Position numbers and translations under genes: made by a program
In this document: positions 1 through 64,000 of the stretch, in pieces
How positions within the stretch are numbered: position 1 is the first letter of the stretch
Layout of the letters: the number at the start of each line of letters is the position of its first letter
Origin: Escherichia phage vB_EcoM_VR20
Sequence record: NC_028894.1
Reading direction: 5' to 3' (one strand)
Length of the DNA stretch: 64,000 nucleotides
The notes under the pieces: model-generated
What the model was told of the DNA's origin: nothing
The model's input: only the letters and a program-made list of their open reading frames with translations
Database searches by the model: none

Positions 1-146
1 CCGGTACCAAATTGGATACCATATTCATCTGCGATTTCTTCACAGTGTTTTTCAATTTCAGAGGTCTTATTTAGAAGAGAATAGATAGCTTTTTCTGCAG
101 ATTTCTCATCATAATACTTGGGGATAGCAATTTCAATTTTATTCAT
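1..146 (-). CDS. hypothetical protein, partial (start codon in window, 3' end beyond window start)
   Basis: ATG at 146..144 overlaps the stop of the upstream gene (ATGA); frame stays open to position 1 (MNKIEIAIPKYYDEKSAEKAIYS...). Confidence 0.4.
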   Translation of the reverse strand, partial: MNKIEIAIPKYYDEKSAEKAIYSLLNKTSEIEKHCEEIADEYGIQFGT

Positions 147-496
147 GATTTACATTCCTTAATAAAGGTTTCAAGGTCATTACGTTTTGTTTTGTCTAGG
201 AACTTATTATACTCAGCCATTGCTGAAGCATATCTCTTCCGACTAGGAGCATTCACGGCGTTTGTGTGACAGATATCATACACAACAGGTATAAAATAAG
301 ACACAACAGCCGGAGCGATTATCATAAAGAAGCCCATCTCAATAGGCATCACTCCCTCGATTGCAGCCATAACCGTGGTCATTACCAGACCAACCAAACC
401 ACCAAGCATGGCGGTGACAATCCCTAATAATAAATTGGCACCAATATCATATTCAGCCAATTGATAAACATGTGATGCAAGATTAGGCCGTTCCAT
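143..496 (-). CDS. small hydrophobic (membrane) protein, unknown function
   Basis: ATG at 496 preceded by AAGGAGG; the ORF-track start at 559 is GTG without an RBS. Long hydrophobic core (LLLGIVTAMLGGLVGLVMTTVMAAI). Confidence 0.5.
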   Translation of the reverse strand: MERPNLASHVYQLAEYDIGANLLLGIVTAMLGGLVGLVMTTVMAAIEGVMPIEMGFFMIIAPAVVSYFIPVVYDICHTNAVNAPSRKRYASAMAEYNKFLDKTKRNDLETFIKECKS

Positions 497-842
497 TACG
501 AACCTCCTTAATAAATTCTTCGGCACATTTAATTTTGTGCTCTTCTTGCAGGGAAACACATTTTTGTTCCCACTCTTTAACTCGTCCCCGATAACCTTTA
601 TTCATATGATTTTGATGCCACACATTTATCAATACCATACACAGGACTGTAATAAAAGGAGCTGCAATTACTAGCGTCCAGGCGACTCCAACACTAATGA
701 TATTCATATCCCCACAAAGCACCATCATTATAACCCCAACGATGCACATGGACAGAGCTCCAAATGGAGGCATAAGGTCTTTATCAATCTTGTCTGCGTA
801 CACAAATTTTTCTGGTTTACTTGGCAGATATAACGTTCGCAT
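483..842 (-). CDS. small hydrophobic (membrane) protein, unknown function
   Basis: ATG at 842 with AAAGGGG upstream; the track start at 878 is TTG. Hydrophobic segment plus charged C-terminus; similar architecture to 143..496. Confidence 0.5.
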   Translation of the reverse strand: MRTLYLPSKPEKFVYADKIDKDLMPPFGALSMCIVGVIMMVLCGDMNIISVGVAWTLVIAAPFITVLCMVLINVWHQNHMNKGYRGRVKEWEQKCVSLQEEHKIKCAEEFIKEVRNGTA

Positions 843-1371
843 TTTGAACCCCTTTAGCATATTCACGACATTCAGCAATAAAACGATTAAGCTTTCGTTT
901 TTGTTTATGACTTTCTAATGTGTACTCAGACGTCAAATCAAGAAGCTCAGCTTTATCATAATTTTTAATATCAGTATAAGCTGGCCGGCGGTCAACCATT
1001 CCAAATACATCACCATTTTCTAGCGCCACATAACATACTAAATGGTAATCATCATCTGCCATATTAAGAAGTATACAATCATCGCTCTCGTTTAAAGCAT
1101 ATACTGAATAACGTAGTCCAGCGAATTCCACTCGTTGAATACCCAGATTTACATCAATAATTTCCAAGGCATCTGCGAAAGAAAGGTCTTCAGCTAAAGC
1201 AAAAATAAAAGGCAATTTTGTAGTATCGCCACGGCTAGTTGTTCTTCTTAAGAAATCATTGGAATAACCCAAGTCACCGCGGATTCTATAAAGAACTGTA
1301 TTAGTTTCAGTAGCAAGGCCACTACCGCCAAACCAGTCTACATTTGATATAAGGTCAGTATATAAGCTCAT
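817..1371 (-). CDS. hypothetical early protein
   Basis: ATG at 1371 preceded by GGAGAGGAG; the track start at 1389 is TTG. GC hairpin immediately upstream. Confidence 0.55.
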   Translation of the reverse strand: MSLYTDLISNVDWFGGSGLATETNTVLYRIRGDLGYSNDFLRRTTSRGDTTKLPFIFALAEDLSFADALEIIDVNLGIQRVEFAGLRYSVYALNESDDCILLNMADDDYHLVCYVALENGDVFGMVDRRPAYTDIKNYDKAELLDLTSEYTLESHKQKRKLNRFIAECREYAKGVQNANVISAK

Positions 1372-1414
1372 AATTTTCTCCTCTCCCAATTAGGGGGCTT
1401 TGCCCCCCTTTATC

Positions 1415-2008
1415 TTACTTAAGTGAATTGATGTATTCTTCAATGTCAGCGGATGTGGTATCCACACCAACCTGTGGACCTTTGAAGGTTTCAACACGCA
1501 TCAGAGTGTCTTCAATATCAATCTTAGTCAATGCAGCGATTTCAACAACATCATCTGCGGTTGCAATACCTAGGGCAGACACCTTACGGGTTTCGCGGAT
1601 GTATTCCAGTTTAACAGCTAGTTCCTGACGAGAGTCATCCAGCTCTTTAACTTTCAATTTAATTTCATTACGCATTTCAACATAATCATCTGCCTTCTTA
1701 CGAAGTTGTTTAGCAGTGCGACGATACAGGAGACCCAGTTTAGCATGGACCTGGACATCAGCACCATCAGCAATCAGTTTACGAATTTCACGCTCTTTTG
1801 AAGCGGCGAGCTGGTCTTTTTCATTCGCTAGCTCGCGGATGCGTTTTTCTTCATTAACAGACTTAACGTGGGCAGTCTGGAGCTCAGTAATCTTATCAAT
1901 CAGGGTAGAAGCAGCTTTAGTATACTGGTCTTCAATAGACAGGTTTTGCGCCATTGCAGTACCCAGTTTGGAGCGGATAAATTCAACAAGTTTCTTTAAA
2001 GTATTCAT
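1415..2008 (-). CDS. hypothetical protein, largely predicted coiled coil
   Basis: ATG at 2008 with AAGGAA RBS; 197 aa rich in heptad-like charged repeats ([20 protein letters not shown]...). Confidence 0.6.
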
Positions 2009-2083
2009 GGTATTTCCTTCAGATGGTTAAAGTTTTATTATCCAGGGAACATACTATCATGTTCCCAGAGGTATGTAAACATT

Positions 2084-2482
2084 TTATTTCATTTTTGCGA
2101 GGCAGATTTCATTGGCTTCCCATTGAGCTTGCTTAATAATAGCTTTGGATACAGGAACCTTTTGACCATAAGTTTTTGACGTTGAGAGAACAATATATTT
2201 GTTTGCCTCATTATGCCAGCCCCATGATTTTTCACCATGAGTACCTTTAACTACAGCTGACACCTCAACAGAACAACCATCAGCGCCAATCTTGGTATCA
2301 ACAATCCATTCATTTCGCTTAATTGCTTCTTCCAATGCTGCTGCTTCCGCCATCCAGTGTGTTTCAGGGTCTATTTGTTCAATCTCACGAGTTAACGCAG
2401 CTCCCAGGTCTTTTGCATATTTTTGTTGCTCTGGGGTTAATGAGTCATATAACTTTTTCATTTCTTTATCTTCAATATTCAT
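2084..2482 (-). CDS. hypothetical early protein
   Basis: ATG at 2482 with GAGG RBS; the track start at 2512 is TTG inside a GC hairpin. Confidence 0.55.
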   Translation of the reverse strand: MNIEDKEMKKLYDSLTPEQQKYAKDLGAALTREIEQIDPETHWMAEAAALEEAIKRNEWIVDTKIGADGCSVEVSAVVKGTHGEKSWGWHNEANKYIVLSTSKTYGQKVPVSKAIIKQAQWEANEICLAKMK

Positions 2483-2516
2483 AATATTTTCCTCAAGGGG
2501 CTTTCGCCCCAATCAT

Positions 2517-2822
2517 TTAAATTTTGTTTTCCTGCACACCATAATAAAGTTCATCAGACACAATATCCAGGATGCGGCGAACATATTCATCATGGTATTG
2601 GCAGTCAAAATCAAATGCAACAGTAGTTTCCGCTTCACGAGTGAATTTAACTTGCACATTCAGGTGATTAACAACGTTAGTTAATTTATCAGTAAAGAAC
2701 TCTTTTGCTACCGCCTGTTGGACTTGCACTTTGAACTTGGTGTTACGAATCATATTTTCAGCAGATGTGAAATTACCAGTTTTATCAAAGTCAACAAGCG
2801 CCAGGTTGATGATGAATTTCAT
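2517..2822 (-). CDS. hypothetical early protein
   Basis: ATG at 2822 directly preceded by the conserved leader ...ACACTGGAGAATAAA-ATG and early promoter copy A. Confidence 0.55.
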   Translation of the reverse strand: MKFIINLALVDFDKTGNFTSAENMIRNTKFKVQVQQAVAKEFFTDKLTNVVNHLNVQVKFTREAETTVAFDFDCQYHDEYVRRILDIVSDELYYGVQENKI

Positions 2823-2863
2823 TTTATTCTCCAGTGTTTTATTTGGTAACTCAGTATGGAATC

Positions 2864-2893
2864 ATTATGCCTTAAAGCAGGGGGCTTGTATAC
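2864..2893 (-). promoter_or_regulatory. T4-type early promoter (cassette copy A): -35 GTATAC, -10 CATAAT
   Basis: Minus-strand reading GTATAC-18 nt-CATAAT, followed by the conserved leader ACTGAGTTACCAAATAAAACACTGGAGAATAAA and ATG at 2822. Confidence 0.55.
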
Positions 2894-2904
2894 CCCCTTT
2901 TTAA

Positions 2905-3348
2905 TTAAATTTCAAATTCTTTGCGGAAGTTGGAAGCATAAGACTGAACTGATGCTTTGTTGAATCCAAACTCACGCACAATCATATCAATAACAGCTCT
3001 GCGAGCAGCACCGTTAGACATATTAACAGTTCTGAACATATCATAGCATAAATCTTTGTTGCTCATACCGGAGCGTTTAGGTGCCTTACGTTCAGCTTTT
3101 GGTTCAGCTTTAGGAGTAGGTTTAACTTCTGGTTTAACCTGTCCATCATTCAGACCTTTAAAAATTTTACCTGCCAGAGTTGCCAGTTTAGCAGCTTCGC
3201 CACGAGTGATACCAAATACTGCCGGGTTAAATGAAATACCTTCAGCTGTCAGACGTTTGAAGAACATACGTGCTGCGGATTGTGCTTCAGCTTCAGAAGA
3301 GTTGTTTAATGCCAGTTTAACATACTTAACCAGTTTTGAAGTTTTCAT
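2905..3348 (-). CDS. hypothetical early protein with C-terminal module shared with 3801..4226
   Basis: ATG at 3348; C-terminal ...NGAARRAVIDMIVREFGFNKASVQSYASNFRK matches ...NAARRALIDVLVTTHDIKKTVVQSYASNFRK of the neighbouring gene. Confidence 0.6.
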   Translation of the reverse strand: MKTSKLVKYVKLALNNSSEAEAQSAARMFFKRLTAEGISFNPAVFGITRGEAAKLATLAGKIFKGLNDGQVKPEVKPTPKAEPKAERKAPKRSGMSNKDLCYDMFRTVNMSNGAARRAVIDMIVREFGFNKASVQSYASNFRKEFEI

Positions 3349-3390
3349 TTTATTATCCCGTTTGTTTATTTGGTAACTCAGTATGGAATC

Positions 3391-3420
3391 ATTATGCCTT
3401 AGTTAAATTCCAAAGTACAT
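3391..3420 (-). promoter_or_regulatory. T4-type early promoter (cassette copy B)
   Basis: Minus-strand ATGTAC-18 nt-CATAAT; core GGTAACTCAGTATGGAATCATTATGCC (plus 3372..3398) is identical to copy A. Confidence 0.5.
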
Positions 3421-3421
3421 A

Positions 3422-3718
3422 TTAATTTTCAGAAGTTGGGAAATAAACTTCAAAGTCATACATGTTTACTACTGCAGTCGCGATTGCTTGGTACTGCATA
3501 CCCAAGAAAGTTTTCTTGTTCTTACGCCACAAGTTAACCATTTCTGTTTTGATGCATGCCAGGGAGTAGTTGGATGCAGGATACTGTTTGATGATTGCAA
3601 CAACTTCTTCAGAAGCAGTTTCGCACAATTCATTCAGTTGAGCTTCAATTTTAGCAGAAATGATTGCTTTGTTTTCTTCTTGAGCTTGGGTAGCGTGCCA
3701 TGCAGGTGCGTTGAACAT
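3422..3718 (-). CDS. hypothetical early protein
   Basis: ATG at 3718 preceded by AAACACTGGAGAATAAA leader and promoter copy C. Confidence 0.5.
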   Translation of the reverse strand: MFNAPAWHATQAQEENKAIISAKIEAQLNELCETASEEVVAIIKQYPASNYSLACIKTEMVNLWRKNKKTFLGMQYQAIATAVVNMYDFEVYFPTSEN

Positions 3719-3759
3719 TTTATTCTCCAGTGTTTTATTTGTTAACTCAGTATGGGATA

Positions 3760-3789
3760 ATTATACACTATCCCACCTGGAAGTAAAAC
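3760..3789 (-). promoter_or_regulatory. T4-type early promoter (cassette copy C) with -10 inside a hairpin loop
   Basis: Minus-strand GTTTTAC ... GTGTATAAT; the -10 lies in the loop of the 7-bp stem TGGGATA/TATCCCA (plus 3753..3775). Confidence 0.55.
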
Positions 3790-3800
3790 ACTTTTCTCAA

Positions 3801-4226
3801 TTATTTTTGAGCTTTGCGGAAGTTGGATGCATATGACTGAACAACAGTCTTTTTGATATCATGGGTGGTAACCAGAACATCAATCAGAGCGCGACGAGCT
3901 GCATTATCATTCATATCAATTTCTGCAAATGCCTGGAAGCAAATGTCACGAGCATTACCAGATTTGGACTGGATTTTTTCTTCTTTAACTTCTTCAATTG
4001 GGAATTCAATCATTTCAGCTTGGATTAATTCAATGATAGATTCTTTTGACTGTTTGGTGTTTACCTTCAGTTCAGAATTAAGGGACTTGGCGATGGCAAC
4101 AATCTGGGTTGAAGTCAGATGAATAAGTGCATCTTCACGAATGCAGATTTCACATACTTCGTCAGCAACCATTTTGTTGGTGATGCGGGTAACAGAAAAT
4201 GCAGAGGTCAGGGTCAGAAAGTTCAT
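3801..4226 (-). CDS. hypothetical early protein with C-terminal module shared with 2905..3348
   Basis: ATG at 4226 preceded by GGAGAAATAAA leader; the track start at 4307 is GTG lying inside the promoter cassette. Shared C-terminal motif VQSYASNFRK. Confidence 0.6.
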   Translation of the reverse strand: MNFLTLTSAFSVTRITNKMVADEVCEICIREDALIHLTSTQIVAIAKSLNSELKVNTKQSKESIIELIQAEMIEFPIEEVKEEKIQSKSGNARDICFQAFAEIDMNDNAARRALIDVLVTTHDIKKTVVQSYASNFRKAQK

Positions 4227-4277
4227 TTTATTTCTCCAAAGTTTTGTTTGATTCAGTGTGTAACTCAGTATGGAATC

Positions 4278-4307
4278 ATTATGCGCCGGGTCAATTCGGA
4301 TGTACAC
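4278..4307 (-). promoter_or_regulatory. T4-type early promoter (cassette copy D)
   Basis: Minus-strand AAAAGTAGTGTACA-17 nt-CATAAT, followed by the conserved ACTGAGTTAC core. Confidence 0.5.
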
Positions 4308-4343
4308 TACTTTTTGAAGAAAATTTCAAATTTATTCGGGGTA

Positions 4344-4366
4344 TAAAAAAGCCCGCAATGCGGGCT
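4344..4366 (-). terminator. intrinsic terminator (minus strand)
   Basis: Hairpin AGCCCGC-AAT-GCGGGCT followed on the minus strand by a U-run (plus-strand AAAAAA 4345..4350); sits just downstream of gene 4368..4922. Confidence 0.6.
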
Positions 4367-4367
4367 G

Positions 4368-4922
4368 TTAGTTCTTATAAAAGCGGAACGGATTTATATG
4401 AAAGGCGAGCATAGCCTTAGGGATGGGTCGGGACAGAAGGCTCTTGAGCTTCCAGCCACAATAAACACGCAGATAAAAGGTGATTCCACCGACCTTAAGA
4501 TAAGGAACAGAAGCAAAAACACCCCAGGCGTTGTCCGTCCACATCCAGAGCCATCCATGATGAGCTTTATCCGGGGAACCAGATTCGACATCAGGATTAC
4601 CTTTATAATGGAATTCTGAATTGCAATCACGACCGAGCTTGTGGTAAGCAAAATTGTATGCTTTGTTTCGCCAGAGCCAGGCTACTCGTTGGAAGTAAAC
4701 ACCTAACGGCCATTTTCTGATTTTTTCCCAGCGTTTAACATGACCACGGTCACCATCAATTGGATTATCGTATGTCATCATCCAGTCAAATCCGAACGGA
4801 AGCTTACCAGTCTTTTTGTTATGGAACGGCACTACAAATGGTGCAAGGATAACAGCCAGAATCATTGAAATGAAATCCAGTGGCACTAACAGAATCCAGC
4901 TTAGATATTTTAAAAGTTTCAT
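4368..4922 (-). CDS. membrane-anchored protein, Trp/aromatic-rich, unknown function
   Basis: ATG at 4922; N-terminal hydrophobic helix (LSWILLVPLDFISMILAVILAPFVV); terminator hairpins on both flanks. Confidence 0.55.
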   Translation of the reverse strand: MKLLKYLSWILLVPLDFISMILAVILAPFVVPFHNKKTGKLPFGFDWMMTYDNPIDGDRGHVKRWEKIRKWPLGVYFQRVAWLWRNKAYNFAYHKLGRDCNSEFHYKGNPDVESGSPDKAHHGWLWMWTDNAWGVFASVPYLKVGGITFYLRVYCGWKLKSLLSRPIPKAMLAFHINPFRFYKN

Positions 4923-4954
4923 AAATTTCCTTAGTTATGGGTACGTTATATTTA

Positions 4955-4984
4955 TAAAAAAGCCCCAACCTTTCGGAAGGGGCT
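4955..4984 (-). terminator. intrinsic terminator (minus strand)
   Basis: Hairpin AGCCCC...GGGGCT with inner CC-UUUC-GG, followed on the minus strand by a U-run (plus AAAAAA 4955..4960). Confidence 0.55.
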
Positions 4985-5032
4985 AAGCCTTGCGGCAACC
5001 TTGTCGGGGTTCCACCTGCTAGGCAAGTGTTC

Positions 5033-5416
5033 TTATCCGCGTGCGAATGCCATTGCAGCGCGTTCGTTGGCACGGTCAGTGATGTTCAAGAATTTATCAC
5101 GAGCGATTTCGATTGGAGCACCAACCCAGTCAGCAGCACCATTACCTGGGGACTGTTTAGGACGAACCATATAAGTTGAAACTTTGGAACCAGCTAGTTT
5201 AGCACCAGGTGCAGCGGCATTCTTAACGTCTTTAGCTTTGATACCAAAACCAGTTACGATGCCCCAAGAAACACCATTAACTGGTTTCTTGAACATAACA
5301 CGGTCGCCAATTGAAACACCCGCTTTTTCTGGAGCTACTAAAGAAAATTTACCGGCTTCAGTCAGCACGGATTCGGTGATGGTATTGCGATTTAAAAATT
5401 CTGCATATGTAAGCAT
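5033..5416 (-). CDS. hypothetical protein
   Basis: ATG at 5416, 127 aa; weak RBS; terminator downstream. Confidence 0.45.
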   Translation of the reverse strand: MLTYAEFLNRNTITESVLTEAGKFSLVAPEKAGVSIGDRVMFKKPVNGVSWGIVTGFGIKAKDVKNAAAPGAKLAGSKVSTYMVRPKQSPGNGAADWVGAPIEIARDKFLNITDRANERAAMAFARG

Positions 5417-5653
5417 TTTGTTTTTCCATTATTAGGGTTGTTGTTAATATTTATATTCCATAGTACCGGATGCACCATCCGCTCGGATTTCTCATACTAC
5501 CGGGCGCACCGCCCGCTCTGGAAAAACTCCATAAAAAGGTGCGCCGTTTCTGCTGTGATATAAGGGGACATCAACAAATCGTAAAGATTTATTAATGTCA
5601 GTCCTTAAACAGGGAACATCAGTCCGACGACTTACCGGTAGCGACCCGGTTTC

Positions 5654-5893
5654 TCATTCAATTGTAATAGCTAATTTGACTTTAACAACCTTATAATTGG
5701 AATCAAGGTCATTGAATTCCATAAAATTTGTTGCTAATCTGCGAGTCGGGAAACTTAGATATTTATTATGAGCCGGAGGAGCGGTTAATGCAAACCATGG
5801 GACTTGTTTATCATTTGCATCGAACTCGTCAAAACTATAAACCAGCTCGTTGTTGGTTATATCCATAACCGCATAGGATTCGTTAATAACCAT
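5654..5893 (-). CDS. hypothetical protein
   Basis: ATG at 5893 with GAGGA RBS, immediately downstream (minus strand) of the tRNA pair. Confidence 0.45.
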   Translation of the reverse strand: MVINESYAVMDITNNELVYSFDEFDANDKQVPWFALTAPPAHNKYLSFPTRRLATNFMEFNDLDSNYKVVKVKLAITIE

Positions 5894-5910
5894 ATAATAT
5901 CCTCAGTAAT

Positions 5911-5987
5911 TGGTCGGGGTGGTGGGATTCTAACCCACAACCTACGGTTTAGAAGACCGTTGCTCTATACAATTGAGCTACACCCCG
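5911..5987 (-). tRNA. tRNA-Arg (anticodon TCT), CCA encoded
   Basis: Minus-strand sequence folds as a cloverleaf: acceptor CGGGGTG/CACCCCG, D-arm GCTC/GAGC, anticodon stem ACGGT/ACCGT with loop CTTCTAA, T-arm GTGGG-TTAGAAT-CCCAC, 3' ACCA. Confidence 0.8.
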
Positions 5988-5989
5988 AG

Positions 5990-6063
5990 TGGCCCCATCC
6001 GGACTTGAACCGGAAACCTGCCAGTTATGAGCCGGATGCTCTAACCAATTGAGCTACAGGGCC
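5990..6063 (-). tRNA. tRNA with anticodon CAT (Met or Ile2-type)
   Basis: Minus strand: acceptor GGCCCTG/TGGGGCC (two GU pairs), D-arm GCTC/GAGC, anticodon loop CTCATAA, T-arm TCCGG-TTCAAGT-CCGGA, discriminator A. Confidence 0.75.
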
Positions 6064-6068
6064 TAAAA

Positions 6069-6335
6069 TTAAATTACAAATCCAGCGGGAGCATTATCAT
6101 CTTTTGCCATGTGCTGAATTGTATGATAAGTCATTTCTTCAGGAGCAACCAGATAAGCCGCAACGTTAACTAGTGGAATTATTTTTGGTTTAGCGAATGT
6201 GCTATCGGCAATTGCCATAAAGGACTCGCCGTCGGTCTCAACTTCGCCAAATTGACATTCATATGAAATAGAACAACGTTTGGTAGTTGTTGTCTTGGTT
6301 TCCGGGTCATAAAAAGCTAATTTTAATACTAACAT
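6069..6335 (-). CDS. hypothetical protein
   Basis: ATG at 6335 with GAGGTG RBS; the track start at 6341 is GTG. Confidence 0.45.
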   Translation of the reverse strand: MLVLKLAFYDPETKTTTTKRCSISYECQFGEVETDGESFMAIADSTFAKPKIIPLVNVAAYLVAPEEMTYHTIQHMAKDDNAPAGFVI

Positions 6336-6456
6336 AAACACCTCAAATAAAATTAAGTAAAGTAAGTTTGATTAATAGCACATGCTATTATGAAAGATTC
6401 TTTGAGGGAAGAACCTTTGGTAATAGAGGGTACTTATTAATAATAACGCGTTTTTG

Positions 6457-6939
6457 TTAAAGCATATCAAGCGCTTTAACAGATGGGATTCGGATTTCTT
6501 CTTCGATTATATATAGCTTAACATAAGAAATTACACGCATGAAATCGCCATCATATTCGCAAGCCATACCTAAAAGTTCAGTCAGAGCTTCATTCAGGTA
6601 GTATTCTTCATCATCGTCATTCAACAAGGCTTCCAAATCTGCAATACCAAGAACTTTATTCAAAAATTCATAAGTCAACTGCCCAGATTTTACACCAGAT
6701 GCAATGTGGGCGATAACCAAGTGTTTAACCACATCCCATTCTGAATTACCACATTTATTGCGGTTGTTACAATGCGAACCATGGAAAAGTTCCAGGATAT
6801 ATTTGTACTGTTGGATTTCTTGTTCTTCTACGCCAAATACCATTTGGGTTTTATAGTTGTCACCATCATTTTCCCAGGTTTCAATTTCAATCGCATAACC
6901 TTTAGGGATGGTCTGACCAAATTTGATATTCATTCGCAT
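6457..6939 (-). CDS. hypothetical early protein
   Basis: ATG at 6939 with AAGGAA RBS; 160 aa with acidic C-terminal half. Confidence 0.5.
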   Translation of the reverse strand: MRMNIKFGQTIPKGYAIEIETWENDGDNYKTQMVFGVEEQEIQQYKYILELFHGSHCNNRNKCGNSEWDVVKHLVIAHIASGVKSGQLTYEFLNKVLGIADLEALLNDDDEEYYLNEALTELLGMACEYDGDFMRVISYVKLYIIEEEIRIPSVKALDML

Positions 6940-7319
6940 GTTCCTTCATCAACAATAGTATGCGTATTGGCATTAACAATCTGCCACCAGTCAAAACGGT
7001 TGGAACCATAACAAGGCTTTTTCTCGTTTTCTTTAATGATATCGCGCAGTTCATCTTCAGTCGCAGCTTTTGCAATTAAGTCAGCATAACCGCCACGAGG
7101 ATAATAACTATCACCAGCAAAGAGCAAAAAGTTTGTTTTGATATTCTTGAATTCTTCAAGAGTAATAACTGTTCCAGATGGTTGAACAATATCTACGTAA
7201 CTATATCCTAATTTCTGGGCATTATCTACCGCTTCAAGCAGGGTGTCATGTGCCCACCCAATTTGGCACTCTGGCTTTTCAGATGGATTGGCCTGATAAT
7301 CCGCATACACTTTATACAT
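6930..7319 (-). CDS. hypothetical early protein
   Basis: ATG at 7319 with AAGGTGAG RBS, 1 nt after the stop of the upstream gene; the track N-terminal extension overlaps gene 7321..7506. Confidence 0.5.
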   Translation of the reverse strand: MYKVYADYQANPSEKPECQIGWAHDTLLEAVDNAQKLGYSYVDIVQPSGTVITLEEFKNIKTNFLLFAGDSYYPRGGYADLIAKAATEDELRDIIKENEKKPCYGSNRFDWWQIVNANTHTIVDEGTCE

Positions 7320-7320
7320 T

Positions 7321-7506
7321 TTACTCACCTTTAGACATTTTATCCATAACGAAAGAGATTGAACCAATTAAGAATGCAACTACTAAAGAGATTATATTCT
7401 CAGAAGTTGAAAGCATATTCAACATAAAGCCAGCGAACATGCTAAAACCAAAAGCGGTAACAGCAACAAAGGCAGTAACATTTCTAATTAATTCGCAACG
7501 TTTCAT
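7321..7506 (-). CDS. small membrane protein (61 aa)
   Basis: ATG at 7506 with GAGGAG RBS and a stem-loop early promoter upstream; two hydrophobic segments. Confidence 0.5.
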   Translation of the reverse strand: MKRCELIRNVTAFVAVTAFGFSMFAGFMLNMLSTSENIISLVVAFLIGSISFVMDKMSKGE

Positions 7507-7534
7507 TTTATTCTCCTCATTAGTTGATGGGATA

Positions 7535-7565
7535 ATTATACACTATCCCATATCTAAAAGTACAC
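7535..7565 (-). promoter_or_regulatory. early promoter with -10 (GTGTATAAT) in hairpin loop; -35 GTGTAC
   Basis: Stem TGGGATA/TATCCCA (7528..7550) encloses the -10; GTGTAC lies about 17 nt upstream on the minus strand. Confidence 0.55.
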
Positions 7566-7799
7566 TTATTTTTTACGGAAAATTGATTTATACTGTTTAG
7601 CCCATTTCTCGATAACTTCTGCTGGACCCTGGATAACAAAATAGTCCCCAAACTCTTCACCGCCGAGCTGACCGTAATTATCTAAGGCGTCGCGGAGAGT
7701 TCCATAAGGCATTTCGCCCATTTTATCTTTCTTGCCGGTGTAAATGAATTGCACTTTAACATCAGCAGTTTCATTAATAAATTCTTGATAAGTTTTCAT
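7566..7799 (-). CDS. internal-protein-like small protein with N-terminal capsid targeting sequence (MKTYQEFINE)
   Basis: N-terminus MKTYQEFINE-T matches the T4 IP capsid targeting sequence with a prohead protease (gp21) type cleavage motif; own promoter/RBS module; adjacent to 57B as ipI is in T4. Confidence 0.7.
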   Translation of the reverse strand: MKTYQEFINETADVKVQFIYTGKKDKMGEMPYGTLRDALDNYGQLGGEEFGDYFVIQGPAEVIEKWAKQYKSIFRKK

Positions 7800-7824
7800 G
7801 TTGTCTCCAGTAGTTGATGGGATA

Positions 7825-7854
7825 ATTATACTGCAGTTATCCCATCACGTACAC
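7825..7854 (-). promoter_or_regulatory. early promoter with -10 in hairpin loop
   Basis: Stem GATGGGATA/TATCCCATC (7816..7846) with loop carrying TATAAT on the minus strand; GTGTAC -35 at 7849..7854. Confidence 0.55.
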
Positions 7855-8132
7855 TAAATTTTTGTATATTGTCCAGCTTTAACTTTTTTCAGTTCACGAG
7901 GGCTTACCGCGTAAGTGAATGGAGCATTCCAGGAAGAACTGACTTTGTAACCTTTAGTCAACATCATTGCTGAAACTTTCTTGTTATCAGGACCGTTTTC
8001 GCCTTTAACAAGAAACAACTCAAATGCGCCACCATCAACCGGTTTGGCCTTAACCATCAGATGTCCTTTCAGGTCTTCCAGCATATCCGGGTGACTAATT
8101 GATTCGTTAATAAATTCTTGATAAGTTTTCAT
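7854..8132 (-). CDS. internal-protein-like small protein with CTS (MKTYQEFINE)
   Basis: N-terminus MKTYQEFINE-S; unrelated body; own promoter module upstream. Confidence 0.7.
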   Translation of the reverse strand: MKTYQEFINESISHPDMLEDLKGHLMVKAKPVDGGAFELFLVKGENGPDNKKVSAMMLTKGYKVSSSWNAPFTYAVSPRELKKVKAGQYTKI

Positions 8133-8158
8133 TAGTAGCTCCAGTAGTTGATGGGATA

Positions 8159-8188
8159 ATTATACTGCATTTATCCCATCGTGTACAT
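8159..8188 (-). promoter_or_regulatory. early promoter with -10 in hairpin loop
   Basis: Perfect 10-bp stem GATGGGATAA/TTATCCCATC (8150..8180) with TATAAT in the loop; palindromic TGTACA -35 at 8183..8188. Confidence 0.55.
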
Positions 8189-8487
8189 TACATTTTTGAA
8201 CCGCGAATCACGCCATAAGCTGCGAAGTCGTCAGTGATGTTCTTAGGGGTGTTTTTACCAGTTTCAATATATGCGATGCTGGATTTCTGACCAAATGAGG
8301 TAATTTTATTATAGTTAGAGTCAAGGAAAGTATAACCATTTTTACGCAGCTGGTCAAAGTCTTCAGCGTCGCCTTTACCTTTGAAGTCAACCCATTTGTA
8401 TGTGTTTTTCTTCTGAAGGCCCAGAGGCCAGGTTTTTGCTTCTGCCAGGTAATTATTTTCTACCAAAAATTCGTGGAGCGTTTGCAT
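8188..8487 (-). CDS. internal-protein-like small protein with CTS variant (MQTLHEFLVE)
   Basis: CTS-like N-terminus; only 8 nt from the upstream gene, so probably co-transcribed. Confidence 0.6.
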   Translation of the reverse strand: MQTLHEFLVENNYLAEAKTWPLGLQKKNTYKWVDFKGKGDAEDFDQLRKNGYTFLDSNYNKITSFGQKSSIAYIETGKNTPKNITDDFAAYGVIRGSKM

Positions 8488-8495
8488 TTGAAATC

Positions 8496-8768
8496 CTATT
8501 TTAGATAAATTGCATATTTTTTATAACCAGCTGTCTCATGGCGGAGACCCTTGTCATTGGCAAAACGCTCAATGTTGTTGATTTGGTTCTGGTCAAGTTC
8601 AGAGATGTCAAACGCGAAAAAGTTGCGTTTGTTACCAATTGTTATATGGTCAGTTAAGTCAATGCTATACAAGTGATTGATATTGTCAATCATAGCTTTG
8701 ACTGCTTTACTAATTTTTACTTCTTCATTCAGTTGGGACTCGTTGAAAAGTTCATTAAAAGTTTTCAT
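8496..8768 (-). CDS. internal-protein-like small protein with CTS variant (MKTFNELFNE)
   Basis: CTS-like N-terminus; tightly packed behind 8777..9109. Confidence 0.6.
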   Translation of the reverse strand: MKTFNELFNESQLNEEVKISKAVKAMIDNINHLYSIDLTDHITIGNKRNFFAFDISELDQNQINNIERFANDKGLRHETAGYKKYAIYLK

Positions 8769-8776
8769 AAGAAACC

Positions 8777-9109
8777 TTATTTATACAGTTTAGCTAGTTC
8801 TTTACGTCCGCGAGCAGACATAATGAATTGTTCATCACCAATTTTGAAATAAGCCATACCGCCGTCAACAGCGATGCCAATTTCTTTAGTACCTTCTTTG
8901 CCTTTCCACTTACCACCAGATTTCAGGACAGCTTCAACTGCAGCTTTGGAATATTTGGACGTTTGAAAACGTTCATTACCAATCTGAAAGAAAACACCAT
9001 CTGCATTTTTGGATAAACCAAATTTCAGAGAGCCTTCACTATCATCAATTGATTTGGTCTCATTGATGGCGGATTCGGCTAAAAACTCGTTGTAAGTTTT
9101 GATGTTCAT
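8777..9109 (-). CDS. internal-protein-like small protein with CTS variant (MNIKTYNEFLAE)
   Basis: CTS-like N-terminus with LAE cleavage motif; GGAG RBS; stem-loop promoter upstream; directly downstream of 57B. Confidence 0.65.
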   Translation of the reverse strand: MNIKTYNEFLAESAINETKSIDDSEGSLKFGLSKNADGVFFQIGNERFQTSKYSKAAVEAVLKSGGKWKGKEGTKEIGIAVDGGMAYFKIGDEQFIMSARGRKELAKLYK

Positions 9110-9140
9110 TTTAACTCCGTTTGTTCATTGGTGTAGGAAC

Positions 9141-9169
9141 ATAATACTGCACCTACACTCATTTGTACA
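9141..9169 (-). promoter_or_regulatory. early promoter with -10 in hairpin loop (covarying stem)
   Basis: Stem GTGTAGG/CCTACAC (9131..9158) differs in sequence from the other copies but keeps the pairing; loop carries TATTAT; TGTACA -35 at 9164..9169. Confidence 0.5.
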
Positions 9170-9854
<685 letters not shown>

Positions 9855-9855
<1 letters not shown>

Positions 9856-10532
9856 TATAGTACCTTATTAATTTTATCAAAAAGTTCATCGAGTGTGCCA
9901 TCGTTTTTAATAACAATGTCACTAGCTAGTGGTGGAAGTCCAGCTTCCGTAATGTGTGTATCAGTAGAATGATTTGCTTCATCGCGTTCTACAAAGATTA
10001 TTGTAGCACCCATCGCCCGAAGCGAATCAAGTTCGTTCTTTTGGCGAACATCCGGGACAACGTAATATTTATATCCAGAATAGAGGTTGTCAAGATAGTC
10101 GCATGCAAAAGTTTTAATCCAAAACATGCTGTCGAACTCTGTACAAACGATGTCAGTTCCAAGGGTCTGCATGAAACGTCTAACTGTCCAGGGCTCAACA
10201 TTATTTAGTGTGTGAAATTCAATAATTTTACGAACCATATCTGGATTCGGAAGGTCAAGATTGTATTGTTGTTTCAACCATTCAAGAGCATCAACCAGAA
10301 GAATATAAGCTTCGGTGTTGTTCATTATCAAGGTTTTTTCACGGTCATAACCTTGTCCATCAAAATTTTCCAGGGTCAAATTGTGTGGTAGGTCTTGACG
10401 AATCCACGCTTTATAAAGCGCTTCTTTAATCGGACCCGCAAGCTGCCACTTTGTTCCGTTTTGACTAATAACATAATCAGCAGTCGTATCTTTACCACTG
10501 CGTTTTTTACCCACAATCGCAATTAATTTCAT
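9855..10532 (-). CDS. 1: gp1, deoxynucleoside monophosphate kinase
   Basis: P-loop GKKRSGKDT and overall resemblance to T4 gp1; synteny. Confidence 0.85.
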
Positions 10533-11128
10533 ACGTTTCTCATAGATGGATGCATTGACTTAGACCTGATTTCCTGTTGCATTGCTGCATTACTATCAAT
10601 CTGTGGTCTACCTTCTATTATTATACCATCAATTTCTACAGCAAAAGACTTAAAGTTAAAAGTTGCTGTTGCATTGATAGCCGGGTCAGAATCTTCTTTA
10701 TATGAATACTGAATCTCTGACAGGTCGGACGGCCATGCTCCATAGTAATGGATTGACATGACAATTTTGTCCTTGTTGTTATCTAAGATATGAAGCGTGA
10801 CCGCTTCGGGACGACCCTTTGGATGCCATGCTTTTGATTCGTGTGTGATGTAGTTGTTGAGCGAGAGCATCCATTTATAGATATCAAGCCATGCTCTTAG
10901 GTCTTTGTCACACAGAAAGTTAACAATCAGCGGGTCGAATTCTATTGTACTACCAGGAAGACTGGAGCGATTTATACCTTGTGTCCCCCCGGGGACATCC
11001 GTCACAGGAATGTGAACTCCTGGGAGGGTAACATCTTGAACGTTGAGTTTAAAGGTCTGTGTGAGGTTTGAATCGCTTACCTCTAATATAAAGTTAGTCG
11101 TGTTAGTTTGATTATATAAACCTGACAT
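10529..11128 (-). CDS. 3: gp3-like tail completion / sheath stabiliser protein
   Basis: Synteny (1-3-2-4 as in T4); ATG at 11128 with AAGGTG RBS; the track N-terminal extension overlaps gene 2 and is rejected. Confidence 0.6.
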   Translation of the reverse strand: MSGLYNQTNTTNFILEVSDSNLTQTFKLNVQDVTLPGVHIPVTDVPGGTQGINRSSLPGSTIEFDPLIVNFLCDKDLRAWLDIYKWMLSLNNYITHESKAWHPKGRPEAVTLHILDNNKDKIVMSIHYYGAWPSDLSEIQYSYKEDSDPAINATATFNFKSFAVEIDGIIIEGRPQIDSNAAMQQEIRSKSMHPSMRNV

Positions 11129-11213
11129 AGTGCACCTTGTTTGCTTTAAAACAATCAGTGTTATAATGGTTCTAGACCTTTTGTCCTTACCAATAACACT
11201 GACCGATAATAGA

Positions 11214-12047
11214 TTATGAATTTCTCCATACTTTCTGAGAAGAGAATCTTTTGCCTTTCGACATAAATTGTTGCAACGGAAGCATAACAACATTTGCCCA
11301 GTCGCTGGGCTTGATTTCAGTAATAGTACCTTTTATATTGCCAGGTATATATGCTTTAATCATCTGGTCAGCCCCTTTAAATCCCTTCACCTTTGACCAA
11401 TCAATTTTCAGATGAGTCTTGTTCGTAATCGTAGGAGTATTAGCATATTGCTTAAGAAGTTCCTCAAGGAACTCTTGACGCGCCTTCGGTGGAATATAGT
11501 GCAAGTTCAAACCATACATCAAATTGTGCTTACCTAGCCCAAGATAAATGATTAACGGATATTTGTCCCAGTACGGAAGAGTATCCTTATGCTTTGCATC
11601 ATAGATATAAGCATAAATCTTACCTGGTTGAGGTTTAGCCGTTACGTGACCGCGAACTGATTTCTTAATTGTCTCGGCGAACCATCTGGCAGATTTGGTG
11701 TTGCTTGCTGCACCTTCGTTAGCAATCTTATCTCTTATGCTCTTCCTAAAGCTATTCACCATTATCAGCTGGCGTTCAGCCTTCGTAAGTTTACCAGCAG
11801 GTTTCTTTTTGAGCTTGGATACTTTATAAGCAGTCTGAATTCTCGAATGGTATCTTGACATGCTTTTGGTAAAGGTCGAATAGTTGATTCCTTTCTCTTC
11901 AGCAAACTTCTTCGAGGTCATTCCCTTTTCTTTTGCTGTATAAAATTCAACCCCTATCTCAACCCATTGTTGTTCGGATTTACTGGGTTTCGGACCTGGT
12001 TTATCTGCAGATTCATTGATAAATGTAAAAATACTCATCCTTTCCAT
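11214..12047 (-). CDS. 2: gp2, DNA end protector protein
   Basis: 277 aa, basic; synteny between genes 3 and 4. Confidence 0.7.
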
Positions 12048-12484
12048 CCTAATTTTTTCAGTGAGTTTTCAGTGATTATCCTGAACGTTATACCCATCTT
12101 ATCCGCGGTAGCTTGCGCAGCTTTCCATTTGTCAGAGTTAACGCTCCAGGTGTACATCTCATTAATAAATCTCTTTTTACTCGCAGTGGTATTATTAACC
12201 GGTTTGGTTGGGGGTCTTGTTTCTTTTAATGGTTTAACTTCGAAAAAGAACTGTTGCCCCGTATCGAACTTAACCCAGAAATCCATATAATATCTGCGTT
12301 TTTTCCCTTCAGCGTTGCAGAAGTATGGAATAATCACAGTCTCAGAGCCCCATTGAACAACGTTCGGATGGTTGTCGAGCCATCTCATCAACCACGCCTC
12401 CCAGCTTGACCGGTATTGTATTTTCTTCCAGTCGCCCTTATATTTTTCTATATTGGTGGGCTTAAATTTCCCGGAGTATGCCAT
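12035..12484 (-). CDS. 4: gp4, head completion protein
   Basis: MAYSGKF...YRS.WE...[14 protein letters not shown]...FRI.TE, recognisable as T4 gp4; AGGAGG RBS. Confidence 0.9.
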
Positions 12485-12512
12485 ATAGCCTCCTAATAAA
12501 TATTGATATACT

Positions 12513-12520
12513 TATTTATA
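12513..12520 (-). promoter_or_regulatory. late promoter (TATAAATA on minus strand) for gene 4
   Basis: Plus-strand tatttata = TATAAATA on the minus strand, about 30 nt upstream of the gene 4 ATG. Confidence 0.6.
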
Positions 12521-12524
12521 AATG
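12517..12524 (+). promoter_or_regulatory. late promoter (TATAAATG) for gene 53
   Basis: TATAAATg followed by GGAGG and ATG at 12533; overlaps the divergent minus-strand late promoter. Confidence 0.55.
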
Positions 12525-12532
12525 GAGGCTTT

Positions 12533-13135
12533 ATGCTTTTTTCATTTTTTAACCCAATTGATTATGATGCGAAAACAATCAGAAAAAACTCGGCATCATT
12601 GACGAAAGAAGACGTCTTAAGCATTCCAATGACTGACATCTTCAGAAACTACCGCGCTTATTTCGATAAGGTCGCTGCTAATTATACACCCAAAACCTAT
12701 TACATTGCAGGAGCTCCGAGACCCGAAGAATTGTCATATCAGCTCTATGGGAACACGCAGCTCTATTGGGTTCTCCTGATGATTAATGACATCTATGACC
12801 CTTATTATGGTTGGCTTGGTTCTCAGGAATCATCCTATCAGGCATCTATTCAGAAATATTCGAATGTCGGTGGTAACCAGGTCCTTTATCATGTGAATGA
12901 AGATGGTGAAAAGTTCTGGAACCTTGTATCTTACCCTGATAATCCATACACCTGGTACGATAAAGGTGACCGCAACAGATTATATCCGCAATACGAAGGC
13001 CCATTGGCTGCAGTGGATATCTATGAAGATGCTATCCGTAAAAATGAATACAAACGCGAAATAAAAATAATTGACCCAGAAGATATTGAGTCATTTATTT
13101 CTGCGCTTATCCGTGAAATGGAGAAGGCTCTATGA
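12533..13135 (+). CDS. 53: gp53, baseplate wedge protein
   Basis: Synteny upstream of gene 5; ATG at 12533 with GGAGG RBS (track start 12503 is TTG); 200 aa. Confidence 0.75.
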   Translation: MLFSFFNPIDYDAKTIRKNSASLTKEDVLSIPMTDIFRNYRAYFDKVAANYTPKTYYIAGAPRPEELSYQLYGNTQLYWVLLMINDIYDPYYGWLGSQESSYQASIQKYSNVGGNQVLYHVNEDGEKFWNLVSYPDNPYTWYDKGDRNRLYPQYEGPLAAVDIYEDAIRKNEYKREIKIIDPEDIESFISALIREMEKAL

Positions 13136-14874
13136 TTAATATGTCAGATAATGTAAGTTGGTTCGTCGGGGTTGTCGAAGACCGAATGGACCCACTTCAG
13201 CAAGGTCGTGTTCGTGTTCGTGTATGGGGTATGCATCCATATGAGAAAGCACAAGGGCCTGTTAAAGGTATCAGAACCGAAGACCTTCCTTGGATGTCTG
13301 TATTGATGCCGACATCATCTGCATCAGTTTCTGGGATTCAAACTGCCATGACTGGTATGGTCCCAGGTACTCAAGTATATGGTCACTTTTTAGACAAGTG
13401 GAAGCTCAACGGTCTTGTTATTGGTACGTATGGTTCAGCCTCAAGACAAAAAGCAAATCCTAACGAAGGTTTCTCTGACCCCACAGGGCAATACCCACTT
13501 TATGTTGGTAATGATGCGGCGGCGCTTAACCGTGGCGGTGAAGTCGGTTATGATGCAACTTCGAACGTAATTCAGGATGCAAACCTTGACCTTGGTATTA
13601 ACCCCGATGGCCTTGATCTGAGTCAGGTTAAACCGGATGATAATCCTAATTTCACAATTGAAAATATGCTCCACCGTGATGAAGGTCTTCGACTGAAGGT
13701 ATATTGGGACACCGAAGGTTATCCTACTATAGGTATAGGGCACTTAATTGCACCACAACCTATTAGAGATATGAATCAGATAAACAAAATATTATCTAAT
13801 CAAATAGGCCGTGAAGTTAAAGGTAACCCTGGTGCAATATCAATGGACGAGGCTTCTAAGTTATTTCAAGAAGACCTTAAAAAAGTTCAAAACGATATAG
13901 GTAGGCATAGCGTTGTGGGCCCGGTTTATAATAAAGAAAACCGTTCGAGACAAATGGCTCTTGAAAACATGGCTTTCCAAATGGGATTAGGCGGATTGGC
14001 TAAATTCCGTGGAATGCTTAGCGCAATGTTAGTAGGTGATTATAAAAAGGCATTTGAGGAAGCTCGTAATTCAGTATGGTTTAACCAAACTAAAGGGCGT
14101 GCATCAAGGGTATCAATGATTATCCTTACGGGTAATATGGAATCATACGGTATTATGGCCCCAAAAGAAAGAGAATTTAAAGGGCGTTCGTATAGGATGA
14201 TTCAAACCTTTGCGGCTCCTACAAATTCTGACCCAGCCGACCCGTGGACTCCAGAAGATACAAGGATTCTATTTAAAGAGCCAGAATCAAGTTACAAGGG
14301 CGAATATCCTTATGTGCAGACAATGCAAACCGAAGGCGGGCATGTACAGGAATTCGATAACACCCCAGGGCAAGAACGTTATCGACTGATTCATCCGACC
14401 GGTTCCTATGAGGAAGTTGCACCAGATGGTCGTAAGACTTCGAAGACAGTGGCTGATGGTTATTATATGACCCAGGGCGATTCGAGTACTTACGTTGGTG
14501 GTAATAATAAAGTCAACGTTGGTGGTGATGAAACCTATTATAATATGGCTAATGTTCGTCGTCAGACCGATGGAAACGAAACCATCCATATTCGTGGTAA
14601 CGAAGAGAAAACTGTAGAAGGTAATGGGACTCTTCGTGTTAAAGGCAACGTTACTGTTATTGTTGAAGGAAATGCTGACGTTACTGTTAAGGGGGATGCG
14701 ACTACAATGGTAGAAGGCAACGAAACTCGCACAACTAATGGTAATTTAAATTGGACTGTAAATGGTACCGTATCGTGGACTTGTGCAGGTGCTTGGTCCG
14801 AGACTATGGCTTCAATGAGTTCTATTGCATCAGGTCAATATACTATTGATGGTTCGAGGATTGACATTGGCTAA
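13132..14874 (+). CDS. 5: gp5, baseplate hub / cell-puncturing protein with lysozyme domain
   Basis: Central T4-lysozyme-like domain (DEGLRLKVYWDTEGYPTIGIGHL) and C-terminal beta-helix repeats (VEGNxxxTVKG). Confidence 0.95.
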   Translation: MINMSDNVSWFVGVVEDRMDPLQQGRVRVRVWGMHPYEKAQGPVKGIRTEDLPWMSVLMPTSSASVSGIQTAMTGMVPGTQVYGHFLDKWKLNGLVIGTYGSASRQKANPNEGFSDPTGQYPLYVGNDAAALNRGGEVGYDATSNVIQDANLDLGINPDGLDLSQVKPDDNPNFTIENMLHRDEGLRLKVYWDTEGYPTIGIGHLIAPQPIRDMNQINKILSNQIGREVKGNPGAISMDEASKLFQEDLKKVQNDIGRHSVVGPVYNKENRSRQMALENMAFQMGLGGLAKFRGMLSAMLVGDYKKAFEEARNSVWFNQTKGRASRVSMIILTGNMESYGIMAPKEREFKGRSYRMIQTFAAPTNSDPADPWTPEDTRILFKEPESSYKGEYPYVQTMQTEGGHVQEFDNTPGQERYRLIHPTGSYEEVAPDGRKTSKTVADGYYMTQGDSSTYVGGNNKVNVGGDETYYNMANVRRQTDGNETIHIRGNEEKTVEGNGTLRVKGNVTVIVEGNADVTVKGDATTMVEGNETRTTNGNLNWTVNGTVSWTCAGAWSETMASMSSIASGQYTIDGSRIDIG

Positions 14875-14908
14875 TATACTTCCAATGAGCACTGACTTAG
14901 GAGACTCC

Positions 14909-15406
14909 ATGGAAGGAGCTTCAATCGATGTTACGTTTACAGCTCAATTAGAAACAAACGAAACATTAGTCGAAATAAATATAACTGAATATGAGGCCAC
15001 CCCTGGCGTTAATGTTGAGGGTAATCATCTTTATGGTGTTTATGAATCCGTGTTCGGATTTGCAGATGATGCGCTTAAATACCGACTTAACGATGAATTC
15101 AAAACTGCCGGTTCATGGGAAGACCTTCCTGCAGATAAGAGTACTCAATTGTATCTCTGGAGGGCCCCAGCGAGCCTCCAGAAGGTCTTTTCATACACGG
15201 TAACCCTAACCTATGACTTTCAAGAAGAGAGCTCTGGTGGAGACACAGGGAGCTCTGGCGGCAGTAATAGCCGTGCAGGTAATGAGACCGACCCACCTCC
15301 TGCTCCAGTAAGAAAGACAATGACAAAAGTTTACACAAAAACTATTGTCGGTAACTGGTCAAGATGGGCAGATAAATTGCGTTCATACGTATACGCGAGG
15401 GATTAA
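14909..15406 (+). CDS. gene 5.1-like hypothetical protein
   Basis: ATG at 14909 with AGGAGA RBS (track start 14825 is TTG inside gene 5); position between 5 and 5.4. Confidence 0.5.
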
Positions 15407-15699
15407 TGGCTGGATTAAGTTTTAATCAATGTGTTACAGCAGGTCACGAAGCATGGCCGCCGACTGTAATCAATGCAACTCAAGGTAAAGTATTCACCGG
15501 GGGAATTCCGGTATTAGTTGCCGGAGACCCTATTACCGAGCATACCGAAATTAAAAAACCATATGAAACCCATGGTGGAGTAACACAACCGAGAACTCCG
15601 AAGGTATTCGTTACCGGTAAGAAAGCTGTTCAAATGGCAGACCCGATTTCATGTGGTGATACTGTGGCTCAAGCCTCATCAAAAGTCTTTATAAAATAG
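15406..15699 (+). CDS. 5.4: gp5.4, PAAR-repeat spike tip protein
   Basis: 97 aa, same size as T4 gp5.4; position between 5 and 6. Confidence 0.8.
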
Positions 15700-15707
15700 G
15701 AAATAAA

Positions 15708-17666
15708 ATGGCTACTCCTACGAATTACCAATTAACAAGAACCGTTAACGCTATCCCAAAAGTATTTGTGGGAGCTACGTTTGAAGAAATTAAAAAGAAT
15801 ATCATTGACTGGCTATCAAGCCAGGATGAATTTAAGGATTATGATTTCGTAGGTTCGCGAATGAATATCCTGATTGATATGCTTGCATACAATACATTGT
15901 ATATGCAACAGTTTGCTAACACGGCAGTTTATGAATCATTTATCGGAACTGCAAACCTAAGGTCTTCGGTTGTTCAGGCTGCACAGGATAATGGTTATCT
16001 TCCATCTTCACGTTCGGCCGCAAAGACTTCGGTTATGTTAACATGTTCTCACGCTCTCCAACCATCGAATATTGAAATCCCGCGCGGGACTAAGTTCCTG
16101 GCTTATGCTCGTGATACATCAGCTGACCCTTATATGTTTGTCACAACGGATAATGTAATCGCGGTAAAAGACATTAACAACCAATATCTGCCGATTGTAT
16201 CCCTTGCACAAGGTCGTATTATTCGTACTGAACTTTTGTATGACCCGAAACAACCTATTCTTATTCGTGACCCGGATATTGACCGAAAAGAAGTTAAGCT
16301 TTTTGTGAACGGTATCGAGTGGACCGACTGGACAAACAAATCAATGGTTCATGCTGGCTCAACGTCCACCATTTTCTATATGCGCGAAACTGTTGATGGT
16401 AATACTGAATTCTTCTTCGGTGAAGGCGAATCGACCAAATCTGTTGCCGGTGGCGTATTGGAAGCCAACTATATTGGTGGATTGAAACCCGTACAGGATT
16501 CGACAATTGTTATCGAATATCTTCGCACATCAGGGGCTGATGCAAATGGTGCAGTTGATTTCAGCTATGCAGACTCCTTGACTTATATCACTGTTGACAA
16601 GATTACCGAAAACTACAATAACGATAAAGATTACGTTGGAGCTGATGGCGGTGGTGACCCGGAAGATATTGAACGAATCCGTGAACTGGCTGTAGTTAAA
16701 CGTGAAGCGCAGATGCGTGCTGTCACCGGGACCGATTATGATACCTTCGTATCAGAAAGATTCGGCTCAATCGTACAAGCCGTACAGACGTTTACAGACG
16801 CAAATAAACCTGGGTATGCGTTTATATCAGTTAAGCCTAAATCGGGCTTGTATCTTACCGCAGTGCAGCGTGAGGACATCAAAAACTACCTTAGTGAGTT
16901 CAACGTATCGACAATTACACCATCAGTTATTTCTCCTGATTATTTGTTCCTTAAACACAATATCAAAGTGTCTTATGCGCTGAATAAATTACAGGAATCT
17001 GAACAGTGGTTGCAAGCACAAATCATTAACCAGATTGACCGCTATTATATTGATGAAGTTGAATTGTTTAACCACAGTTTTGCTAAATCGAAAATGCTCA
17101 CTTATGTGGATAATACTGACCATAGTATTTTGGGTTCGTCTGCAACGGTGACAATGGTTCGCGAGGTCTTGAACTTCTTTAAGACTCCAGAATCCGGCAT
17201 TAAATATTATAATCAATATACTAATAGGTCGGTGGAATCAAGCGAATTCGAATTCGTTCCAACAAACCAAAGCGATACCGTTACCTCCTATAACGTCCGT
17301 ATTGTAGCGACTGACCGCAACTCTTCTGGCGATGGTAAAATGGTCATTGGTCCGTTCCGTCCAGGTGATGTTCAGCTTAATGCGAATATTCAACCTTATA
17401 CAGGTAATGACTTTAATAAGATGGTTGCACCTGCTGACCAGACTCAATACTTTGTAATCGGTGAAATCGATTATTGGTCTGATTATATCTTCTGGGATAT
17501 CGCCGCGATTGGTTTGACTTCAGACCGTTTTGAAGTGCAAACAATCGAACTATATGCGGGTCCAGACCAGGACAACATCTATACAAAAGACGGTTCGCTT
17601 ATCGTATTCGAAAATGACCTTCGTCCACATTATACGACTATTAATTTAGAACCAATTACATTATAA
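15708..17666 (+). CDS. 6: gp6, baseplate wedge protein
   Basis: 652 aa; synteny. Confidence 0.85.
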   Translation: MATPTNYQLTRTVNAIPKVFVGATFEEIKKNIIDWLSSQDEFKDYDFVGSRMNILIDMLAYNTLYMQQFANTAVYESFIGTANLRSSVVQAAQDNGYLPSSRSAAKTSVMLTCSHALQPSNIEIPRGTKFLAYARDTSADPYMFVTTDNVIAVKDINNQYLPIVSLAQGRIIRTELLYDPKQPILIRDPDIDRKEVKLFVNGIEWTDWTNKSMVHAGSTSTIFYMRETVDGNTEFFFGEGESTKSVAGGVLEANYIGGLKPVQDSTIVIEYLRTSGADANGAVDFSYADSLTYITVDKITENYNNDKDYVGADGGGDPEDIERIRELAVVKREAQMRAVTGTDYDTFVSERFGSIVQAVQTFTDANKPGYAFISVKPKSGLYLTAVQREDIKNYLSEFNVSTITPSVISPDYLFLKHNIKVSYALNKLQESEQWLQAQIINQIDRYYIDEVELFNHSFAKSKMLTYVDNTDHSILGSSATVTMVREVLNFFKTPESGIKYYNQYTNRSVESSEFEFVPTNQSDTVTSYNVRIVATDRNSSGDGKMVIGPFRPGDVQLNANIQPYTGNDFNKMVAPADQTQYFVIGEIDYWSDYIFWDIAAIGLTSDRFEVQTIELYAGPDQDNIYTKDGSLIVFENDLRPHYTTINLEPITL

Positions 17667-17684
17667 GCCTCTTCGGAGGCTTTA
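17666..17684 (+). terminator. RNA hairpin / weak terminator after gene 6
   Basis: AGCCTC-UUCG-GAGGCT tetraloop hairpin followed by TTT. Confidence 0.35.
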
Positions 17685-17694
17685 AGGAATCTTA

Positions 17695-20600
17695 ATGACT
17701 GTTAAAGCCCCTTCTGTTACTAGCTTGCGGATTGATAAACTATCTGCCAACCAGGTTAGTATTAAATGGGATGATGTAGGCTCCAACTTTTACTATTTTG
17801 TGGAGATTGCACAAATCACAGAAAATGGAGTACGCATCCCAACTAGAGATTTAATTTGGCGCGACCTTGGTTATACCGCAGACAATGAATGGTTCGAGCA
17901 GGAATATATTCGTCCGTTGACAAGTTATCAGATGCGTGTGTCTGTTGCGGCAATGGGCTTCGAACGGTCTGATTGGGAATACACCGAAGAATTTGAAACC
18001 TTTGCAACGAACGCATATACTTTTGAACATATGCGCGAATTTAGTTTGGCCAATAAATTCATTGAAGAAAAATTCACCAATAACAATCAGAGCTATATCA
18101 ACTTTAACAATGATGCTATTATGGCTTCATTGATGTCCGAAGACTTTACATGGACTTCTGCTTATTCTCATTTGTCTTCAATTTCGAACTATGTTTTGCA
18201 AGAAGACCAATATCATGAAATCCAGGGACCGATTCAAGCAGTTTGTGTTGACCAAAACCGTACGATGCTTGCTGAACTTGGTGGTGTGCTTTATCTGTTC
18301 GAACGCTTTCAGCCGATGGTTAAAGTCTCCAATGACAAAGGTCAAAACTGGTATTACATAAGACTCTTTAATGAGCGTATCGGTAACCCTGTGTCAAGGA
18401 CTGTATATTATCAGACTGATACCACAACTTACGTTCTGGGCTATGACCGCATATTCTATGGCCGACAATCAAGCGATATAAGATGGTCTGCGGATGATGT
18501 TCGATTCAGTTCTGAAGACATTACATTTGCTAAAGTCGGTTCGGATATTAACCTTGGATTTGATATTGAAATCTTCGGGAACTATGCAAGACTTCCGGCC
18601 TATATTTCACAAATAGCTGAAGCTATCACGGTTTCGGATGAATTCATTTATGTTGCGGCTCGTGGTCGTGTGTATAAAGCAAAAACCTCTGATGCACCGA
18701 TTGATACAACTCCAGGGTCTCCAACCTTCGGTGAAAAACTATTTGAAACTGGTTACAGTACAATTACGGCGAACCCTAAAGCAGTTTGCTATAAAATGGA
18801 TTCGGTCCAAGGTCATACGTTTGCATTAATTACGGGTGAAGTTAAAGAAGAAAGACAAGACCCAACTAAACCTGAAAACGTTGTTGACTCTCTGGATAAA
18901 GGTGTTTATAAATTAGACCCTGATACTGATACATGGACGAGAGTTTTTGGTAATACAGAAGAAGAACGTCGTCGAATCGAACACGGTTATGCAAGCATGT
19001 CAACTGATGGCATCGAAGTGTTCTTTAGCTCCAGTAACTTCAAATATTCGGTTGAGCCTGATACTGAACTACCTCTTAAATATCCTGATGAAGTTAACGA
19101 AGCAGTCAAATACGTTTACGATGAGCAATGGATACATAATAAGCATTACCTGATGATGAGCTTCAGAGCTGGCGAAGATTCTGGCTTCGAAGAGTTCAAA
19201 CCAGGTCGTATGACTTACTATGCAGAGCCGTTCTTTAACTGGTCAAGACGTGACGATACTCGTTGTTGGATTACGACTTCAGACCGAGCAATGGTCGTCT
19301 ATAACGATATTCTTTATCAGTACATCATCGATACATTTGGTGGAACTTCCCCGGAACGTATCGTGCATGAATATTGGAACAAAGGTCGAGTAACGATTAC
19401 TGCACCTAACATCGAATTCAATGGCTTTAAAAAATATGCGTCCGGGATTATGCTTCATAAAAATACCGGGGAATTAATTGGCTATTTTGAATTTGACTAT
19501 CGCGTGCGTGATGAAGTGCGTATCATCTGGAAGCCAAAAGAAATTATGCTTATGGCTGAACTACAAAATCAGGAACATGATATTCCGTGGACTCCGGAAA
19601 ATGAGAATAAGGAAAAAGACCCTGACTTGCAACCACTGTTAACGAAGATGGTTCCGGATAGTTATCTTTTACAGGATAGTAAATTTGAAAAATTCTGTGA
19701 ATACTATTTGCAGTTCATCAGTGATGGCTCCGGTACATACTATAACAACCTTTTGAATCTTATTCGCAACCAATATCCGCGCGAGGAAGATGCATGGGAA
19801 TACCTCTGGAGCGAAATGTACAAACGTAACATTTACCTCTCCAAGGAAAAACGTGACGAAGCTGTTCGATTCTTCCAGGCCCGACAGTCTGATTTTTGGG
19901 CAACAAAAGGCACAGAAGCGTCTTATAAATTCTTGTTCAAATTGCTGTATAATGAAGATGTTGAAATTGACATCGAATCCAAGAACGGAACCGAGTATGA
20001 TATTGTAGTTGAATCTGATAATATCAGTGAAGACATTGTAGGCCAAACCATTTATACCGCAACTGGTCGCAGTAATGTGACTTATATGGAGCGCGATTAT
20101 AAAGATGGTAAATTAAGATGGCGCATTACTATTCATAACCTCCTGGGACGTTTTATTGTTGGGCAAGAAATTAAATCAGAAAGAACCTCATTCGAGGGGA
20201 TGATTGTACAAGGTGTTCGTGGTAAAGAGTTGTTGAGTAACAACATAGATTATATTAACCGTAATCGCTCTTATTACGTAATGACAATTAAGTCAAACCT
20301 TCCAACCTCCCGTTATCGTAATGACGTTTTGAGATTCGTTCACCCGGTTGGATTTGGATTCATCGGTATCACGTTGCTGACAATGTTTGTTAACGTTGGT
20401 TTGACTCTTAAACACACCGAGACAATCATTAATAAATTAAGTAACTATAGATGGTCTTCTGGTATTCCGTCAGAATGGAATGACCGAGTTGCAGTGATTG
20501 GTGTTGATGGTACTATTGAGAAAAACCCTACCACAGGTGAAGCAATATATAACATCGCTCCTAATGCTGGCCAACCATTCCCGTTACCAGCTGATTATGA

Positions 20601-20790
20601 TGCCGAGAACGATTTCTCTATGTTCTATGGATTGTTACCGTCACAACGTCGTGGAAAATATAGTCCACTGTTTGACCAGTCAGCTGTTACATTCTCGAAC
20701 TGGAGAGCATTAGTTGACCAACGTCTTAAAGATGATATTGGTAATCCAAGAGACCCGGTTAATCCTACACAGGTAAATGTAAATGAATAA
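17695..20790 (+). CDS. 7: gp7, baseplate wedge protein
   Basis: 1031 aa; synteny. Confidence 0.85.
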   Translation: MTVKAPSVTSLRIDKLSANQVSIKWDDVGSNFYYFVEIAQITENGVRIPTRDLIWRDLGYTADNEWFEQEYIRPLTSYQMRVSVAAMGFERSDWEYTEEFETFATNAYTFEHMREFSLANKFIEEKFTNNNQSYINFNNDAIMASLMSEDFTWTSAYSHLSSISNYVLQEDQYHEIQGPIQAVCVDQNRTMLAELGGVLYLFERFQPMVKVSNDKGQNWYYIRLFNERIGNPVSRTVYYQTDTTTYVLGYDRIFYGRQSSDIRWSADDVRFSSEDITFAKVGSDINLGFDIEIFGNYARLPAYISQIAEAITVSDEFIYVAARGRVYKAKTSDAPIDTTPGSPTFGEKLFETGYSTITANPKAVCYKMDSVQGHTFALITGEVKEERQDPTKPENVVDSLDKGVYKLDPDTDTWTRVFGNTEEERRRIEHGYASMSTDGIEVFFSSSNFKYSVEPDTELPLKYPDEVNEAVKYVYDEQWIHNKHYLMMSFRAGEDSGFEEFKPGRMTYYAEPFFNWSRRDDTRCWITTSDRAMVVYNDILYQYIIDTFGGTSPERIVHEYWNKGRVTITAPNIEFNGFKKYASGIMLHKNTGELIGYFEFDYRVRDEVRIIWKPKEIMLMAELQNQEHDIPWTPENENKEKDPDLQPLLTKMVPDSYLLQDSKFEKFCEYYLQFISDGSGTYYNNLLNLIRNQYPREEDAWEYLWSEMYKRNIYLSKEKRDEAVRFFQARQSDFWATKGTEASYKFLFKLLYNEDVEIDIESKNGTEYDIVVESDNISEDIVGQTIYTATGRSNVTYMERDYKDGKLRWRITIHNLLGRFIVGQEIKSERTSFEGMIVQGVRGKELLSNNIDYINRNRSYYVMTIKSNLPTSRYRNDVLRFVHPVGFGFIGITLLTMFVNVGLTLKHTETIINKLSNYRWSSGIPSEWNDRVAVIGVDGTIEKNPTTGEAIYNIAPNAGQPFPLPADYDAENDFSMFYGLLPSQRRGKYSPLFDQSAVTFSNWRALVDQRLKDDIGNPRDPVNPTQVNVNE

Positions 20791-21787
20791 CTCTACAGTA
20801 GTTTACCGTTCGATTGTTACATCAAAATTCAGAACGGAAAAAATGTATAACTTCTACAGCGTCATCGGGGATGGCGCCACTGAAAATACAATGTATGTCA
20901 CGTTCGGTCGTGCAGAACCATGGGCTGCAAACGAGAACGACCCGGGCTTTGCTCCACCTTATCCGGTTGATGATGCCCAAGGTGTTGAAGATGTTTGGAC
21001 TAATATGATGGGCGCGGTCAAGGTATATAAATCCATGCTTGACTGCGTGGTTCCTCGTAAGGATTGGGGTGATGTTCGTTATCCTAACCCGTTGAACTTC
21101 CAGATTGGCGAAATTGTCGTAAGTAATACCGCACCATATAACCGAACTGATGTTGGTAAAGGTTGGATGGTTTATCGTTGTGTGGATGTTCCTGAATCTG
21201 GGACTTGTTCGATTTATTCCATCACTAATAAGCAAGAATGTCTTAAGCTTGGTGGTAAATGGACTTCGGACTATGCTTCCAGCCGTGCACCATCAGGGAC
21301 TGGTGATACTGAAGGACGTGTTGATATGGGTGATGGTTATCTCTGGGAATATCTCTATGAGATTCCACCTGACGTATCCATTAACCGTTGTACAAACGAA
21401 TATATCGTTGTCCCATGGCCAGAAGAAATTGCAGAAGACCCTGAACGTTGGGGATACAAAGATAACCTGACATGGCAGCAAGATGATTATGGTTTAATCT
21501 ATCGTATCAAAGGAAATACAATTCGATTCAAGGCTTTCATGGATTCGATTTATTTCCCTCAGTTCAGTCTTCCAGGTAACAAAGGTTTTAGACAGATTTC
21601 AATTGTCGCTAACCCTCTGGAAATCAAAGCTGCACCTAATGACCCGAATATCAAAGCAACAAAAGAATATTACGATGCTATTGATTTGAGTCGACATTCT
21701 GGTGAAATGATTTACATGGAAAACAGACCACCTGTTTATCGTGCAATGGACCAAACCGAAGAAGTAAATATTATTTTTGAATTCTAA
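20783..21787 (+). CDS. 8: gp8, baseplate wedge protein
   Basis: 334 aa, same as T4 gp8; overlaps the gene 7 stop. Confidence 0.85.
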   Translation: MNNSTVVYRSIVTSKFRTEKMYNFYSVIGDGATENTMYVTFGRAEPWAANENDPGFAPPYPVDDAQGVEDVWTNMMGAVKVYKSMLDCVVPRKDWGDVRYPNPLNFQIGEIVVSNTAPYNRTDVGKGWMVYRCVDVPESGTCSIYSITNKQECLKLGGKWTSDYASSRAPSGTGDTEGRVDMGDGYLWEYLYEIPPDVSINRCTNEYIVVPWPEEIAEDPERWGYKDNLTWQQDDYGLIYRIKGNTIRFKAFMDSIYFPQFSLPGNKGFRQISIVANPLEIKAAPNDPNIKATKEYYDAIDLSRHSGEMIYMENRPPVYRAMDQTEEVNIIFEF

Positions 21788-21790
21788 CTA

Positions 21791-21814
21791 GGGACCTTCG
21801 GGTCCCTTTTTTAT
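21791..21814 (+). terminator. intrinsic terminator after gene 8
   Basis: GGGACC-UUCG-GGUCCC followed by TTTTTTATTTT. Confidence 0.8.
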
Positions 21815-21816
21815 TT

Positions 21817-21824
21817 TATAAATA
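21817..21824 (+). promoter_or_regulatory. late promoter TATAAATA (gene 9)
   Basis: Exact TATAAATA 28 nt upstream of the gene 9 ATG. Confidence 0.7.
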
Positions 21825-21851
21825 TAGCTATATCAATAATGAGGCTTACCT

Positions 21852-22721
21852 ATGATTAATCAAACCCCAAAACTTTTAATAGATGTCGGCGAAATTGGTA
21901 ACGCCAGCACCGGCGATATCTTATATGATGGTGGTCGTAAAATTAACGAAGATTTTAATAACGTCTATAATACCTTTGGTGACCAACGTCTTTATTCAAT
22001 CGATAGTGGCCAGAACTCTCAGGTCTTACATGCTACAGGTTATTATCAAAAAGCAACAAACATAATCGAATGGAACACTCCTGTTGCGCTTGGTTCTCTC
22101 CGTGATGTCGATACCTCCAAGGGTGTTGTTACTGCCAGGATTGCCCGCGGTAAAATGGGTGAAGGTATTATCTTCATTAACTCTAACGGGACTTTATCAC
22201 CAACTCAATCTCTGGAAATCGAACTTCAAGGCACAGATACTTTCGTTTCGGCTCCGACCAACAAAATTCGCTTCACAAGCCCTTATACAAAGATTACTCT
22301 TTGGTGTATCGATGATGCAAACGGCGTTGGCACCTGGGATTATTCAATCGAAAATATGTTTGGTGTAAAACATATTCCTTTAGACCGAACTTATAATATC
22401 GGTCTGAACGCAAGAGATATTCCGATTGCATTGCGCGGTGATTTCAAAACAATGAAACTTTTGTTAACCGCTATATCTACTGATGAAACTAAATACAAAG
22501 CATCAGAGGTCATGCTCTTTGTAGACACTCAAGCTAACCAAGTGTATAGCACAGAATACGGTGTATTGCGTCGTGGTCACGTGGATGACGATGATGAGTT
22601 ATATACCATTAACTTTAAAATAGGCGCTGACAACTTCGTTACGGCGACCGTAAGCGCACCAGTCTCCATGAAGCTCGCCATTAAGGTAGCCGAGACACAA
22701 ACCATTGGGGTAGCAATCTAA
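21852..22721 (+). CDS. 9: gp9, baseplate wedge / long tail fiber socket
   Basis: 289 aa; synteny. Confidence 0.8.
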   Translation: MINQTPKLLIDVGEIGNASTGDILYDGGRKINEDFNNVYNTFGDQRLYSIDSGQNSQVLHATGYYQKATNIIEWNTPVALGSLRDVDTSKGVVTARIARGKMGEGIIFINSNGTLSPTQSLEIELQGTDTFVSAPTNKIRFTSPYTKITLWCIDDANGVGTWDYSIENMFGVKHIPLDRTYNIGLNARDIPIALRGDFKTMKLLLTAISTDETKYKASEVMLFVDTQANQVYSTEYGVLRRGHVDDDDELYTINFKIGADNFVTATVSAPVSMKLAIKVAETQTIGVAI

Positions 22722-24532
22722 TGAAACAAAATTTAAAAATAGGCGTGATGGTCGATGATGGTACCGGCGATTATCTTCGTCTCGGCGGCCAAAAAATTAA
22801 TAACAACTTTGATGACCTTTACTACCAGCTTGGCGATGGAGAAAATCCTCATGCTGCGGGTGCATGGAAAACATGGACCGTGGCCGACGGCACAACTCTG
22901 GAAGCCGTTATGGGTCGTAGTTATGCAGTGAATACCTCAAATGGTATGATTACTGTTAAGCTTCCTAAAGGAACTCCGTCCGAATATAATTACGTTATTC
23001 GTTTGCGTGATGTGTTTGCAACCTGGCAAGTCTCCCCGGTGACGATTGTTCCGGCTGTTGGCGACACAATGAAAGGCTCTCCTGACCCTGTTGTTATCCG
23101 TCGTAACCTGGCAGATATCGAACTGGTTTATTGCTCTCCTGGTCGTTGGGAATACATTGACAACAAACAGATTGACAAGATTTCGAATAATGACGTGGCA
23201 ACTGTTGAGACCCAGCAATTCATCGCGACAGAAGGTCAAACGGACTTCCTGGATGTGTTTAATGGTCGTCCTTATAACATCGCAAGCCTCGAAGTTAAAC
23301 ATCGTGGTAACGACCTGTTTTATGGCAAAGATGATATTTTCGACCCGGTGAATGCTGAATTCGGTTCGCCTGGTGCAGCGCCTGGTGAAATTGTAACCCT
23401 TGACGGTCGCAATATTCGTTTACGTATGCCTTGTGCAGCTGGTGACACGGTTATTGTCAGAACATTCAACGATGGTATTGCTCAGTATCGTAGTTCTTAT
23501 AACCGTCGAGATGTTCAAATCCGTGATTCGAAATTTACTCTTGAAACCCCGGTCGAAGGCTCTTTGGTTGTAGCTGATTTATCCACTAAACACACATTTA
23601 TGGTTACTGAACTTGCGGTATCGCCTAGCAGTCCAATTAACCCGAATGCCTGTGAAGTTTATATTAACAGCATATTACAACACGAAGCAGGAACTGCAAA
23701 CTATCCAGCTTATACCTGCGAAGGTGCTGATGGTGAAACTGCAGAAGAGTGTACAGATAATGGTGGTCAATGGTCTAAATCAAAAGAAGACTATATAACA
23801 GCCTTTGATGAAGACAACCGTATTGAATCTTTTGAGTTTGCTCGCACATTTGAAGATGGTGATATTCTGTCTATCGTTTGGTATAATAACGATATCGGCA
23901 CCACAATGACTCTTGACGAAATTACAGATGAAACAAATAACATCTATGTTTCCCAGGGTCCAGAAGTTTCAATCACCGGCGATATAAGAATTACGGATTA
24001 CGATAATCCGTTTGCTCCTAACCTGGAACCGGTGGACCCGAGCGAAATTAAACCATCTGCTGTTTCTATTCTCTTTAATATGTTCCATCCAATTGGCACA
24101 ATTTACGAGAACACGACTAACCCAAATAACCCTGCAACATATATGGGTATGGGAACATGGAAGCGCCTTGAAGAGCGTGTTTTGATTGGTTGGTCTTCTG
24201 ACCCGGCCTCAAACTTCCATACAAACAATAACGACCTGGATTCTTCTGGTGTTCCACAGGCGACTGCAGGTGGTACCGGGGGTAATGTACAGATTCATAT
24301 TAAATCAAACAATATTCCTAAAATTCGGACCGATGAAAAAGTATTGGTAGCTGATGCAACTGGTCCAATTATTGTTGGTGGTTGTCAGGTTGACCCAGAT
24401 GCTCAAGGTCCTGCTTATACAAACTATCGCGAAGATTATGCGACTATTAACGAAGCTCTTGACCCACTGGCACAGCCAATAGATACGCTTCCTCCATATT
24501 TGATTGTTTACCGTTGGGTAAGGATTGCATAA
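22721..24532 (+). CDS. 10: gp10, baseplate wedge and tail pin
   Basis: 603 aa; synteny. Confidence 0.8.
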   Translation: MKQNLKIGVMVDDGTGDYLRLGGQKINNNFDDLYYQLGDGENPHAAGAWKTWTVADGTTLEAVMGRSYAVNTSNGMITVKLPKGTPSEYNYVIRLRDVFATWQVSPVTIVPAVGDTMKGSPDPVVIRRNLADIELVYCSPGRWEYIDNKQIDKISNNDVATVETQQFIATEGQTDFLDVFNGRPYNIASLEVKHRGNDLFYGKDDIFDPVNAEFGSPGAAPGEIVTLDGRNIRLRMPCAAGDTVIVRTFNDGIAQYRSSYNRRDVQIRDSKFTLETPVEGSLVVADLSTKHTFMVTELAVSPSSPINPNACEVYINSILQHEAGTANYPAYTCEGADGETAEECTDNGGQWSKSKEDYITAFDEDNRIESFEFARTFEDGDILSIVWYNNDIGTTMTLDEITDETNNIYVSQGPEVSITGDIRITDYDNPFAPNLEPVDPSEIKPSAVSILFNMFHPIGTIYENTTNPNNPATYMGMGTWKRLEERVLIGWSSDPASNFHTNNNDLDSSGVPQATAGGTGGNVQIHIKSNNIPKIRTDEKVLVADATGPIIVGGCQVDPDAQGPAYTNYREDYATINEALDPLAQPIDTLPPYLIVYRWVRIA

Positions 24533-25197
24533 TGACTACTTTGACAAATAAAAAGGCGGGTGTAATATCCCGCCATGCTGGTTACCTCCAGTTTGATTAT
24601 ACCACTACCGATTCCACTGCTGTAGCGGGTAACCGCTATATCGGTGGTCCATCTGCTAACCAGACAAATGACGGTGTATTCTATCCGACAGTCCAGAGCG
24701 CAATTGATGATATTGCATTTCGTGCAGAACTTCCTGTCGGGTCGATAATTACTCGTCATGAGAATACCGCTCCTGGGTTTATTAGCCAGTCAGATAAGAT
24801 TAAGTTCACTGGGTCTATTTCTGGCGAAAACCTTGGCGAAACGGTTCTTATTAAAGTATTCGGTTTCCCGGTAGAAGTTATTGTCGGTGACTCGAGCGTG
24901 CTGGTTGCATCGAAAGTCAATGACGTTCTTTTGACTGCAATTTCCCAGGGAATGATTATTTCTGCGACTGCTATCGATGCACTGGACCAGTCTATATTAA
25001 ATATTACATATAACGACTATCAGAATCACATCTTTGCCCCCACGACTCAATATGGTTGTGTTATGGAACAGACTATTGTTCAGCAACCTCGCTCTGGCTA
25101 TGGTCAATGGGAATATCTTGGCGCACAAGATGTAGTATTGCAAGGTGGTTCGGTTAATGGTCCAACATCTCTTTATCACTATAAGCGAGTCTACTAA
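24532..25197 (+). CDS. 11: gp11, baseplate wedge and tail pin
   Basis: ATG at 24532 (TAATG overlap with gene 10; track start 24514 is TTG); 221 aa. Confidence 0.8.
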   Translation: MTTLTNKKAGVISRHAGYLQFDYTTTDSTAVAGNRYIGGPSANQTNDGVFYPTVQSAIDDIAFRAELPVGSIITRHENTAPGFISQSDKIKFTGSISGENLGETVLIKVFGFPVEVIVGDSSVLVASKVNDVLLTAISQGMIISATAIDALDQSILNITYNDYQNHIFAPTTQYGCVMEQTIVQQPRSGYGQWEYLGAQDVVLQGGSVNGPTSLYHYKRVY

Positions 25198-26732
25198 TGA
25201 CAACGACTAACACGCTAAAACATATTAGCGATAAATCCGAATATAAAACATTTGACCCGGCGGGGACTTCATTCCCGCCAGAAGTAACAAACGTTCAAGA
25301 AGCATTAGGGGCTTTGGCTCCTATTGCTATCGATGGATTTATCCCAGAATCAACTGTTACGGTCCCAGGTATTATTCGTCTGGCAACTGAACAAGAAGTT
25401 ATTGATGGTCTCGGTAATAATACCGCAGTAACTCCAGAAACTCTTAAAGCTCGTTTGGCTATTCCAACTCAGGCCACCGAAACATATATTGGTATTACCC
25501 GTTATGCAACCGATGCAGAAGCTATTGCCGGAACTGTTTCGACTGCTGCAATTGTTCCATCAAGCCTCAAGGCTTCTATCGATGATACATTTAATACTCG
25601 TACGTCTACAGAAGACCGCAACGGTGTAATTAAAATTTCAACACAACCGGCTGCACTAGCAGGAACAGACGATACAACAGCTATGACTCCTCTGAAGGTT
25701 TCATTAGCAATCGGTGCAGCAACTGCAGCTCTTCCAACTTATAGCACCGCAACAACCACCGTTCAGGGGATTGTTAAAATTGCAACTCCAGCTGAAGTCC
25801 AACAGGGAACAATGAATGATGGCGTTGCTGTTTCTCCATTGGGCTTGAAACAACTCGTTTCTACTCAGGGTCAAAATGGTCTTATTCGTCTGGCCACTCC
25901 GACCGAAGCCGCTGCAGGCAGTAACTCGAATATTGCATTATCTCCGTCCACTCTTTTATCGAGAACAGGTACAACTGGGCGCCTCGGGGTTGTTAAATTA
26001 ACAACTACTGTTGGTTCTGGTGATGGTAATACAGCTCTTGCGTATAATGCAAATGTCATTTCAACTGGTGGTGGTACGATTAACGGAACTCTTAACGTTA
26101 ACGGAACTTTACGCAGAAATGGTCAGGATGTCGTAACCCGCAACGAACTAAAAGATAGTGTACCAATCGGAACTATTATCATGTGGGGCGGTCAAACTGG
26201 TAATATTCCTTCTGGCTGGGAAATCTGTGATGGTGGCAACGTTGGTGATGCTGGTTTCCGAAATGTCGTTGGTGGTAAATGGGGTGCAACTGGTAACAAA
26301 CCAGATTTTCGTGGCTTATTCCCGCGTGGTTCCAACAGCTCTAACGATGGTGCTATGAAGGAATGGGAAACAAACATTAATATAAGAAACGCCAAGGGAA
26401 ATGATTCCAAACAAAAACCTAAATTGGGTCAAGGTGTTGGTTCATATGGTCACGGTACAGTACAGGCACAACAACTCCGTTTCCACAAGCACGCTGGTGG
26501 TTTTGGTGAACATGATAACGCTGGTGCATTTGGTAACACAGTTCGTTCAAACTATGCAGGCACTCGTAAAGGTTTGGACTGGGATAACCGTTCTTATTTT
26601 ACGAACGAAGGCTATGAAATTGATGGTGCAGGTAACCGTGATTCCCGGACTACATTGAACAGCGAAGGTCTGATAGGTAATGAAAGCCGTCCGTGGTCCA
26701 TGTCCATTCTTTTTATTATTAAGGTCAGATAA
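25197..26732 (+). CDS. 12: gp12, short tail fiber
   Basis: 511 aa with N-terminal imperfect repeats typical of gp12; synteny. Confidence 0.85.
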   Translation: MTTTNTLKHISDKSEYKTFDPAGTSFPPEVTNVQEALGALAPIAIDGFIPESTVTVPGIIRLATEQEVIDGLGNNTAVTPETLKARLAIPTQATETYIGITRYATDAEAIAGTVSTAAIVPSSLKASIDDTFNTRTSTEDRNGVIKISTQPAALAGTDDTTAMTPLKVSLAIGAATAALPTYSTATTTVQGIVKIATPAEVQQGTMNDGVAVSPLGLKQLVSTQGQNGLIRLATPTEAAAGSNSNIALSPSTLLSRTGTTGRLGVVKLTTTVGSGDGNTALAYNANVISTGGGTINGTLNVNGTLRRNGQDVVTRNELKDSVPIGTIIMWGGQTGNIPSGWEICDGGNVGDAGFRNVVGGKWGATGNKPDFRGLFPRGSNSSNDGAMKEWETNINIRNAKGNDSKQKPKLGQGVGSYGHGTVQAQQLRFHKHAGGFGEHDNAGAFGNTVRSNYAGTRKGLDWDNRSYFTNEGYEIDGAGNRDSRTTLNSEGLIGNESRPWSMSILFIIKVR

Positions 26733-26741
26733 GGAATAAAA

Positions 26742-28319
26742 ATGATTAACAAATTAGAATTAGCAAATCTTCCGTTTGTCGATGGTGTGCCAGAAGCTGA
26801 CCAAAAACGAATTGAATGGATTCGCAATGGTGATTGCTTAACTGCAGCCACTACCAAATATGGGCACGATGGTGCCCTTAACGCCGCAGCTTTTGGTGTA
26901 CAGACCAACGTTGAAACTCTGGAAAAGAATGACACGACCACTAAGGACAAAGTAAACGAAATTGTCGATAGTGTTAACCAGATTAAAGAAGCCCTGGATA
27001 TTTCCACTGATGCAAGCGTTATCCAACAGATTGAAACCAACCGTCTTAATATTGTAAGTCTCCAGACGGATTTAGCCGAAACTGATATTGCTTTACTTGA
27101 TACCAGCACAAATCTCGGTGAATTACAGGAAGATGTTGGTTATTATAACCCACTGGAAGATGGACCATATTTGACCGTTCGTGCTAATATTAACCGTATT
27201 AAGCGTGAAATGGGCCATTATGCAAACCAAGATATCAATGGTGACCCATTGCCTGAAGGCGAAACCAATGATGCCACCGGGATGAAACGTATTATCATCG
27301 ATAATAGTACAGCAATTGCAACCACGCAACGTCGTCTTACTATTCTCGAAGAAAATTACAATGATTCTGATGTAGGTGGTCTCACGATTAAATTAAATGA
27401 GATGCGTGAAGAATTAGGTCCGCGTACAGAAGGTATTGGTAAATCTCCCGTTTATACTCGTTTAACTGTGGTTGAAGCTAAAGCTGAAACTAATGAAACT
27501 GATATAGAGAATATCAAAACTGCAATTGGTTACGGTCAAGGTCAAAGTATCGCAAACCGCGTCGGGACTCTGGAAACCAAGGCAACAAATTTAGAAAATA
27601 CCACTTCTGGTATGAATACAAGATTGTCGAAAGTTGAAACAGATATTGGTACTGATGCTGAACCGACTTCCATTAATGGCCGTCTAAAAACGTTGCGTGA
27701 TGACATGACAGGTGTTCGTGTTGTTATCGGGGAAAATACAAGCAGTGGCTTACAGGGACAAGTTGTTGCCCTTAACGTTGCAGTAGGTATTAGTGATAGC
27801 CCGGCACCGACTTCCTTAATTCCTCGTATGCGTGAAGTCGAAACTTCTAGTCGTGCGAACGCTGCAGCTATTCAGGATATTCAAGCCGAAATCGGTAACA
27901 ATCAGTCAGGCATCAAAGGTTCTATCCTGACGATTAAATCACAAATCGATGGGACCAACCCAAACGGTTCGACTGTTGCTGAAAAAGGTATTCTCCCGAC
28001 TGTTGAAGGTCTGGTCAATGAAATGCCGACTAAGCTCAGTGATGCACCATCTGATACGAAGATTTACGGTCGCCAAGACGGTGCTTGGGCCGAAATCGTT
28101 GGCGGTGATATTCCTGCTTTAGTATCACGTGTGGATGGTATCGAATCGCGCACCAGTGGAGCCGAGATACTGATAACCGAACTTGAAGGTAAAGTATCAG
28201 CCTTAGAAACAGAGCTCGCCAAAAGGCCTCCTGTTGCTCCTACGGCTGACGGACTCCCTTATGTGCTCGTTGATAATGCATGGGTTCTTTTGTCAACATT
28301 CGTGACTGTTGGACCATAA
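26742..28319 (+). CDS. wac: fibritin (wac), neck whiskers
   Basis: Long coiled coil ending in a foldon-like C-terminus (YVLVDNAWVLLSTF). Confidence 0.85.
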   Translation: MINKLELANLPFVDGVPEADQKRIEWIRNGDCLTAATTKYGHDGALNAAAFGVQTNVETLEKNDTTTKDKVNEIVDSVNQIKEALDISTDASVIQQIETNRLNIVSLQTDLAETDIALLDTSTNLGELQEDVGYYNPLEDGPYLTVRANINRIKREMGHYANQDINGDPLPEGETNDATGMKRIIIDNSTAIATTQRRLTILEENYNDSDVGGLTIKLNEMREELGPRTEGIGKSPVYTRLTVVEAKAETNETDIENIKTAIGYGQGQSIANRVGTLETKATNLENTTSGMNTRLSKVETDIGTDAEPTSINGRLKTLRDDMTGVRVVIGENTSSGLQGQVVALNVAVGISDSPAPTSLIPRMREVETSSRANAAAIQDIQAEIGNNQSGIKGSILTIKSQIDGTNPNGSTVAEKGILPTVEGLVNEMPTKLSDAPSDTKIYGRQDGAWAEIVGGDIPALVSRVDGIESRTSGAEILITELEGKVSALETELAKRPPVAPTADGLPYVLVDNAWVLLSTFVTVGP

Positions 28320-28324
28320 CAAAA

Positions 28325-28342
28325 GGGCTTCGGCCCTTTTTT
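28325..28342 (+). terminator. intrinsic terminator after wac
   Basis: GGGC-UUCG-GCCC followed by TTTTTT. Confidence 0.75.
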
Positions 28343-28344
28343 CG

Positions 28345-28352
28345 TATAAATA
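28345..28352 (+). promoter_or_regulatory. late promoter TATAAATA (gene 13)
   Basis: Exact TATAAATA 19 nt upstream of the gene 13 ATG. Confidence 0.7.
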
Positions 28353-28370
28353 CAGTAAAGAGGAAAACAT

Positions 28371-29309
28371 ATGGCAACTGAATCATACAACCCAAAACAA
28401 TTAAAAGATGCAATCCTTCGTCGTCTTGGTGCTCCAATCACGAATATCGAAGTCACAACCGAACAGGTTTATGATTGTATCCAGCGCGCATTAGAATTAT
28501 ATGGTGAATATCATTATAATGGATATAACAAAGGTTATCAGGCTTTTTATATTGGTCATGACGAAGTTTCACAACAGAAATTCCGTGACGGTGTTTTCGA
28601 TTTAAAAGGACGTAATATTTTTGCAGTAACGCAGATTATTCGTACTAACGTCGGTTCATTAACTTCGATGGATGGCCAAGCAACATATCCATGGTTCACA
28701 GATTTCGTTCTGGGACTGGCTGGTATTAATGGCGGAATGGGTAGTTCGTGTAATAGTTTTGGTCCAAATGCTTTTGGTGCAGACCTTGGTTATTTTACAC
28801 AGCTTATGCAATATCGTTCGATGATGCAAGACCTGATGGTTCCACTTCCAGATTACTGGTATAATGACGATACTGAACAACTTAAAATTATGGGCAACTT
28901 CCGTCAGGGAGATGTTATTGTAATTGAAGTTTACACCAAATCCTTTAATGGTGTTGATGCAATGGCCAGCAATACGGCAGGTTATGGTTATGCTTCTGGT
29001 GATTGTTCAAATCCATGGAATGCTGGTGCACAGTGGGATAACCCGGCTCGCAGAATAAGCGGTATGAGAGCCGGTGAGGACCTTGGACTTCAAGATGGTG
29101 CATACAACAACCGTTGGGTGAAAGACTATGCCACGGCGCTCGTTAAGGAAGTTAACGGCAACGTATTGGCTAAACACCAGGGAATGATGATGCCAGGTGG
29201 CGTCACAGTTGATGGTGTTCGTTTAATCGAAGAAGCTCGTATGGAAAAAGAACGTCTCCGCGAAGAACTTGACTTGCTGGATGCACCGACTCCTATATTG
29301 GTGGGCTAA
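28371..29309 (+). CDS. 13: gp13, neck protein
   Basis: 312 aa; synteny. Confidence 0.85.
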
Positions 29310-30094
29310 TGGCTACTTATGACTCAAGATTATTCGCCCGGCTCGAAGACGGGACCGGGTATGACAATACCAATGCTACAGAGATATTGAACCCTTATGT
29401 AAACTTTATGCATCATGAAAATACACAGACTTTAGCTGATGCTATCGTTGCTGAAAGTATTCAGATGCGTGGGATGTCTCTCTATTATATCCCAAGACAA
29501 TTCGTTAAACCTGATTTGTTATTCGGTGAAGACCTCCAGAGTAAATTTGATAAAGCATGGAAATTTGCTGGCTATCTGGATACGTTCGATGCTTATCAGG
29601 GTGATGGTTCTATCTTTAGTAAATTCGGTATGTCTGTGAACGATGAAATCACAATATCGATTAACCCTAATCTGTTTAAACACCAATGCAATGGCACTGA
29701 ACCTATCGCCGGGGATTTGATTTATTTCCCTCTTGACAACAGCCTGTTCGAAATAACCTGGGTGCAACCTTATGACCCGTTCTATCAGGTAGGTCAAAAC
29801 GCCATTCGTAAAATTACCGCGAGCAAATACATTTACTCCGGGGAAGAGCTTAAACCTGAATTGCAACGGAATGAAGGTATTAATATTCCAGAATTCAGTG
29901 AGCTCGATTTACAACCAATCCACAATATTGATGGTCTTACAGATATCAGCGATATCCCTTATGCAGAATCCGATGAGATTAACGCAGAAGCGGCTGAATA
30001 TGTTAAACCATATTTTGTGCAGAATGGTCGTGGACTTGAGTCTCCTCCTAAGGCAAAACAGGATAGCTTTGACGATAGTTTCTTTGACGAATAA
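29309..30094 (+). CDS. 14: gp14, neck protein
   Basis: 261 aa; synteny. Confidence 0.85.
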
Positions 30095-30137
30095 ATACAT
30101 TTATTAATGCGCCCGGACTGGGCGCCTGGAGGTTACT

Positions 30138-31009
30138 TTGTTTGGGCATTTTTATAATTCGTCTCTGCGTCGCTATATCGTTTTAATGGGCGATTTATTT
30201 TCCCATGTACAAGTGGCCAGAACCAGAGAAGATACTGGACTTAAATATATTAAGGTCCCTATTTCTTATGCATCAAAAGAAAAATTCATGATGCAGCTTG
30301 GAAAATGGACCGCTATTCAGAATACACCAACTCCTGACATGTCACCACAAGAACGTGCTGCCCAGAAGGCTAAAATCGAGACCGTATTGCCCCGTATGAA
30401 CCTACATATGGTTGACTTGATGTATAACGGGCAATATAAAACGGCTCTCCAGAATCACACACAGGCGCGATTTGCCAATAACGACCCACGTAAGCAGATA
30501 TCTCAATATTCTCCAGTGCCGGTCAAAATGATTTTCGAGCTTGGAATATATACAAGACATCAAGATGATATGTTCCAGATTATCGAACAAATCATGCCTT
30601 ACTTCCAGCCACATTTTAATACAACTATCACCGAACTTTATACGAATGAAATTACATTCGAACGTGATATAAGAATTGTACTCCAGTCCATAGCTATGGA
30701 TGAGCAAATTGAAGGTGATGCAATGACTCGCCGTAGACTCGAATGGTCAATTATGTTCGAAGTTAACGGTTGGTTATATCCACCGGTTAAGGAAGTGGCC
30801 GGGGAAATCCGTACTATCTATCTTGACTTCTTTGCAAATTCTAGAGAGCTTGCACCGGAAGGTAATTTCGAATCTGTTGACTCAGAAGCCGTTCCACGAG
30901 ACGTCGACCAAGAAGACTGGCAAGGTGAATCCGTTCAAACTTACTCGCAAGATATTCCTGTACCGGTTGACCCAGCACCTCCAGCACCAAGAAAAAATAG
31001 GGTACCATT

Positions 31010-31013
<4 letters not shown>
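30138..31013 (+). CDS. 15: gp15, tail sheath stabiliser / tail terminator
   Basis: Probable TTG start at 30138, 5 nt after GGAGG; the first in-frame ATG (30186) lacks an RBS; synteny. Confidence 0.8.
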
Positions 31014-33320
<2,307 letters not shown>

Positions 33321-33349
33321 AAGTAAAGCAAACTATTAGAGGACTCAAA

Positions 33350-35329
33350 ATGGCTTTATTATCCCCGGGCATTGAGCTCAAAGAAACAACGGTCCAAAGC
33401 ACTGTTGTTCGTAACGCGACGGGTCGTGCGGCGCTGGTTGGTAAATTCCAGTGGGGCCCAGCTTTCCAGGTAACTCAGATTACAAACGAAGTGGAACTTG
33501 TCGATTTGTTTGGTGGCCCGAACAATATTACGGCTGACTACTTTATGAGTGGAATGAACTTCCTTCAATATGGTAATGACCTGCGCACAGTTCGTGTTGT
33601 TAACCGTGAATTTGCTAAAAACGCATCCCCGGTAGCAGGGAACATCGAAAGTACAATCGCTACTGCTGGTTCTAACTATGCAGTCGGTGACGCTATCCAG
33701 GTTAAATACAACCAGACTGTTGTTGAAACTTCTGGCCGTATCACCAAGGTTGACGTTGACGGGAAAATCCTCGCGGTCTTCATTCCGTCTGACAAAATTA
33801 TTGCCTTTGCAAAATCTGTAAACCAGTATCCTGCTTTAGGCCCGGCTTGGACTGCTGAAATCCTGACCACTTCTTCAGGTGTGTCTGGCACGATTACCCT
33901 CGGGAAAATTGTTACCGATTCCGGTATCCTGTTGACCGAAGCGGAAAATAGTGAAGAAGCTATTACCTCTCTGGAATTCCAGGCTTCCCTGCAGAAATAT
34001 GCAATGCCAGGTGTTGTTGCTCTTTATCCTGGTGAAATCGGCTCGACTCTCGAAGTTGAAATCGTTTCCAAAGCTGCTTATGATGCTGGCGCTTCGAAGA
34101 TGCTTGACATCTATCCGAATGGCGGTTCCCGTGCTTCTGTAGCTCGTGCAGTGTTTAACTATGGGCCACAGTCTGACGACCAGTATGCAATCATCGTTCG
34201 CCGTGATGGTGCTATCGTTGAAAACGTTGTTCTGTCAACTAAAGAAGGTGATAAAGACGTTTACGGCAACAACATTTATCTGGATGACTACTTTGCAAAA
34301 GGTACTTCCAATTACATCTATGCAACTTCTCTGAACTGGCCAAAAGGTTTTGCAGGCATCATCAATCTGATGGGCGGTATTTCTGCAAACGACCAGGTTA
34401 CCGCTGGTGATTTGATGCAAGGTTGGGACCTGTTTGCTGACCGTGAAGCACTGCATATTAACCTGCTTATCGCTGGTGCTTGTGCTGGTGAAGGTGATGC
34501 GACTGCTTCCACTGTTCAGAAGCACGTAGTTTCTATCGCTGACGAACGTCAGGATTGCTTGGCATTTATCTCTCCACCGAAAGGTCTGTTGGTTAACGTT
34601 CCCCTGACCCGTGCAGTGGATAACCTGATTGACTGGCGTACAGGTAGTGGTGCATTTGATACTGATAACATGAATATCAGCACGACTTATGCAGCGATTG
34701 ATGGCAACTATAAATATCAGTATGATAAATATAACGACGTTAACCGTTGGGTTCCTCTGGCAGCTGATATGGCTGGTCTGTGTGCTCGTACTGATGATGT
34801 TTCTCAGCCTTGGATGTCTCCGGCCGGCTATAACCGTGGTCAGATTCTGAACGTTCTGAAATTGGCTGTTGAACCACGTCAGACCCAGCGTGACCGCATG
34901 TATCAGGAAGCTATCAACCCGGTTGTTGGTTTCGCAGGTGGCGATGGTTTTGTTCTGTACGGTGATAAGACTGCAACTAAAGTTCCATCTCCGATGGACC
35001 ATATCAACGTTCGCCGTCTTACGAATATGCTGAAGAAAAATATCGGTGACGCATCTAAATATAAACTGTTTGAGCTTAACGATAACTTCACTCGTGCATC
35101 ATTCCGTATGGAAACTTCTCAATACTTGGATGGTATTCGTGCACTCGGTGGCATTTATGAAGGTCGTGTGGTTTGTGATACTACTAACAACACCCCGTCG
35201 GTCATAGACCGAAATGAGTTTGTTGCTAGCATTTATTTTAAACCTGCGCGCAGCATCAACTACATCACTCTTAACTTCGTGGCAACAAGCACGGGTGCAG
35301 ATTTTGATGAGTTGATTGGACCACAATAA
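33350..35329 (+). CDS. 18: gp18, tail sheath protein
   Basis: 659 aa, same as T4 gp18; synteny. Confidence 0.95.
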   Translation: MALLSPGIELKETTVQSTVVRNATGRAALVGKFQWGPAFQVTQITNEVELVDLFGGPNNITADYFMSGMNFLQYGNDLRTVRVVNREFAKNASPVAGNIESTIATAGSNYAVGDAIQVKYNQTVVETSGRITKVDVDGKILAVFIPSDKIIAFAKSVNQYPALGPAWTAEILTTSSGVSGTITLGKIVTDSGILLTEAENSEEAITSLEFQASLQKYAMPGVVALYPGEIGSTLEVEIVSKAAYDAGASKMLDIYPNGGSRASVARAVFNYGPQSDDQYAIIVRRDGAIVENVVLSTKEGDKDVYGNNIYLDDYFAKGTSNYIYATSLNWPKGFAGIINLMGGISANDQVTAGDLMQGWDLFADREALHINLLIAGACAGEGDATASTVQKHVVSIADERQDCLAFISPPKGLLVNVPLTRAVDNLIDWRTGSGAFDTDNMNISTTYAAIDGNYKYQYDKYNDVNRWVPLAADMAGLCARTDDVSQPWMSPAGYNRGQILNVLKLAVEPRQTQRDRMYQEAINPVVGFAGGDGFVLYGDKTATKVPSPMDHINVRRLTNMLKKNIGDASKYKLFELNDNFTRASFRMETSQYLDGIRALGGIYEGRVVCDTTNNTPSVIDRNEFVASIYFKPARSINYITLNFVATSTGADFDELIGPQ

Positions 35330-35386
35330 TTATCATCGCTTGGAATGAATTAATCAGTTAGAAACCGTAGAACCATTATACAGTGT

Positions 35387-35394
35387 TATAAATA
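35387..35394 (+). promoter_or_regulatory. late promoter TATAAATA inside the loop of a long inverted repeat
   Basis: TATAAATA flanked by the inverted repeat CCGTAGAACC (35365..35374) / GGTTCTACGG (35406..35415). Confidence 0.5.
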
Positions 35395-35473
35395 AAAGCA
35401 TAATCGGTTCTACGGACTCCTGTGGTTGATTCTGGGAAGCCATTATCTTGAGATGATGAATCATATTACCTAG

Positions 35474-35481
35474 TATAAATA
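35474..35481 (+). promoter_or_regulatory. late promoter TATAAATA (gene 19)
   Basis: Exact TATAAATA 53 nt upstream of the gene 19 ATG. Confidence 0.65.
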
Positions 35482-35533
35482 CATGCATCAGGGACGCGTT
35501 CGCGCGACCTGTGTCTATAAAGAGGATTCCTTA

Positions 35534-36025
35534 ATGGAGTTGACCGATATCACACGCGCTTTCGAATCCGGCGACTTTGCTCGCCCTAACCTGTTCGAAG
35601 TCGAAATCCCATTCCTGGGTAAAAACTTTGCTTTCCATTGTAAAGCAGCCCCGATGCCAGCAGGCATTGTAGAAAAAGTTCCGGTCGGTTACATGAACCG
35701 TAAAATCAACGTAGCGGGTGACCGTACATTTGATGACTGGACTATTACGATTTATAACGACGATGCTCATAAAGTTCGTCAAGCAATTGTTGATTGGCAA
35801 AATCTGTGTCACGGTATGACTAACGAAATTACCGGTGCAGCTCCTGCTGATTATAAGAAAACTGCTACTGTCCGCCAGTTCCATCGTGATGGCAAAACTG
35901 TTACGAAAGAAGTTGTTATTACCGGCATGTGGCCAACCAACGTTGGGGAAGTCCAGATGGATTGGGACAGTAATAACGAAATTGAAACGTTCGAAGCAAC
36001 GTTCGCAATTGACTGGTGGGAATAA
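35534..36025 (+). CDS. 19: gp19, tail tube protein
   Basis: ATG at 35534 after AGAGGA (the track start 35483 is an upstream extension); 163 aa; ...DITRAFESGDFARPNLF... tail tube signature. Confidence 0.9.
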   Translation: MELTDITRAFESGDFARPNLFEVEIPFLGKNFAFHCKAAPMPAGIVEKVPVGYMNRKINVAGDRTFDDWTITIYNDDAHKVRQAIVDWQNLCHGMTNEITGAAPADYKKTATVRQFHRDGKTVTKEVVITGMWPTNVGEVQMDWDSNNEIETFEATFAIDWWE

Positions 36026-36026
36026 G

Positions 36027-36034
36027 TATAAATA
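36027..36034 (+). promoter_or_regulatory. late promoter TATAAATA (gene 20)
   Basis: Exact TATAAATA between gene 19 and the hairpin that precedes gene 20. Confidence 0.55.
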
Positions 36035-36042
36035 AAGTTATT

Positions 36043-36060
36043 ATGAGGCTTCGGCCTCAT
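36043..36060 (+). terminator. RNA hairpin / weak terminator after gene 19
   Basis: AUGAGGC-UUCG-GCCUCAU hairpin followed only by TTCCC (poor U-run). Confidence 0.4.
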
Positions 36061-36082
36061 TTCCCAAACTTCGGAGACTCTA

Positions 36083-37657
36083 ATGGCAGGTTTTAACACA
36101 ATACTAAATTTTCTTAAGCCTTGGGCTAAAGAAGATGAACAAGAATATAAGCAACAAGAAAAAAATAATTTAGAGTCAATGACCGGGCCGAAGTTTGATG
36201 ATGGGGCTCGCGAAATTGAGTCACAAGAACAAAACGTCCCGTATAATGCATTGATGCAACAGATGTTCGGGAGCAATGAACCTGAAGTAAAAAATACCAG
36301 GGAATTAATTGACACTTACCGCAACCTACTAAATAATTATGAAGTTGATAACGCGGTGCAAGAAATTGTGTCTGATGCTATCGTTTTTGAAGACGGTAAA
36401 GATGTTGTAGCTCTTAACCTTGATGCTACCGAATTTAGTCAGAAAATTAAAGACCGAATCCTCGAAGAATTTTTGGAAGTCAATAACCTCCTTAATTTCG
36501 AGCGTAAAGGTTCTGACCATTTTAAACGTTGGTATGTGGATTCTCGAATTTTCTTCCACAAAATTATCAACCCATCAAAACTTAAAGATGGAGTTCAAGA
36601 ACTTCGTCGTCTTGACCCAAGACAAATCCAGTTCATCCGTGAAATCGTTACACGCATGGAAAACGGTACAAAAATTGTCGACGGTTACAGAGAATATTTT
36701 GTATACGATACGGGCCATGAAAGTTATTGTGCCGATGGTCGTATATATGAAGCAGGTACTAAAATAAAAATTCCTCGTGCGGCAATTGTATATGCACATT
36801 CTGGATTACTTGATTGCTGCGGCAAGAATATCATCGGATACTTGCAACGAGCAATTAAACCTGCAAACCAATTAAAACTATTAGAAGATGCTTTAGTCAT
36901 TTATCGTATAACTCGTGCTCCAGACCGCCGAGTCTTTTATATCGATACCGGGAATATGCCGTCTCGTAAAGCAGCAGCACACATGCAACATATTATGAAC
37001 ACGATGAAAAACCGTGTCGTATATGATGCAACCACGGGTAAAATCAAAAACCAACAGCACAACATGTCAATGACAGAAGACTATTGGTTGCAACGTCGTG
37101 ATGGTAAAGCAGTCACTGAAGTTGATACACTCCCGGGTGCACAAGGCATGTCGGATATGGACGATGTTCGCTGGTTTAAGAACAACCTATATCAGGCTCT
37201 CCGAATTCCATTATCTCGTATCCCTAATGACCAAAACAGTGGCGTTATGTTTGATGCGGGCGCGACAATTACTCGCGATGAATTGAATTTCGCTAAATGG
37301 ATTAGGCAACTACAGAATAAATTTGAAGAAGTTTTCCTCGACCCGCTTAAAACCAACCTTATCCTGAAAAAAATTATTTCAGAAGAGGAATGGGAAAAGG
37401 AACTAAATAATATTAAAGTTACGTTCAACCGTGATAGCTATTTCACCGAAATGAAAGATGCAGAAATCATGGAACGCAGAATCAATATGCTAACGATGGC
37501 TGAACCGTTTATCGGTAAATATATTTCGCATCAAACGGCTATGAAGGATTTCCTCCAGATGTCTGATGAAGAAATTAATCAAGAAGCTAAGCAAATTGAA
37601 TTGGAGTCCAAAGAGGCTCGTTTCCAAAACCCTGAAGAAGAAGAAGAGGATTTCTAA
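36083..37657 (+). CDS. 20: gp20, portal vertex protein
   Basis: 524 aa, same as T4 gp20; synteny. Confidence 0.95.
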
Positions 37658-37917
37658 TGGATGATTTATTTGAAGCCATTAAATCAAACGACCTCGTAGC
37701 CGTTCGCAAATATTTTGCTGAAAACATTGGCCCAGTATGCGGTAGTTTGATTGAAGAACGTAAGATTGAAATTGCACGTTCCATCATGATTGAAGGCGAA
37801 GAGCCTAAAGAAGATGAAGATGAAGACAAGGACGACGGTAAAGCAGAAAAGAAAGACAAAAAAGAATCTGATGACGCTGACGAAGGCGATGAAGATGAAG
37901 ATGAGGACGATGAATAA
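37657..37917 (+). CDS. 67: gp67, prohead core protein
   Basis: 86 aa with strongly acidic C-terminal tail; position after portal. Confidence 0.8.
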
Positions 37918-38345
37918 TGTTTATTATCCCTGATGATTACGAATTAACTCTTGAAAACATCGAAAGTGTTTCCGAAGAAGCTCAGGGACAATTTGATTCA
38001 TTATCTGAAGCCTTAGAAAAAGACGATATAAATATTATTGTAGAAAACATGTTTGCAGCCGGTGAATACGAAAAAGCAACGGTTATCGGCGCTCTGAATG
38101 AAGGTGTTCAGCTTAACGAATTTATCGTTAAACATGTATCGTCTCGCGGTGAGTTAACCCGCACAAAAGACCGAGCTACTCGTAAGCGTAATGCTTTCCA
38201 AACAACTGGTCTTTCTAAAGCTAAACGTCGTCAAATTGCCCGTCTGGCTACTAAAACGAAAAGAGCAAACCCATCTACGCAAATCAGAGCAGAGCGCAAA
38301 CGCAAAAAAGCTCGAGCTAAGCGTAAAGCATTCGGACTTGATTAA
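37917..38345 (+). CDS. 68: gp68, prohead core protein
   Basis: 142 aa, basic C-terminus; synteny. Confidence 0.8.
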
Positions 38346-38983
38346 TGGAACAGAAACCAGAGTTACTAATCGAACACTGGGGTCAACCGGGCGAAATTAA
38401 AGATGGTGTACCGATGTTGGAATCTCATGATGGTTCCAGCAGCGGTTTAAAGCCAGGACTTTATATTGAAGGTATTTTCCTACAAGCTGAAGTTGTTAAC
38501 CGTAATAAACGACTTTATCCTAAACATATTTTGGAAAAAGCCGTTGCGGACTATATCGCCGAACAGGTTGAAACCAAGCAGTCTCTTGGAGAATTAAACC
38601 ATCCACCTCGCGCAAACGTTGACCCTATGCAGGCAGCAATTATTATCGAGGAAATGTGGTGGAAAGGGAATGATGTATATGGCCGCGCGCGTATTATCGA
38701 AGGCGACCATGGTCCAGGTGATAAACTTGCTGCGAATATAAGAGCAGGTTGGATTCCTGGCGTATCTAGTCGTGGACTCGGTTCCCTGACTAAATCAGCT
38801 AAAGGTTATAGCATCGTTAATGAAGGTTTTAAATTGACGGTTGGAGTAGACGCAGTATGGGGGCCAAGTGCTCCGGACGCTTGGGTCAAACCAAAGCAGA
38901 TTACAGAATCACAAACGGCTGTTGCCGATACCAGTGCCGATGACGCCTTTATGGCTCTCGCAGAGGCTTTAAAGACGTTATAA
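38345..38983 (+). CDS. 21: gp21, prohead core scaffold / prohead protease
   Basis: 212 aa, same as T4 gp21; synteny. Confidence 0.9.
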   Translation: MEQKPELLIEHWGQPGEIKDGVPMLESHDGSSSGLKPGLYIEGIFLQAEVVNRNKRLYPKHILEKAVADYIAEQVETKQSLGELNHPPRANVDPMQAAIIIEEMWWKGNDVYGRARIIEGDHGPGDKLAANIRAGWIPGVSSRGLGSLTKSAKGYSIVNEGFKLTVGVDAVWGPSAPDAWVKPKQITESQTAVADTSADDAFMALAEALKTL

Positions 38984-38986
38984 ATA
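38979..38986 (+). promoter_or_regulatory. late promoter TATAAATA (gene 22)
   Basis: Exact TATAAATA overlapping the gene 21 stop, 30 nt upstream of gene 22. Confidence 0.65.
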
Positions 38987-39015
38987 AATGTATATCTTAA
39001 CAACAGGACTACAAA

Positions 39016-39834
39016 ATGCTTAAAGAACAACTCATTTCTGAAGCTCAGAATATCGATGCTTCCGTTGCTCTCGATAGTATTTTCGAATCAGTTAATTTGT
39101 CCCCGGAAGCGAAAGCTACCTTCGGCACTGTATTCGAAGCTACCGTCAAGCAACACGCCATCAAACTGGCAGAATCTCACATTCACGCCATCGCTGAAAA
39201 AGCTGAAGAAGAAGTCGAAAAGAATAAAGAAGAATCCGACGAAAAAGCAGAGAAAAAACTGAAAGAATCTGCAGCTAAATTCCTGGACCACGTTGCTAAA
39301 GAATGGCTCGCTGAAAATAAACTGGCTGTCGACCGCGGCATCAAAGCTGACCTGTTCGAATCCATGTTCACCGGCATGAAAGAACTGTTCGTTGAGCACA
39401 ACGTTGTTGTTCCGGAAGAATCTGTTGATGTTGTTGCAGAAATGCAGGAAGAACTGGCTGAACAGAAAGAAGAAACCGCTAGCCTGTTCGAAGAAGTTTC
39501 TAAGCGTGATGCTTATATCAATTATGTCCAACGTGAAGTTGCGTTGACTGAAGCAACTAAAGACCTGACTGAATCCCAAAAAGAAAAAGTTGGTTCTCTG
39601 GTAGAAGGCATGGAATACTCTGATGCATTCGGTACCAAAATTGGCGCTATCGTTGAAATGGTTAAAGGTCAGGTAGAACCCACCGACAAACCAATCACCG
39701 AAGCCGCTATAAATAAAAATGTAGACGATGCTGCGGCACTGAATTACATTTCAGAAGCAGTTGAAGAAAAAGGCGCCAAGCCTACCCTGTCCTTCGCGGA
39801 CTTGTCTGCTCTCGCAGCATCACGAATTTCTTAA
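39016..39834 (+). CDS. 22: gp22, prohead core scaffold protein
   Basis: 272 aa, acidic, coiled-coil; synteny. Confidence 0.9.
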   Translation: MLKEQLISEAQNIDASVALDSIFESVNLSPEAKATFGTVFEATVKQHAIKLAESHIHAIAEKAEEEVEKNKEESDEKAEKKLKESAAKFLDHVAKEWLAENKLAVDRGIKADLFESMFTGMKELFVEHNVVVPEESVDVVAEMQEELAEQKEETASLFEEVSKRDAYINYVQREVALTEATKDLTESQKEKVGSLVEGMEYSDAFGTKIGAIVEMVKGQVEPTDKPITEAAINKNVDDAAALNYISEAVEEKGAKPTLSFADLSALAASRIS

Positions 39835-39855
39835 TTTAATAAGGTTATACAACAC

Positions 39856-41415
39856 ATGAAAAAGAATGCATTAGTTCAAAAATGGTCCGCTCTGTTGGAA
39901 AACGAAGCTCTTCCGGAAATCGTTGGTGCTTCTAAACAAGCTATCATCGCTAAAATCTTTGAAAACCAGGAACAAGATATCCTGACCGCTCCAGAATACC
40001 GTGACGAAAAAATCTCCGAAGCATTTGGTTCTTTCCTGACCGAAGCTGAAATCGGTGGTGACCATGGTTATGATGCTACCAATATCGCTGCTGGCCAGAC
40101 CTCTGGTGCAGTAACTCAGATTGGGCCGGCAGTTATGGGTATGGTTCGTCGTGCTATCCCGCATCTGATTGCGTTTGATATTTGTGGCGTACAGCCTCTG
40201 AACAACCCGACTGGCCAGGTATTTGCCCTGCGTGCAGTTTACGGTAAAGACCCTGTCGCTGCTGGTGCTAAAGAAGCTTTCCACCCGATGTATGCTCCGA
40301 ACGCTATGTTCTCCGGTCAGGGCGCCGCTGAAGCTTTCGAACCTCTGGCTGCAAGCAAGCTGCTCACCGTTGGTAAAATTTATTCTCACTTCTTCGAAGC
40401 AACCGGTTCTGCACACTACCAGGCTGTTGAAGCTGTAACCGTTGATGCTGGCGCTACTGATGCTGCTAAACTTGACGCTGAAGTTACCAAACTGCTCGAA
40501 GCTGGTAAGCTGGCAGAAATCGCTGAAGGTATGGCTACCTCTATCGCCGAACTGCAGGAAGGCTTCAACGGTTCTCAGGATAACCCGTGGAACGAAATGG
40601 GCTTCCGCATCGATAAACAAGTTATCGAAGCTAAATCCCGCCAGCTGAAAGCAAGCTACTCTATCGAACTGGCACAGGACCTGCGCGCTGTTCACGGTAT
40701 GGACGCTGATGCCGAATTGAGTGGTATTCTGGCTACCGAAATTATGCTGGAAATCAACCGCGAAGTTATCGATTGGATTAACTACTCCGCACAGGTTGGT
40801 AAATCTGGTATGACCAACACCGTTGGCGCTAAAGCTGGTGTGTTCGACTTCCAGGACCCGATTGATATCCGTGGCGCTCGTTGGGCTGGTGAAAGCTTTA
40901 AAGCTTTACTGTTCCAGATTGACAAAGAAGCTGCTGAAATCGCTCGTCAGACTGGCCGTGGTGCAGGTAACTTCATCATCGCTTCCCGTAACGTAGTTAA
41001 CGTACTGGCTGCAGTTGATACCTCCGTATCTTATGCTGCTCAGGGTCTGGGTAAAGGTTTCAACGTTGACACCACTAAAGCTGTGTTCGCTGGTGTTCTG
41101 GGTGGCAAATACCGTGTATACATCGACCAGTATGCTCGCGCAGATTACTTCACCATCGGTTACAAAGGCGCTAACGAAATGGATGCTGGTATCTACTACG
41201 CACCATATGTTGCACTGACCCCGCTGCGTGGCTCTGACCCGAAAAACTTCCAGCCGGTTATGGGCTTTAAAACCCGTTACGGTATCGGTATTAACCCGTT
41301 CGCTGACCCGACAGCTCAGGCTCCGACCAAGCGTATTCAAAACGGCATGCCGGACATCGTTAACAGCCTCGGCTTGAACGGTTACTTCCGCCGCGTATAT
41401 GTTAAAGGAATTTAA
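39856..41415 (+). CDS. 23: gp23, major capsid protein
   Basis: 519 aa; long stretches recognisable as T4 gp23 (LTEAEIGGDHGY..TNIAAGQTSGAVTQIGPAVMGMVRRAIP; FKTRYGIGINPFA...YFRRVYVKGI). Confidence 0.97.
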   Translation: MKKNALVQKWSALLENEALPEIVGASKQAIIAKIFENQEQDILTAPEYRDEKISEAFGSFLTEAEIGGDHGYDATNIAAGQTSGAVTQIGPAVMGMVRRAIPHLIAFDICGVQPLNNPTGQVFALRAVYGKDPVAAGAKEAFHPMYAPNAMFSGQGAAEAFEPLAASKLLTVGKIYSHFFEATGSAHYQAVEAVTVDAGATDAAKLDAEVTKLLEAGKLAEIAEGMATSIAELQEGFNGSQDNPWNEMGFRIDKQVIEAKSRQLKASYSIELAQDLRAVHGMDADAELSGILATEIMLEINREVIDWINYSAQVGKSGMTNTVGAKAGVFDFQDPIDIRGARWAGESFKALLFQIDKEAAEIARQTGRGAGNFIIASRNVVNVLAAVDTSVSYAAQGLGKGFNVDTTKAVFAGVLGGKYRVYIDQYARADYFTIGYKGANEMDAGIYYAPYVALTPLRGSDPKNFQPVMGFKTRYGIGINPFADPTAQAPTKRIQNGMPDIVNSLGLNGYFRRVYVKGI

Positions 41416-41438
41416 TCTTAGATTAAGTTAAATAAAAA

Positions 41439-41466
41439 GGGACCCTTGAGGTCCCTTTCTTGTTTT
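41439..41466. terminator. bidirectional intrinsic terminator between gene 23 and the inserted minus-strand gene
   Basis: GGGACC-CUUGA-GGUCCC with TTTCTTGTTTT on the plus side and AAAAA upstream (U-run on the minus strand). Confidence 0.75.
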
Positions 41467-41747
41467 CATACCATACCATTTAAATGAACTTCTACCCGGC
41501 GCTTGATGAGGTCTCTGAAATTAACACTGTTCTCTTGAAGTTTCAACCAGGTACCTGATTTGTCTTTGGTGTGAGTAGAATAATTACCATTCCACCAAAA
41601 ATCAGTATCATATGCTAAGTTTTCATATTTTTTAACTAGTTTGTTCAGAGCATTACCATTAACACCATTTGGGTATTTGTTGACCAATGCAACAACTTCA
41701 ATTTCCAGATTTTTAAAGGTATTCCGAAGGAAAGATACTTTGTTCAT
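41466..41747 (-). CDS. small early-type hypothetical protein inserted between genes 23 and 24
   Basis: ATG at 41747 preceded by the conserved leader (GGAG-TCTAAA-ATG) and promoter cassette copy E; the track start 41759 lies inside the leader. Confidence 0.55.
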   Translation of the reverse strand: MNKVSFLRNTFKNLEIEVVALVNKYPNGVNGNALNKLVKKYENLAYDTDFWWNGNYSTHTKDKSGTWLKLQENSVNFRDLIKRRVEVHLNGMV

Positions 41748-41783
41748 TTTAGACTCCATTGTTTGGTAACTCAGTATGAAATC

Positions 41784-41813
41784 ATTATGTCTTATCTTAA
41801 TCAGGTTGTAAAC
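41784..41813 (-). promoter_or_regulatory. T4-type early promoter (cassette copy E): -35 GTTTAC, -10 CATAAT
   Basis: Minus-strand AAAAGTTGTTTACA-17 nt-CATAAT followed by the ACTGAGTTACC core seen in copies A-D. Confidence 0.55.
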
Positions 41814-41819
41814 AACTTT

Positions 41820-41827
41820 TATAAATA
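41820..41827 (+). promoter_or_regulatory. late promoter TATAAATA (gene 24)
   Basis: Exact TATAAATA 27 nt upstream of the gene 24 ATG. Confidence 0.7.
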
Positions 41828-41853
41828 AAGTATATCACAAAAGGAAAGCGCAA

Positions 41854-43134
41854 ATGGCAAAGATTAACAAATTACTGCGCGAGTCAACTACCACTACCAG
41901 CAACTCCTTGGGCCGCCCGAATCTTGTTGCTTTGACCCGTGCTACAACCAAATTGATTTACCGCGATATCATCGCTGAACAACGTACTAACCAGCCAGTT
42001 GCGGCTCTGTACGGTGTTAAATATCTTACTCCTGATAATGAATTCAGTTTCCAGACTGGTGCTACTTATGGTGGTGAAGTTGGTTCAAAAGACCGTACAA
42101 CTATTCCGGAATTTACAACCCCAACTCAGGCCGTAGCTAAAGGTGGATACATTAAATTCCAGAATATCGTTTATAAAGCTCTGGTTGATAATCCATTTGC
42201 ATCGACCACAGAAACAGTATTATCTGATGTTCTACAGGAAGGTCTTGTTGCATTAACTATTCGTTTAGTTCCTGATGCTGCACACACCGAAAAATTTGAA
42301 GCTGGTGATGTTGAAATTAGTAACGCTGTATTCCAGGTTAATAAATGGAATGCTCCTGTTAAATCCCGTAAATTGAAAACTGCATTAACTGTTGAGCTTG
42401 CTCAGGATATGGAAGCAAATGGCTTTAATGCTCCTGCGTTCCTGGAAGACCTGCTTGCTACTATTATGGCAGATGAAATTAACAAGGATGTTCTTCAGTC
42501 TCTTATTACCGTTTCCAAGCGTTATAAAGTAACTGGCGTTTCTGACAATGGCACCATCGATTTAACATATGATGCAGCTCCAGAAGGTGCACGTAAACTG
42601 TACGAACTGGTTTGCGAAATGAACTCCGAAATTCAGAAAACTACATCTTATTCCGGTACCTTTGTTGTTGCCTCCAGCCGTGTTGCTGCTATGTTGGCTG
42701 GTTCTGGCTGGCTGAAGCATAAACCTGAAGACGAACAGTGGCTTCCTGAAACAGCGTACGGTTATTTGATTAATGGTCTTCCTGTATTCTGTGATGTTAA
42801 CAGTCCATTGGATTATGTAACCGTTGGCGTTAAAGAAAATTACGGTGGAAACGAAGTCGTAGGCTCAATCTTCTATGCTCCTTATACCGAAGGCCTGGAC
42901 TTAGATGATGAAGAACACGTAGGTGCGTTTAAGGTCATTGTGGACCCAGACAGCTTGCAGCCATCTATCTCCCTGATGGTTCGATATGCGCTTTCAGCTA
43001 ACCCTTACACCGTTGCTAAAGACGACAAAGAAGCTCGTATTATCGATGCAACTAATATGGATTTAATGGCCGGCCAGAGCAATATGTCTTATCTGCTCGG
43101 TGTTAAACTTCCGCCAATCATTTATGAGGCGTAA
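41854..43134 (+). CDS. 24: gp24, head vertex protein (copy 1)
   Basis: 426 aa, gp23-fold vertex protein by size and position after gene 23. Confidence 0.9.
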   Translation: MAKINKLLRESTTTTSNSLGRPNLVALTRATTKLIYRDIIAEQRTNQPVAALYGVKYLTPDNEFSFQTGATYGGEVGSKDRTTIPEFTTPTQAVAKGGYIKFQNIVYKALVDNPFASTTETVLSDVLQEGLVALTIRLVPDAAHTEKFEAGDVEISNAVFQVNKWNAPVKSRKLKTALTVELAQDMEANGFNAPAFLEDLLATIMADEINKDVLQSLITVSKRYKVTGVSDNGTIDLTYDAAPEGARKLYELVCEMNSEIQKTTSYSGTFVVASSRVAAMLAGSGWLKHKPEDEQWLPETAYGYLINGLPVFCDVNSPLDYVTVGVKENYGGNEVVGSIFYAPYTEGLDLDDEEHVGAFKVIVDPDSLQPSISLMVRYALSANPYTVAKDDKEARIIDATNMDLMAGQSNMSYLLGVKLPPIIYEA

Positions 43135-44418
43135 ATGCAAAAGATTAACGCACTAATTCACGAATCAACATTAACGGCGGCCAACCAGGTCGCCCGTCCT
43201 AATTTGCTTTCTTATACTCAGGCCACGAATAAACGAATTTTTAAAGCACTCGTGGCCGAACAGAAAACTACTCAGCCAGTTGCAGCGTTGTATGGTGTTC
43301 GTGTTCTGAACCCAGATGATAAAATGACATATCTTGGTGGAGCAACGTTTGCGGGTCAAATTGGTATGTTCGAGCGTAAGAATATTCCAGAATTTACAAA
43401 CAAAGACGAAGCTTATGCAGTCGGCGATATGTTCCAGTTTGAAAGTGTTGTGTTCAAAGTTTTGGAAGCATCACCATTCGCCGGGACTCTTGAAACTGAT
43501 TTGGGTGAAGTTATTTCTGAAGCCATTGCTGCTGGCCATATAAGAATGATGTCGGATGCGGCTTTCACTGATAAATTTGAACAAGGTCATCCTGAAATTG
43601 CTGAAGCCGGTTTCCGTATTGATAAATGGCAGACCGAAGTCAAATCCAGAAAGCTGAAAACTTCTTTAACGGTCGAGCTTGCACAGGACCTGGAAGCAAA
43701 CGGTTTCGATGCAACAGACTTCATTGATAATATTCTCGGTATTCAGATGGCAGAGGAAATTAATAAGGATGTACTGCAATCCCTTATTACTGTCAGTTCT
43801 CGCTTCAAGGTGCAAGGTGTTTCTGAAAAAGGTGTATTGAATCTAACTGACCCGAAATATGATAACGCTCAGGACCGTGCGCGAACCCTGTATTATTATA
43901 TGTGTGAAATGAACTCCGCAGTTCAACGTCAGACTTCGTTTGCTGGTACATATGCAGTCGCTTCTTCCCGGTGTGCAGCTATTTTAGCAGCTTCTGGTTG
44001 GGTTGAGAAAAAGGAAGACCAGGATGAATTAGCCTATGGCGTTCTGAAGAACGGTTTACCACTTTATGCAGATATGAATAGTCCATGTGATTATGTTATT
44101 GTTGGTGTAAATGCTGATATGGGTGAAGGTCAGACGGTCGCATCTTTGTATTATGCGCCTTATACGGAAGGACTTAGTGAAGTTGATGATGAGGGTGATA
44201 CCTCGGTCGGGGAATTCAAGGTTATTGTTGACCCTGAAAGCTTGCAGCCTACTGTTGCGCTATTAGCTCGTTATGCATTGACAGCGAACCCTTATACGGT
44301 TGCGAAAGATGATAAAGAAGCTCGCATTATTGATGGTGCTGATATGGATAAGATGGCCAACCAAAGCCAATTGAGTTCTTATCTTGGTGTTAAACTTCCA
44401 CCACTGGAAAAAGAATAA
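43135..44418 (+). CDS. 24: gp24 paralog, head vertex protein (copy 2)
   Basis: 427 aa; clear similarity to copy 1 along the whole length (RPNL...QPVAALYGV...; C-terminal GVKLPP); starts 1 nt after the copy 1 stop. Confidence 0.85.
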   Translation: MQKINALIHESTLTAANQVARPNLLSYTQATNKRIFKALVAEQKTTQPVAALYGVRVLNPDDKMTYLGGATFAGQIGMFERKNIPEFTNKDEAYAVGDMFQFESVVFKVLEASPFAGTLETDLGEVISEAIAAGHIRMMSDAAFTDKFEQGHPEIAEAGFRIDKWQTEVKSRKLKTSLTVELAQDLEANGFDATDFIDNILGIQMAEEINKDVLQSLITVSSRFKVQGVSEKGVLNLTDPKYDNAQDRARTLYYYMCEMNSAVQRQTSFAGTYAVASSRCAAILAASGWVEKKEDQDELAYGVLKNGLPLYADMNSPCDYVIVGVNADMGEGQTVASLYYAPYTEGLSEVDDEGDTSVGEFKVIVDPESLQPTVALLARYALTANPYTVAKDDKEARIIDGADMDKMANQSQLSSYLGVKLPPLEKE

Positions 44419-44438
44419 GGGCCTTGCGGCCCTTTTTT
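44419..44438 (+). terminator. intrinsic terminator after the gene 24 paralog
   Basis: GGGCC-UUGC-GGCCC followed by TTTTTT. Confidence 0.8.
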
Positions 44439-45444
44439 ATTCACTAATTAATGCAATCCAAACATGTCTTAATGTTTCTCTTACATTTGCGATGAGTTGC
44501 TTTTTAACTTCAACAGGATTTTCCGTCAGAGTCAATTCAAGGCCTTCGCGACCGGCTTCTTCCAGAATATCTTGGACCGTTAGCCCCATTACCTTTCCAA
44601 AATCCTTCGGTGATACTTCACCAATCTTACTGATAACATTATTGATGCGGTTAACAGTCACATAATCAGTGAAATTCCACAGTAAATCCATATCATTTTG
44701 GCTCAGAACCACTGCAGCCTTAATAGGCTTATCAGACTTTTTCTTTTCACTGAATTTAGAGTTCTTACATTTAATCGCTACGCGCTCGCCGTTAGGTAAC
44801 CATGCAGGAACATCAGGTTTTAATACAAATCCTTCAGCAGTGAATACTTTACCTTCCACCTTTGCATCAAAATCAGTGGTATTTGCTGTAGTCAAACCCG
44901 CGTTATCCACTGTAAAATTGTAATCAGGGACAACAGAATCCAGGTCATTAGGGAGCTTAATTAATTCTTCAAAACTACCTGTAGCCAGGCGCGGCGCAAC
45001 CTTAAACTTATGGATAATACAGAATGCTTCCATAAGGGTGTCAGTCAGGACAGATTCAGTCCCATCTTCTTTAGTAACGCGGATATCAAATACATAAAAA
45101 TCTTTATCACCGTAATCCACATTCTTCTGGATACCTGCCCCGGCAAACTCACCATAAATCTGGTATGCCTGGTAATTAATATCCTGCAAAAGTTTCTGCA
45201 CAGATTTAATAGAATCTGCATAGTTCTTTAATACAATTTCATAACCATAGAAATCTTCTGCAGGCAGGATAGGTCCAGTGCGTTTCGCACATGTCACATT
45301 GTCTTGTTCAATGATTAATGAAAAGTTGGTACCATGAATCTTCTCGCGAGCTACCCATTCACCGCTGGTGAAGCCTTGCAGGCGAATCTTTTCAATGAAC
45401 TTGTTGTTATAGTGATTTTCAAGGCTGTTGTATTTCTTAAACAT
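44437..45444 (-). CDS. rnlB: RNA ligase 2 (Rnl2)
   Basis: 335 aa; N-terminus [13 protein letters not shown]...[14 protein letters not shown] (ligase motif I KxHG) recognisable as T4 Rnl2. Confidence 0.9.
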
Positions 45445-45574
45445 AATCTCTCACTTTTGATGTTATAAATATCATTATAAATTAGACCCACTATACTTTC
45501 TTTCTCTGAAAGGAATTAATAGTCACAAAGGGGTCTAGAACCATTATACCACAATTTTATTTTAAGCAAAAAGG

Positions 45575-45838
45575 TCAGAATTTTACATACAATGTTGGTT
45601 TGCCTTCTTGCCAATCATAATTCCAGGTAAATGATGTAAATTTTTCTGCTCGCAGAAATTCAGATATCTTTGCGCGGTTTCCTTCTTCATACTCTTTTTC
45701 AGAAACTGCCATATTAACAAAATCTTTGCCATTTTGAGCAGCGGCAACTGCCACTTTACGGAATATAGCAATAAAATCATTTGCAACTTTATCTTGTGAC
45801 TCTTTTGCGATTTGACGTAGTTCTTCTGCAAATGTCAT
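45575..45838 (-). CDS. hypothetical protein (24.x-like)
   Basis: ATG at 45838; 87 aa; position between rnlB and hoc as T4 24.2/24.3. Confidence 0.5.
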   Translation of the reverse strand: MTFAEELRQIAKESQDKVANDFIAIFRKVAVAAAQNGKDFVNMAVSEKEYEEGNRAKISEFLRAEKFTSFTWNYDWQEGKPTLYVKF

Positions 45839-46038
45839 TTCTTCACCTTTTTGTTATTCAAACGTTTACGATAAACAATCTTTTCTTTTGCTTTAAATTT
45901 AGCTTTGGCCTGTTCTACATCAACCCAGGCCTTTGCCATTTCTTTAGCAGTCCCGCCTAATACCTTGGCGATTTCAATAAATGTCATACCAGATTCATGC
46001 AGAAAATGTACTTTAACCTTATCCATAATGATTCTCAT
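45835..46038 (-). CDS. small basic hypothetical protein (24.x-like)
   Basis: 67 aa with Lys-rich C-terminus; a GTTTAC-type early promoter candidate upstream; start 46038 versus 46026 uncertain. Confidence 0.45.
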   Translation of the reverse strand: MRIIMDKVKVHFLHESGMTFIEIAKVLGGTAKEMAKAWVDVEQAKAKFKAKEKIVYRKRLNNKKVKK

Positions 46039-46121
46039 GTTGAGTTAGTGAAGCTATCTTAACATGGAATTTTTAACTTGTAAACAGGGTTTTTATGCCA
46101 GGCAACGTTTGTACAGTACCA

Positions 46122-46151
46122 TAAAAACAAAGGGACCCGAAGGTCCCTTTT
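46122..46151. terminator. bidirectional intrinsic terminator
   Basis: GGGACC-CGAA-GGUCCC flanked by an A-run upstream and T-run downstream; serves hoc on the minus strand. Confidence 0.75.
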
Positions 46152-46154
46152 TAA

Positions 46155-47288
46155 TTAATAAACGTAATCGTATATAATACCAGCTTCTAAAGCGGTGCGA
46201 TGAATAATTCGACCATTACGAGATTCTTGTACATCAACCTCTGGATAGTCGGTAATCATTTTTTGAAGGGTATATCGGTGCAAATAATACGGGCTATCTG
46301 GAGCATCAGTTTTCCAGTCTTGCCCAGCAAGAGTCATTTTCTGAATTTCGTCCATAACCCACCAACCACACCAGATATAAGCTGAATTACGAACTGGCAG
46401 CGGATGAACGTAAGGTAGTTCACCCTCTGGTTCAGGTGCGACTTTAGCGGTGACTGTTACATTACCAGTTTTTGTTACCGTCACTGGGTTATAATCAGTC
46501 GCCGAAACCACAACAGAAACTTCAATAACCTGTGAACCTTCGGCGCTTGTATCGATTACCAGAGTATCCGTGGTGCCATCTACAGGAGAACCATCTTTCT
46601 TCCAAGAATAAGCAAAAGTAGCTCCACTCGGCGCGCCGACTACATCCGCTTTAAAAGAAGCTGGAGTACCTTCAGAGACAGTAATAGAAGCAGGCGTTAA
46701 AGTAACAGAAACACCCGACATAGTTTTCTTAACAAACGTTACCTCAGCTCCTTTAGTTGCGGTGCCATTATTATAATCGGGTGCAGAAACAGTAACTTCG
46801 CAGTTCAATGTATAATTTGCTTCTGCTGATTCGGTAACAGTAATAGTTTCACCAGTTTGACCTGGGATTACGCTAGTGTTACGTTTCCAAACATAAGCAA
46901 TTGTTGCACCAGAAGGAGCACCTGTCACGTTAGCAGTAACAACTTGAGATTGCCCTATTTCTTTAGTAACAGAGGCCGGGTCTAAAGTCAGCGTGATTGC
47001 CGGCATTGTTTTATTCTGGATAGTTAAAGTTGTTTCAGCTTCAGCAGTTTCCGGTTCCCCGTCTGCCGGAGTGGTGGTTGCAACAACTTTAATAGTCTTA
47101 CTGCCTGCTGGACCAACAGCGACATAATCCATTGCAGCAGTCACAGAAGATTGAGGAACGCCATCAACGGTCCAGACAAATGATTCGGTACCTTCAGCTG
47201 CAGCGCCAGCGCCGGTTGCAGTGAAATTGGTTGTTGCTCCAATAACGGCCGTAGCCGCCAAAGGAGCAATAGTTACGGTATAAGCCAT
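46155..47288 (-). CDS. hoc: Hoc, highly immunogenic outer capsid protein
   Basis: 377 aa; repeated Ig-like modules and conserved C-terminus (PEPEGELPYVHPLP...IWCGWWVMDEIQKMT...YYLHRYTLQKM). Confidence 0.9.
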   Translation of the reverse strand: MAYTVTIAPLAATAVIGATTNFTATGAGAAAEGTESFVWTVDGVPQSSVTAAMDYVAVGPAGSKTIKVVATTTPADGEPETAEAETTLTIQNKTMPAITLTLDPASVTKEIGQSQVVTANVTGAPSGATIAYVWKRNTSVIPGQTGETITVTESAEANYTLNCEVTVSAPDYNNGTATKGAEVTFVKKTMSGVSVTLTPASITVSEGTPASFKADVVGAPSGATFAYSWKKDGSPVDGTTDTLVIDTSAEGSQVIEVSVVVSATDYNPVTVTKTGNVTVTAKVAPEPEGELPYVHPLPVRNSAYIWCGWWVMDEIQKMTLAGQDWKTDAPDSPYYLHRYTLQKMITDYPEVDVQESRNGRIIHRTALEAGIIYDYVY

Positions 47289-47297
47289 AATAAACCC

Positions 47298-47963
47298 TTA
47301 TTTTAAAGTGACAAAAGATGAGTTACGAGTTTCTCGTACTAGAACAGACCCATTACGATTAATGTAATAAATCAAACTGAATAGAGTTTGGTGCGCGGTG
47401 GGATGTGGGAAAGCAGTTGGACGTTCTTTCCAATCTGGAGTCTCGGCAATCCACTGATAAATCCACCATGGAACAGTACAGAATCCAGGGTTCTTACCAA
47501 TAAGCATAAGATTTGGGCTAAAGTTTTTTGGCAGAGCAAATACAGGTTTTTCAGATTCGATAACCTTAGCAACAGCTGCTTCGAACTTTTCTTCGACAAA
47601 CGGAACGTCCTCTTCGACCACAACAACTGGTTCTTCGATTTCAACAACTTCAACCTTTGCTTCGGTTGGAGCATCAAATAAGAGCTTAGCTTCTTCTTTA
47701 GCTGACTCATCGCCATCAAATTTAGCACCTGACAATTCATCATCGGCATCGATAAGGTCAGTGATGCTCAAGCCTTCATTATCATCAGGCATAGGCATGT
47801 CAGCAAATGCTTTAAGTCCTGCTTCCAGGTCAGCCAACATATTATCAAAGGTTTTTGTTTTCTTAACATCAACACCAAGTGATGCTGCATATTCGGCTAA
47901 TTTTTCTTTGGCTTCTTTTTTCTCGAGGACACGAATTTCCTCAATGTAGTTCTTGTCAATCAT
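47298..47963 (-). CDS. inh: inh-like protein (inhibitor of prohead protease), by position
   Basis: 221 aa, acidic; located between hoc and uvsW as T4 inh. Confidence 0.5.
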   Translation of the reverse strand: MIDKNYIEEIRVLEKKEAKEKLAEYAASLGVDVKKTKTFDNMLADLEAGLKAFADMPMPDDNEGLSITDLIDADDELSGAKFDGDESAKEEAKLLFDAPTEAKVEVVEIEEPVVVVEEDVPFVEEKFEAAVAKVIESEKPVFALPKNFSPNLMLIGKNPGFCTVPWWIYQWIAETPDWKERPTAFPHPTAHQTLFSLIYYINRNGSVLVRETRNSSFVTLK

Positions 47964-47981
47964 GATGAACCTCGGTTAGTG

Positions 47982-47989
47982 TATAAATA
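47982..47989 (+). promoter_or_regulatory. late promoter TATAAATA (uvsW)
   Basis: Exact TATAAATA 29 nt upstream of the uvsW ATG. Confidence 0.65.
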
Positions 47990-48017
47990 TAGATATATTT
48001 ATTACCTTGGAATCATC

Positions 48018-49517
48018 ATGGATATTAAAATCAACTTTCTAAATTTTAGTCACGTGCATGTTGAATGTGAAGATGGAATCTTCTACGAACTCCGTGATTA
48101 CTTCAGCTTCGAAGCTGAAAACTATCGCTTCAATCCAAAGTTCAAGCAGGGAGTTTGGGACGGACGAATCCGCCTCCTGGATTACAATCGTAAATTACCA
48201 TACGGTTTGGTTAATCAAATTAAAAAGTTCGCTGACCAGTTTGGTTATTCATTCTGGATTGACCCGCAAATCACCGAGAAAGAAGAAATCTCTCGCGAAG
48301 AATTCGACAAATGGGTCGAGTCAAAAGAAATCTATTCAGGCAATACCAAGATAACGCCCCATTGGTATCAATCTGACGCCGTATATGATGGTCTGGTCAA
48401 CAGAAGAAAGATTCTGAACTTACCTACGTCTGCGGGTAAAAGCCTCATCCAGGCGCTTCTGGCGCGATATTATCTCGAGAACTATGAAGGCAAGGTTCTT
48501 ATCCTTGTTCCTACAACTGCCCTTGTCGACCAGATGATTAATGACTTTGTTGATTATCGGCTTTTCCCTCGTGCAGCTTGTCTGGGTATTCGTTCCGGGA
48601 CTAAACGCGATTCTGATGCGATGATTTATGTATCGACTTATCAGACGGCTGTAAAACAACCTAAAGAATGGTTTGAACAGTTTGGCCAGTTTATGAATGA
48701 CGAATGCCACATGGCTACAGGTAAATCGATTTCGACGGTTATCGAAGGCCTTACGAATTGCATGTTTAAATTTGGTTTGTCAGGTTCACTCCGTGATGGC
48801 AAAGCCAACCTTATGCAATATATGGGTCTGTTTGGTGATATCTTTAAACCAGTATCAACATCTAAATTAATGGAAGATGGCCAGGTTACTGACCTTAAAA
48901 TAAATAGTATTTTCCTTCGTTACCCTGACGAATTCACCGTTAAAATGAAAGGTAAAACTTATCAGGATGAAATCAAGGTAATTACAAAAGCTACACGCAG
49001 AAATAAATGGGTAACAAACCTTGCACTCAAGCTTTCTAAAAAAGATGAAAACGTCTTTTTGATGTTTAAGAATATCGAGCATGGTAAATCGATGTTTGAA
49101 ATGATTAAAGAAGCTGGTCATGAGAAAGTGTATTATGTTTCCGGGGAAGTTGATACCGAAACCCGTAATGCTCTGAAGGTCATGGCAGAGAATGGAAAGG
49201 GAATTATTGTTGTAGCTTCATATGGTGTATTCTCAACGGGGATTTCCGTTAAAAACCTCCATCATATTATTTTCGCTCACCCGGTCAAGTCAAAGGTAAT
49301 TGTACTCCAGACAATTGGCCGCGTGCTTCGAAAACATGAATCCAAATCGACCGCAAACGTGTGGGACATTGTGGATGATATGGGGGTCAAACCCAAATCA
49401 GCAAACGCTAAAAAGAAATATGTTCATATTAACTTTGCGCTTAAACATGCACTAGAACGTATTCAGCGGTATGCAGACGAAAAATTCAATTATGTAATTA
49501 AACAGGTGGAAATATAA
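48018..49517 (+). CDS. uvsW: UvsW, recombination/repair helicase
   Basis: ATG at 48018 (MDIKINF...), downstream of the late promoter; helicase motifs (NLPTSAGKS, DECH, QTIGRVLR). Confidence 0.93.
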   Translation: MDIKINFLNFSHVHVECEDGIFYELRDYFSFEAENYRFNPKFKQGVWDGRIRLLDYNRKLPYGLVNQIKKFADQFGYSFWIDPQITEKEEISREEFDKWVESKEIYSGNTKITPHWYQSDAVYDGLVNRRKILNLPTSAGKSLIQALLARYYLENYEGKVLILVPTTALVDQMINDFVDYRLFPRAACLGIRSGTKRDSDAMIYVSTYQTAVKQPKEWFEQFGQFMNDECHMATGKSISTVIEGLTNCMFKFGLSGSLRDGKANLMQYMGLFGDIFKPVSTSKLMEDGQVTDLKINSIFLRYPDEFTVKMKGKTYQDEIKVITKATRRNKWVTNLALKLSKKDENVFLMFKNIEHGKSMFEMIKEAGHEKVYYVSGEVDTETRNALKVMAENGKGIIVVASYGVFSTGISVKNLHHIIFAHPVKSKVIVLQTIGRVLRKHESKSTANVWDIVDDMGVKPKSANAKKKYVHINFALKHALERIQRYADEKFNYVIKQVEI

Positions 49518-49744
49518 TGAAATCCTTCGAAGAAATTATGTACGAAGCATCAATTGAAGGCTTTATGGCTAAGATTGGTTCCTGTCAGACCATGGACGGT
49601 CTGAAGGAGTTGGAAGGCTATTATAAGAAACGCAGCAAAGAAGCTGAACTGAAAGATTCCGATGATATCAGTGTTCGCGATGCTCTTGCCGGTAAACGCG
49701 CCGAGCTTGAGGATATGGACGACGAAGAAGACGAAGATTTCTAA
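49517..49744 (+). CDS. uvsW.1: UvsW.1, small acidic protein
   Basis: 75 aa with acidic tail, ATGA overlap with uvsW as in T4. Confidence 0.75.
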   Translation: MKSFEEIMYEASIEGFMAKIGSCQTMDGLKELEGYYKKRSKEAELKDSDDISVRDALAGKRAELEDMDDEEDEDF

Positions 49745-49774
49745 ATAAAAAGGCCCCAACCAAAAGGAAGGGGC
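49743..49774 (-). terminator. intrinsic terminator (minus strand) after the uvsY operon
   Basis: GCCCC...GGGGC hairpin followed on the minus strand by a U-run (plus AAATAAAAA). Confidence 0.55.
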
Positions 49775-49801
49775 AAAACCAAAAATGGTTAACAACACTA
49801 G

Positions 49802-49969
49802 CTAAATTAAAAGTTGGGTCTCGTTCAGTTGCTCTTCTGTATTTTCCGTAACTGGCAAACTCTGAACATAATTATAACAGGCGCCCGGATGCACCGGACC
49901 TTGGTCTGTATCCACAACCAATGCAGAATCGATTGGAGTTTTACAGACAACACAAATCTTATCTGACAT
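49802..49969 (-). CDS. small Cys-containing protein (55 aa), uvsY.-2-like by position
   Basis: Hand translation: MSDKICVVCKTPIDSALVVDTDQGPVHPGACYNYVQSLPVTENTEEQLNETQLLI; GAGGAG RBS; below the ORF-track length cutoff. Confidence 0.5.
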   Translation of the reverse strand: MSDKICVVCKTPIDSALVVDTDQGPVHPGACYNYVQSLPVTENTEEQLNETQLLI

Positions 49970-49997
49970 GATTGTCTCCTCAGTTAAACTTACATAT

Positions 49998-50111
49998 CTA
50001 TTTAGTGCTCTTCATAATAGCAGCACGAGCTTTCATCTCGTTAACAATTTCAGTTATTCGGTTTGCAGAGATAACCATCTCGTCGAGAATCTTACTAATA
50101 TTCTGTTTCAT
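49998..50111 (-). CDS. small protein (37 aa), uvsY.-1-like by position
   Basis: ATG overlaps the uvsY stop (TGATG); MKQNISKILDEMVISANRITEIVNEMKARAAIMKSTK. Confidence 0.4.
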   Translation of the reverse strand: MKQNISKILDEMVISANRITEIVNEMKARAAIMKSTK

Positions 50112-50545
50112 CATTTACCTGCCTCGAATTGTCTTATTTCTAACATATGTTTAAGTGCGAAACTTCGTGACTTAACACCATCTAATGCAGCGCTACAGAA
50201 GTCCTGGAGCAGTGCCCAATACTGAATTGAAGTATCAATCTTCAACACGCTTGAATCTGCGGCCATGACTGTTTTCAATTCTGACTTCTCGTATACATCC
50301 ATGCATACTTCTTCCCCTGGGTCACCCCTTCCCGTATAATGGTCTAGTCGTTTTTTCAGTGCAGTTTTCTTCTGAATCTCAAGACGCATTATTTCTTTCT
50401 TGCAGTTGGTATACAATCTCAACCATTTGCTATGCAACAAAACGTTGTTTTGTGTTTCATATTGAAGTTGTGTACCATCAATTTTTAAATCTGCATCTAA
50501 CTCGTCCTGAAATACTTCTAACTTATATTCAATCTCTTTTTTCAT
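50111..50545 (-). CDS. uvsY: UvsY, recombination mediator protein
   Basis: ATG at 50545 (MKKEIEYK...); KIDGTQLQYE...LHSKWL...C-terminal QYWALLQDFCSAALDGVKSRSFALKHM..FEAGK recognisable as UvsY; the track start lies inside the promoter. Confidence 0.9.
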   Translation of the reverse strand: MKKEIEYKLEVFQDELDADLKIDGTQLQYETQNNVLLHSKWLRLYTNCKKEIMRLEIQKKTALKKRLDHYTGRGDPGEEVCMDVYEKSELKTVMAADSSVLKIDTSIQYWALLQDFCSAALDGVKSRSFALKHMLEIRQFEAGK

Positions 50546-50556
50546 AATGTATCCAA

Positions 50557-50580
50557 TGTAAGGGTCTAGAACCATTATAC
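50557..50580 (-). promoter_or_regulatory. early/middle promoter -10 element (TGTATAATGG) for uvsY
   Basis: Minus-strand GGCTGTATAATGGTTCTAGACCC; the motif GGTCTAGAACCATTATAC recurs at 45535. Confidence 0.45.
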
Positions 50581-50598
50581 AGCCATAAAATTAAAGCA

Positions 50599-50988
50599 TT
50601 AACCGTTTTGACTTAGCTGAATCCTGATTTGTTCGAGGGTATCAGGGTCATCAACAATGCTGAACTGAACCGTTACGATAATGGAGTTATCATCATACAT
50701 AGGGACAACTGCAACCTGTAGATTGCTTATCCTTGGTTCGAAGTTCCGCACCGCGGAGACGATGTTGCGTTTAATGGTATCTGTGATTAATGGAGTGATA
50801 TTCTCAAAAAGCTGATTACTTATATCACATCCAAATTCAGGCATAAAAGGCCTTGACCCTTTTCTTGTGGTGATTATTCCCAGAAGACTGTTCTTAACAG
50901 ACCTTGCACCGGTTACTTTAGCAACGTCTTTATCCCAACTCATTGACAAGTCAGGAGACACATCGCTATACATTTTGTTTATATTCAT
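50599..50988 (-). CDS. 25: gp25, baseplate wedge protein
   Basis: 129 aa; LLGIITTRKGSRPF.PEFGCD motif of gp25/gpW. Confidence 0.92.
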   Translation of the reverse strand: MNINKMYSDVSPDLSMSWDKDVAKVTGARSVKNSLLGIITTRKGSRPFMPEFGCDISNQLFENITPLITDTIKRNIVSAVRNFEPRISNLQVAVVPMYDDNSIIVTVQFSIVDDPDTLEQIRIQLSQNG

Positions 50989-51612
50989 TTACATAAACTT
51001 AAAGAATTCTTTAAGCCCCTTAATTACATGGACAGAATGCGCTCCACACTCGCAAGAGATAGGAATAGCCATTTGGACCTGTGGCTTGAGAAGTTCTTCC
51101 GTTAGTGCATTTATATCATCGAGGGTAATTGCATTGTACAGGTCCTCGATTTCGGCTTCATTTAAGTCATCAACAACGATGCGCTCACCGCCTTCCGTGA
51201 TAATATATTCGATACAACAAGCAATCATTTTTCCTTTATCGCCATCTTCAAACAGTCCCGGATAACGGAATTTAATTTTAAACGCCCCGAAATCACGAAT
51301 AACCTCAGACTCATCCACGATGCTTGCACGACTTATAGTCACAGGAATATCTTGTTCCTTTCCACACTCGCATACCCATGTATGCTCGACGTTAACAGCT
51401 CCGAGACTATTTGCCCAGAGATTAATAAGAAGCAGTTCAGCTTCCTGTTTGTTTAACCCTTTAGCATCAGTGCATTTATTAAGCAGTTCAATTATTGCGG
51501 GTTCCATACGCTTTTCTAATTTTGCCTGAAGCAAATCTTTGTATTCGCGCAAGGTAAAAGCCCTACAATTTATAGTTTTATTTTTAATTTGGACAATAAA
51601 TTCATAAGTCAT
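50989..51612 (-). CDS. 26: gp26, baseplate hub protein
   Basis: ATG at 51612 with AAGGAG RBS and TATAAATA upstream (track start 51645 is TTG); 207 aa. Confidence 0.8.
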   Translation of the reverse strand: MTYEFIVQIKNKTINCRAFTLREYKDLLQAKLEKRMEPAIIELLNKCTDAKGLNKQEAELLLINLWANSLGAVNVEHTWVCECGKEQDIPVTISRASIVDESEVIRDFGAFKIKFRYPGLFEDGDKGKMIACCIEYIITEGGERIVVDDLNEAEIEDLYNAITLDDINALTEELLKPQVQMAIPISCECGAHSVHVIKGLKEFFKFM

Positions 51613-51629
51613 AATTTGCTCCTTTACTG

Positions 51630-51637
51630 TATTTATA
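51630..51637 (-). promoter_or_regulatory. late promoter TATAAATA (minus strand, gene 26)
   Basis: Plus tatttata = minus TATAAATA; overlaps the divergent plus-strand late promoter. Confidence 0.6.
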
Positions 51638-51641
51638 AATA
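51634..51641 (+). promoter_or_regulatory. late promoter TATAAATA (gene 51)
   Basis: Exact TATAAATA 25 nt upstream of the gene 51 ATG. Confidence 0.65.
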
Positions 51642-51665
51642 TCAATAAAGATAAAAGGGGATTCT

Positions 51666-52418
51666 ATGGCCAATATCGTAAGATGTGAAATGCCAGACGG
51701 AGTTCATCGTTTCAAACCGTTTACAGTCGCTGATTACCGTGATTTACTGCTTGTGCGGAATGACATGAACAACAAACCCGTCGAAGAACAAAAACAATTA
51801 TTAGACGAACTGTTGGAAGATTATTTTGGAGAGTATCCGAAAGCATGGAGACCTTACATATTCCTGAAGGTATTCACTTCCTCTATCGGTAAGACAAAAG
51901 TCCCGGTAGCGTTCGAATGTCAAAAATGTAAAAAAACAAAGCAGACTTTGTTTAACATGAGTCAAGGTCCATTGATAAATCCAACGATGGAAACTGCAGG
52001 GATAAAAATACAATTTAAGTTCCCTGAAATGGAATATAAAGATAAGTCGGAGCTTGTTCTAAACACCATCCAGACTGTCGAAGACTCAGAACAAAAGTAC
52101 AATTGGGAAGACCTTCCTGAAGAAACGAAGATGCAGGTTATTGATGCCATTGATATAGAGAGTCTCGAAGAGCTCCTTAAGAAAATGCATTCAGTTTATA
52201 TTCCATTTACATATGGTTGCTGCGAAAAACACAAAACCGAATATACAGACTTGATTGATGTCTTTAAGCTTATCCTTAACCCGGATGAAGTCTTTGTATT
52301 TTATCAAATTAACCACTTGCTGGTAAAGAACCAATATACGCTCGATAGCATCATGCACATGATTCCCATCGAACGAGGTATTGCTTTATCGTTAGTTGAG
52401 AAGGACTTGAAAAAATGA
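51666..52418 (+). CDS. 51: gp51, baseplate hub assembly catalyst
   Basis: 250 aa; synteny 26-51-27. Confidence 0.8.
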
Positions 52419-53584
52419 CAGCTAAATCTATGCAGCGTGAAGGCTTTCCTAATATCAGCATACGCCTTTACGAAGATTATGATGCCTGGCTCGAACACCG
52501 TTTTGTAGAACTGGCTGCAACATTTACAACCATGACCATGCGTGATTCTCTTTACGGAAGAAACGAAGGCCTGTTGCAATTCTACGACACAAAGAACTTG
52601 CATACAAAAATGAACGGTGAACAAATTATACAAGTCTCCGTTAAGAATGCCAACTCAGACCGAACCCAATCCAGGATATACGGAAGTAAGCACTTTGCTG
52701 TTTCCGTGGATTCAAAGGGTGATAACATAATTACAATTCAGCTGGCACCGATTCATGAAATTGAAGACCTGAAATTTAGTCGTATGTTTTATCCGAGTGT
52801 GCAAGAAACATTGGTCGAAATGACCGGGGTAATTTATCAGGACAGACCTTTGCTTGCTCCTCCGATAAACGGTATAAACGTTTATGCTCCTAATGTTCCA
52901 TGGTGTGATTCGATGAGCCAATACATGGAATTCATTAGGGAAGTTGGGCTTGCAGTTGAATCTGATAAATTTGTATTTGTATGGCAGGATATCGACGGCA
53001 TAAGTATCCAGGATTATGAATGGTTAACTACACAAGAACCAATTAATTTTGTAGTAGGGGAACCTCGATTGGTTGGTCAGTTTGTACAAAACCTCGAGAC
53101 TCCATTGGCATTCGATTTCGAATGGTTAACAAAGGCAAACCAACACACAAGAAAACCATACGAAAACGCAACCGTGTACGCACATTCATTCCTTGATAAG
53201 AACGCAACCAGAATAACTTTTGGGGAAGGACAAAACAGCATTCTGGTATCTCGTTCCGGTGGCTATTCGGATTACACATATCGAAATGGTTTCGAGGAAG
53301 CACAACGATTAATAACCATGTCACAATATGACGGTTATGCGCATTGCAAAACATACGGGAACTTTGAATTAACTCCGGGCGATAAGATAAATTTCTATGA
53401 CCCGAAGAACCAATTCAAATATGATTTTTACGTAGACGAAGTTATTCATGAAGTGAGTAACAATACATCAATTACAAACCTCTATATGTTTACCAATGGT
53501 AAGCCTATCGAAGTTGAAGAACCACCGAAGGTTAAAAATGAACTTAAAACTGATTCTGCCGACGAAGAAAATACAGCTGGGTGA
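52415..53584 (+). CDS. 27: gp27, baseplate hub protein
   Basis: 389 aa; synteny. Confidence 0.85.
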
Positions 53585-54056
53585 TAAAGAGATTCACGTT
53601 CCCAAGCTTGGACTCAAGCATCACAATCTGATTAAAAACGAACCTAATCCTTATGTTGCATTAAGAAAGATTATGCAATCGATATTCCCTAATCTTACAG
53701 CAGCCGAATCCGACTTTGTATCTTTACATCTTCTGGAATTCAATGGTAAGCTAAAAGACAAACGCGAGATTAATGGATTTACATATAAGCTGGATGATGT
53801 TTATATCTGTCAGCGCCTTGAATTCTCTTATCAAGGAAAGACATTTAAATTCCGCTCCAATAAACCGTATGAAGAATTCGGACCAGTTGACAATCTCCTG
53901 GAGACCCTTTATCTCGGGGAAGATGTTCCAGACTTTCTGGATATGCCTGCTTTTGTTGCTAAGTGGGCAGACGATATCACAAGCACATTAGCAATCCCGG
54001 GTCCGAATGGTCCTGTTAAGGGGTTACTGAAAATAATGGAACTCCTAAATGAATAA
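53538..54056 (+). CDS. 28: gp28, baseplate hub distal subunit
   Basis: ATG at 53538 with GAAGG RBS (alternative ATG at 53496 lacks an RBS); overlaps the gene 27 3' end; synteny. Confidence 0.7.
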
Positions 54057-55794
54057 GAACTCCGAACAAACGAGCTTCAGACGCGGTGGACCTAATAAAA
54101 AGCTTATCGAAGAATTAGCACCACAAAGGAGGGCGGAAGCCCTCTCTGCTGAACAGAATGATGAATTATCGAATCTGAATACAACTCTTACAAATACTCA
54201 AGCTGCAACCGAACTTGTGTCGGAAGCTATTGAGGATAAGGGTAATCAGATTATTGAGAATATCCAGACCAACAATGGGGTCCTCCAGGATATCAGTGCG
54301 GGGGTCGAACTGACGGCTGAAGCCACCGAGAAGACTCAACAAGGGATTAAAAACCTCACGGATATTCTCTCGGATAAGCTCGACAAACTCAGCGCAATGA
54401 TAAGCGGTAAAATAGGCGTCACGTCTCCTGTGGCTGGTTCTGAAAGCCTTAAACCTGTGGAGGACGCACTACCAGAGCCTGAAGAGAATAAGCCCACAGC
54501 GAGCGTTCCAGCGCTCATACCGCCAGAAGAACAAAAGCCCGACGCTGACTTCATTCCGGAACCAGAGCAACCAAAAACCGATGCAGAAGGTAAAGAGACT
54601 AATACCTGGTCACTTGGCGATAAGCTTGACACACTTTCGAAGATAACCGAAAAAGGATTTAAGGCATCGATTTCTGTAGCTGACCGAATCTCCGGGATGC
54701 TGTTCAAATATACAATTACGGCAGCAGCCGAAGCAGCCAAGCTTATTGGTGGATTATTGTTGTTAGTATTCGGTATCGATGCGATACGAGTTTACTTCCA
54801 ATATTTCATGAAGCAATTCGAAAAAGGATGGGCCGAATTTAATGACAAGTTCAAAGAATGGGGACCGTTGCTCGAAGGACTAATGACTTGGGCTAAGAAC
54901 GCGCAAGCGATGTTTAGTGAAAAGAATTGGTTGGGATTAGCTGAAGCTATTATCCGTGGGATGGTCAACTTAACGAAGAACATGGCTCAACTTCTTATGC
55001 TTGGTATTTCGAAACTGATTTCAGCTATCTTAAGCAAAATCCCTGGGATGGGCGATTTAGCAGATAATGTGGAAGCCTCAGCTTTGATGTCTTATCAGCA
55101 AAATACAGGGGCAACTCTGGATGATGAAGACCAAACCAAGATAGCAAAATATCATGACAAACGTTCGGCCGAAGCAATGGAAGCTGCAGAGAAGATGAAT
55201 AAGAAGTATAAGGATAAACCTGAACTAATTAATCAAGCCGAAAAATATGGTAACCTTACCAAGGAGCAAGCTGACCAGCTTCGCGCGGGTGGTATTGACA
55301 CAAGCTTCAGAGACCTTCCAGAAGAAGAACGTCTGGACTATTTCAAGAAGCGTGACAAAGCACAGGCTGATATTATTCGTTTGACCCAAACTGCGGATAA
55401 CTTAATGAAGCCAGACGCAACCGATAAAAAGAATGCGATGGAAATGAGAGCTAACATTGAAAAACAATTAGCTGACCCAGCTATGGCAAAAGGTGGAGCT
55501 CCGAAAGACCTGAATATGCGCGCCCTGTTGGAAAAACTTGATAAGTCTCTTGAGAAGTTCAAAGACGAACCGAAAGTTAAACCGCCGGATGTTAAGACTT
55601 CTCCGGATGCACAACAAGCTGCGAAGGTTGACGAAGGCATGAAGGCCAAAGAAAATAAATACAAGGATGCACCAGCTCAGGCACAAATTAACACGGTCAA
55701 TAATATTCAGAAGACTTCCAGGACGCAATACAATATGCCTCCTCAAAGTTCAACCCCTGCCCCTGGCATGAGACAGGCCACGAGAATTAACTAA
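54049..55794 (+). CDS. 29: gp29, baseplate hub / tail length determinant
   Basis: 581 aa; synteny. Confidence 0.85.
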   Translation: MNKNSEQTSFRRGGPNKKLIEELAPQRRAEALSAEQNDELSNLNTTLTNTQAATELVSEAIEDKGNQIIENIQTNNGVLQDISAGVELTAEATEKTQQGIKNLTDILSDKLDKLSAMISGKIGVTSPVAGSESLKPVEDALPEPEENKPTASVPALIPPEEQKPDADFIPEPEQPKTDAEGKETNTWSLGDKLDTLSKITEKGFKASISVADRISGMLFKYTITAAAEAAKLIGGLLLLVFGIDAIRVYFQYFMKQFEKGWAEFNDKFKEWGPLLEGLMTWAKNAQAMFSEKNWLGLAEAIIRGMVNLTKNMAQLLMLGISKLISAILSKIPGMGDLADNVEASALMSYQQNTGATLDDEDQTKIAKYHDKRSAEAMEAAEKMNKKYKDKPELINQAEKYGNLTKEQADQLRAGGIDTSFRDLPEEERLDYFKKRDKAQADIIRLTQTADNLMKPDATDKKNAMEMRANIEKQLADPAMAKGGAPKDLNMRALLEKLDKSLEKFKDEPKVKPPDVKTSPDAQQAAKVDEGMKAKENKYKDAPAQAQINTVNNIQKTSRTQYNMPPQSSTPAPGMRQATRIN

Positions 55795-55802
55795 GGAATA
55801 AC

Positions 55803-56897
55803 ATGAAAGTAAAAGAACTCGATATTGATATTGCGGGTTTATTTAACGGAGGTTCTAAGACCTCCGCTGGGCAGTCAAAAGCTGCCCAGACTCAAGCTAC
55901 TATTGTGGCGCAATATCCAGCAGAACGAGCTTCCGGTAATGATTCTTCAGATGATATGCGAGTTAATGACCTTTATAAAAATGGTCTGTTATTCACGGCA
56001 TACAATTTCAGTTCAAGAACATCTCCGGAATTACGCTCAGACAGGTCAAGCCAATTGACTTCATTAAAGAAAGTTTCCAATGGTGCTTCATTTAACCCGG
56101 TTAAAAGTTTAACATCTTTTGCTAAATCGAAATTAACCGGTGCTGGGTCAACAGGTAAAAGTTTTGATTCAAACGCTGTCGCAAATATCCTGTTGCCTCG
56201 TTCGAAGTCTGATGTAGAATCCGTGTCGCATCGATTCAACGATGTTGGTGAGTCTCTTATTACGAAAGGCGGTGGCTCAGCTACTGGTATTCTTAGTAAC
56301 ATCGCATCGACCGCAGTTTTTGGTGCACTCGAATCAGTTACAAACGGTGTAATGGCCGACCATGGTGAACAGATTTACACAACGGCAAGAAGCATGTATG
56401 CTGGTCCAGATAACCGGACAAAAGTTTACACATGGGAAATGACTCCACGTTCGGCCCAGGACTTAATCCAGATAGTGAAGATATACGAGATTTTTAACTA
56501 TTACTCCTATGGGGAAACCGGTAAAAGTTCGTTTGCTTCCGAGCTGAAAGAAAAAATCGATACATGGTATAAATCCACCTTCAAAAAAGAAGCAATCGAT
56601 AACTTTGACGGCAAGTTGCTCGGTGAAGAGATAACAAGCTTCCTAACGAACGTTCTGGTGGTCTCTAACCCTACTATCTGGTATATCCGCAACTTCGGCG
56701 ATACAAGCTCGTACGATGGTCGTGGGGAGCTATTTGGGCCGTGTCAGATTCAGAGCATAAGATTCGATAAATCTCCGGATGGTCATTTCGGTGGATTAGC
56801 TATTGCTCCTAACCTGCCATCGACTTTTGTACTTGAAATCACTTTCCGTGAAATCATTACGCTTAACCGTGGCTCATTATATGCGGAAGGTTTCTAA
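55803..56897 (+). CDS. 48: gp48, baseplate tail tube cap
   Basis: 364 aa, same as T4 gp48; synteny. Confidence 0.85.
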   Translation: MKVKELDIDIAGLFNGGSKTSAGQSKAAQTQATIVAQYPAERASGNDSSDDMRVNDLYKNGLLFTAYNFSSRTSPELRSDRSSQLTSLKKVSNGASFNPVKSLTSFAKSKLTGAGSTGKSFDSNAVANILLPRSKSDVESVSHRFNDVGESLITKGGGSATGILSNIASTAVFGALESVTNGVMADHGEQIYTTARSMYAGPDNRTKVYTWEMTPRSAQDLIQIVKIYEIFNYYSYGETGKSSFASELKEKIDTWYKSTFKKEAIDNFDGKLLGEEITSFLTNVLVVSNPTIWYIRNFGDTSSYDGRGELFGPCQIQSIRFDKSPDGHFGGLAIAPNLPSTFVLEITFREIITLNRGSLYAEGF

Positions 56898-57856
56898 TGT
56901 TTACTTTACAAGAATTTCAAACACAAGCGATTAATATCGACTTGCAGAGGAATAACCTTTTTAGTGTGGTCTTCGCGACCGCACCTTCCTCTAAATCTCA
57001 GAATCTTCTGGACCAGTTTGGTGGCGCATTATTCAGTAACCTTCCTGTTAACTCAGATTGGTTCGGATTAACACAAGGTGACTTAACTCAGGGGATAACA
57101 ACTCTTGTTACTGCCGGGACACAAAAGCTTATTCGCAAATCAGGGATAAGCAAATATCTTATTGGGGCAATGAGTAACCGTGTTGTGCAATCATTATTAG
57201 GTGAATTTGAGGTTGGTACTTACCTGCTTGATTTCTTTAATATGGCTTATCCAACGGCTGGTCTATTAGTTCACTCTGTTAAGCTTCCGGATAACACATT
57301 GAACTACGAAATGGACCTTAACCATAATGCGCCAAATATCAAGATAACAGGGAGAGAATATTCTCCGTTGGTATTGAGCTTTAGAATGGATTCAGAGGCA
57401 GGGAACTTCAGAGCATTTAACGATTGGGTTAACTCTGTACAGGACCCAGTTACCCAGCTAAGGGCTTTGCCTGAAGACGTTGAAGCTGATATTCAGGTTA
57501 ACCTTCATTCGCGTAATGGGTTACCGCATACGGTTGTTATGTTAACTGGTTGTGTTCCTGTAAGTGTATCAGCGCCTGAATTGAGTTATGAAGGTGATAA
57601 TCAGATAGCTACATTTGATGTGACTTTTGCTTATCGCGTTATGTCAACTGGTGCGGTGGGAAGAGCTGCAGCATTGGAATGGTTGGAAGATAAGGTTATT
57701 AAAGGTGTATCTGGTATTAGTTCAGATAACAACTTGAACGCAGAAGTTGCCAAATTGAGTCGCTTGTCTGGTGCTCAATCTGGATTAACAAGTCTATACA
57801 ATACGTTTACTGGTTCTGGGAGAACAGTCTCTGGTGGAAGTCAACGTATATTATAA
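56897..57856 (+). CDS. 54: gp54, baseplate tail tube initiator
   Basis: 319 aa; synteny. Confidence 0.85.
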   Translation: MFTLQEFQTQAINIDLQRNNLFSVVFATAPSSKSQNLLDQFGGALFSNLPVNSDWFGLTQGDLTQGITTLVTAGTQKLIRKSGISKYLIGAMSNRVVQSLLGEFEVGTYLLDFFNMAYPTAGLLVHSVKLPDNTLNYEMDLNHNAPNIKITGREYSPLVLSFRMDSEAGNFRAFNDWVNSVQDPVTQLRALPEDVEADIQVNLHSRNGLPHTVVMLTGCVPVSVSAPELSYEGDNQIATFDVTFAYRVMSTGAVGRAAALEWLEDKVIKGVSGISSDNNLNAEVAKLSRLSGAQSGLTSLYNTFTGSGRTVSGGSQRIL

Positions 57857-57860
57857 AAAG

Positions 57861-57886
57861 AAAGGGACCCGAAGGTCCCTTTTTTA
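57861..57886. terminator. bidirectional intrinsic terminator after gene 54
   Basis: GGGACC-CGAA-GGUCCC flanked by AAAAAGAAA and TTTTTTATTT. Confidence 0.8.
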
Positions 57887-58207
57887 TTTGCGGAATGAAA
57901 TGAAACCTGCTGCAGTCATGACAGCTTCTTTCTTAACAAATACTGTAATTGCAATTGGTGCTTCAGATTCAAGTTGTCCAGTTACTACACCATTAAAAAT
58001 ATTTTCTGTTTGTTCAGAATTTACAAAGTTTTCAACAGGGCGAAGGTCAAACTTCTTATCTTCGCCAAACACGCGCCGCAGTTCATTACCCACTGCGCTG
58101 TCAAACTCTTCTGAAGCCGGGATAACATTCTCAACTACCAGTTCCTGACCATTAAAGCGAAAAGATGATTTCATTTTGTTTTCCTCATGTGCAATTGATA
58201 TGAACAT
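57884..58207 (-). CDS. hypothetical protein (alt-proximal)
   Basis: ATG at 58207; 107 aa; position downstream of alt. Confidence 0.5.
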   Translation of the reverse strand: MFISIAHEENKMKSSFRFNGQELVVENVIPASEEFDSAVGNELRRVFGEDKKFDLRPVENFVNSEQTENIFNGVVTGQLESEAPIAITVFVKKEAVMTAAGFISFRK

Positions 58208-58237
58208 TGTATCGCACTTCCTTGTGCTTGTAAACCC

Positions 58238-60298
58238 CTACGAAAGGAATTTAGGAGGAATAGCTTCCAAATTAATACAACTAGCAAGAATACCAAGACC
58301 TTGATTGACTTTCTTCGTTACCCCAGAGGATGCAAACGATGCAAAGTCAACAGATTCTACTGGCTCTTCTGTTTCCTCGCCCTGATAAACGACAAGCTCA
58401 CCAGTTTCCATCAACACATCACCATCATAGATAACTGCATTTTCATCCAGTTGGTCCGTAGTCTGGATATCAGCTTCCAGCATTTTGACGTTCGCGTTTC
58501 CTTGATACGAAGCATCAGTAATTTTGGTAATCTTAACTACAGTCCCACGAGGAAGAATAACTTCCTGCTCGGACGGGTTGCTTGACAATTCACCAGGAAC
58601 AATTACGTTAATTAAGTCCGCCCCAGAAATTTTCCAACCAACATGCATCATTACGTGGTCGCGGCGTGCATCCGGCATATCTGGTAAAACAATTTCGTCA
58701 TCAGCCTGGAAAGATGTCCCATCACGATAGTCCTGATGAACTGCAGCCATAGCAACGTTCGCCACCCAGCCACCAAAGATAATCGGTTTAAACGACGTTG
58801 ATACATAGTTCCTGAAATAAAATAATTTAGATTTCTTAATTTTATCAAATGTAGGAACGTTTAAATATTGACCACGCCAAAGAGTTGTATTAGGCGGCAA
58901 CTTATGTCCAATTTCAAAGGCCGAATCCAATTCCTTAATTGTTTCGACAACTCTGTCTAGATTTAGGAATTCAGCTTCTTCTTCATAATATTTGCCCATC
59001 AAATAATTATTAATATCGGCATAGTTTGCTCCACAATAATCTGCAATTGCTTCTCGCTGGCCATAATGGAAACGGTTGTCAGTATACCCTGCTGTGAAAT
59101 TAAGAGTATTTTCTGATGCTTCTTCGGCAAAGTCTTTAACTGCAACACGAATGGCGCTTGTGTATTCTTTTTCCCAGAGCGAGGCTGCATAAGTGGCTGC
59201 ATCCAGGTTAGGAGGAGCATCATTCATTTTTCTTTCGATAAATGCGGCTTTGCGAAGGTTAAGAATCTCTGCACATGATTCGGCAAAAATCTGCATCTGC
59301 TTCATACTGCCAACAGGAGCACGTTTAAGTTCACGATGCATACGGTTAAAAATTGGGTCAGAGTCTTCAATACGAATTTCTTCTTTCCAAACACCATTTG
59401 CTCGCATAGCCGCATCTGCTGCGCGCATACGAGCCATAGTATTCGTTTCGGAAGGTCGAACAAAAATTTCCAGTTCTTCATAATCATCGATAAGTTCTGC
59501 CGTAGCCGGTCGACTAAACTTAGCAGCTTCTGCATCAATTTCGTCCCAGCCATCGGGCACGGAATCACTTGGAGCATACTGGGCTTGTGCAATAGCTCGG
59601 CGACTGATTTTAGTTTTCTGGGCAACAGCAGCATCGGTCTTTTTGTTTGCTGCGTCAATCAGAACTTCGGCTGCGATTTCTTGTTTGGAGACTTGTGCGC
59701 CTGTATCTTTATTAGTGAATACATCGCCAACTTTAGTTTCAACTTTTTGATATTTCTCAGGGACTGGTGGCATACCATCAACCGAAAGCAGGTCAACACC
59801 CTTTTTGTACATAATTACATAAGCGTTCTTTTTACCGAGGCCAGAAGCATTCGGAAGAACATGATAACGCCCGCTGGTTTTCATTTGAATCAGTCGATTC
59901 ATAATACGAATAACAGCTTGGTCTTGCCCTTTCATTTTTTTGGATGGGAAACGGAACAAGACTACATCAGGTTTGCCTAGTTTAATGCTTTCCCAGACTG
60001 TAACAAAAATCAGGTTAATCGCATCAAGAGGTTTTTCACCTAGACCACCCTTCAGAGGAACAGCATGGCCATGTGAAGTCCCGGAGAGCAGGAATACCTC
60101 GGCAATTGCATCGCCGCGTTTATATTGTTTAACTGTTTCTTTGCCCGTGAATTGCATCAAACGGGCCATAAGAGAATTGGTCCCAGGAACACCGAATTGC
60201 CAAACCTGTGGGACCTTGTATTTCGGATTCATATTAATGACAGGATAACCGAAGGCTTCGATATATTTGTCAAAGAGTTCATTTAATTGTTCAGACAT
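58238..60298 (-). CDS. alt: Alt, ADP-ribosyltransferase packaged in the capsid
   Basis: 686 aa; motifs shared with T4 Alt (VGDVFTNKDTGAQV, KISRRAIAQ, FYFRNFVSTS, MPxxYQ). Position after gene 54. Confidence 0.9.
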   Translation of the reverse strand: MSEQLNELFDKYIEAFGYPVINMNPKYKVPQVWQFGVPGTNSLMARLMQFTGKETVKQYKRGDAIAEVFLLSGTSHGHAVPLKGGLGEKPLDAINLIFVTVWESIKLGKPDVVLFRFPSKKMKGQDQAVIRIMNRLIQMKTSGRYHVLPNASGLGKKNAYVIMYKKGVDLLSVDGMPPVPEKYQKVETKVGDVFTNKDTGAQVSKQEIAAEVLIDAANKKTDAAVAQKTKISRRAIAQAQYAPSDSVPDGWDEIDAEAAKFSRPATAELIDDYEELEIFVRPSETNTMARMRAADAAMRANGVWKEEIRIEDSDPIFNRMHRELKRAPVGSMKQMQIFAESCAEILNLRKAAFIERKMNDAPPNLDAATYAASLWEKEYTSAIRVAVKDFAEEASENTLNFTAGYTDNRFHYGQREAIADYCGANYADINNYLMGKYYEEEAEFLNLDRVVETIKELDSAFEIGHKLPPNTTLWRGQYLNVPTFDKIKKSKLFYFRNYVSTSFKPIIFGGWVANVAMAAVHQDYRDGTSFQADDEIVLPDMPDARRDHVMMHVGWKISGADLINVIVPGELSSNPSEQEVILPRGTVVKITKITDASYQGNANVKMLEADIQTTDQLDENAVIYDGDVLMETGELVVYQGEETEEPVESVDFASFASSGVTKKVNQGLGILASCINLEAIPPKFLS

Positions 60299-60333
60299 AA
60301 TAGGTTCCTTATAAAATATGATGTATTTATACT

Positions 60334-60363
60334 AAAAAAGGGCCGAAGCCCTTTTGTTATTTT
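60334..60363. terminator. bidirectional intrinsic terminator between ligase and alt
   Basis: GGGC-CGAA-GCCC with AAAAAA upstream and TTTTGTTATTTT downstream. Confidence 0.75.
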
Positions 60364-61889
60364 AATCCAGTCTTTGACCAGTCGCCAAATACATCTTCGA
60401 ATGTGTCTGCATGGTCTTTATCGAAACGGAACCCTTTGATAATCGGCAGGAACAATGCAACCGTATTATCTTTACGAGTCTCGGAAGTCAACCAACCATT
60501 ACATTCACAGTCGGCAATCATTCCAACCAATTCACCTTTACGGGCTTTAACCATCAAGGCTTCACGGTCCATTTCATGACGCTCCTCAATCGGAATAGTA
60601 ACCCATTTTTTGGTTTTCTTATCTTTAACTTGAGTTGTGTCTTTAAAACCAGAACCACAGTTATTTGTAATCTTACCACAAGAAGAACGAAGCACAACAC
60701 CACCAATCTTATTCGGGTCTTTATCGTGCTCGTAATATCCAATGATTTCCATTGCAATGTCAATTACTTCTTTGAACTTGTACAAGTTCTTTGAGCGCTT
60801 GTTTTCCCAAATCGATGCCATGTTCTTAAGGATAATACCTTCAAGACCTTCATCCACATATTTCTTATAGATAACCTTCGCTTCATCGAGATTGTTAACA
60901 ACATGGTTTTCAATCAGAATCATGCGGTCAAAACCATGCAGCACCACGTTATCTGCAATCATCTTTTCCAGAACAGCAAAACGCACATCGTATTTCAACG
61001 GATTGAGAATCTTAACATCAGAATAGACTTCAATCAGTGGAACATAATCCCAAACCTGGAATTTCATACAAGCAGCTTCTGTTGCCGAAATAGTTCCTTT
61101 CAATGATTTGTTTGCCAGACCATTTGAAAAGGTTCTTGATTCCGCAGTTTCTTGTGCAGGGGCAATCTCATTTGAATCGTCAAAAAGGAAGCCCAAACCG
61201 TCATTCTGGGGAGCTACTTTCTGTTCATGGTATACTAACTCACCGTCAATCAAAACGCCCTCAGGATGTCTCTCACGCGCTTCACGAGTAGCTTCAATCA
61301 ATTCCTTTTTAAGGAGGTCAAGCTTGAGGTATTCGTTGCCAGCTCGGGATAACAATCGAACATCATCCAACTCATCGCCACGAACTTCTGCAAAACACCG
61401 AGCGCCGTCGGCTTTCAATTGTGCAAAGGCCGGGAACTTAATGTTCTTGGCAATACCGGCTTCATCATAGGAAGAAGCGAGCATCTGCGGTTGTTCTGGA
61501 ATTAAACCTTTCCAAACCTTATTTGCAATTGATACGGATGCCCCGCATTCCAGGTCACGCATCATCACACGGCGCAGGACTTCAACATCTGCTTTTTTAC
61601 CATCGGCAATATAGCCAGATAATTCCTCGATTGCAGCATTACCTGTTAATTTACGAGAGGCCAATGTGAATTCGATAAAGTCAAGCATATCATCGATATT
61701 CAGCATACCAAAGCTTTGAGTCGTTGTTCCAGGTTTTGGCCATTTCTTGATATAGAACTGGATGCCTTTGGAATATGTCAAACGATACACACGTTTGAGG
61801 GTTTCATTGTCAGAATACGATTCCAGAATAGCTTGTTTCTCTTTAGTAGAATCGGTTGCAGCAATTTCATTTAAAATATCTAAAATCAT
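60357..61889 (-). CDS. 30: ATP-dependent DNA ligase (gp30)
   Basis: ATG at 61889 with GAGGTG RBS (track start is GTG); MILDILNEIA..., AFAQLKADGARC (motif I KxDG) recognisable as T4 DNA ligase. Confidence 0.95.
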   Translation of the reverse strand: MILDILNEIAATDSTKEKQAILESYSDNETLKRVYRLTYSKGIQFYIKKWPKPGTTTQSFGMLNIDDMLDFIEFTLASRKLTGNAAIEELSGYIADGKKADVEVLRRVMMRDLECGASVSIANKVWKGLIPEQPQMLASSYDEAGIAKNIKFPAFAQLKADGARCFAEVRGDELDDVRLLSRAGNEYLKLDLLKKELIEATREARERHPEGVLIDGELVYHEQKVAPQNDGLGFLFDDSNEIAPAQETAESRTFSNGLANKSLKGTISATEAACMKFQVWDYVPLIEVYSDVKILNPLKYDVRFAVLEKMIADNVVLHGFDRMILIENHVVNNLDEAKVIYKKYVDEGLEGIILKNMASIWENKRSKNLYKFKEVIDIAMEIIGYYEHDKDPNKIGGVVLRSSCGKITNNCGSGFKDTTQVKDKKTKKWVTIPIEERHEMDREALMVKARKGELVGMIADCECNGWLTSETRKDNTVALFLPIIKGFRFDKDHADTFEDVFGDWSKTGLK

Positions 61890-61898
61890 AATCACCTC

Positions 61899-62177
61899 TT
61901 AGTCGTTGGCTCTATTATATGCCACATCTTCCAAAAGCAAATCCAGACGCTTATGATAAGAGAACACAAATCTCATTCGCCCATCTGGTTTAAACTTAGA
62001 CATAAAGTGAACATAGATAAACCCTTGCTCAACGCATTCACGCCAAACCGGATGGTCTTTGGCTGGGTTAATATCAAACGAGTAATCATGATTCACATGA
62101 CGAATAAACTGATTAACATGGCCATAATCCATGGTAGTAGTAGGACCGTAATCAGAAATAGTATGAACGACAAACAT
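61899..62177 (-). CDS. hypothetical protein (30.1-like)
   Basis: ATG at 62177 overlaps the upstream stop (ATGA); 92 aa. Confidence 0.5.
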   Translation of the reverse strand: MFVVHTISDYGPTTTMDYGHVNQFIRHVNHDYSFDINPAKDHPVWRECVEQGFIYVHFMSKFKPDGRMRFVFSYHKRLDLLLEDVAYNRAND

Positions 62178-63001
62178 CAATTACCCCCTTGGCCACCGGT
62201 CGGTTGATTGTACCAATATTCAATGCCAGTACCTACGCGTGGACCATATTGATATGGATATGCTGGATTATATCCAGGGGTCCATGGTTGACCTGGTTGC
62301 CAGCCTTGCTGCATTTGTTGTTGAAGACGTCGAGTTTCACGAAACAGTTCGTCCAGTTTACGGAGTTCATCAGGGGTGAATTCTGGTTTGACTGGTTCAT
62401 CTTTGTGTTTCAGTTTAAGCTGCCCAGCTACATCGTCCCAATTAAAAACTTTGGAAGCTGTTTTAGGAATAGCATTACGTTCGCCACGGGCCATCCAATA
62501 AACCGGGACTTCAAGGATTTCACTCGCATGGTCGCAATGGTGTGCAAGGTCATCAATATAACAAACGACATTATATTTGGTCTTCGCTTTCTGGAATAAC
62601 TCTTCTTTAGAGGCTGTATGGCCGCACATCATCACTTCTTTAAATGCACCAGGGAACAAAGCATTCAGGTTGAATTGACGATTCAGACGGGCGTCAATGG
62701 AATCACCCAGAGCCGTAACAGCCACAAAATCATATTGCTCTTTGAGGTTATTAATAACCCTTAACGCATCTGCGTAAGGAGACAAATAACGAATAAAATC
62801 TGAACAGTTATATTTCTCAATCAACTGTGCTCCCAACTCTTCATCACAATTGAACAGTTTACCAGGGGTCACAAATTTTTCATCCTGAATCATCTTAAGG
62901 ATATGTTCCAGGGGTAAATTATATTTTTGGGCGAAATAAGGCAAGCCTGACTGCCATGACAAACATACGCCATCAATATCTGTTAAAATAACGGGTTTCA
63001 T
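62177..63001 (-). CDS. HAD-superfamily hydrolase-like protein with Q/P/Y/G-rich C-terminal tail (30.2-like)
   Basis: N-terminal DIDGV (HAD motif I pattern); C-terminal low-complexity tail QQQMQQGWQPGQPWTPGYNPAYPYQYGP. Confidence 0.6.
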   Translation of the reverse strand: MKPVILTDIDGVCLSWQSGLPYFAQKYNLPLEHILKMIQDEKFVTPGKLFNCDEELGAQLIEKYNCSDFIRYLSPYADALRVINNLKEQYDFVAVTALGDSIDARLNRQFNLNALFPGAFKEVMMCGHTASKEELFQKAKTKYNVVCYIDDLAHHCDHASEILEVPVYWMARGERNAIPKTASKVFNWDDVAGQLKLKHKDEPVKPEFTPDELRKLDELFRETRRLQQQMQQGWQPGQPWTPGYNPAYPYQYGPRVGTGIEYWYNQPTGGQGGN

Positions 63002-63456
63002 AATGCATCTCTCAATTGGTTAAGTATGTCAATAAATTCTTGTTCAGTCAATATTGTATCATGAACAGTAAGGTGGCTCGCCATCGAATGCTTTAAAACT
63101 TTGCCCTTTGTAGCTTGTAATGCGTCGCGGAATCCTTTGTTTTGGAGCGCTGCTTCAAAATATGCATTTGTATACAACTCTTTCCATGATGTAGAGTATC
63201 TTGAAAAGGGAATTCCAAGCCAGAAAAGCGTCCCACGGTCCGCAGCTCTAGCATAAGCTCTTCCACTTTGCTGGGCGGCCAATCCGGACATCCCAAATAT
63301 ACGTTTTTGTTGTTCACAATTTCTCACCTTACACCCTTGCAGGAAGCCTTCAAGACCTCCAAACTGGATGCCCTCCATAACAAAAGGCCATTTAGCAAAG
63401 TTACTTAATGCGCATGATGGCCATGGGAAATTGCTTCTGATTTCTAACTCAGACAT
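62998..63456 (-). CDS. hypothetical protein, possibly NADAR/YbiA-like (30.3-like)
   Basis: ATG at 63456 (track start is GTG); LSNF...EG..F.....EGFLQGCK pattern resembles NADAR domains; unverified. Confidence 0.45.
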   Translation of the reverse strand: MSELEIRSNFPWPSCALSNFAKWPFVMEGIQFGGLEGFLQGCKVRNCEQQKRIFGMSGLAAQQSGRAYARAADRGTLFWLGIPFSRYSTSWKELYTNAYFEAALQNKGFRDALQATKGKVLKHSMASHLTVHDTILTEQEFIDILNQLRDAL

Positions 63457-63661
63457 CTTTGACACTTACTACATCAACGTTTGCCCAATGACCATAACCA
63501 GGTAGACGGTCTTTAATAGATAATCCACCGTCAGATTTCAGCATTTTAATTGTTTTAGTATATGGTTCAATATTTCGGGCCCATGGACTCACGTCAGTTA
63601 CGCGATAAGTAACTTCAACCATTTCTGTGCCCAAAATTTTCTGAATCAGTTTCTTAAACAT
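63449..63661 (-). CDS. small hypothetical protein
   Basis: ATG at 63661; 70 aa. Confidence 0.45.
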   Translation of the reverse strand: MFKKLIQKILGTEMVEVTYRVTDVSPWARNIEPYTKTIKMLKSDGGLSIKDRLPGYGHWANVDVVSVKDV

Positions 63662-63662
63662 A

Positions 63663-63857
63663 TTATCCTCGCCTTAAACATTTGATTACAGACAGTTCAC
63701 CGTCCATGCGAACGTCTTCAGTTCCATCAACCCACAGGACTACGTAGGCTTCTTTAATTTGTGTATTACCCAATTTAAAAGCAGGCAAAACCTTAGAAAT
63801 CATTCCAGGAATACCTACGCCTTTTAACTGGACAGTTTGTGATAAGAATAGTTGCAT
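63663..63857 (-). CDS. small hypothetical protein
   Basis: ATG at 63857 overlapping the upstream stop (TAATG); 64 aa. Confidence 0.45.
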   Translation of the reverse strand: MQLFLSQTVQLKGVGIPGMISKVLPAFKLGNTQIKEAYVVLWVDGTEDVRMDGELSVIKCLRRG

Positions 63858-64000
63858 TAAAACCTCATCTGAAACCCGTGTGATTTAACATTGCCACCAT
63901 AGATGTCAGACGTATTGACTTCACGAGCAGCACTTGGGTCGATATTGATATCATGGTTGAGCTTAGTGATTGCCAGGGTATCACGACCATTAACAGTACG
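63857..64000 (-). CDS. hypothetical protein, partial (3' end in window, start beyond window end)
   Basis: Frame open from the window end to TAA at 63859..63857. Confidence 0.35.
   Translation of the reverse strand, partial: RTVNGRDTLAITKLNHDINIDPSAAREVNTSDIYGGNVKSHGFQMRF

Follow-up and report, generated by a model that had tools for sequence, protein, structure and literature searches.

Why the -10 hexamers of a series of early-promoter sequences should lie in the loops of hairpins is the question raised by positions 7528-9169 of the DNA analyzed here, a 64,000-nt stretch of Escherichia phage vB_EcoM_VR20 (the window) that shares about 97% identity with coliphage VR7. The region is the counterpart of the T4 57B-ipI-trna.4 locus, for which more than 500 T-even genomes have matches, and includes genes for internal protein (IP)-like products. 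A sequence-only reading had described 4 such promoters here and a fifth copy elsewhere, had compared them with mobile regulatory cassettes of T4-type phages, and had proposed that the hairpin might terminate or process read-through RNA. The genes downstream of these 5 elements are:

8777-9109, minus strand: first IP-like gene (VR7 ORF156c), downstream of element P9169
7854-8132, minus strand: IP-like gene, downstream of element P8187
7566-7799, minus strand: ip6-like gene, downstream of element P7853
7321-7506, minus strand: trna.4 homologue, downstream of element P7564
3422-3718, minus strand: ORF, downstream of element P3787

We identified 6 elements within positions 1-9200 of the window, at 9170, 8187, 7853, 7564, 3787, and 2079 on the minus strand, each consisting of a T4-type early-promoter sequence with a perfect inverted repeat of 7 to 11 bp around the -10. 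All are intergenic, and the Shine-Dalgarno (SD) sequence and start codon of a small gene follow directly.

P9169, 9131..9170, minus strand: -35 GTGTAC 9170-9165, immediately 3' of the 57B stop codon TAG; 5' arm GTGTAGG 9158-9152, -10 TATTAT 9146-9141, 3' arm CCTACAC 9137-9131; SD GGAG about 10 nt beyond the 3' arm; folding energy -15.6 kcal/mol, z = -3.5
P8187, 8150..8188, minus strand: -35 (A)TGTACA 8187-8182, adjoining the stop codon TAA; 5' arm GATGGGATAA 8180-8171, -10 TATAAT 8164-8159, 3' arm TTATCCCATC 8159-8150; -13.6 kcal/mol, z = -3.1
P7853, 7815..7854, minus strand: -35 (G)TGTACG 7853-7848, adjoining the stop codon TAG; 11-bp core with 5' arm TGATGGGATAA 7847-7837, -10 TATAAT 7830-7825, 3' arm TTATCCCATCA 7825-7815; -15.6 kcal/mol, z = -3.4
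P7564, 7527..7565, minus strand: -35 (G)TGTACT 7564-7559; 5' arm ATGGGATA 7551-7544, -10 TATAAT 7540-7535, 3' arm TATCCCAT 7534-7527; -15.2 kcal/mol, z = -4.6
P3787, 3725..3793, minus strand: -35 TTTACT 3787-3782; inner arms TGGGATA 3775-3769 and TATCCCA 3760-3754 around TATAAT 3765-3760; 9-bp outer stem of AGTGTTTTA 3792-3784 with TAAAACACT 3737-3729, directly followed by SD GGAG 3728-3725
P2079, 2045..2079, minus strand: -35 TTTACA 2079-2074; 5' arm GGGAACAT 2066-2059, -10 TAGTAT 2056-2051, 3' arm ATGTTCCC 2052-2045

The 4 stems described previously were found in their places, including those at 8150-8159/8171-8180 and 9131-9137/9152-9158, although the one given as 7528..7550 is 8 bp long, one longer than described, and occupies 7527-7534/7544-7551. 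The fifth copy, placed at 3753..3775, is present at 3754-3775, and P2079 is an addition to that list. The -35 sequence GTGTAC holds for the other listed copies at the IP locus, but the copy at 8187 reads ATGTAC, and the spacer of about 17 nt applies if counted from TGTACN, the equivalent of TTGACA, and becomes 18 nt when counted from GTGTAC. The -10 lies mostly in the loop, but its last 1 or 2 bases belong to the 3' arm. By sequence match only, all 6 copies have a -35 of the T(G/T)TAC type, a spacing of 16 to 18 nt, a -10 of TATAAT, TATTAT, or TAGTAT, and upstream A-tracts, a layout that fits the T4 early consensus with GTTTAC at -36 to -31 and a GT-rich stretch 5' of -12.

The nested hairpin is a real feature and is under selection. 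The pattern GTGTAC-N15-20-TATWAT was matched 3 times versus 0.14 expected, and the 6 copies fold with energies of -13.4 to -16.1 kcal/mol (z = -3.1 to -4.6 versus shuffled sequences). Stems of at least 7 bp bracketed the -10 at 33 of 210 promoter-like sites on the sense strand versus 0 of 148 on the antisense strand, against a background of 1.8% for all TAnnnT hexamers. Of the 41 promoter-like sites on the early strand of the VR7 genome that have an SD-ATG, 11 had such stems around the -10, compared with only 1 of 91 sites in the control classes, and the 11 sites use about 9 unrelated stem sequences. The symmetry center most often falls on the first bases of the -10 hexamer, the loop measures 6 to 18 nt (mean 11 nt), the register moves by several nucleotides, and the stems have a GC content of 47%; if G:U pairs are allowed, the RNA loop shrinks to 4 to 5 nt in 2 of the window copies. 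Folding energies on the sense and antisense strands did not differ (Wilcoxon p = 0.15), in a comparison confounded by the asymmetric promoter consensus. The VR7 genome contains 11 to 14 copies of the element, located upstream of ORFans, IP genes, ndd, denV, sp, and others. A plus-strand site at 24541 lies inside the coding sequence of gene 11 and was left out of the family.

Pairing between the arms was assessed in 140 unique elements from VR20, VR7, T4, and 27 relatives. Stems of at least 7 bp were formed in 43 of the 140, compared with 3.8 ± 1.9 when the 3' halves were swapped, and in 21 of 93 in a non-redundant set, compared with 1.6 ± 1.2. Among the orthologous promoters of the trna.4 family, 88.9% of the cells were paired versus 77.9 ± 2.4 after shuffling (0/500), slid partners gave 40% to 58%, and both sides had changed in 4 of 9 pairs. 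One and the same position carries AGGGCTAT/ATAGCCCT in some elements and AGGGTTAT/ATAACCCT in others, and in T4 the 3' arm at this position has been kept while the 5' arm is relocated beside the -35. Sites orthologous to P2079 in other T-even phages carry GAGGACA/TGTCCTC between conserved flanks. Alignment of more copies thus bears out the selection on structure that had been proposed from covariation, for which the original evidence was thin: it rested on a single divergent copy, the other 3 of the 4 stems being paralogs with one sequence in common. The GGGATA/TATCCC stem is common to 4 of the 6 window copies, which are clearly paralogous. Of 35 unique stems, 27 are perfect Watson-Crick helices, and the mismatches comprised 2 internal G:T versus 2 internal A:C, with 4 others, a tie that favors neither RNA-level nor DNA-level selection.

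The position of the hairpin depends on the intergenic space, measured from the upstream stop codon to the -35. With less than 15 nt, the hairpin was nested around the -10 at 40 of 80 sites and located upstream at 1 of 80, whereas with 30 to 100 nt none of 22 sites had a nested hairpin and 13 of the 22 had a separate one upstream, frequently with the RNA-type features of a UUCG tetraloop and a T-rich tail. Hairpin midpoints have two peaks, one on the -10 and one in the interval from -40 to -70, and downstream their frequency is close to background. Because its position follows the available space, the hairpin is best described as a module of the junction, and one that is dispensable, since a hairpin is missing from about half of the compact junctions. 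Nesting is restricted to junctions in which the -35 adjoins the upstream stop codon, which argues that the looped -10 reflects the packing of a junction hairpin and not a mechanism of the promoter. Most likely, the junction hairpin acts on read-through RNA and has been driven into the promoter by compaction. It should be noted that the elements are phylogenetically non-independent, and that the association between compact junctions and nested hairpins could mirror shared cassette history rather than function.

The suggestion that the hairpin terminates transcription does not hold in the canonical sense. None of 41 nested hairpins had 5 or more T residues in the 8-nt tail after the stem, and a terminator scan called none of the 6 elements in the window, yet called the following structure at 4366-4350:

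4350..4366, minus strand: canonical intrinsic terminator, AGCCCGCATTGCGGGCT followed by TTTTT

VR20 employs ordinary terminators where there is room. Any termination at the nested hairpins would be weak, because a T-run is lacking and the loops are long.

A second way in which a hairpin could affect the transcript is exemplified by T4 gene e, in which the hairpin that occludes the ribosome-binding site also contains the promoter (Uzan & Miller 2010, PMC3014915). As in gene e, the promoters in VR20 lie within a region that encodes structure, such that their own transcripts would lack the 5' arm and the read-through RNA would fold. The gene e promoter is a late promoter, however, and SD accessibility changes little in the VR20 copies. 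Sequestration of the gene e type was not found in the window copies, where at least 7 to 10 nt, and at P3787 about 29 nt, separate the end of the 3' arm from the SD. The predicted unpaired probabilities from -15 to +3 in read-through RNA versus the element's own transcript were 0.44/0.45, 0.53/0.77, 0.50/0.70, 0.58/0.50, and 0.68/0.67 in 5 window copies. A partial exception is P3787, in which the outer stem is predicted to lower SD and start codon accessibility to 0.31 in read-through RNA versus 0.61 in its own transcript. SD sequestration was rejected as a general mechanism, the effects in the window copies being small and inconsistent. In the relatives L006, L027, L011, and L013, the -35 region pairs with the SD, and predicted folding energies are -21 to -28 kcal/mol for the read-through RNA versus about -3 kcal/mol for the own transcript; these follow the logic of gene e, with an early promoter and with the SD in the 3' arm, and favor an action on read-through RNA.

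Comparisons with close relatives revealed that genes have been gained, lost, and exchanged at the elements, as the earlier comparison with mobile cassettes had implied. The clearest case involves the following repeats:

7770..8197, minus strand: 2 imperfect direct repeats of about 95 bp each, 8197-8103 and 7864-7770, which contain the promoter and hairpin followed by the SD and the first part of the capsid-targeting sequence MKTYQEFI

Exactly the 334-bp IP cassette between these repeats is missing from VR25, where the junction is a hybrid of both repeats, with the crossover inside the element. In VR26, a replacement ends at P7853, and in the relative L018 the stems are chimeric. All crossovers seen fall within 18 to 33 nt of sequence identity.

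We consider it probable, at roughly 60%, that the elements are T-even cassettes of the promoter-early stem-loop (PeSL) type, in which a strong sigma70 early promoter contains a nested intergenic hairpin that acts on read-through RNA. The promoter would consist of an A-rich upstream region, a G(T/G)TTAC-like -35, a 17-nt spacer, and a TATAAT-like -10, with the spacer holding the 5' arm and the region of the discriminator and start site holding the 3' arm. As these are the only variable stretches of a compact promoter, the -10 would end up in the loop. The predicted start site, about 7 nt 3' of the -10, falls within the 3' arm or directly behind it, so that the hairpin could be formed only by read-through RNA from the upstream gene and not by the own transcript. 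On such RNA, the hairpin would most likely mark and insulate the junction, either as a weak attenuator or pause site, or as a 3' barrier that shields the upstream cistron after the junction has been cut, for example by RegB at the GGAG Shine-Dalgarno sequence. The VR7 genome encodes regB, alt, motA, and asiA, and the SD of P7564, GGAGAATAAAA, fits the strong RegB-site consensus GGAGRAYARAA. Each cassette would then be expressed from its own promoter, and the repeated promoter core, together with the SD and the capsid-targeting codons at the IP genes, may provide the short homologies for gain, loss, and swapping of cassettes.

The elements in VR20 are further members of the published PeSL class (Arbiol 2010, PMC2839356; Comeau 2014, PMC4122927) and do not require a new concept. 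Like PeSLs, they combine an early promoter and its AT-rich upstream region with a stem-loop, an SD, and the 5' end of a small gene, are repeated many times in hyperplastic regions, and are tied to insertions, deletions, and replacements between close relatives. One of the 5 subclasses in the PeSL literature comprises stem-loops that overlap the -10. Sequence homology to the PeSLs of RB49 and phi1 was not found, as both the -35 and the stems differ, and membership therefore refers to the functional class as widened by Comeau 2014 (PMC4122927). The RB49 and phi1 PeSLs have near-consensus TTGACA/TATAAT promoters, polyG/polyC stems, and measured terminator-like activity, with an RB49 stem-loop reducing lacZ expression as strongly as rrnB T1, whereas the VR20 elements have GTTTAC or GTGTAC of the T4 type, stems of mixed sequence, long loops, and no T-run. 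PeSL mini-circles have been detected in RB49 and phi1, and the authors left site-specific recombination open. In the published figures for PST and T4, the stems are mostly located just upstream of the promoter (Comeau 2014, PMC4122927), whereas those of the VR20 type surround the -10 at compact junctions.

A close resemblance exists to the PeSL-like elements at T-even IP loci first noted by Repoila 1994 (EMBO J 13:4181), as relayed in Arbiol 2010 (PMC2839356). According to that account, these share with VR20 the 57B-ipI-trna.4 locus, IPs with a capsid-targeting sequence, a base of T4 early promoters, and weaker, more AT-rich stem-loops, and IP shuffling was already proposed. Arbiol 2010 (PMC2839356) regarded these elements as analogues, not homologues. 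The T4 ipI promoter itself has TGATGAGGTA/TACCTCATCA around TACTAT; its -10 is calculated to lie at about 73915-73910 on the minus strand of NC_000866, which predicts a start near 73903. The copies of the VR7 group are set apart by GTGTAC and the GGGATA/TATCCC stem family, and are also present outside IP loci. Another T4 counterpart is provided by the intercistronic UUCG-tetraloop hairpins that Tuerk et al. reportedly described in 1988. Such hairpins, like intrinsic terminators, are sited at junctions of co-oriented early genes, and they replace the nested hairpin where 30 to 100 nt are available. They differ in having 4-nt loops, often T-rich tails, and a location apart from the promoter, whereas the nested hairpins, whose loops of 6 to 18 nt must hold the -10, lack a T-run. 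Integron attC sites likewise are inverted repeats at cassette boundaries with conserved structure rather than sequence, but the resemblance is an analogy only, as the VR20 elements have no integrase, recombine within sequence identity, and contain promoters.

This analogy underlies a different explanation, that the hairpins are structure-specific DNA recombination sites, at which folded strands or cruciforms are cut by an enzyme such as endonuclease VII and cassettes move as mini-circles. We consider this unlikely, and the same applies to a dual role as RNA junction signals and recombination sites, in which the elements would be promoter-carrying analogues of attC for mini-circles of IP genes and ORFans. 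Conservation of structure instead of sequence, confinement to compact cassette junctions, crossovers inside the element in VR25 and L018, stems with nearly perfect Watson-Crick pairing and no preference for G:U, and the mini-circles of RB49 and phi1 all fit such sites, and yet neither the perfect covarying stems nor the compact junctions nor the internal crossovers demand them. The identity at every crossover is explained by ordinary homologous recombination, no dedicated recombinase is evident, roomy junctions carry an RNA-type UUCG hairpin instead, and the chimeric stems of L018 show that recombination breaks the pairing and needs none. A purely mutational origin, in which paralogous duplication of promoters and quasipalindrome-templated mutation, of the kind known from work on T4 rII, have perfected repeats without function, is rather improbable. 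It would account for the paralogous GGGATA/TATCCC stems, for the nearly universal Watson-Crick pairing, as templated correction predicts, and for the compact junctions without a hairpin. A mutational mechanism alone is insufficient, however, because it leaves the position specificity unexplained: at least 9 unrelated stem sequences are identically placed in one genome, nested stems are absent from antisense and non-genic promoter-like sites, nested and upstream hairpins are mutually exclusive and set by space, and orthologous sites retain pairing through different sequences and registers.

It is equally doubtful that the hairpins are efficient terminators that end the upstream transcript before the embedded promoter restarts transcription, as in a strict PeSL promoter-terminator. 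The strength of the RB49 stem-loop and the fact that nested hairpins take the place of the terminator-like UUCG hairpins of roomier junctions favor this interpretation; the tails without T-runs, the mean loop of 11 nt, the GC content of 47%, the terminator scan, and the weaker, AT-richer stems of T-even IP loci (Arbiol 2010, PMC2839356) argue against it. An effect on the promoter DNA, whereby a cruciform or single-stranded hairpin loops out the -10 and tunes open-complex formation or supercoiling sensitivity, as in the hairpin promoters of phage N4 or the single-strand promoters of plasmids, is very unlikely. The centering of the -10 in the loop and the perfect palindromy of the stems in DNA would fit, but promoters of this type lack nesting where space permits (0/22 versus 40/80), half of the compact promoters have no hairpin, and loop size and register vary. 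Moreover, the 3' arm spans -7 to about +3, a stretch whose pairing with the corresponding region of the template strand has to follow melting, so that a cruciform would be expected to hinder the open complex. Least probable is an operator for a dimeric repressor that shuts off the early promoters. A palindrome over the -10 is in the classic operator position, and TGGGATA-N9-11-TATCCCA recurs in 4 window copies, but the stems within one genome are mutually unrelated (GTGTAGG, GGGAACAT, TCAGTATGGA, TGGGGTCA, TTGGTACAGGT, and others) and the half-site spacing varies, so that no single protein could read them all, and the operator was rejected.

Internal proteins and the neighboring small early genes have functions in anti-defense and host adaptation, and the way in which such genes are shuffled and independently expressed influences which hosts T4-type phages, therapeutic phages among them, can infect. 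Specialists may find use in the quantitative arm covariation across many T-even promoters, and in the observation that nesting occurs only where the stop codon abuts the -35 and, with more space, is replaced by a separate hairpin of the UUCG type; this space-dependent placement offers a simple design for mutational tests. A literature search on VR7 promoters found no paper. The Rfam covariance models gave only 2 tRNAs above threshold in positions 1-10600 of the window and matched no element, and among the matches listed for a degenerate DNA pattern of the IP capsid-targeting sequence in viral contigs, most were to unrelated contigs. It was also noted that the IP array contains a single late promoter motif of the T4 type:

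8778..8785, minus strand: late promoter motif TATAAATA, which overlaps the stop codon of gene 8777-9109 and is located upstream of the ip9-like gene

The association of hairpins with early promoters in the window is a real and selected feature, and the sequence-only reading interpreted it correctly. The four stems that it described around 7528-9169 were all found where it had placed them, a fifth copy placed at 3753-3775 was present near 3754-3775, and a sixth copy with the unrelated stem GGGAACAT/ATGTTCCC was identified at 2079-2045. Only minor details needed correcting. The -35 sequence GTGTAC, attributed to all copies, is ATGTAC in the copy at 8187, and the spacer of about 17 nt measures 17 nt when TGTACN (equivalent to TTGACA) is taken as the -35. 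This agrees with the T4 early consensus from the literature, in which GTTTAC occupies -36 to -31 and a GT-rich stretch precedes the -10. The -10 was said to sit in the hairpin loop, which is mostly so, but the last 1 to 2 bases of the hexamer open the 3' arm. Folding energies ranged from -13.4 to -16.1 kcal/mol per copy, 3.1 to 4.6 standard deviations below those of shuffled sequences. Judging from sequence and from the T4 and RB49 precedents, the window elements are probably promoters.

T-even phages have two variable internal protein (IP) loci, and the elements at 7528-9169 are located within one of them, 57B-ipI-trna.4, as follows from the gene order, which includes 57B, IP-like genes, and a trna.4 homolog. 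The Escherichia phages VR7 and TH57 (Tevenvirinae, Gaprivervirus) were about 97% identical to the window over positions 7000-10000.

Genes of the locus in the window
9855-10532, minus strand: gene 1
9625-9855, minus strand: 57A
9170-9625, minus strand: 57B
8777-9109, 8496-8768, 8188-8487, 7854-8132 and 7566-7799, minus strand: five small genes
7321-7506, minus strand: 61-amino-acid membrane ORF, homolog of T4 trna.4

The IP capsid-targeting motif MKT(Y/F) begins 4 of the 5 small genes, and the remaining one begins with MQT. The sole T4-type late promoter motif of the IP array, TATAAATA at 8778-8785 (minus strand), lies upstream of an ip9-like gene and overlaps the first IP-like gene at its stop codon. 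Only early-type promoters precede the IP-like genes at 7854-8132 and 7566-7799, although head assembly requires internal proteins to be present. Adjacent genes for tRNA-Arg (TCT) and tRNA-Met (CAT) were identified at 5911-6063 (minus strand), a region for which the VR7 RefSeq annotation has tRNA-Met alone. The ORFs at 2905-3348 and 3801-4307 (both minus strand) have a common C-terminal segment (...NAARRA.ID..V......K..VQSYASNFRK...) and different N-terminal parts, and look paralogous; one of them is followed by P3787, the element with its -35 at 3787.

To place the stems relative to the promoters, we surveyed the window, T4, and 27 related loci, for which 57B served as the anchor. The -10 was bracketed by stems of 7 bp or more at 33 of 210 sense-strand promoter-like sites and at 0 of 148 antisense-strand sites, compared with 1.8% of TAnnnT hexamers overall, and the signal peaked exactly at the -10. 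In the complete VR7 genome, 11 of 41 early-strand promoter-like sites with a Shine-Dalgarno (SD) sequence and ATG had such stems around the -10 (14 of 41 at a threshold of at least 6 bp), versus 1 of 91 in the control site classes. The VR7 stems represent about nine mutually unrelated sequences.

Covariation of the arms had been noted on a single divergent stem, 3 of the 4 listed stems being paralogous, and was borne out with more data. When the 3' halves were exchanged among all 140 unique promoter-like elements, stem-bearing or not, the number having stems of 7 bp or more dropped from 43 to 3.8 ± 1.9 (maximum 11 in 1000 swaps), and in a non-redundant set from 21 of 93 to 1.6 ± 1.2. At the orthologous promoter 5' of trna.4, stem sequences vary between phages while pairing is kept; AGGGCTAT/ATAGCCCT and AGGGTTAT/ATAACCCT differ by a clean compensatory change, and T4 has retained the 3' arm with the 5' arm relocated beside the -35. 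RNAalifold predicted 9 pairs for this family, 4 of which had changed on both sides, and 88.9% of the cells were paired, versus 77.9 ± 2.4% after shuffling (0 of 500) and 40% to 58% with slid partners. The effect is large and consistent, the figures not being exact probabilities since the sequences are related. G:T and A:C mismatches were equally rare in the stems and so do not separate selection at the RNA level from selection at the DNA level.

A 6-bp inverted repeat around TAATAT, GGCGGG/CCCGCC, was also observed at 24556-24575 (plus strand) in the 5' coding region of gene 11, directly past the gene 10/11 overlap. Its VR7 counterpart is GGCGAG/CTCGCC, both arms having changed together in genomes that are about 97% identical, with one Gly-to-Ser and one synonymous change.

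The match to promoter-plus-stem-loop cassettes is the published interpretation, and the window elements are further members of an already known class. Promoter-early stem-loops (PeSLs) were defined in RB49 and phi1 as a strong sigma70-like promoter with a stem-loop, mainly upstream of ORFans in hyperplastic regions; there are five subclasses by stem position, one with stems overlapping the -10, reporters showed promoter and terminator-like activity, and mini-circles arise through exchange between neighboring elements (Arbiol et al. 2010, PMC2839356). The Discussion of that paper credits Repoila et al. (1994) with "PeSL-like sequences" at both T-even IP loci, which were built on T4 early promoters and had stems that were weaker and richer in AT, and calls them analogs of PeSLs, not homologs. 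PeSLs were later extended to T4/PST and KVP40/nt-1 (Comeau et al. 2014, PMC4122927). The T4 ipI promoter is laid out like the window copies, with TGATGAGGTA / TACTAT / TACCTCATCA. The quantitative covariation and the dependence of nesting on space are the only parts for which we found no counterpart in the PeSL literature consulted, in which Repoila et al. (1994) is represented by the account of Arbiol et al. (2010).

The most informative result on the role of the hairpin was its position relative to the gap between the upstream stop codon and the -35.

Hairpin position by gap size in 103 unique intergenic elements
Gap below 15 nt (n = 80): nested around the -10, 40; upstream hairpin only, 1; none, 39
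Gap 15-29 nt (n = 1): nested around the -10, 1; upstream hairpin only, 0; none, 0
Gap 30-100 nt (n = 22): nested around the -10, 0; upstream hairpin only, 13; none, 9

Thus, about half of the junctions have one hairpin, and its nesting in the promoter is confined to junctions that leave no room upstream. If the role were intrinsic to the promoter, nested hairpins would be expected in roomy junctions as well, and none were seen there. The upstream hairpins are compact, many with UUCG tetraloops, and T-rich tails follow most of the GC-rich UUCG hairpins. The UUCG motif confers stability specifically on RNA and was reportedly first noticed in T4 intercistronic regions by Tuerk and colleagues in 1988.

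We infer that the hairpin belongs to the junction and acts on RNA that reads through from the upstream gene. In a compact promoter, only the spacer and the discriminator would be free to become complementary, so that the -10 would end up in the loop. Since sigma70 promoters start about 7 nt past the -10, the cassette's own transcript would start inside or past the 3' arm and could not form the hairpin. The 3' arm ends 7 to 10 nt before the SD in four window copies and about 29 nt before it in P3787, which has an additional outer stem ending at the SD; SD accessibility is predicted to change little, P3787 excepted. The SDs of P3787 and P7564 (-35 at 7564) fit the strong RegB-site consensus GGAGRAYARAA, and regB is encoded by VR7. 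Speculatively, a hairpin just 5' of a RegB cut might shield the upstream cistron from 3' exonucleases.

The suggestion that the hairpin terminates read-through was not upheld as far as canonical termination is concerned. We rejected a canonical terminator because no T-run followed any of the 41 nested hairpins, whose loops averaged 11 nt, and a terminator scan called 0 of the 6 window elements, although it detected a standard terminator at 4366-4350. The latter is a GC-rich hairpin, AGCCCGCA(A/T)TGCGGGCT, with T-runs on either side, called on both strands; ORF 4368-4922 and the region upstream of 3801-4307 have converging ends, and the hairpin lies between them. It is spanned by an Rfam match to the sRNA STnc370 that is weak and below threshold.

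In four related T-even loci (L006 6670-6735, L027 6790-6855, and L011 and L013 at about 6664-6730), an early promoter lies inside a long-range stem of 12 to 16 bp, with the -35 hexamer in the 5' arm (TTTACATCTCCATTTG) and the SD region in the 3' arm (CAAATGGAGATGTAAA). The read-through RNA is predicted to bury the SD in a fold of -21 to -28 kcal/mol, and the transcript of the promoter itself to be open at about -3 kcal/mol. This is the logic of the T4 gene e switch, here with an early promoter (cf. Uzan and Miller 2010, PMC3014915).

The cassettes have also been gained, lost, and exchanged. Relative to the window, VR25 (locus L002) lacks exactly one unit, of 334 bp, which contains the IP gene at 7854-8132. 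A 95-bp stretch of VR25 aligned with window positions 8197-8103 and also with 7864-7770, and its element is a hybrid with a 5' side like that of P8187 and a 3' side like that of P7853 (the elements with -35 at 8187 and 7853), which implies a crossover within 33 nt of identity covering the -10, 3' arm, and leader. VR26 (locus L001) contained 229 unrelated bp in place of 8480-7861, with the right breakpoint at P7853. In a further related locus, L018, two chimeric elements (6468-6510 and 6801-6840) combine a trna.4-type 5' arm with an ipI-type 3' arm, joined within the common 18-nt core GGTAGTGATACTATTACC; the stem is broken in one (-7 kcal/mol), and pairing in the other was restored by a single A-to-G change. 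That the hairpins serve as structure-specific recombination sites is improbable, as all crossovers seen fall in sequence identity. The adjacent VR7 elements 5' of ORF153c and ip6 have the same loop and leader, ATAACTGCAG...GGAGACAAC, whereas the first of them differs in the window, ATAAATGCAG...GGAGCTACTA (8150-8188, versus VR7 68478-68516), and this sequence comparison suggests gene conversion between adjacent element copies in one lineage.

Follow-up and report, generated by a model that had tools for sequence, protein, structure and literature searches.

Five small minus-strand genes at positions 7566-9109 of the 64-kb window (the whole stretch of DNA that was analysed) very probably constitute a hypervariable internal-protein (IP) locus of the T4 type. 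Their products would be packaged through a capsid targeting sequence (CTS), cleaved by the prohead protease gp21, and injected into the host, where they would most likely inhibit host defences. The reading of the five putative products as packaged and injected internal proteins is supported; the steps of targeting, cleavage, packaging, and injection are proposed from experiments conducted with T4, while the anti-defence function and its targets are suggested by analogy. The kind of locus is already well described, the polymorphic IP locus and its leader having been reported by Repoila et al. (1994), and the present work adds two or three unlabelled members to it. What is new is, first, the tentative assignment to the CTS internal-protein class of ORF153c and ORF156c, which carry the label 'hypothetical' in almost all of the records seen; second, a multi-genus CTS family defined by ORF156c and predicted to have a Whirly/PUR-like fold; third, a candidate sixth member (5033-5416), which has a late promoter box and distant relatives with a CTS; and, fourth, the finding that PeSL-type repeats delimit the cassette units, at places where close relatives have gained or lost genes. 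The novelty implied by an earlier note on this DNA was overstated. This is a textbook polymorphic IP locus in which three of the five genes (ip6, ORF154c, and ip9) are already annotated in RefSeq as internal head proteins, and a specialist is unlikely to be surprised by the phenomenon as such.

The locus between 57B and trna.4

The source of the window is a VR7/SP18-like Gaprivervirus, with TH57 and VR7 at 97% identity. Two IP loci are recognised for T4-type phages, one between 57B and trna.4 and one beside e/denV. The cassette lies in the first, where gene content is hypervariable, with gp1, 57A, 57B/Acb1, trna.4, and trna.3 as neighbours. The slot is bordered by 57B (Acb1) on one side and trna.4 on the other; it is the slot of ipI in T4, as the earlier note had proposed and as comparison with the T4 locus confirmed. 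A second IP locus, with ip10, ORF127c, and ip7, is present in VR7. The five open reading frames reported earlier were all recovered at the same coordinates and with the same N-termini (77, 92, 99, 90, and 110 residues). The features are as follows, with a slash in a leader marking the predicted cleavage site:

7566-9109, minus strand: cassette of five small IP-type genes with a shared T4-type CTS and unlike bodies
7566-7799, minus strand: IP gene A (VR7 ip6), 77-residue precursor, leader MKTYQEFINE/T
7854-8132, minus strand: IP gene B (VR7ORF153c), 92-residue precursor, leader MKTYQEFINE/S
8188-8487, minus strand: IP gene C (VR7ORF154c), 99-residue precursor, drifted leader MQTLHEFLVE/N
8496-8768, minus strand: IP gene D (ip9), 90-residue precursor, leader MKTFNELFNE/S
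8777-9109, minus strand: IP gene E (VR7ORF156c), 110-residue precursor, leader MN-IKTYNEFLAE/S
9170-9625, minus strand: 57B, the anti-CBASS nuclease Acb1 (Pfam Acb1, 1.5e-59), conserved left-hand neighbour of the cassette

The predicted mature proteins are 67 residues long for gene A (7.7 kDa, pI 7.8), 82 for B (pI 9.6), 89 for C (pI 9.3), about 80 for D (pI 6.8), and 98 for E (pI 9.3). Gene A matches phrog_8111, an internal virion protein (2.5e-51), and is annotated in VR7 as 'ip6, internal virion protein'; gene C matches phrog_2667, an internal head protein (2.5e-20); gene D matches phrog_7673, also an internal head protein (3.3e-56), and is annotated in VR7 as 'ip9, similar to RB32 Ip9'. 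Gene B belongs to phrog_15565, a family of unknown function, and its homologs, found in 16 phage records, are all from Gaprivervirus, all at least 97.8% identical, and all labelled 'hypothetical'. Gene E carries an IP label in none of the records examined. The labels 'profilin' for ORF156c and 'homing endonuclease' for ORF154c, given in EAWsc9, were rejected, being backed by none of the searches.

The earlier note had described the bodies of the proteins as unrelated, and this was borne out: once the leader was removed, no BLASTP pair at E<=1e-3 was observed among the proteins of the window. Neither Pfam nor NCBIfam gave a significant family for any of the five genes or for candidate 6, and phmmer searches with each mature body against all PDB sequences returned no match at E<=0.1. 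No homology to the bodies of IPI*, IPII, or IPIII was found, and the PHROGs differ from those of T4 IPI (4363), IPII (7857), and IPIII (5341). Homology of any of the five to IPI was rejected, no BLASTP link to the IPI of T4 or Shf125875 being present.

A comparison of the locus across related phages, which the earlier note had suggested, revealed that gene content varies between near-identical phages, as would be expected of non-essential accessory genes. Twelve body families were found across the 14 loci compared. With flanks more than 93% identical among the phages, the gene orders were E-D-C-B-A, E-D-C-A, E-D-G-A', E-D-G-A'-F, and E-D-C-G-B-A'. Presence/absence polymorphism among near-identical phages affects A, B, C, F, and G, while D is present in all nine Gaprivervirus loci compared. 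Gene B is missing from VR25, EAWsc9, UPEC07, RZ, and MN01, gene C is replaced by G in UPEC07, six IP genes are found in TH44, and a pseudogenised copy occupies the C slot in SP18. VR25 and TH44, near-isogenic relatives with single IP-gene differences, can serve as natural knock-outs for comparing host range.

Leaders, cleavage sites, and the head-assembly machinery

The leaders were compared with MKTYQEFIAE (T4 IPII/IPIII, followed by A), which was read from the T4 record itself. Identity to this reference is nine of ten residues for A and for B, five for C and for D, and seven for E (at an offset of +2). The N-termini resemble the reference in having hydrophobic or aromatic residues at positions 4 (Y, Y, L, F, and Y in A to E, respectively) and 7 (F, F, F, L, and F). 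In T4, the first 10 residues of IPIII are reported to suffice for packaging, residues 4 and 7 to govern targeting, residues 8 and 10 to govern processing, and the gp21 cleavage motif to be L/I-X-E (PMC9026906). The shared T4-type leader noted earlier thus holds up, with matches to the T4 CTS at residues 4, 7, 8, and 10, which were shown to matter.

A regular expression for the leader found only these five genes among 1,712 start-to-stop candidates in the window. A position-specific matrix for the CTS, trained solely on leaders from other phages, was applied to 742 ATG candidates. Four of the five cassette genes were among the top five (scores 32.3, 32.3, 25.3, and 9.4, against a background over the candidates with a mean of -21.6 and a standard deviation of 6.5); gene C (8188-8487) scored 5.1, about four standard deviations over the background mean. 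The leader is kept while bodies drift to 35-50% identity in three families with diverged homologs. It is conserved at 52-72% body identity in the E family and at 38-41% in the candidate 6 family, and MKTYQEF[IL]xE opens both the diverged homologs of gene C and its paralog, 35% identical, in the second IP locus of VR7. In gene E, two extra residues (MN-) stand ahead of the leader; homologs in other genera open directly with MKTY, and the ancestral Met codon reads ATC in the window.

The gp21-type cleavage context that the earlier note had placed at the end of the leaders is present in four genes and atypical in the fifth. The predicted sites INE/T (A), INE/S (B), LVE/N (C), and LAE/S (E) fit the L/I-X-E motif; in ip9 (gene D), the site is FNE/S, with Phe at P3 instead of Leu or Ile, and a canonical LNE/E follows at residues 13-15. 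The window encodes the cognate prohead protease and the scaffold core, with conserved specificity:

38345-38983, plus strand: gp21 prohead core serine protease (Peptidase_S77, 8.1e-102; phrog_207, head maturation protease)
37917-39834, plus strand: scaffold core genes around gp21 (gp68, 37917-38345; gp22, 39016-39834)

The scaffold core is the structure to which the CTS targets proteins in T4. Scaffold matches were to phrog_1049 and, for gp22, to T4_CASP (5.2e-91), and gp68 is present. From sequence, gp21 is the enzyme expected to remove the cassette leaders. Many [LI]xE sites were found in gp22, and known gp21 substrates keep their T4 contexts (FLTE/AEIGG in gp23; LLRE/STTT, at residue 10, in gp24).

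Outside the cassette, a sixth putative internal protein was found:

5033-5416, minus strand: candidate 6, predicted internal protein of 127 residues, leader MLTYAEFLNRNTITESVLTE/AGK, outside 7566-9109
5448-5455, minus strand: late promoter box of the T4 type, TATAAATA, some 30 nt ahead of the candidate 6 ATG
4957-4984, minus strand: terminator-like hairpin (AGCCCC...GGGGCT, then a run of T) beyond the candidate 6 stop, read from the sequence

Its leader is long and IPI-like (of the 19-residue type), with ITE and LTE sites, and it ranked fourth of 742 in the independent CTS matrix. The predicted mature protein has about 107 residues, a pI of 10.3, and a net charge of +9. Candidate 6 has neither a Pfam nor a PHROG family, and occurs in 14 phage records, all at least 99% identical. 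Its sole diverged relatives among 1.84 billion representatives have the CTS-like starts MYTFKEFLVE/S..LITE/A and MKSFKEFMLSE, and one of them sits on a T4-like contig. An Rfam scan of the structured stretch at 5460-5660 returned no family.

PeSL-type elements and proposed transcription units

Four intergenic elements of the PeSL (promoter-early stem-loop) type, a class of mobile regulatory cassettes in T4-type phages, with a sigma-70-like promoter, a stem-loop, and a Shine-Dalgarno (SD) sequence, were found in and around the cassette:

9110-9169, minus strand: PeSL-like element upstream of the E-D-C unit; GTGTAC, 18-nt spacer, TATTAT; stem GTGTAGG/CCTACAC; then SD GGAG
8133-8187, minus strand: PeSL-like element ahead of gene B; (A/G)TGTAC, spacer, TATAAT within the stem GATGGGATAA/TTATCCCATC, then AACTACTGGAG (SD)
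7800-7853, minus strand: PeSL-like element ahead of gene A, with 92% identity to the 8133-8187 element; z -3.0
7507-7565, minus strand: PeSL-like element downstream of the cassette and upstream of trna.4; repeat family D3; z -3.1

The 9110-9169 element, conserved in all Gaprivervirus loci, scored 9/12 in the promoter scan and forms a stem-loop of -16.3 kcal/mol (z -2.4). The 8133-8187 element has a promoter match of 10/12 and a stem-loop with z -2.5, and belongs to repeat families D2 and D3; its exact stem, GATGGGATAA/TTATCCCATC, occurs in two copies against 0.01 expected. The gene A element and the adjoining first 32 nt of the gene, which encode the CTS, make up a direct repeat of about 97 nt (7768-7864 versus 8101-8198), and across A and B the repeat families D1 and D2 are 94% and 92% identical, respectively. 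The 7507-7565 element is the right-hand boundary of the variable region, and the homologous T4 element likewise lies upstream of trna.4. The elements are repeated, indel breakpoints fall inside them, and a further count gave 5 against 0.12 expected. The element at the VR25 junction is chimeric, combining the two window PeSLs between which gene B lies. PeSL-type repeats bound the units of the cassette, and it is at them that genes have been gained or lost in close relatives.

For RB49 and phi1, promoter and terminator activity of PeSLs and the shuffling that they mediate were shown experimentally (PMC2839356). The elements of the window are like the PeSL cassettes described by Arbiol et al. (2010) and Comeau et al. 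(2014) in being intergenic, in their sigma-70-like -35 and -10 boxes with a 17-18-nt spacer, in the stable stem-loop that overlaps the -10 box and is followed by an SD and ATG, and in flanking small accessory ORFs of a hyperplastic region, with the indel junctions of relatives inside the elements. They differ in that the stem GATGGGATAA/TTATCCCATC and the -35 GTGTAC are particular to this phage group. The window repeat also runs into the CTS-coding region, and so carries a protein-sorting signal as well. We propose that the cassette is read as three transcription units, E-D-C, B, and A, each headed by a sigma-70-type early promoter inside a stem-loop. The PeSL, the SD, and the CTS-coding part of the ~97-nt repeat would together provide promoter, ribosome site, and packaging signal, and the repeat would also be the homology by which recombination adds, removes, and swaps IP bodies.

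The same arrangement of promoter and stem-loop is found upstream of T4 ipI, ipII, and ipIII, and the immediate promoters of the cassette look early rather than late, as do those of the proven IP genes of T4. Late-promoter boxes number 22 in the window against 4.7 expected. The sole such box inside the cassette (TATAAATA, 8778-8785) is probably coincidental, since it arises from the 3' end of the ORF156c coding sequence and stands 10 nt from the ip9 ATG, too near to yield a normal leader; another TATAAATA box, at 10066-10073, might give rise to late transcripts across the cassette. A generic terminator scan of the minus strand revealed nothing relevant to the cassette.

Proposed action of the internal proteins

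We propose that each gene gives rise to a small precursor, the first 10 residues of which (12 in ORF156c) would act as the CTS. The leader would tie the precursor to the gp22/gp67/gp68/gp21 scaffolding core during prohead assembly, gp21 would cleave after the Glu that ends the leader (L/I-X-E), and the freed mature protein of 67-98 residues would remain in the head amid the packaged DNA, entering the host with it ahead of any phage gene expression. Each protein would then most likely be a stoichiometric and highly specific inhibitor of one host defence enzyme, like T4 Ip1, Ip2, and Ip3, each of which inhibits one distinct GmrSD type IV restriction enzyme (PMC12373910). Because they act before phage gene expression, internal proteins would decide whether an infection survives the first nucleases of the host. 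T4 Ip1, Ip2, and Ip3 are the only IPs with known targets; the other named Ips and the unlabelled ones described here form a ready list of small candidate inhibitors, with five or six in this single phage. A literature search for virion proteomics of VR7 or other Gapriverviruses found none, and ip genes are not mentioned in the T4 omics paper.

The closest system is that of T4 IPI/IPII/IPIII and Ip4-Ip13 of T-even phages (Repoila et al. 1994; Mullaney & Black 1996; Silas et al. 2025). Shared with it are the slot between 57B and trna.4, a CTS that in two window genes is 9/10 identical to that of T4 IPII/IPIII, the L/I-X-E context with cognate protease and scaffold, the promoter and stem-loop elements upstream, and small size, with bodies that are not conserved and genes that may be present or absent. 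Among the five genes, three are direct homologs of Ip6, Ip9, and the RB69 ORF125c family. In contrast, T4 has one gene at this locus versus five in the window; ORF153c, ORF156c, and candidate 6 have no IP label in any record examined; and the genus of the window phage is without the hmC/glucosylation pathway, the product of which is the substrate of GmrSD, the only known Ip target. The P1 DarA/DarB/Hdf proteins and the ejection proteins of T7 and N4 are likewise loaded into the capsid and delivered with DNA to pre-empt defences, but have no kinship in sequence, leader, or locus, and follow another packaging logic.

Structure prediction of the mature domains, one of the checks named in the earlier note, was informative for ORF156c; the AF2 model of ORF154c (pLDDT 69) gave no informative fold match. 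The ORF156c model was built from 11 sequences and is of moderate confidence (pLDDT 75). It shows an internally duplicated four-strand-plus-helix module, the two copies of which lie in tandem and make up a single domain, predicted to have a Whirly/PUR-like fold. The Whirly/PUR/MRP1-2/SsgA group comprises single-stranded nucleic-acid-binding domains with two four-strand-plus-helix repeats. Its members are cellular regulators with 5-15% sequence identity to ORF156c, which is predicted to be a monomeric phage head protein of ~11 kDa. The ORF156c family spans several genera, and would define a multi-genus CTS family with this predicted fold. ORF156c may work through nucleic-acid binding, either instead or in addition.

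Gaprivervirus genomes each encode eight or nine CTS proteins. These phages are without the hmC-forming enzyme and known hmC glycosyltransferases (PMC8056088, PMC12115623), so GmrSD may not be the target of their IPs; ten further unspecified ip genes gave no inhibition against five more active GmrSD systems (PMC12373910). The genus apparently uses an as yet uncharacterised DNA modification. It is possible, if somewhat doubtful, that the injected proteins of Gaprivervirus are not GmrSD inhibitors and are directed at other immediate-early defences, with ORF156c among them as a nucleic-acid-binding protein of the modelled Whirly/PUR fold. In that case, the targets could be enzymes that recognise the DNA modification of the genus, or non-restriction systems, and ORF156c might protect the incoming DNA or its ends, or tie up defence RNA or single-stranded DNA. 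By binding nucleic acid, ORF156c would act in a way that has yet to be reported for internal proteins of the T4 type. Since the genus apparently modifies its DNA in an uncharacterised way, finding the targets of its IPs could reveal host enzymes that recognise the modification.

Rather unlikely, in our view, is a chiefly structural or physical role for CTS-packaged proteins, such as neutralisation of DNA charge, condensation or ejection of DNA, or help in head assembly. Such a role had been proposed for the basic T4 IPII and IPIII before 2025, and T4 IPIII mutants have been described as slower in head assembly, and only IP lysines as touching DNA phosphates in T4 heads. In the window, four of the six predicted mature proteins have a basic pI (B, C, and E, 9.3-9.6; candidate 6, 10.3), E has the predicted nucleic-acid-binding fold, E and D are present in 9/9 Gaprivervirus loci, and E is conserved across several genera. 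However, A and D are near-neutral, a required role is at odds with the polymorphic presence of A, B, C, F, and G in phages that are otherwise near-identical, and T4 IPII and IPIII, long suspected to be structural, proved to be specific GmrSD inhibitors.

We consider it improbable that only the canonical leaders (A, B, and probably E) are functional, and that C, D, and candidate 6 are decaying or re-purposed and no longer packaged or cleaved. The low match of C and D to the T4 leader (5/10), Leu at position 7 and Phe at P3 in D, Arg in place of Glu at position 10 in candidate 6, and the pseudogene in the C slot of SP18 would agree with decay. Yet positions 4, 7, and 8 of the C and D leaders are still hydrophobic, and position 10 is still Glu; all nine Gaprivervirus loci preserve the leader of D, the family of which is already named Ip9; candidate 6, with a late promoter box of its own, has a leader like the 19-residue one of the IPI type; and Leu at position 2 is also seen in VR7 Ip7. 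For IPIII, amber-suppressor tests at codons 2, 4, 7, and 8 covered insertions of Leu, Phe, and Tyr (PMC9026906), in a passage that does not give per-residue outcomes.

That the shared N-terminus is a by-product of recombination, a decapeptide hitch-hiking on a mobile module of PeSL and 5' coding sequence in ordinary early cytoplasmic accessory proteins, is hardly credible: the A and B leaders are indeed 94% identical in DNA and contiguous with a 92%-identical PeSL, and the promoters resemble sigma-70 early promoters, but the leader is kept as amino acids with synonymous or conservative changes (TAT/TAC, GAA/GAG, ATT/TTA/TTG), persists in other genera, at another locus, and in homologs with an identity of only 35-50%, is retained by D and C with no preceding PeSL (their spacers are 8 nt), is absent from other PeSL-associated small genes of the window such as trna.4, and consists of the same 10 residues that were experimentally sufficient for packaging in T4 (PMC9026906).

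A common leader on five unrelated bodies

The five minus-strand ORFs described in the earlier note were all recovered, with exactly the same coordinates and lengths. ORF names are those of phage VR7, and a downward arrow marks the predicted point of cleavage by the prohead protease gp21.

Genes of the cassette, their leaders compared with that of T4, and the prohead protease gene of the window
7566-7799, minus strand: gene A (ip6), 77 aa; leader MKTYQEFINE, 9/10 identity, four key positions all retained
7854-8132, minus strand: gene B (ORF153c), 92 aa; leader MKTYQEFINE, 9/10 identity, four key positions all retained
8188-8487, minus strand: gene C (ORF154c), 99 aa; leader MQTLHEFLVE, 5/10 identity, Leu at position 4
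8496-8768, minus strand: gene D (ip9), 90 aa; leader MKTFNELFNE, 5/10 identity, Leu at position 7, Phe at P3; canonical LNE↓E at residues 13-15
8777-9109, minus strand: gene E (ORF156c), 110 aa; leader (MN)IKTYNEFLAE, 7/10 identity, two additional N-terminal residues
38345-38983: Peptidase_S77 prohead protease (8.1e-102)

A regular-expression search for the common N-terminal motif hit genes A-E and no other of the 1,712 start-to-stop ORFs (40 aa or longer) of the 64-kb window. As a control, a position-specific matrix, built from eight leaders of other phages and untuned on the window, was applied to 742 ATG-initiated ORFs (background mean -21.6, sd 6.5). Both MKTYQEFINE genes, A and B, scored 32.3, followed by genes E (25.3, reading from residue 3), D (9.4), and C (5.1). 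With the leaders stripped, no BLASTP pair at E<=1e-3 was found among the window's proteins, which confirms that unrelated bodies carry a common head. The predicted mature products of A-E have 67-98 residues (7.7-10.7 kDa); three are basic, with pI 9.3-9.6 (B, C, and E), and two near-neutral (A and D).

In the T4 record, the IPII and IPIII precursors (IP, internal protein) have the common start MKTYQEFIAE↓A; T4 IPI starts with MKTFKEFTSTTTPVSTITE↓A. A review of Black's work (PMC9026906) gives the length of IP propeptides as 10-19 residues and states that residues 1-10 of IPIII are enough for packaging, that targeting depends mostly on residues 4 and 7 of the capsid targeting sequence (CTS) and processing on residues 8 and 10, and that gp21 cuts after L/I-X-E. 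The window also codes for the scaffold proteins gp22 and gp68, a gp67-like acidic ORF, gp20, gp23, and two gp24-like genes. The reading of the leaders as a T4-type CTS with a gp21-type cleavage context is supported by the 5-9/10 identity and by the protease and scaffold genes encoded, gene D having Phe at P3. The classical substrates of the protease, gp23 (FLTE↓AEIGG) and gp24 (LLRE↓STTT, after residue 10), retain the cleavage contexts of T4, given in part in the same review; prohead protease specificity is therefore plausibly conserved. The gp24-like (Gp23-family) vertex protein genes lie in tandem on the plus strand (41854-43134 and 43135-44418), each with an [LI]xE↓S site following residue 10 (LLRE↓S and LIHE↓S).

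In all families with diverged homologs, the leader was kept while the body drifted. The ORF156c family was found in 54 phage records (Escherichia, Shigella, Yersinia, Edwardsiella, Citrobacter, Salmonella, Serratia, Pectobacterium, and Erwinia phages); all members aligned at 52-72% identity have an MKTYxEF... start, with the equivalents of K2, T3, Y4, F7, and E10 invariant and the post-leader linker variable. Gene E of the window has ATC at the family's ancestral Met codon, and starts two codons upstream, after a well-spaced GGAG. Homologs of ORF154c at 55-73% identity carry the canonical MKTYQEFINE or MKTYQEFLTE, and VR7 ORF127c, a 35%-identical paralog at a second IP locus, has a canonical leader too. 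Leader codons of the window families differ synonymously or conservatively (TAT/TAC, GAA/GAG, ATT/TTA/TTG). Such codon differences, and leaders conserved over drifting bodies, argue against the conserved decapeptide being mere hitch-hiking DNA homology rather than a selected leader. We conclude that the observation is confirmed and that the interpretation of A-E as internal head proteins is supported. Targeting by the CTS, cleavage by gp21, packaging, and injection would proceed as in T4, a course of events that we consider highly plausible.

Promoter stem-loops and variation of the locus

Four longer intergenic gaps are present on the minus strand (7507-7565, 7800-7853, 8133-8187, and 9110-9169). 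All four carry a GTGTAC resembling a -35 box, a 17-18 nt spacer, and a -10 box (TATAAT or TATTAT) enclosed by a 10-bp stem, GATGGGATAA/TTATCCCATC (GTGTAGG/CCTACAC in 9110-9169), with AACTACTGGAG (SD) and then ATG on the 3' side of the stem-loop. The exact stem occurs in 2 copies versus 0.01 expected, and the promoter-plus-stem pattern 5 times versus 0.12 expected; the hairpins have energies of -13.6 to -16.3 kcal/mol (z -2.4 to -3.1). By their sequence, these elements are promoter-early stem-loops (PeSLs), with a putative promoter and terminator role here. In RB49 and phi1, PeSLs have been shown to be active both as promoters and as terminators, and to bring about modular shuffling (PMC2839356, PMC4122927). 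T4 ipI, ipII, and ipIII are each preceded by a like element, in which GTTTAC comes before a stem-loop that encloses the -10 box; since these are proven IP genes, an early-type promoter is no argument against a head-protein role.

Genes E, D, and C are separated by 8-nt spacers only and form one unit, while B and A have a PeSL each. A PeSL with the first 32 coding nt makes up a ~97-nt direct repeat (7768-7864 versus 8101-8198, 92-94% identity). PeSLs bound the IP transcription units, and the repeats take in the CTS-coding 5' ends. On the minus strand, the terminal codons of ORF156c (..LYK stop) create a perfect late-promoter box, TATAAATA, at 8778-8785, just 10 nt ahead of the ATG of ip9. All relatives retain this box, which is probably a chance match or acts for the downstream gene.

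The region shares 97% identity with the Escherichia phages TH57 and vB_EcoM_VR7, and 93-97% with SP18, VR25, VR26, and others, all of the genus Gaprivervirus, subfamily Tevenvirinae. The cassette has gene 1 (dNMP kinase), 57A, and 57B on one side, and trna.4, trna.3, and two tRNAs on the other. Its placement next to 57B, where ipI lies in T4, was borne out, with ipI in exactly the same slot. 57B itself (9170-9625, minus strand) is the anti-CBASS nuclease Acb1 (Pfam Acb1, 1.5e-59), so that the cassette directly adjoins a known anti-defence gene, still labelled "RNA ligase" in many records.

Comparison across related phages, a check proposed in the earlier note, covered 14 loci, whose CTS proteins sort into 12 body families in varying order (A', F, and G denote further genes).

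Gene order from 57B to trna.4 in Gapriverviruses
Window, VR7: E-D-C-B-A
VR25: E-D-C-A
SP18: E-D-(pseudogene)-B
EAWsc9: E-D-C-G-A'
UPEC07: E-D-G-A'
RZ, MN01: E-D-G-A'-F
TH44: E-D-C-G-B-A'

The same slot holds IPI only in T4, and IPI-Ip7 in Mosigvirus Shf125875. A PeSL is found at nearly all variable junctions, the others being the 8-nt spacer after D (C or G next) and, in EAWsc9 and TH44, a stem-loop ahead of G that lacks a promoter. The C/A junction of VR25 is chimeric, joining the 5' half of the element that precedes B in the window (…ataaatgcag…) to the 3' half of the one that precedes A (…ggagacaac), as would be expected of a remnant of PeSL-PeSL recombination that deleted B. Slot C of SP18 (2427-2681 of its locus, L004) is a pseudogenised remnant, a misc_feature "similar to hypothetical protein", which shows decay alongside exchange at the locus.

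The second IP locus of VR7, beside denV/e (6729-7649 of L014), contains ip10 (MKTYQEFITE), ORF127c (MKTYQEFITE), and ip7 (MLTYQEFITE), bringing the CTS proteins of this phage type to at least eight. Members of the ORF156c family adjoin 57B in Gaprivervirus and Serratia phages but lie beside the endolysin gene in Citrobacter CF1/Merlin and Salmonella STP4-a, so that IP families change places between the two IP loci. The EAWsc9 labels "homing endonuclease" for the ORF154c homolog and "profilin" for the ORF156c homolog (2664-2963 and 3253-3585 of its locus, L005) found no support. A MobB-like homing endonuclease gene lies between genes 3 and 2 in the loci of VR7 (L001 11221-11877), VR25 (L002 6884-7543), and UPEC07 (L007 5355-6029), and is absent from the window (about 11140-11215).

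A sixth candidate

The PeSL architecture and the following ORF were absent from the earlier account.

5033-5416, minus strand: candidate 6, 127 aa, start MLTYAEFLNRNTITESVLTE↓AGK

Its long IPI-like leader has ITE and LTE sites, and ranks 4 in the independent CTS matrix among the 742 ATG-initiated ORFs. A perfect T4 late-promoter box, TATAAATA, is located about 30 nt upstream (5448-5455, minus strand), and a terminator-like hairpin with a T-run follows the stop (about 4957-4984). The predicted mature protein is strongly basic (pI 10.3, net charge +9). No family was matched in Pfam or PHROG, and the ORF is present in 14 phage records only, at identity of at least 99% in all. An exhaustive HMMER search of 1.84 billion representatives revealed a near-identical 53-aa fragment and only two diverged full-length relatives (38-41% overall identity), both with CTS-like leaders, MYTFKEFLVE↓SELDLITE↓A and MKSFKEFMLSE. 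One of them is on a T4-like contig beside Phage_30_3, T4_Y06R, and T4_Y16K genes, downstream of a tRNA-like sequence, and has a near-consensus late box. Candidate 6 is probably an internal protein.

Between the tRNA-Arg/tRNA-Met pair (5911-6063) and candidate 6, a GC-rich stretch of ~200 nt (5460-5660, minus strand) has a very stable predicted fold (-71 kcal/mol, z -3.6); an Rfam scan gave no family for it. The T4 tRNA cluster contains small stable RNAs, and this stretch may be a similar one.

Annotation and clues to function

In RefSeq VR7, ip6 is labelled "internal virion protein, similar to T6 Ip6", ORF154c "internal head protein", and ip9 "similar to RB32 Ip9", while ORF153c and ORF156c are each a "hypothetical protein"; in PHROGs, families 8111, 2667, and 7673 are head or internal proteins, and 15565 and 3966 are of unknown function. 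The class is already known, with three of the five genes annotated before; ORF153c, ORF156c, and probably candidate 6 are its newly recognised members.

None of the six bodies (A-E and candidate 6) has a match among PDB sequences. Structure prediction, also proposed in the earlier note, yielded a moderate-confidence model for ORF156c and a borderline one for ORF154c, the latter with no informative structure match. The ORF156c model (11-sequence alignment, pLDDT 75, pTM 0.62) consists of two tandem modules of four strands and a helix, and an internal duplication is supported by comparing the profiles of its two halves, taken from the alignment of the family (95% probability, E=4e-8). Except for SsgA, the proteins resembling the model are single-stranded nucleic-acid-binding ones of the Whirly/PUR fold type; in a viral structure library, matches were limited to the protein's own homolog and a small number of phage proteins lacking annotation, with "Whirly transcription factor" at E=0.08. 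Nucleic acid binding by ORF156c is a moderate-confidence lead from this model.

The polymorphic IP locus and its leader have been on record since 1994 (Repoila et al.). Many ip genes, at least ten, have been identified by their signal sequence; T4 Ip1, Ip2, and Ip3 are inhibitors of one GmrSD type IV restriction enzyme apiece, without cross-protection, and ten other ip genes revealed no new interaction when tried against five additional GmrSD systems that were active (Silas et al. 2025, PMC12373910). The class and the inhibition of GmrSD by Ip1-Ip3 having been published, the earlier interpretation as candidate injected anti-defence effectors is the standard one. An anti-defence role is reasonably plausible by precedent, and the locus is good experimental material that leaves current understanding unchallenged. 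GmrSD enzymes recognise glycosylated hmC, and the genus is reported to lack the known pathway to it; therefore, the targets of its eight or nine IPs are not simply extrapolable. In two comparative studies, Gapriverviruses were found to be without the hmC-forming enzyme and all known hmC glycosyltransferases, and to keep dCTPase, DenA, DenB, Alc, and Ndd (PMC8056088, PMC12115623). The retention of these functions without the hmC pathway suggests that Gapriverviruses carry an unidentified DNA base modification.

Follow-up and report, generated by a model that had tools for sequence, protein, structure and literature searches.

Why should two neighbouring genes of a T4-like coliphage, whose products part company after a few residues, begin with nearly the same stretch of DNA? 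The question is raised by the window analysed here, 64,000 nucleotides of Escherichia phage vB_EcoM_VR20 (NC_028894.1), in which the upstream region and the first ten codons of one small internal-protein-like gene, IP-b, recur at the start of the next, IP-a. The preliminary description reported a near-identical duplication of about 65 bp at this place and proposed that it would be a likely substrate for homologous recombination, adding, deleting or swapping the gene bodies. The duplication is real but longer than reported, spanning about 95 bp with limits at 7770-7864 and 8103-8198, and a third, partial copy upstream of trna.4 (7511-7565), comprising promoter and hairpin only, had been missed. 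Our reading, to which we give a probability of roughly 0.85, is that the repeat is a T-even intergenic linker of the PeSL type fused to ten codons of a capsid-targeting leader (CTS), and that recombination shuffles internal protein (IP) cassettes at the ipI locus.

The phage is a member of the genus Gaprivervirus (Tevenvirinae), and sequence comparison finds this region 99% identical to that of Escherichia phage vB_EcoM_VR7, in whose annotation two of the genes concerned are named ip6 (our G) and ip9 (our B) and lie between 57B and trna.4. The array of five small genes occupies the site of the T4 ipI locus, from 57B/Acb1 to trna.4, an interval in which T4 carries ipI as a single gene. All genes in the 5.5-11.5 kb part of the window are on the minus strand, and their order in the direction of transcription is gp3, gp1, 57A, 57B, A, B, C, F, G, trna.4, trna.3, tRNA-Met, tRNA-Arg (Table 1; junctions are written as C>F, for that between C and F). 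PHROGs call B, C and G ‘internal head/virion protein’, a name that rests on homology only, and list F and A under ‘unknown function’; Pfam returned a family for none of the five IP-like proteins.

Table 1. Genes, linker copies and linker elements at the ipI locus of the window
Feature	Position	Strand	Details
gp1, dNMP kinase	9855-10532	minus	
57A	9625-9855	minus	
57B / Acb1	9170-9625	minus	conserved upstream boundary of the array; Pfam PF23474, E 1.5e-59
junction 57B>A	9110-9169	minus	like architecture, other stem; TGTACA-17-TATTAT; GTGTAGG/CCTACAC around the -10
cassette A	8777-9109	minus	110 aa; leader MNIKTYNEFLAE, M(NI)KTYNEFLAE; found in 22/22 genomes
cassette B (ip9)	8496-8768	minus	90 aa; leader MKTFNELFNE; found in 22/22 genomes
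cassette C	8188-8487	minus	99 aa; leader MQTLHEFLVE; PHROG 2667, internal head protein
linker copy 1, junction C>F, upstream of IP-b	8103-8198	minus	repeat alignment, fold, promoter scan
copy 1, -35 TGTACA	8182-8187	minus	
copy 1, -10 TATAAT	8159-8164	minus	
copy 1, hairpin left arm	8171-8180	minus	
copy 1, hairpin right arm	8150-8159	minus	
copy 1, GGAG	8139-8142	minus	
copy 1, ATG	8130-8132	minus	
copy 1, leader codons 1-10	8103-8132	minus	
cassette F (‘IP-b’)	7854-8132	minus	92 aa; leader MKTYQEFINE; homologue of VR7 ORF153c; PHROG 15565
linker copy 2, junction F>G, upstream of IP-a/ip6	7770-7864	minus	repeat alignment, fold
copy 2, -35 TGTACG	7848-7853	minus	
copy 2, -10 TATAAT	7825-7830	minus	
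copy 2, hairpin left arm	7837-7846	minus	GATGGGATAA
copy 2, hairpin right arm	7816-7825	minus	TTATCCCATC
copy 2, GGAG	7805-7808	minus	
copy 2, ATG	7797-7799	minus	
copy 2, leader codons 1-10	7770-7799	minus	
cassette G (‘IP-a’, ip6)	7566-7799	minus	77 aa; Ip6-type internal protein; leader MKTYQEFINE
linker copy 3, junction G>trna.4, partial	7507-7565	minus	core TATAATTATCCCATCAAC, shorter loop, 18-nt spacer; no leader codons
copy 3, -35 TGTACT	7559-7564	minus	
copy 3, GAGGAG	7513-7518	minus	
trna.4	7321-7506	minus	61-aa membrane protein; conserved downstream boundary of the array

What the five genes have in common is found at their N-termini. A six-frame motif scan of the 64-kb window recovers a T4-type capsid-targeting N-terminus from only five ORFs, namely A, B, C, F and G, and all of their leaders resemble MKTYQEFIAE. 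A ten-residue leader of this kind directs its protein to the prohead core and is then cut off by the gp21 protease; residues 4 and 7 serve targeting, residues 8 and 10 processing (PMC9026906). The aromatic positions 4 and 7 (Tyr and Phe) are conserved in F and G, as are positions 8 and 10 (Ile and Glu), and across the five leaders positions 8-10 read I-N-E, F-N-E, L-V-E or L-A-E. The I-N-E of MKTYQEFINE fits the cleavage motif of the prohead protease, so cleavage at this point is predicted; the T4-type leaders likewise suggest that the proteins of the array are packaged. IPs are diverse defence-countering proteins with only the CTS in common (PMC3012670), IPI countering GmrSD and IPIII being required on ECOR17 (PMC3012670, PMC9391042). 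The injected proteins of the array are probably anti-defence proteins.

Local alignment of the two full copies gives 88 identities in 97 columns, and the three gap columns are confined to the ribosome-site spacer between GGAG and ATG. A repeat search splits the pair into a 30-nt block (7770-7799 and 8103-8132, 97%) and a 60-nt block (7805-7864 and 8139-8198, 92%). Neither part is expected by chance: the 30-nt leader pattern has two matches in the window where 0.00 are expected, and the 18-nt core TATAATTATCCCATCAAC has three exact matches where 0.08 are expected even with up to three mismatches. The third copy lacks leader codons because trna.4 encodes a membrane protein.

Each full copy has the same order of parts on the minus strand: first the stop codon that ends the preceding gene, next an A-rich tract, and then a -35 box, 17 nt, a -10 box, GGAG, ATG and the codons for MKTYQEFINE. 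AAAAAT(T/G)TA stands upstream of the -35 box, and GGAG is 6-7 nt ahead of the ATG. The anatomy given in the preliminary description, of leader codons, ribosome-binding site and a stem-loop promoter, thus held up in promoter-like hexamers, predicted hairpins, GGAG, ATG and leader. A promoter scan matches TGTACA-17-TATAAT at 8187-8159 and TGTACA-17-TATTAT at 9169-9141. TGTACG-17-TATAAT (7853-7825) and TGTACT-18-TATAAT (7564-7535) were read from the sequence; the -35 boxes are imperfect, and TGTACG at 7848-7853 fell below the threshold of the scan. Set against the PST/T4 consensus TTTACW-N17-TAYWAT (PMC4122927), the linker promoters agree at 10-11 of 12 positions, which is a consensus match only, and from T4 biology they would be active as promoters of the early type. 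The late-promoter consensus TATAAATA occurs once in the array, at 8778-8785 ahead of B, so that F and G, at late times, may rely for their synthesis on transcripts reading through the linker hairpins.

These hairpins have a stem of 10-11 bp (GATGGGATAA/TTATCCCATC) which in each of the three copies encloses the -10 box, the box sitting in the loop, of 11 nt in the core pattern, and the start of the 3' arm. The predicted fold is strongest for copy 2 (7800-7870; -18.1 kcal/mol, z -4.0), with z -2.5 for the trna.4 copy and the weakest value, z -1.7 and a modest gain over shuffled sequences, for 8133-8205. A hairpin at the equal position relative to the -10 is also present at 57B>A, at H>trna.4 in relatives and at both flanks of T4 ipI, although the stems differ: GTGTAGG/CCTACAC, GGTCTAG/CTAGACC and, in T4, GATGAGGTAGTG.../...CCTCATC and TAGGGT/ACCCTA. 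The architecture of the hairpin is conserved and the sequence of its stem is not. The stems are out of register in a MAFFT alignment of seven junction classes, for which RNAalifold gave no consensus structure, and the junction hairpins were folded separately, junction by junction. An intrinsic terminator was considered and is not supported, as no T-run follows the hairpin and a terminator scan had no match there. Our best guess for its role is an attenuator or a stabiliser of the 3' ends of read-through transcripts.

Could the repeat simply be what two genes with the same signals must look like? On this account the copies are alike as promoter, ribosome site and packaging leader, and recombination between them is incidental and has not shaped the array. 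The leader codons of the two copies agree at 29 of 30 nt. The leader is identical as protein, however, and its nucleotide sequence is about 94% conserved among the IP genes of over 150 T-even records in other genera, so that identity of the leader codons alone is weak evidence for anything more; constraint is obvious for the promoter hexamers and GGAG as well. More telling are the 65 nt that precede the ATG. Here the two copies are 85% identical, as against 70-72% for either with the trna.4 copy and 57-60% with 57B>A. As 57B>A is functionally equivalent, function alone need not impose such identity; the equivalent junctions of T4 also use quite other sequences, and the two copies share spacer and loop positions in addition to the constrained motifs. 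The possibility allowed for at the outset, that repeat identity would be no higher than the coding constraint produces, is therefore not what the comparison returned. Together with the chimeric junctions and the 12 array configurations described below, this makes functional constraint by itself a very unlikely explanation.

A recent tandem duplication of one IP gene, whose copies diverged in their bodies while the 5' ends stayed similar, would also leave a repeat of this kind. F and G are adjacent, on the same strand and similar in size, and their first 10 residues are identical. Beyond that point the likeness ends: BLASTP aligns the two proteins over MKTYQEFINES/T, the first 11 residues, and no further, and over their bodies the two genes have a nucleotide identity of 48%, which is background. 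The two genes are in different PHROG families, and relatives have F without G and G without F. Duplication was rejected on the BLASTP result and is to our minds extremely improbable.

The preferred reading, a recombining linker, makes a statement about relatives. The linker would supply each small gene with its own signals for transcription, translation, packaging and processing, and some 45-95 bp of it are directly repeated at three junctions of the array. The highly active homologous recombination of the phage would cross over within the linker, whether in a single genome or between relatives that infect the same cell; in T4, short homologies suffice for recombination (PMC2839356, PMC9391042). 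Whole cassettes would thereby be deleted, added or exchanged in frame, leaving their neighbours undisturbed, and the outcome would be a combinatorial but collinear repertoire of injected proteins.

The locus was accordingly compared in 21 Gaprivervirus genomes and the window, 22 in all, by clustering the ORFs between 57B and trna.4. Such a comparison for the presence or absence of single cassettes had been suggested with the recombination idea, for which a lack of structural variants in relatives would have been damaging. Instead there are 12 configurations among the 22 genomes, all collinear and of the form A B [C][D][F][E|G][H]. They draw on eight cassette families, of which A and B occur in every genome and C, D (ip5), F and H in some but not in others. 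E and G, 42% identical, are alleles of one slot, which is empty in some genomes. ABCFG, the configuration of the window, is also that of VR7 and TH57. ABCF, with no gene in the ip6 slot, is found in P896, CJ20, P479 and SP18, the last being tallied as a separate configuration since its C is a pseudogene. The others are ABCG (VR25), ABCE (TH54), ABCFE (UPEC01, TH15), ABCDFE (TH44), ABCDE (EAWsc9, pEC-M719), ABCDG (TH22), ABDG (VR26, TH40), ABDE (UPEC07) and ABDEH (RZ, MN01, P8, DK-13). Cassette F is missing from VR25 and 10 other surveyed genomes. A search of IMG/VR with a 24-nt core produced two contigs and no new cassettes.

The configurations do not follow the surrounding DNA. Near-identical flanks enclose differing configurations, and the same configuration is found on different flank backgrounds. 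Neighbour-joining trees of the two flanks, which carry no support values and are indicative only, are incongruent, with the configurations scattered over both.

More direct evidence comes from the junctions themselves. VR25 is without exactly IP-b, and the left half of its C>G junction comes from the 8103-8198 copy, the right half from the 7770-7864 copy. The left part is C-type, with the diagnostic ACACG...ATAAATGCAG of the former, and the right part is G-type, with GAGACAAC-ATG...AATGAAACT of the latter, so that the exchange took place within the 31 identical bases TGCAGTATAATTATCCCATCAACTACTGGAG that lie between. To judge from these markers, the junction is precisely the product predicted for recombination between the two repeats of the window. 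ABCG is known from one genome in one assembly, that of VR25, in which a collapse at the 95-bp repeat is possible.

Other junctions point to exchanges elsewhere in the linker. At F>trna.4 in P896, SP18, CJ20 and P479 the genes are joined directly and the switch lies in the right arm of the hairpin, inside ATTATCCCATCAACTACTG. A variant of the loop and -10, clearest as CTGTAGTATGAT in P896 and SP18, suggests that the gene lost here was the E allele and not G. TH54 has the F-type spacer CTACTA before the body of E at C>E, and the exchange was therefore inside the 30 leader nucleotides. C>D of TH22 is a patchwork, in which D has a full copy of the linker and the exchange falls in ATGAAAACTTATCAA. 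C>F of VR7 is a patchwork as well, with a G-type spacer that looks like a conversion patch. A column analysis of 50 junctions gives the same picture: in the columns left of the hairpin, up to and including its left arm, about 0.9 of the entropy is explained by the upstream gene, in those from the ribosome-site spacer onward about 0.9 is explained by the downstream gene, and a core of about 45 nt is almost invariant. The proposal that gene bodies are added, deleted and swapped at these repeats thus finds support in both the variant arrays and the chimeric junctions of relatives; by which pathway they recombined, and whether a given event was a deletion or an insertion, is what we infer. The linker is not the sole route of change in the array, since C and D also replace each other after B, at B>C and B>D boundaries where there is no such linker.

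Exchange of this type need not be general. Targeted recombination, in which the hairpin is a recognition site and cassettes move as mini-circles in the manner of integrons, has been proposed for the PeSLs of RB49 and phi1, where mini-circles were detected experimentally (PMC2839356). The hairpin is indeed found at every promoter-bearing junction, its stems covary, and many of the crossovers are in or beside it. The crossovers are nevertheless spread over the module, falling into three or more separate intervals of which the leader codons are one, and some (TH54, TH22, VR7) are wholly in the leader codons, downstream of the hairpin; this distribution favours general homologous recombination over a site-specific event. 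The cassette order, moreover, is conserved in 22 of 22 genomes, which is unexpected if circles enter several equivalent sites, and the annotations of the locus contain no integrase-like gene. An integron-like site-specific system was rejected on the spread of the crossovers and on the absence of an annotated integrase from the surveyed loci, and we regard targeted movement of the cassettes in general as decidedly unlikely.

The hairpin might still be a dedicated recombination signal of another sort, for example a folded single strand or cruciform that is the target of a phage nuclease or of a strand-exchange step. We consider this unlikely, if worth stating for its consequences. Were it true, ipI would resemble an integron that works without an integrase, a platform on which injected anti-defence proteins are gathered, and the collinearity of the 22 arrays would reflect a directional rule of the mechanism.

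How does the linker compare with elements already described? According to later papers (PMC2839356, PMC4122927, PMC9026906), conserved blocks flanking the polymorphic IP loci of T-even phages were described by Repoila, Tetart, Bouet and Krisch (EMBO J 1994). As those papers relate it, the locus was the same, 57B to trna.4, its small ORFs had a conserved N-terminal leader, and the role proposed for the blocks was recombinational shuffling of IP genes. The T-even elements contain T4 early promoters and weaker, AT-rich stem-loops (PMC2839356). The linker of the window agrees with this description in each of its features and stands at the homologous locus. Later reviews (PMC3012670, PMC9026906) indicate that a repeat reaching into the CTS was part of the 1994 description, so far as it is relayed there. 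By these accounts, both the type of element and its proposed role have been known for T-even phages since 1994. The flanks of T4 ipI resemble the window in having GTTTAC, a hairpin around the -10 and ...CATCAACTACTGAGGAGAATAAAATG before trna.4. They differ in the stem, GATGGGATAA/TTATCCCATC in the window against GATGAGGTAGTG... in T4, and in enclosing one cassette where the window has five and TH44 up to six. Gaprivervirus was apparently outside the 1994 sample, judging from the later papers.

PeSLs were defined by Arbiol et al. (2010), who reported promoter and terminator activity, an association with indels and, in RB49/phi1, the mini-circles (PMC2839356), and were extended to PST/T4 and nt-1/KVP40 by Comeau et al. 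(2014; PMC4122927). The PeSLs of these three phage pairs are composite modules like the linkers of the window, with an AT-rich tract, -35 and -10 boxes and a stem-loop as well as a Shine-Dalgarno sequence and start codon. They too are found in hyperplastic regions, ahead of small ORFs that are not essential, at places where close relatives differ by indels or replacements. There are differences. The T-even IP-locus elements have been termed analogues, not homologues, of the RB49 PeSLs (PMC2839356); the promoter in the window is of the T4 early type rather than a perfect sigma-70 promoter, and the stems are AT-rich instead of containing runs of G/C. A terminator role has been shown for the RB49 elements, unlike the hairpin of the window with its lack of a T-run and of any match in the terminator scan. 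The window repeat also runs 30 nt into coding sequence, that of the CTS, which ordinary PeSLs do not.

As for the cargo, T4 IPI, IPII and IPIII have the ten-residue leader MKTYQEFI-x-E (Mullaney and Black 1996, as cited in PMC9026906), but the mature parts of the proteins in the window are unrelated to them. The likeness to integrons, drawn by Arbiol et al. (PMC2839356), lies in an ordered series of small, unrelated, promoter-served cassettes with imperfectly conserved hairpin linkers between them, as in attC-flanked ORFs. The array in the window departs from integrons in having no integrase, a promoter in each cassette and crossovers spread over the homology.

IP loci go unmentioned in Petrov 2010, and our literature search returned no paper on these repeats in VR7 or other Gaprivervirus phages and none cataloguing Gaprivervirus arrays. 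What is new here is the catalogue for one genus, the strictly conserved order of its cassettes and the spread of crossovers over the linker. The last two favour ordinary homologous exchange or deletion over the free insertion of mini-circles.

If IP genes are lost, gained and exchanged in frame, each together with its promoter, ribosome site and leader, this would explain why close relatives have differing sets of IPs. Those injected IPs whose function is known neutralise host defences. The 12 arrays among 22 Gaprivervirus genomes, with breakpoints mapped in the linker, provide a natural illustration of such shuffling, and the linker module itself may serve as a ready design for the engineering of packaged cargo.

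Not every junction in the internal-protein array carries the linker, the repeated module made up of a T4-early-type promoter, a hairpin around its -10 box and GGAG. Spacers of only 8-9 nt separate cassette A from B (ip9; window 8769-8776), B from C (window 8488-8495) and, in relatives, B from D, and neither a promoter nor a hairpin was found at these junctions in the window or, for B>D, in the relatives' loci L004, L005, L006, L010 and L011. Where D replaces C directly after B, the common sequence is confined to an ATG(N)AAAC microhomology. Together, the bare junctions and this short match show that the linker was not used in the exchange of C and D after B.

The C>D junction takes two forms in relatives. 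In EAWsc9, TH44 and pEC-M719 the promoter-hairpin linker gives way to GGGGATAATTATCCCC, a perfect palindrome with a T-run behind it that looks like a terminator, whereas TH22 has the ordinary linker at this position. In SP18, cassette C is a pseudogene (L007 2087-2341, annotated as a misc_feature) whose longest remaining ORF is a 43-aa fragment; an 8-nt tandem duplication, AAAAATGT, lies at the C stop codon in both SP18 and P479.

The exact T4 late-promoter consensus, TATAAATA, has a single match within window 6800-9800, at 8778-8785 on the minus strand, overlapping the stop codon of cassette A and with the ATG of ip9 11 nt downstream. As no exact consensus precedes F or G in this interval, late expression of these two cassettes may depend on read-through of the linker hairpins.

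The -10 box also bears on start-codon annotation. Its variants TATGAT and TATTATG generate in-frame upstream ATGs for trna.4 and cassette A of relatives, and the codons so added fall within the promoter/hairpin; the upstream starts annotated in these genes (see table) are therefore probably artefacts.

Features of the window and annotations in relatives with suspect upstream starts
Feature	Location	Annotated length
tRNA-Arg(tct)	window 5911-5987	
tRNA-Met(cat)	window 5989-6063	
trna.4, suspect start	P896 (L001) 2320-2538; L019 2321-2539	72 aa
Cassette A, suspect start	VR7 ORF156c, L002 3705-4070	121 aa

The two tRNA genes of the window, both on the minus strand, are 71% alike over 58 nt. tRNA content varies among relatives, VR7 having Met only and SP18 having Arg, Asn and Met.

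Among the matches listed for window 7321-7809, which comprises ip6 (cassette G) and trna.4, are many T4/T6-like phages from a different genus (Tequatrovirus records) at 77-81% identity; in these the ip6 counterpart is annotated ipVI. This identity shows that the ip6 cassette and its downstream boundary, trna.4, are common to different genera. The array directly adjoins 57B (window 9170-9625, minus strand), a predicted Acb1 anti-CBASS phosphodiesterase (PF23474, E 1.5e-59), and this immediate proximity marks the neighbourhood as a putative anti-defence cluster.

Follow-up and report, generated by a model that had tools for sequence, protein, structure and literature searches.

A conserved inverted repeat at the tail sheath/tail tube gene junction of Gaprivervirus with late promoters and a predicted antisense middle promoter

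The inverted repeat between gene 18 and gene 19 is probably a conserved regulatory module that is read on both DNA strands. Its sequence elements and their conservation could be directly observed. On the late strand these features are the local version of the known T4-like hairpin-plus-late-promoter junction and are ordinary, and the unexpected part is a predicted middle promoter on the minus strand. From these elements we infer promoter activity, RNA ends and a role for an antisense RNA. All positions refer to the window, i.e., the complete stretch of 64,000 nucleotides that was analyzed.

The inverted repeat and the late strand of the junction

The window belongs to Gaprivervirus, a genus of T4-like phages. 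Its nearest record is phage P896 (99.8%), and VR7, VR25 and SP18 are further relatives. The C-terminus of the gene 18 product is 99-100% identical to proteins of Gaprivervirus relatives that are annotated as tail sheath. The junction contains the following features.

33350..35329, plus strand: gene 18 (tail sheath), 659 aa, from the list of open reading frames
35365..35379: 5' arm of the repeat, CCGTAGAACCATTAT; its minus strand provides ATAAT of the -10 element and the conserved start-site box GGTTCTACGG
35380..35399: 20-nt loop, with the plus-strand TATAAATA and the spacer of the predicted minus-strand promoter
35387..35394, plus strand: distal late promoter TATAAATA within the loop, predicted start at ~35400
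35400..35415: 3' arm of the repeat, ATAATCGGTTCTACGG, with a bulged C at 35405
35474..35481, plus strand: proximal late promoter of gene 19, TATAAATA, invariant, at a distance of 59 nt from the ATG
35486..35513, plus strand: 5'-UTR hairpin of the gene 19 late transcript, UUCG loop, -11.2 kcal/mol
35522-35525, plus strand: Shine-Dalgarno sequence GAGG of gene 19
35534..36025, plus strand: gene 19 (tail tube), 163 aa, from the list of open reading frames

The repeat was found as described in the initial annotation and is conserved. Its outer stem CCGTAGAACC/GGTTCTACGG consists of 10 perfectly complementary bp, and beyond the single bulged C five inner pairs follow (ATTAT/ATAAT). The isolated hairpin folds with -17.7 kcal/mol on the plus strand (z = -5.2) and with -22.1 kcal/mol on the minus strand (z = -5.9), both relative to dinucleotide shuffles, and the 211-nt spacer as a whole folded better than 200 of 200 shuffles. 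Perfect 10-bp inverted repeats with a loop of at most 40 nt occur at six loci in the window, compared to 3.9 ± 2.7 in Markov shuffles. A perfect 10-bp repeat is thus not statistically unusual, and the case for a function therefore depends on conservation and context. Signs beyond chance are the extra inner pairs, the local z-score, the near-invariance of the block in 13 genomes and the over-representation of TATAAATA.

The arm of the repeat is present at one locus only in the window, which rules out a repeated mobile element. An exact search of IMG/VR with both arms resulted in two matches, one of which is VR25. The second belongs to an unrelated contig, where it falls within an apparent open coding frame, and is regarded as a chance match. 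The repeat is essentially restricted to Gaprivervirus. Rfam covariance models gave only chance-level matches across 34800-36200 (E of at least 3.5, far under the gathering scores).

In T4-type late promoters an 8-bp box precedes the transcription start by roughly one helical turn, and a -35 element is not needed; they are further recognized by A+T-rich sequence directly after the box and by a late gene farther downstream (PMC2988020). In the window TATAAATA is present in 22 copies where 4.7 are expected, with a strand bias that follows the orientation of the late genes. Both late promoter boxes of the junction, in the loop and at 35474, are exact and are followed by the A+T-rich sequences AAAGCATAAT (distal) and CATGCATCAG (proximal), and gene 19 begins 140 and 53 nt after the distal and the proximal box, respectively. 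The start of the distal promoter was derived from the geometry of T4 late promoters (PMC2988020). The spacing of 59 nt between the proximal box and the ATG is also found in Dhakavirus and in another lineage (L037/L075), and in both of these, as in the window, the proximal promoter is followed by a 5'-UTR hairpin. The gene 19 5'-UTR hairpin has UACG loop variants in relatives, and comparable 5'-UTR hairpins are present in other genera. The second TATAAATA, at 35474, is more likely the main gene 19 promoter, and the one in the loop could be a by-product of the A+T-rich spacer.

The junction was compared in 79 T4-like loci around gene 19 homologues, taken from IMG/VR. In almost every distinct 18/19 spacer a stable hairpin directly after gene 18 is followed by TATAAATA, which is replaced by CTAAATA in distant lineages. 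At the T4 junction the combination of a hairpin and TATAAATA is present twice, and the hairpin of the first pair has a UUCG loop. Given this near-universal hairpin, the repeat occupies the position of the gene 18 3' hairpin, and the two TATAAATA of the window junction correspond to the two late promoters of T4. The L037/L075 lineage carries a TATAAATA inside a hairpin directly after gene 18; the equivalent Dhakavirus and Marfavirus modules have none, and a loop TATAAATA of the kind described here is confined to Gaprivervirus.

The position of the repeat agrees with the suggestion that a processing or termination site for the gene 18 transcript is combined here with a gene 19 promoter. The equivalent hairpin is annotated as a terminator in a Marfavirus record. 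A canonical intrinsic terminator, with a G+C-rich stem, a loop of 3-8 nt and a U-run, is ruled out by the 20-nt loop and the lack of a U-run on the plus strand, where the tail is ACUCCUGUGG; the minus-strand tail UUUCUAAC is only partial as a U-run. A scan with a terminator consensus did not call the repeat itself. Elsewhere in the window, canonical terminators with a UUCG hairpin and a T-run precede late promoters. Most likely, the hairpin acts as a 3' barrier, pause site or weak terminator/attenuator of the gene 18 message. Read-through RNA of gene 18 would form a 10(+5)-bp stem-loop ~35 nt past the stop codon. Gene 19 would then be supplied again from the loop TATAAATA and from the one at 35474, a pair of late promoters like that of T4. 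RNA from the loop promoter, starting at ~35400, would lack the 5' arm, so that no hairpin would form in those transcripts.

A predicted middle promoter on the minus strand

The minus strand of the element reads CCGTAGAACCGATTATGCTTTTATTTATAACACTGTATAATGGTTCTACGG, with CTGTATAATGG across 35384..35374, and contains the following features.

35394..35403, minus strand: MotA box TTATGCTTTT at positions -35..-26, 9/10 matches to WWWTGCTTTA
35375..35380, minus strand: -10 element TATAAT at positions -12..-7, perfect, separated from the box by a 13-bp spacer
35368, minus strand: predicted antisense start, an A 7 nt after the -10 element, by analogy with T4 PuvsY

In T4, the MotA box (a/t)(a/t)(a/t)TGCTTtA is centred at -30 and lies 12 ± 1 bp from TAtaaT, which places it at -35..-26 when the spacer is 13 bp, and middle promoters require an excellent -10 element (PMC2988021). 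The only mismatch of the box described here is a T for the consensus A at -26, and its 13-bp spacer contains the late TATA box. The initial annotation had described an early-type -10 element pointing antisense into gene 18. The TATAAT and its direction were confirmed, but the assignment to the early class was not. An early-type sigma-70 promoter was rejected, as the -35 region matches TTGACA in only 2/6 and the T4 early sequence GTTTAC in 3/6 positions, and a proper TGn extension of the -10 element is lacking. Because of this poor early or host -35 region the promoter is classified as middle and not early. The sequence thus gives good support to a predicted MotA-dependent middle promoter that points antisense into gene 18.

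The window was scanned for MotA-type promoters with a stringent definition (a box with at least 8/10 matches including GCT, a spacer of 11-13 and TATAAT), and 200 Markov shuffles were scanned in the same way. Eight matches were obtained in the window, compared to 0.17 ± 0.41 in the shuffles. The 14-mer GTATAATGGTTCTA is common to four of the eight; two of these are homologous to the promoters of uvsY and rnlB, and the other two are antisense.

50579, minus strand: promoter with GTATAATGGTTCTA just upstream of uvsY, homologue of T4 PuvsY
45548, minus strand: promoter with GTATAATGGTTCTA upstream of rnlB
11162, plus strand: promoter with GTATAATGGTTCTA, antisense, in the gene 2/3 spacer
35380, minus strand: promoter with GTATAATGGTTCTA, antisense, at the gene 18/19 site

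When IMG/VR was scanned for GTATAATGGTTCTA, the matches listed were mostly unrelated contigs. The mapped start of T4 PuvsY is the A 7 nt after TATAAT, in TATAATgaatctA, and this predicts the A at 35368 (minus strand) as the start here. The motA gene is annotated in the Gaprivervirus phage VR7, in a region that lies outside the window. No such antisense promoter is present at the T4 18/19 junction.

One arm of the repeat would be the promoter's own conserved -10/start-site box (ATAATGGTTCTACGG) and the other an inverted copy of that box upstream of the MotA box. The same DNA that carries the hairpin and the loop promoter would, on the minus strand, function as a MotA/AsiA-dependent middle promoter. 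During the middle period an untranslated RNA would start at ~35368 and cross the 38-nt A+T-rich spacer into the 3' end of gene 18. There is no credible gene downstream on the minus strand. The open reading frame of 44 aa at 35354..35488 (minus strand), for which UPEC07 and two further relatives have a hypothetical protein annotated, was rejected as a gene: it is stopped after 12 codons in RZ and VR7 and crosses a variable segment. Among the two readings offered by the initial annotation, a source of antisense RNA appears to be the better supported, by the 13-nt spacer, the TATAAT, the four-member promoter family and, at the level of sequence, the occurrence in three genera (see below); only the class of the promoter had been misjudged.

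Conservation within Gaprivervirus and across genera

In an alignment of 13 Gaprivervirus genomes, the block 35362-35420 is almost invariant and both of its flanks are variable. The sole changes within the block are at 35383, 35386 and 35416 and an insertion of TC. Positions 35383 and 35386 are in the loop, in the spacer of the minus-strand promoter, and 35416 sits immediately 3' of the stem. The TC insertion, present in RZ, VR7 and TH57, affects the inner part of the 3' arm and lies on the upstream side of the MotA box. It destroys the inner helix, and therefore only the 10-bp outer stem is conserved as a structure. As this outer stem is invariant, covariation within the genus cannot be assessed, and the support for the hairpin therefore consists of its conservation and of the non-homologous hairpins at the corresponding place in other genera. 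The sequence is invariant again from ~35455 up to the start codon, a second block that includes the second TATAAATA and the 5'-UTR hairpin with its UUCG or UACG loop.

In relatives, two types of HNH endonuclease gene ('19.1') are inserted at the junction. The first type lies between gene 18 and the block, in RZ, VR7, TH57 and DK-13 and also in a Dhakavirus. The second lies between the block and gene 19, in VR26 and also in a Dhakavirus and one further lineage. The block is unchanged by these insertions and is therefore neither a target nor a part of the HNH elements. In VR26 the outer stem is lost and a separate GGGGA...TCCCC hairpin is located right after gene 18, but the TATAAATA of the loop is kept, upstream of the HNH gene.

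It is very improbable that the repeat is a homing-endonuclease target, the end of a mobile element or a functionless chance palindrome. The junction is indeed a hot spot for two types of HNH insertion, and a 10-bp perfect inverted repeat is expected ~4 times in 64 kb. However, the block is identical with and without an endonuclease gene, the sequences that differ are outside the block, and the repeat is single-copy in the window and confined essentially to one genus. Chance is made still less likely by a z-score of about -5 and by the variation of the flanks around an invariant block.

Equally little credence is given to a translational switch of the gene e/soc/I-TevI type, or a remnant of one that once regulated a homing endonuclease gene. 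Such a mechanism is common in T4 and in T4 endonuclease genes, and the arrangement with a late promoter between the arms would be in line with it, the start at ~35400 being the first base of the 3' arm and the late RNA therefore lacking the 5' arm. The HNH inserts on either side of the block and the position of the VR26 loop promoter upstream of one of them would also fit. However, 106 nt separate the 3' arm from the Shine-Dalgarno sequence of gene 19 farther downstream, and the arm neither contains nor adjoins a start codon or a ribosome-binding site, so a switch that sequesters a ribosome-binding site was rejected. In addition, the outer stem is absent in VR26, where the endonuclease gene comes next, and the transcripts from upstream are themselves late.

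Three groups were found to have the motif CATTATAC (minus strand GTATAATG) after gene 18 as well: Dhakavirus (51 records, including JS98 and VR5), Marfavirus (24 records of F48-like Klebsiella phages) and VR26. When the sequences were aligned at the -10 element, GCT was found at -31..-29 in 3/3 genera (Gaprivervirus, Dhakavirus and Marfavirus) and TATAAT was kept. The boxes are TGCTTTT in Gaprivervirus, CGCTGTA in Dhakavirus and TGCTAAA in the third genus, each after A/T. The spacers and the upstream sequence are unrelated between genera, whereas TATAATGGTT and the start region are kept; identity between the window and Dhakavirus over the 45 nt upstream of the -10 element is ~31% (a manual count on the aligned sequences). 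Within Dhakavirus and within Gaprivervirus it is the spacer that varies, whereas the box and the -10 element do not. The Dhakavirus uvsY promoter has the same unusual box, TTGCTGT(A/T), with the GCTGTA variant, as the Dhakavirus 18/19 site. In each genus the promoter is bracketed by an inverted repeat of a different sequence (CCGTAGAACC/GGTTCTACGG; CCCAGGC/GCCTGGG; and CCTACGG/CCGGTAGG plus CCTGAAG/CTTCAGG). The feature common to the three genera is the predicted minus-strand promoter within a hairpin.

These comparisons also bear on a purely sense-strand explanation, in which the repeat is a 3' stabilizer or attenuator of the gene 18 mRNA together with late promoters for gene 19, and the match on the minus strand is a non-functional by-product of A+T-rich promoter sequence. 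A hairpin and then a late promoter after gene 18 are indeed near-universal. Moreover, the MotA box overlaps the start region of the late promoter, and the plus strand could thus explain part of the conservation; the conserved motif as read on the sense RNA (AACCAUUAUA) may be the selected feature instead. However, CATTATAC and GCT at -31..-29 are kept in Dhakavirus and Marfavirus, whose modules are without TATAAATA, and GTATAATGGTTCTA is found again at three more MotA-type promoters, including two that belong to real middle genes. Also the excess of stringent matches over the shuffles and the agreement of the Dhakavirus box variant with that of its own uvsY promoter speak against this explanation, which is considered unlikely. 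The two-strand module is preferred.

A sister element and relation to known systems

The predicted MotA-type promoter at 11162 (plus strand) is located in the spacer between the late genes 2 and 3. Both genes lie on the minus strand, and the promoter is directed antisense into gene 2. It is enclosed in a perfect 10-bp repeat (11155-11164/11193-11202), one of the six such repeats in the window, which folds with -22.6 kcal/mol on the sense RNA. The T4 counterpart consists of ATAATGCTTTA, 13 nt and TATAATGGGTCTAAGTCC, with a predicted start at ~76,000 (plus strand). Dhakavirus and four more T4-like lineages carry this element as well, surrounded by repeats that are specific for each lineage. In the table of 58 identified T4 middle promoters the gene 2/3 element is absent, and no promoter is listed between 75.4 and 109.8 kb. 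Further -10 elements wrapped in hairpins were observed in the window at 7815-7847 and 8150-8180.

Our best guess for the antisense RNA is that it would act as an 'anti-late' RNA, interfering with sense transcripts or with transcription in the period before late expression. Antisense ('anti-late') RNA was reportedly observed in T4 in work of the 1970s. A search of the accessible literature on 'anti-late' RNA gave nothing relevant.

As a different role, the element could be a replication origin of the ori(34)/ori(uvsY) type, in which a promoter is combined with an A+T-rich stretch and an R-loop primes leading-strand synthesis in the late cluster. T4 oriF and oriG each consist of a MotA-dependent promoter and an A+T-rich unwinding element, both of which are required in T4 origins, and most early T4 synthesis is initiated in late-gene regions (PMC3016281). 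In T4, oriG/ori(34) is a MotA-dependent middle promoter that lies within late gene 34 in antisense orientation; oriE has the same orientation relative to gene 5. The promoter described here is middle-mode by sequence, and its -10/start box is common with the homologue of the uvsY (oriF) promoter. However, the 50 nt downstream of it are 66% A+T, compared to 58.6 ± 7.2% in the window, and 19% of all 50-nt windows are as rich; in addition, the T4 twin at ~76.0 kb coincides with no annotated T4 origin, the nearest being oriE at 79.4 kb. An origin is therefore considered distinctly unlikely and a regulatory or interfering antisense RNA is favoured over it, with low confidence in either.

A broader and rather doubtful proposal is that hairpin-wrapped, MotA-dependent antisense promoters in late-gene spacers make up a conserved class in T-even phages that has so far gone unlisted. 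Their RNAs would give rise to R-loops or primers within the late clusters and could serve as additional origins of the ori(34) type or as local sites of clamp loading, by which replication would be coupled to the activation of the overlapping late promoters; alternatively, the promoters would be the long-sought ones of 'anti-late' RNA. Two candidate cases of such a class were observed, between genes 18 and 19 in three genera and between genes 2 and 3 in T-even phages including T4 (~76.0 kb). Besides oriG/ori(34), a precedent is given by a dRNA-seq study of T4, in which 22 of 150 start sites are reported as antisense (bioRxiv 10.1101/2024.04.04.588121).

If the minus-strand promoter is active, the junction of two structural genes would combine overlapping, opposed promoters of two temporal classes in one hairpin, and such elements would be candidates for the source of 'anti-late' RNA and for extra R-loop origins in late regions. 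The sister element between genes 2 and 3 is shared with T4 and yet missing from its 58 identified middle promoters. If the promoter is inactive, the repeat is simply the Gaprivervirus version of the ordinary sheath/tube junction with its hairpin and late promoter.

The 18/19 region of T4 resembles that of the window in position, in the stable hairpin after the sheath gene, in the two TATAAATA before gene 19 and in a 5' UTR that is structured and has a UUCG-type loop. However, the hairpins of T4 and of most relatives are short and G+C-rich and are located ahead of the promoter, whereas in the window the first promoter is in the 20-nt loop, the stem is richer in A+T and a promoter of the opposite strand is embedded. 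The window repeat has no sequence homology to T4.

The predicted minus-strand promoter shares with T4 middle promoters the MotA box with 9/10 matches, the 13-bp spacing and the perfect TATAAT (PMC2988021). It resembles PuvsY in particular, by GTATAATGGTTCTA, which it has in common with the uvsY promoter homologue of this phage, and by a start-site A equivalent to that of T4 PuvsY. Unlike PuvsY, it is predicted to point antisense into a late structural gene and has no open reading frame to serve. In this respect it is similar to oriG/ori(34) and oriE, where a middle-type promoter in the late cluster is directed against late genes; as there, the predicted transcript is non-coding and the region downstream is moderately A+T-rich. 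It differs from oriG/ori(34) in being intergenic and not intragenic, and in an unconvincing unwinding element.

With the hairpins of T4 e, soc, 49, I-TevI and segB and of Aeh1 mobE the repeat shares the late promoter between the arms and a late RNA without the 5' arm, but its 3' arm neither contains nor touches a ribosome-binding site. Finally, PeSL (promoter-early stem-loop) cassettes are said to have been described in RB49-type phages by Arbiol et al. in 2010, reportedly as many near-identical early-promoter cassettes in hyperplastic regions. Like PeSLs, the element is a small intergenic cassette of a promoter and a stem-loop; unlike in PeSLs, only the promoter core is common (four copies), each stem has a sequence of its own and the promoter belongs to the middle class.

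HNH genes and a minus-strand ORF at the gene 18/19 junction

Two different HNH endonuclease genes ('19.1') were found at the junction between gene 18 and gene 19, and their presence varies in Gaprivervirus and Dhakavirus. In the loci of relatives, they were located as follows.

L001, 1698-2303: HNH '19.1' gene
L002, 890-1495: HNH '19.1' gene
L003, 817-1500: HNH '19.1' gene
L016, 640-1296: HNH '19.1' gene
L017, 814-1497: HNH '19.1' gene

These sites map to window positions ~35344 and ~35420-35533. One type is located upstream of the conserved block, the other downstream. The upstream-type gene of RZ/VR7 has its own T4-type late promoter box TATAAATA, and this box overlaps the 3' arm of a hairpin with an 8-bp stem, GCGCGTAT/ATACGCGC.

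The 18/19 repeat is also spanned by an open reading frame on the opposite strand.

35354-35488, minus strand: 44-aa ORF

In the annotations of UPEC07, Yersinia phage P8 and pEC-M719-6WT.2, this ORF is listed as a hypothetical protein. It crosses a variable segment and, in our own reading of the RZ/VR7 sequence, ends after 12 codons. The ORF is probably spurious.

Hairpins and late promoters elsewhere in the window

51630-51641, both strands: divergent late promoter pair, overlapping back-to-back TATAAATA boxes (TATTTATAAATA)
21790-21824, 28320-28352, 60331-60360 (minus), 4956-4985 (minus) and 36027-36070: late-junction modules and gene 20 5' UTR hairpin
7815-7847 and 8150-8180, minus strand: two copies of hairpin GATGGGATAA...TTATCCCATC
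5911-6063, minus strand: tRNA-Arg (TCT) and tRNA-Met (CAT) genes, side by side

Both boxes of the divergent pair lie within one 12-bp palindrome-like site. Other late-gene junctions carry canonical modules in which a G+C hairpin with a UUCG loop is combined with a T-run and TATAAATA, and a UUCG hairpin is also present in the gene 20 5' UTR. Compared with these canonical hairpins, the 18/19 junction hairpin is atypical and has a long loop. The two GATGGGATAA...TTATCCCATC hairpins, in which -10 elements are also enclosed by inverted repeats, recall promoter/stem-loop cassettes; both loops contain cagTATAAT, and a small ORF beginning ATGAAAACTT follows downstream of each copy. The tRNA pair is located in the early/middle region of the window.

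The predicted gene 2/gene 3 antisense promoter and a shared start-site box

11129-11213, plus strand: MotA-type promoter in the gene 2/gene 3 spacer (GTTTGCTTTA, 13 nt, TATAATGGTTCTAGACC)
11139-11148, plus strand: its MotA box
11162-11167, plus strand: its -10 element
11155-11164/11193-11202: perfect 10-bp inverted repeat around it

This predicted promoter is directed antisense into late gene 2 and is kept in T4, Dhakavirus and four further T4-like lineages. The T4 counterpart, with a predicted start at ~76,000 on the plus strand, is not among the 58 entries of the published T4 middle promoter table.

The 14-mer GTATAATGGTTCTA is common to four MotA-type promoters, namely 11162(+), 35380(-) in the conserved block, 45548(-) upstream of rnlB and 50579(-), the uvsY promoter homologue, and three of them have GGTTCTAGACC around the start site. 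Within each genus, the start-site box varies in concert. In T4, a related box, TCTAAGTCC, is found at both PuvsY and the gene 2/3 antisense promoter.
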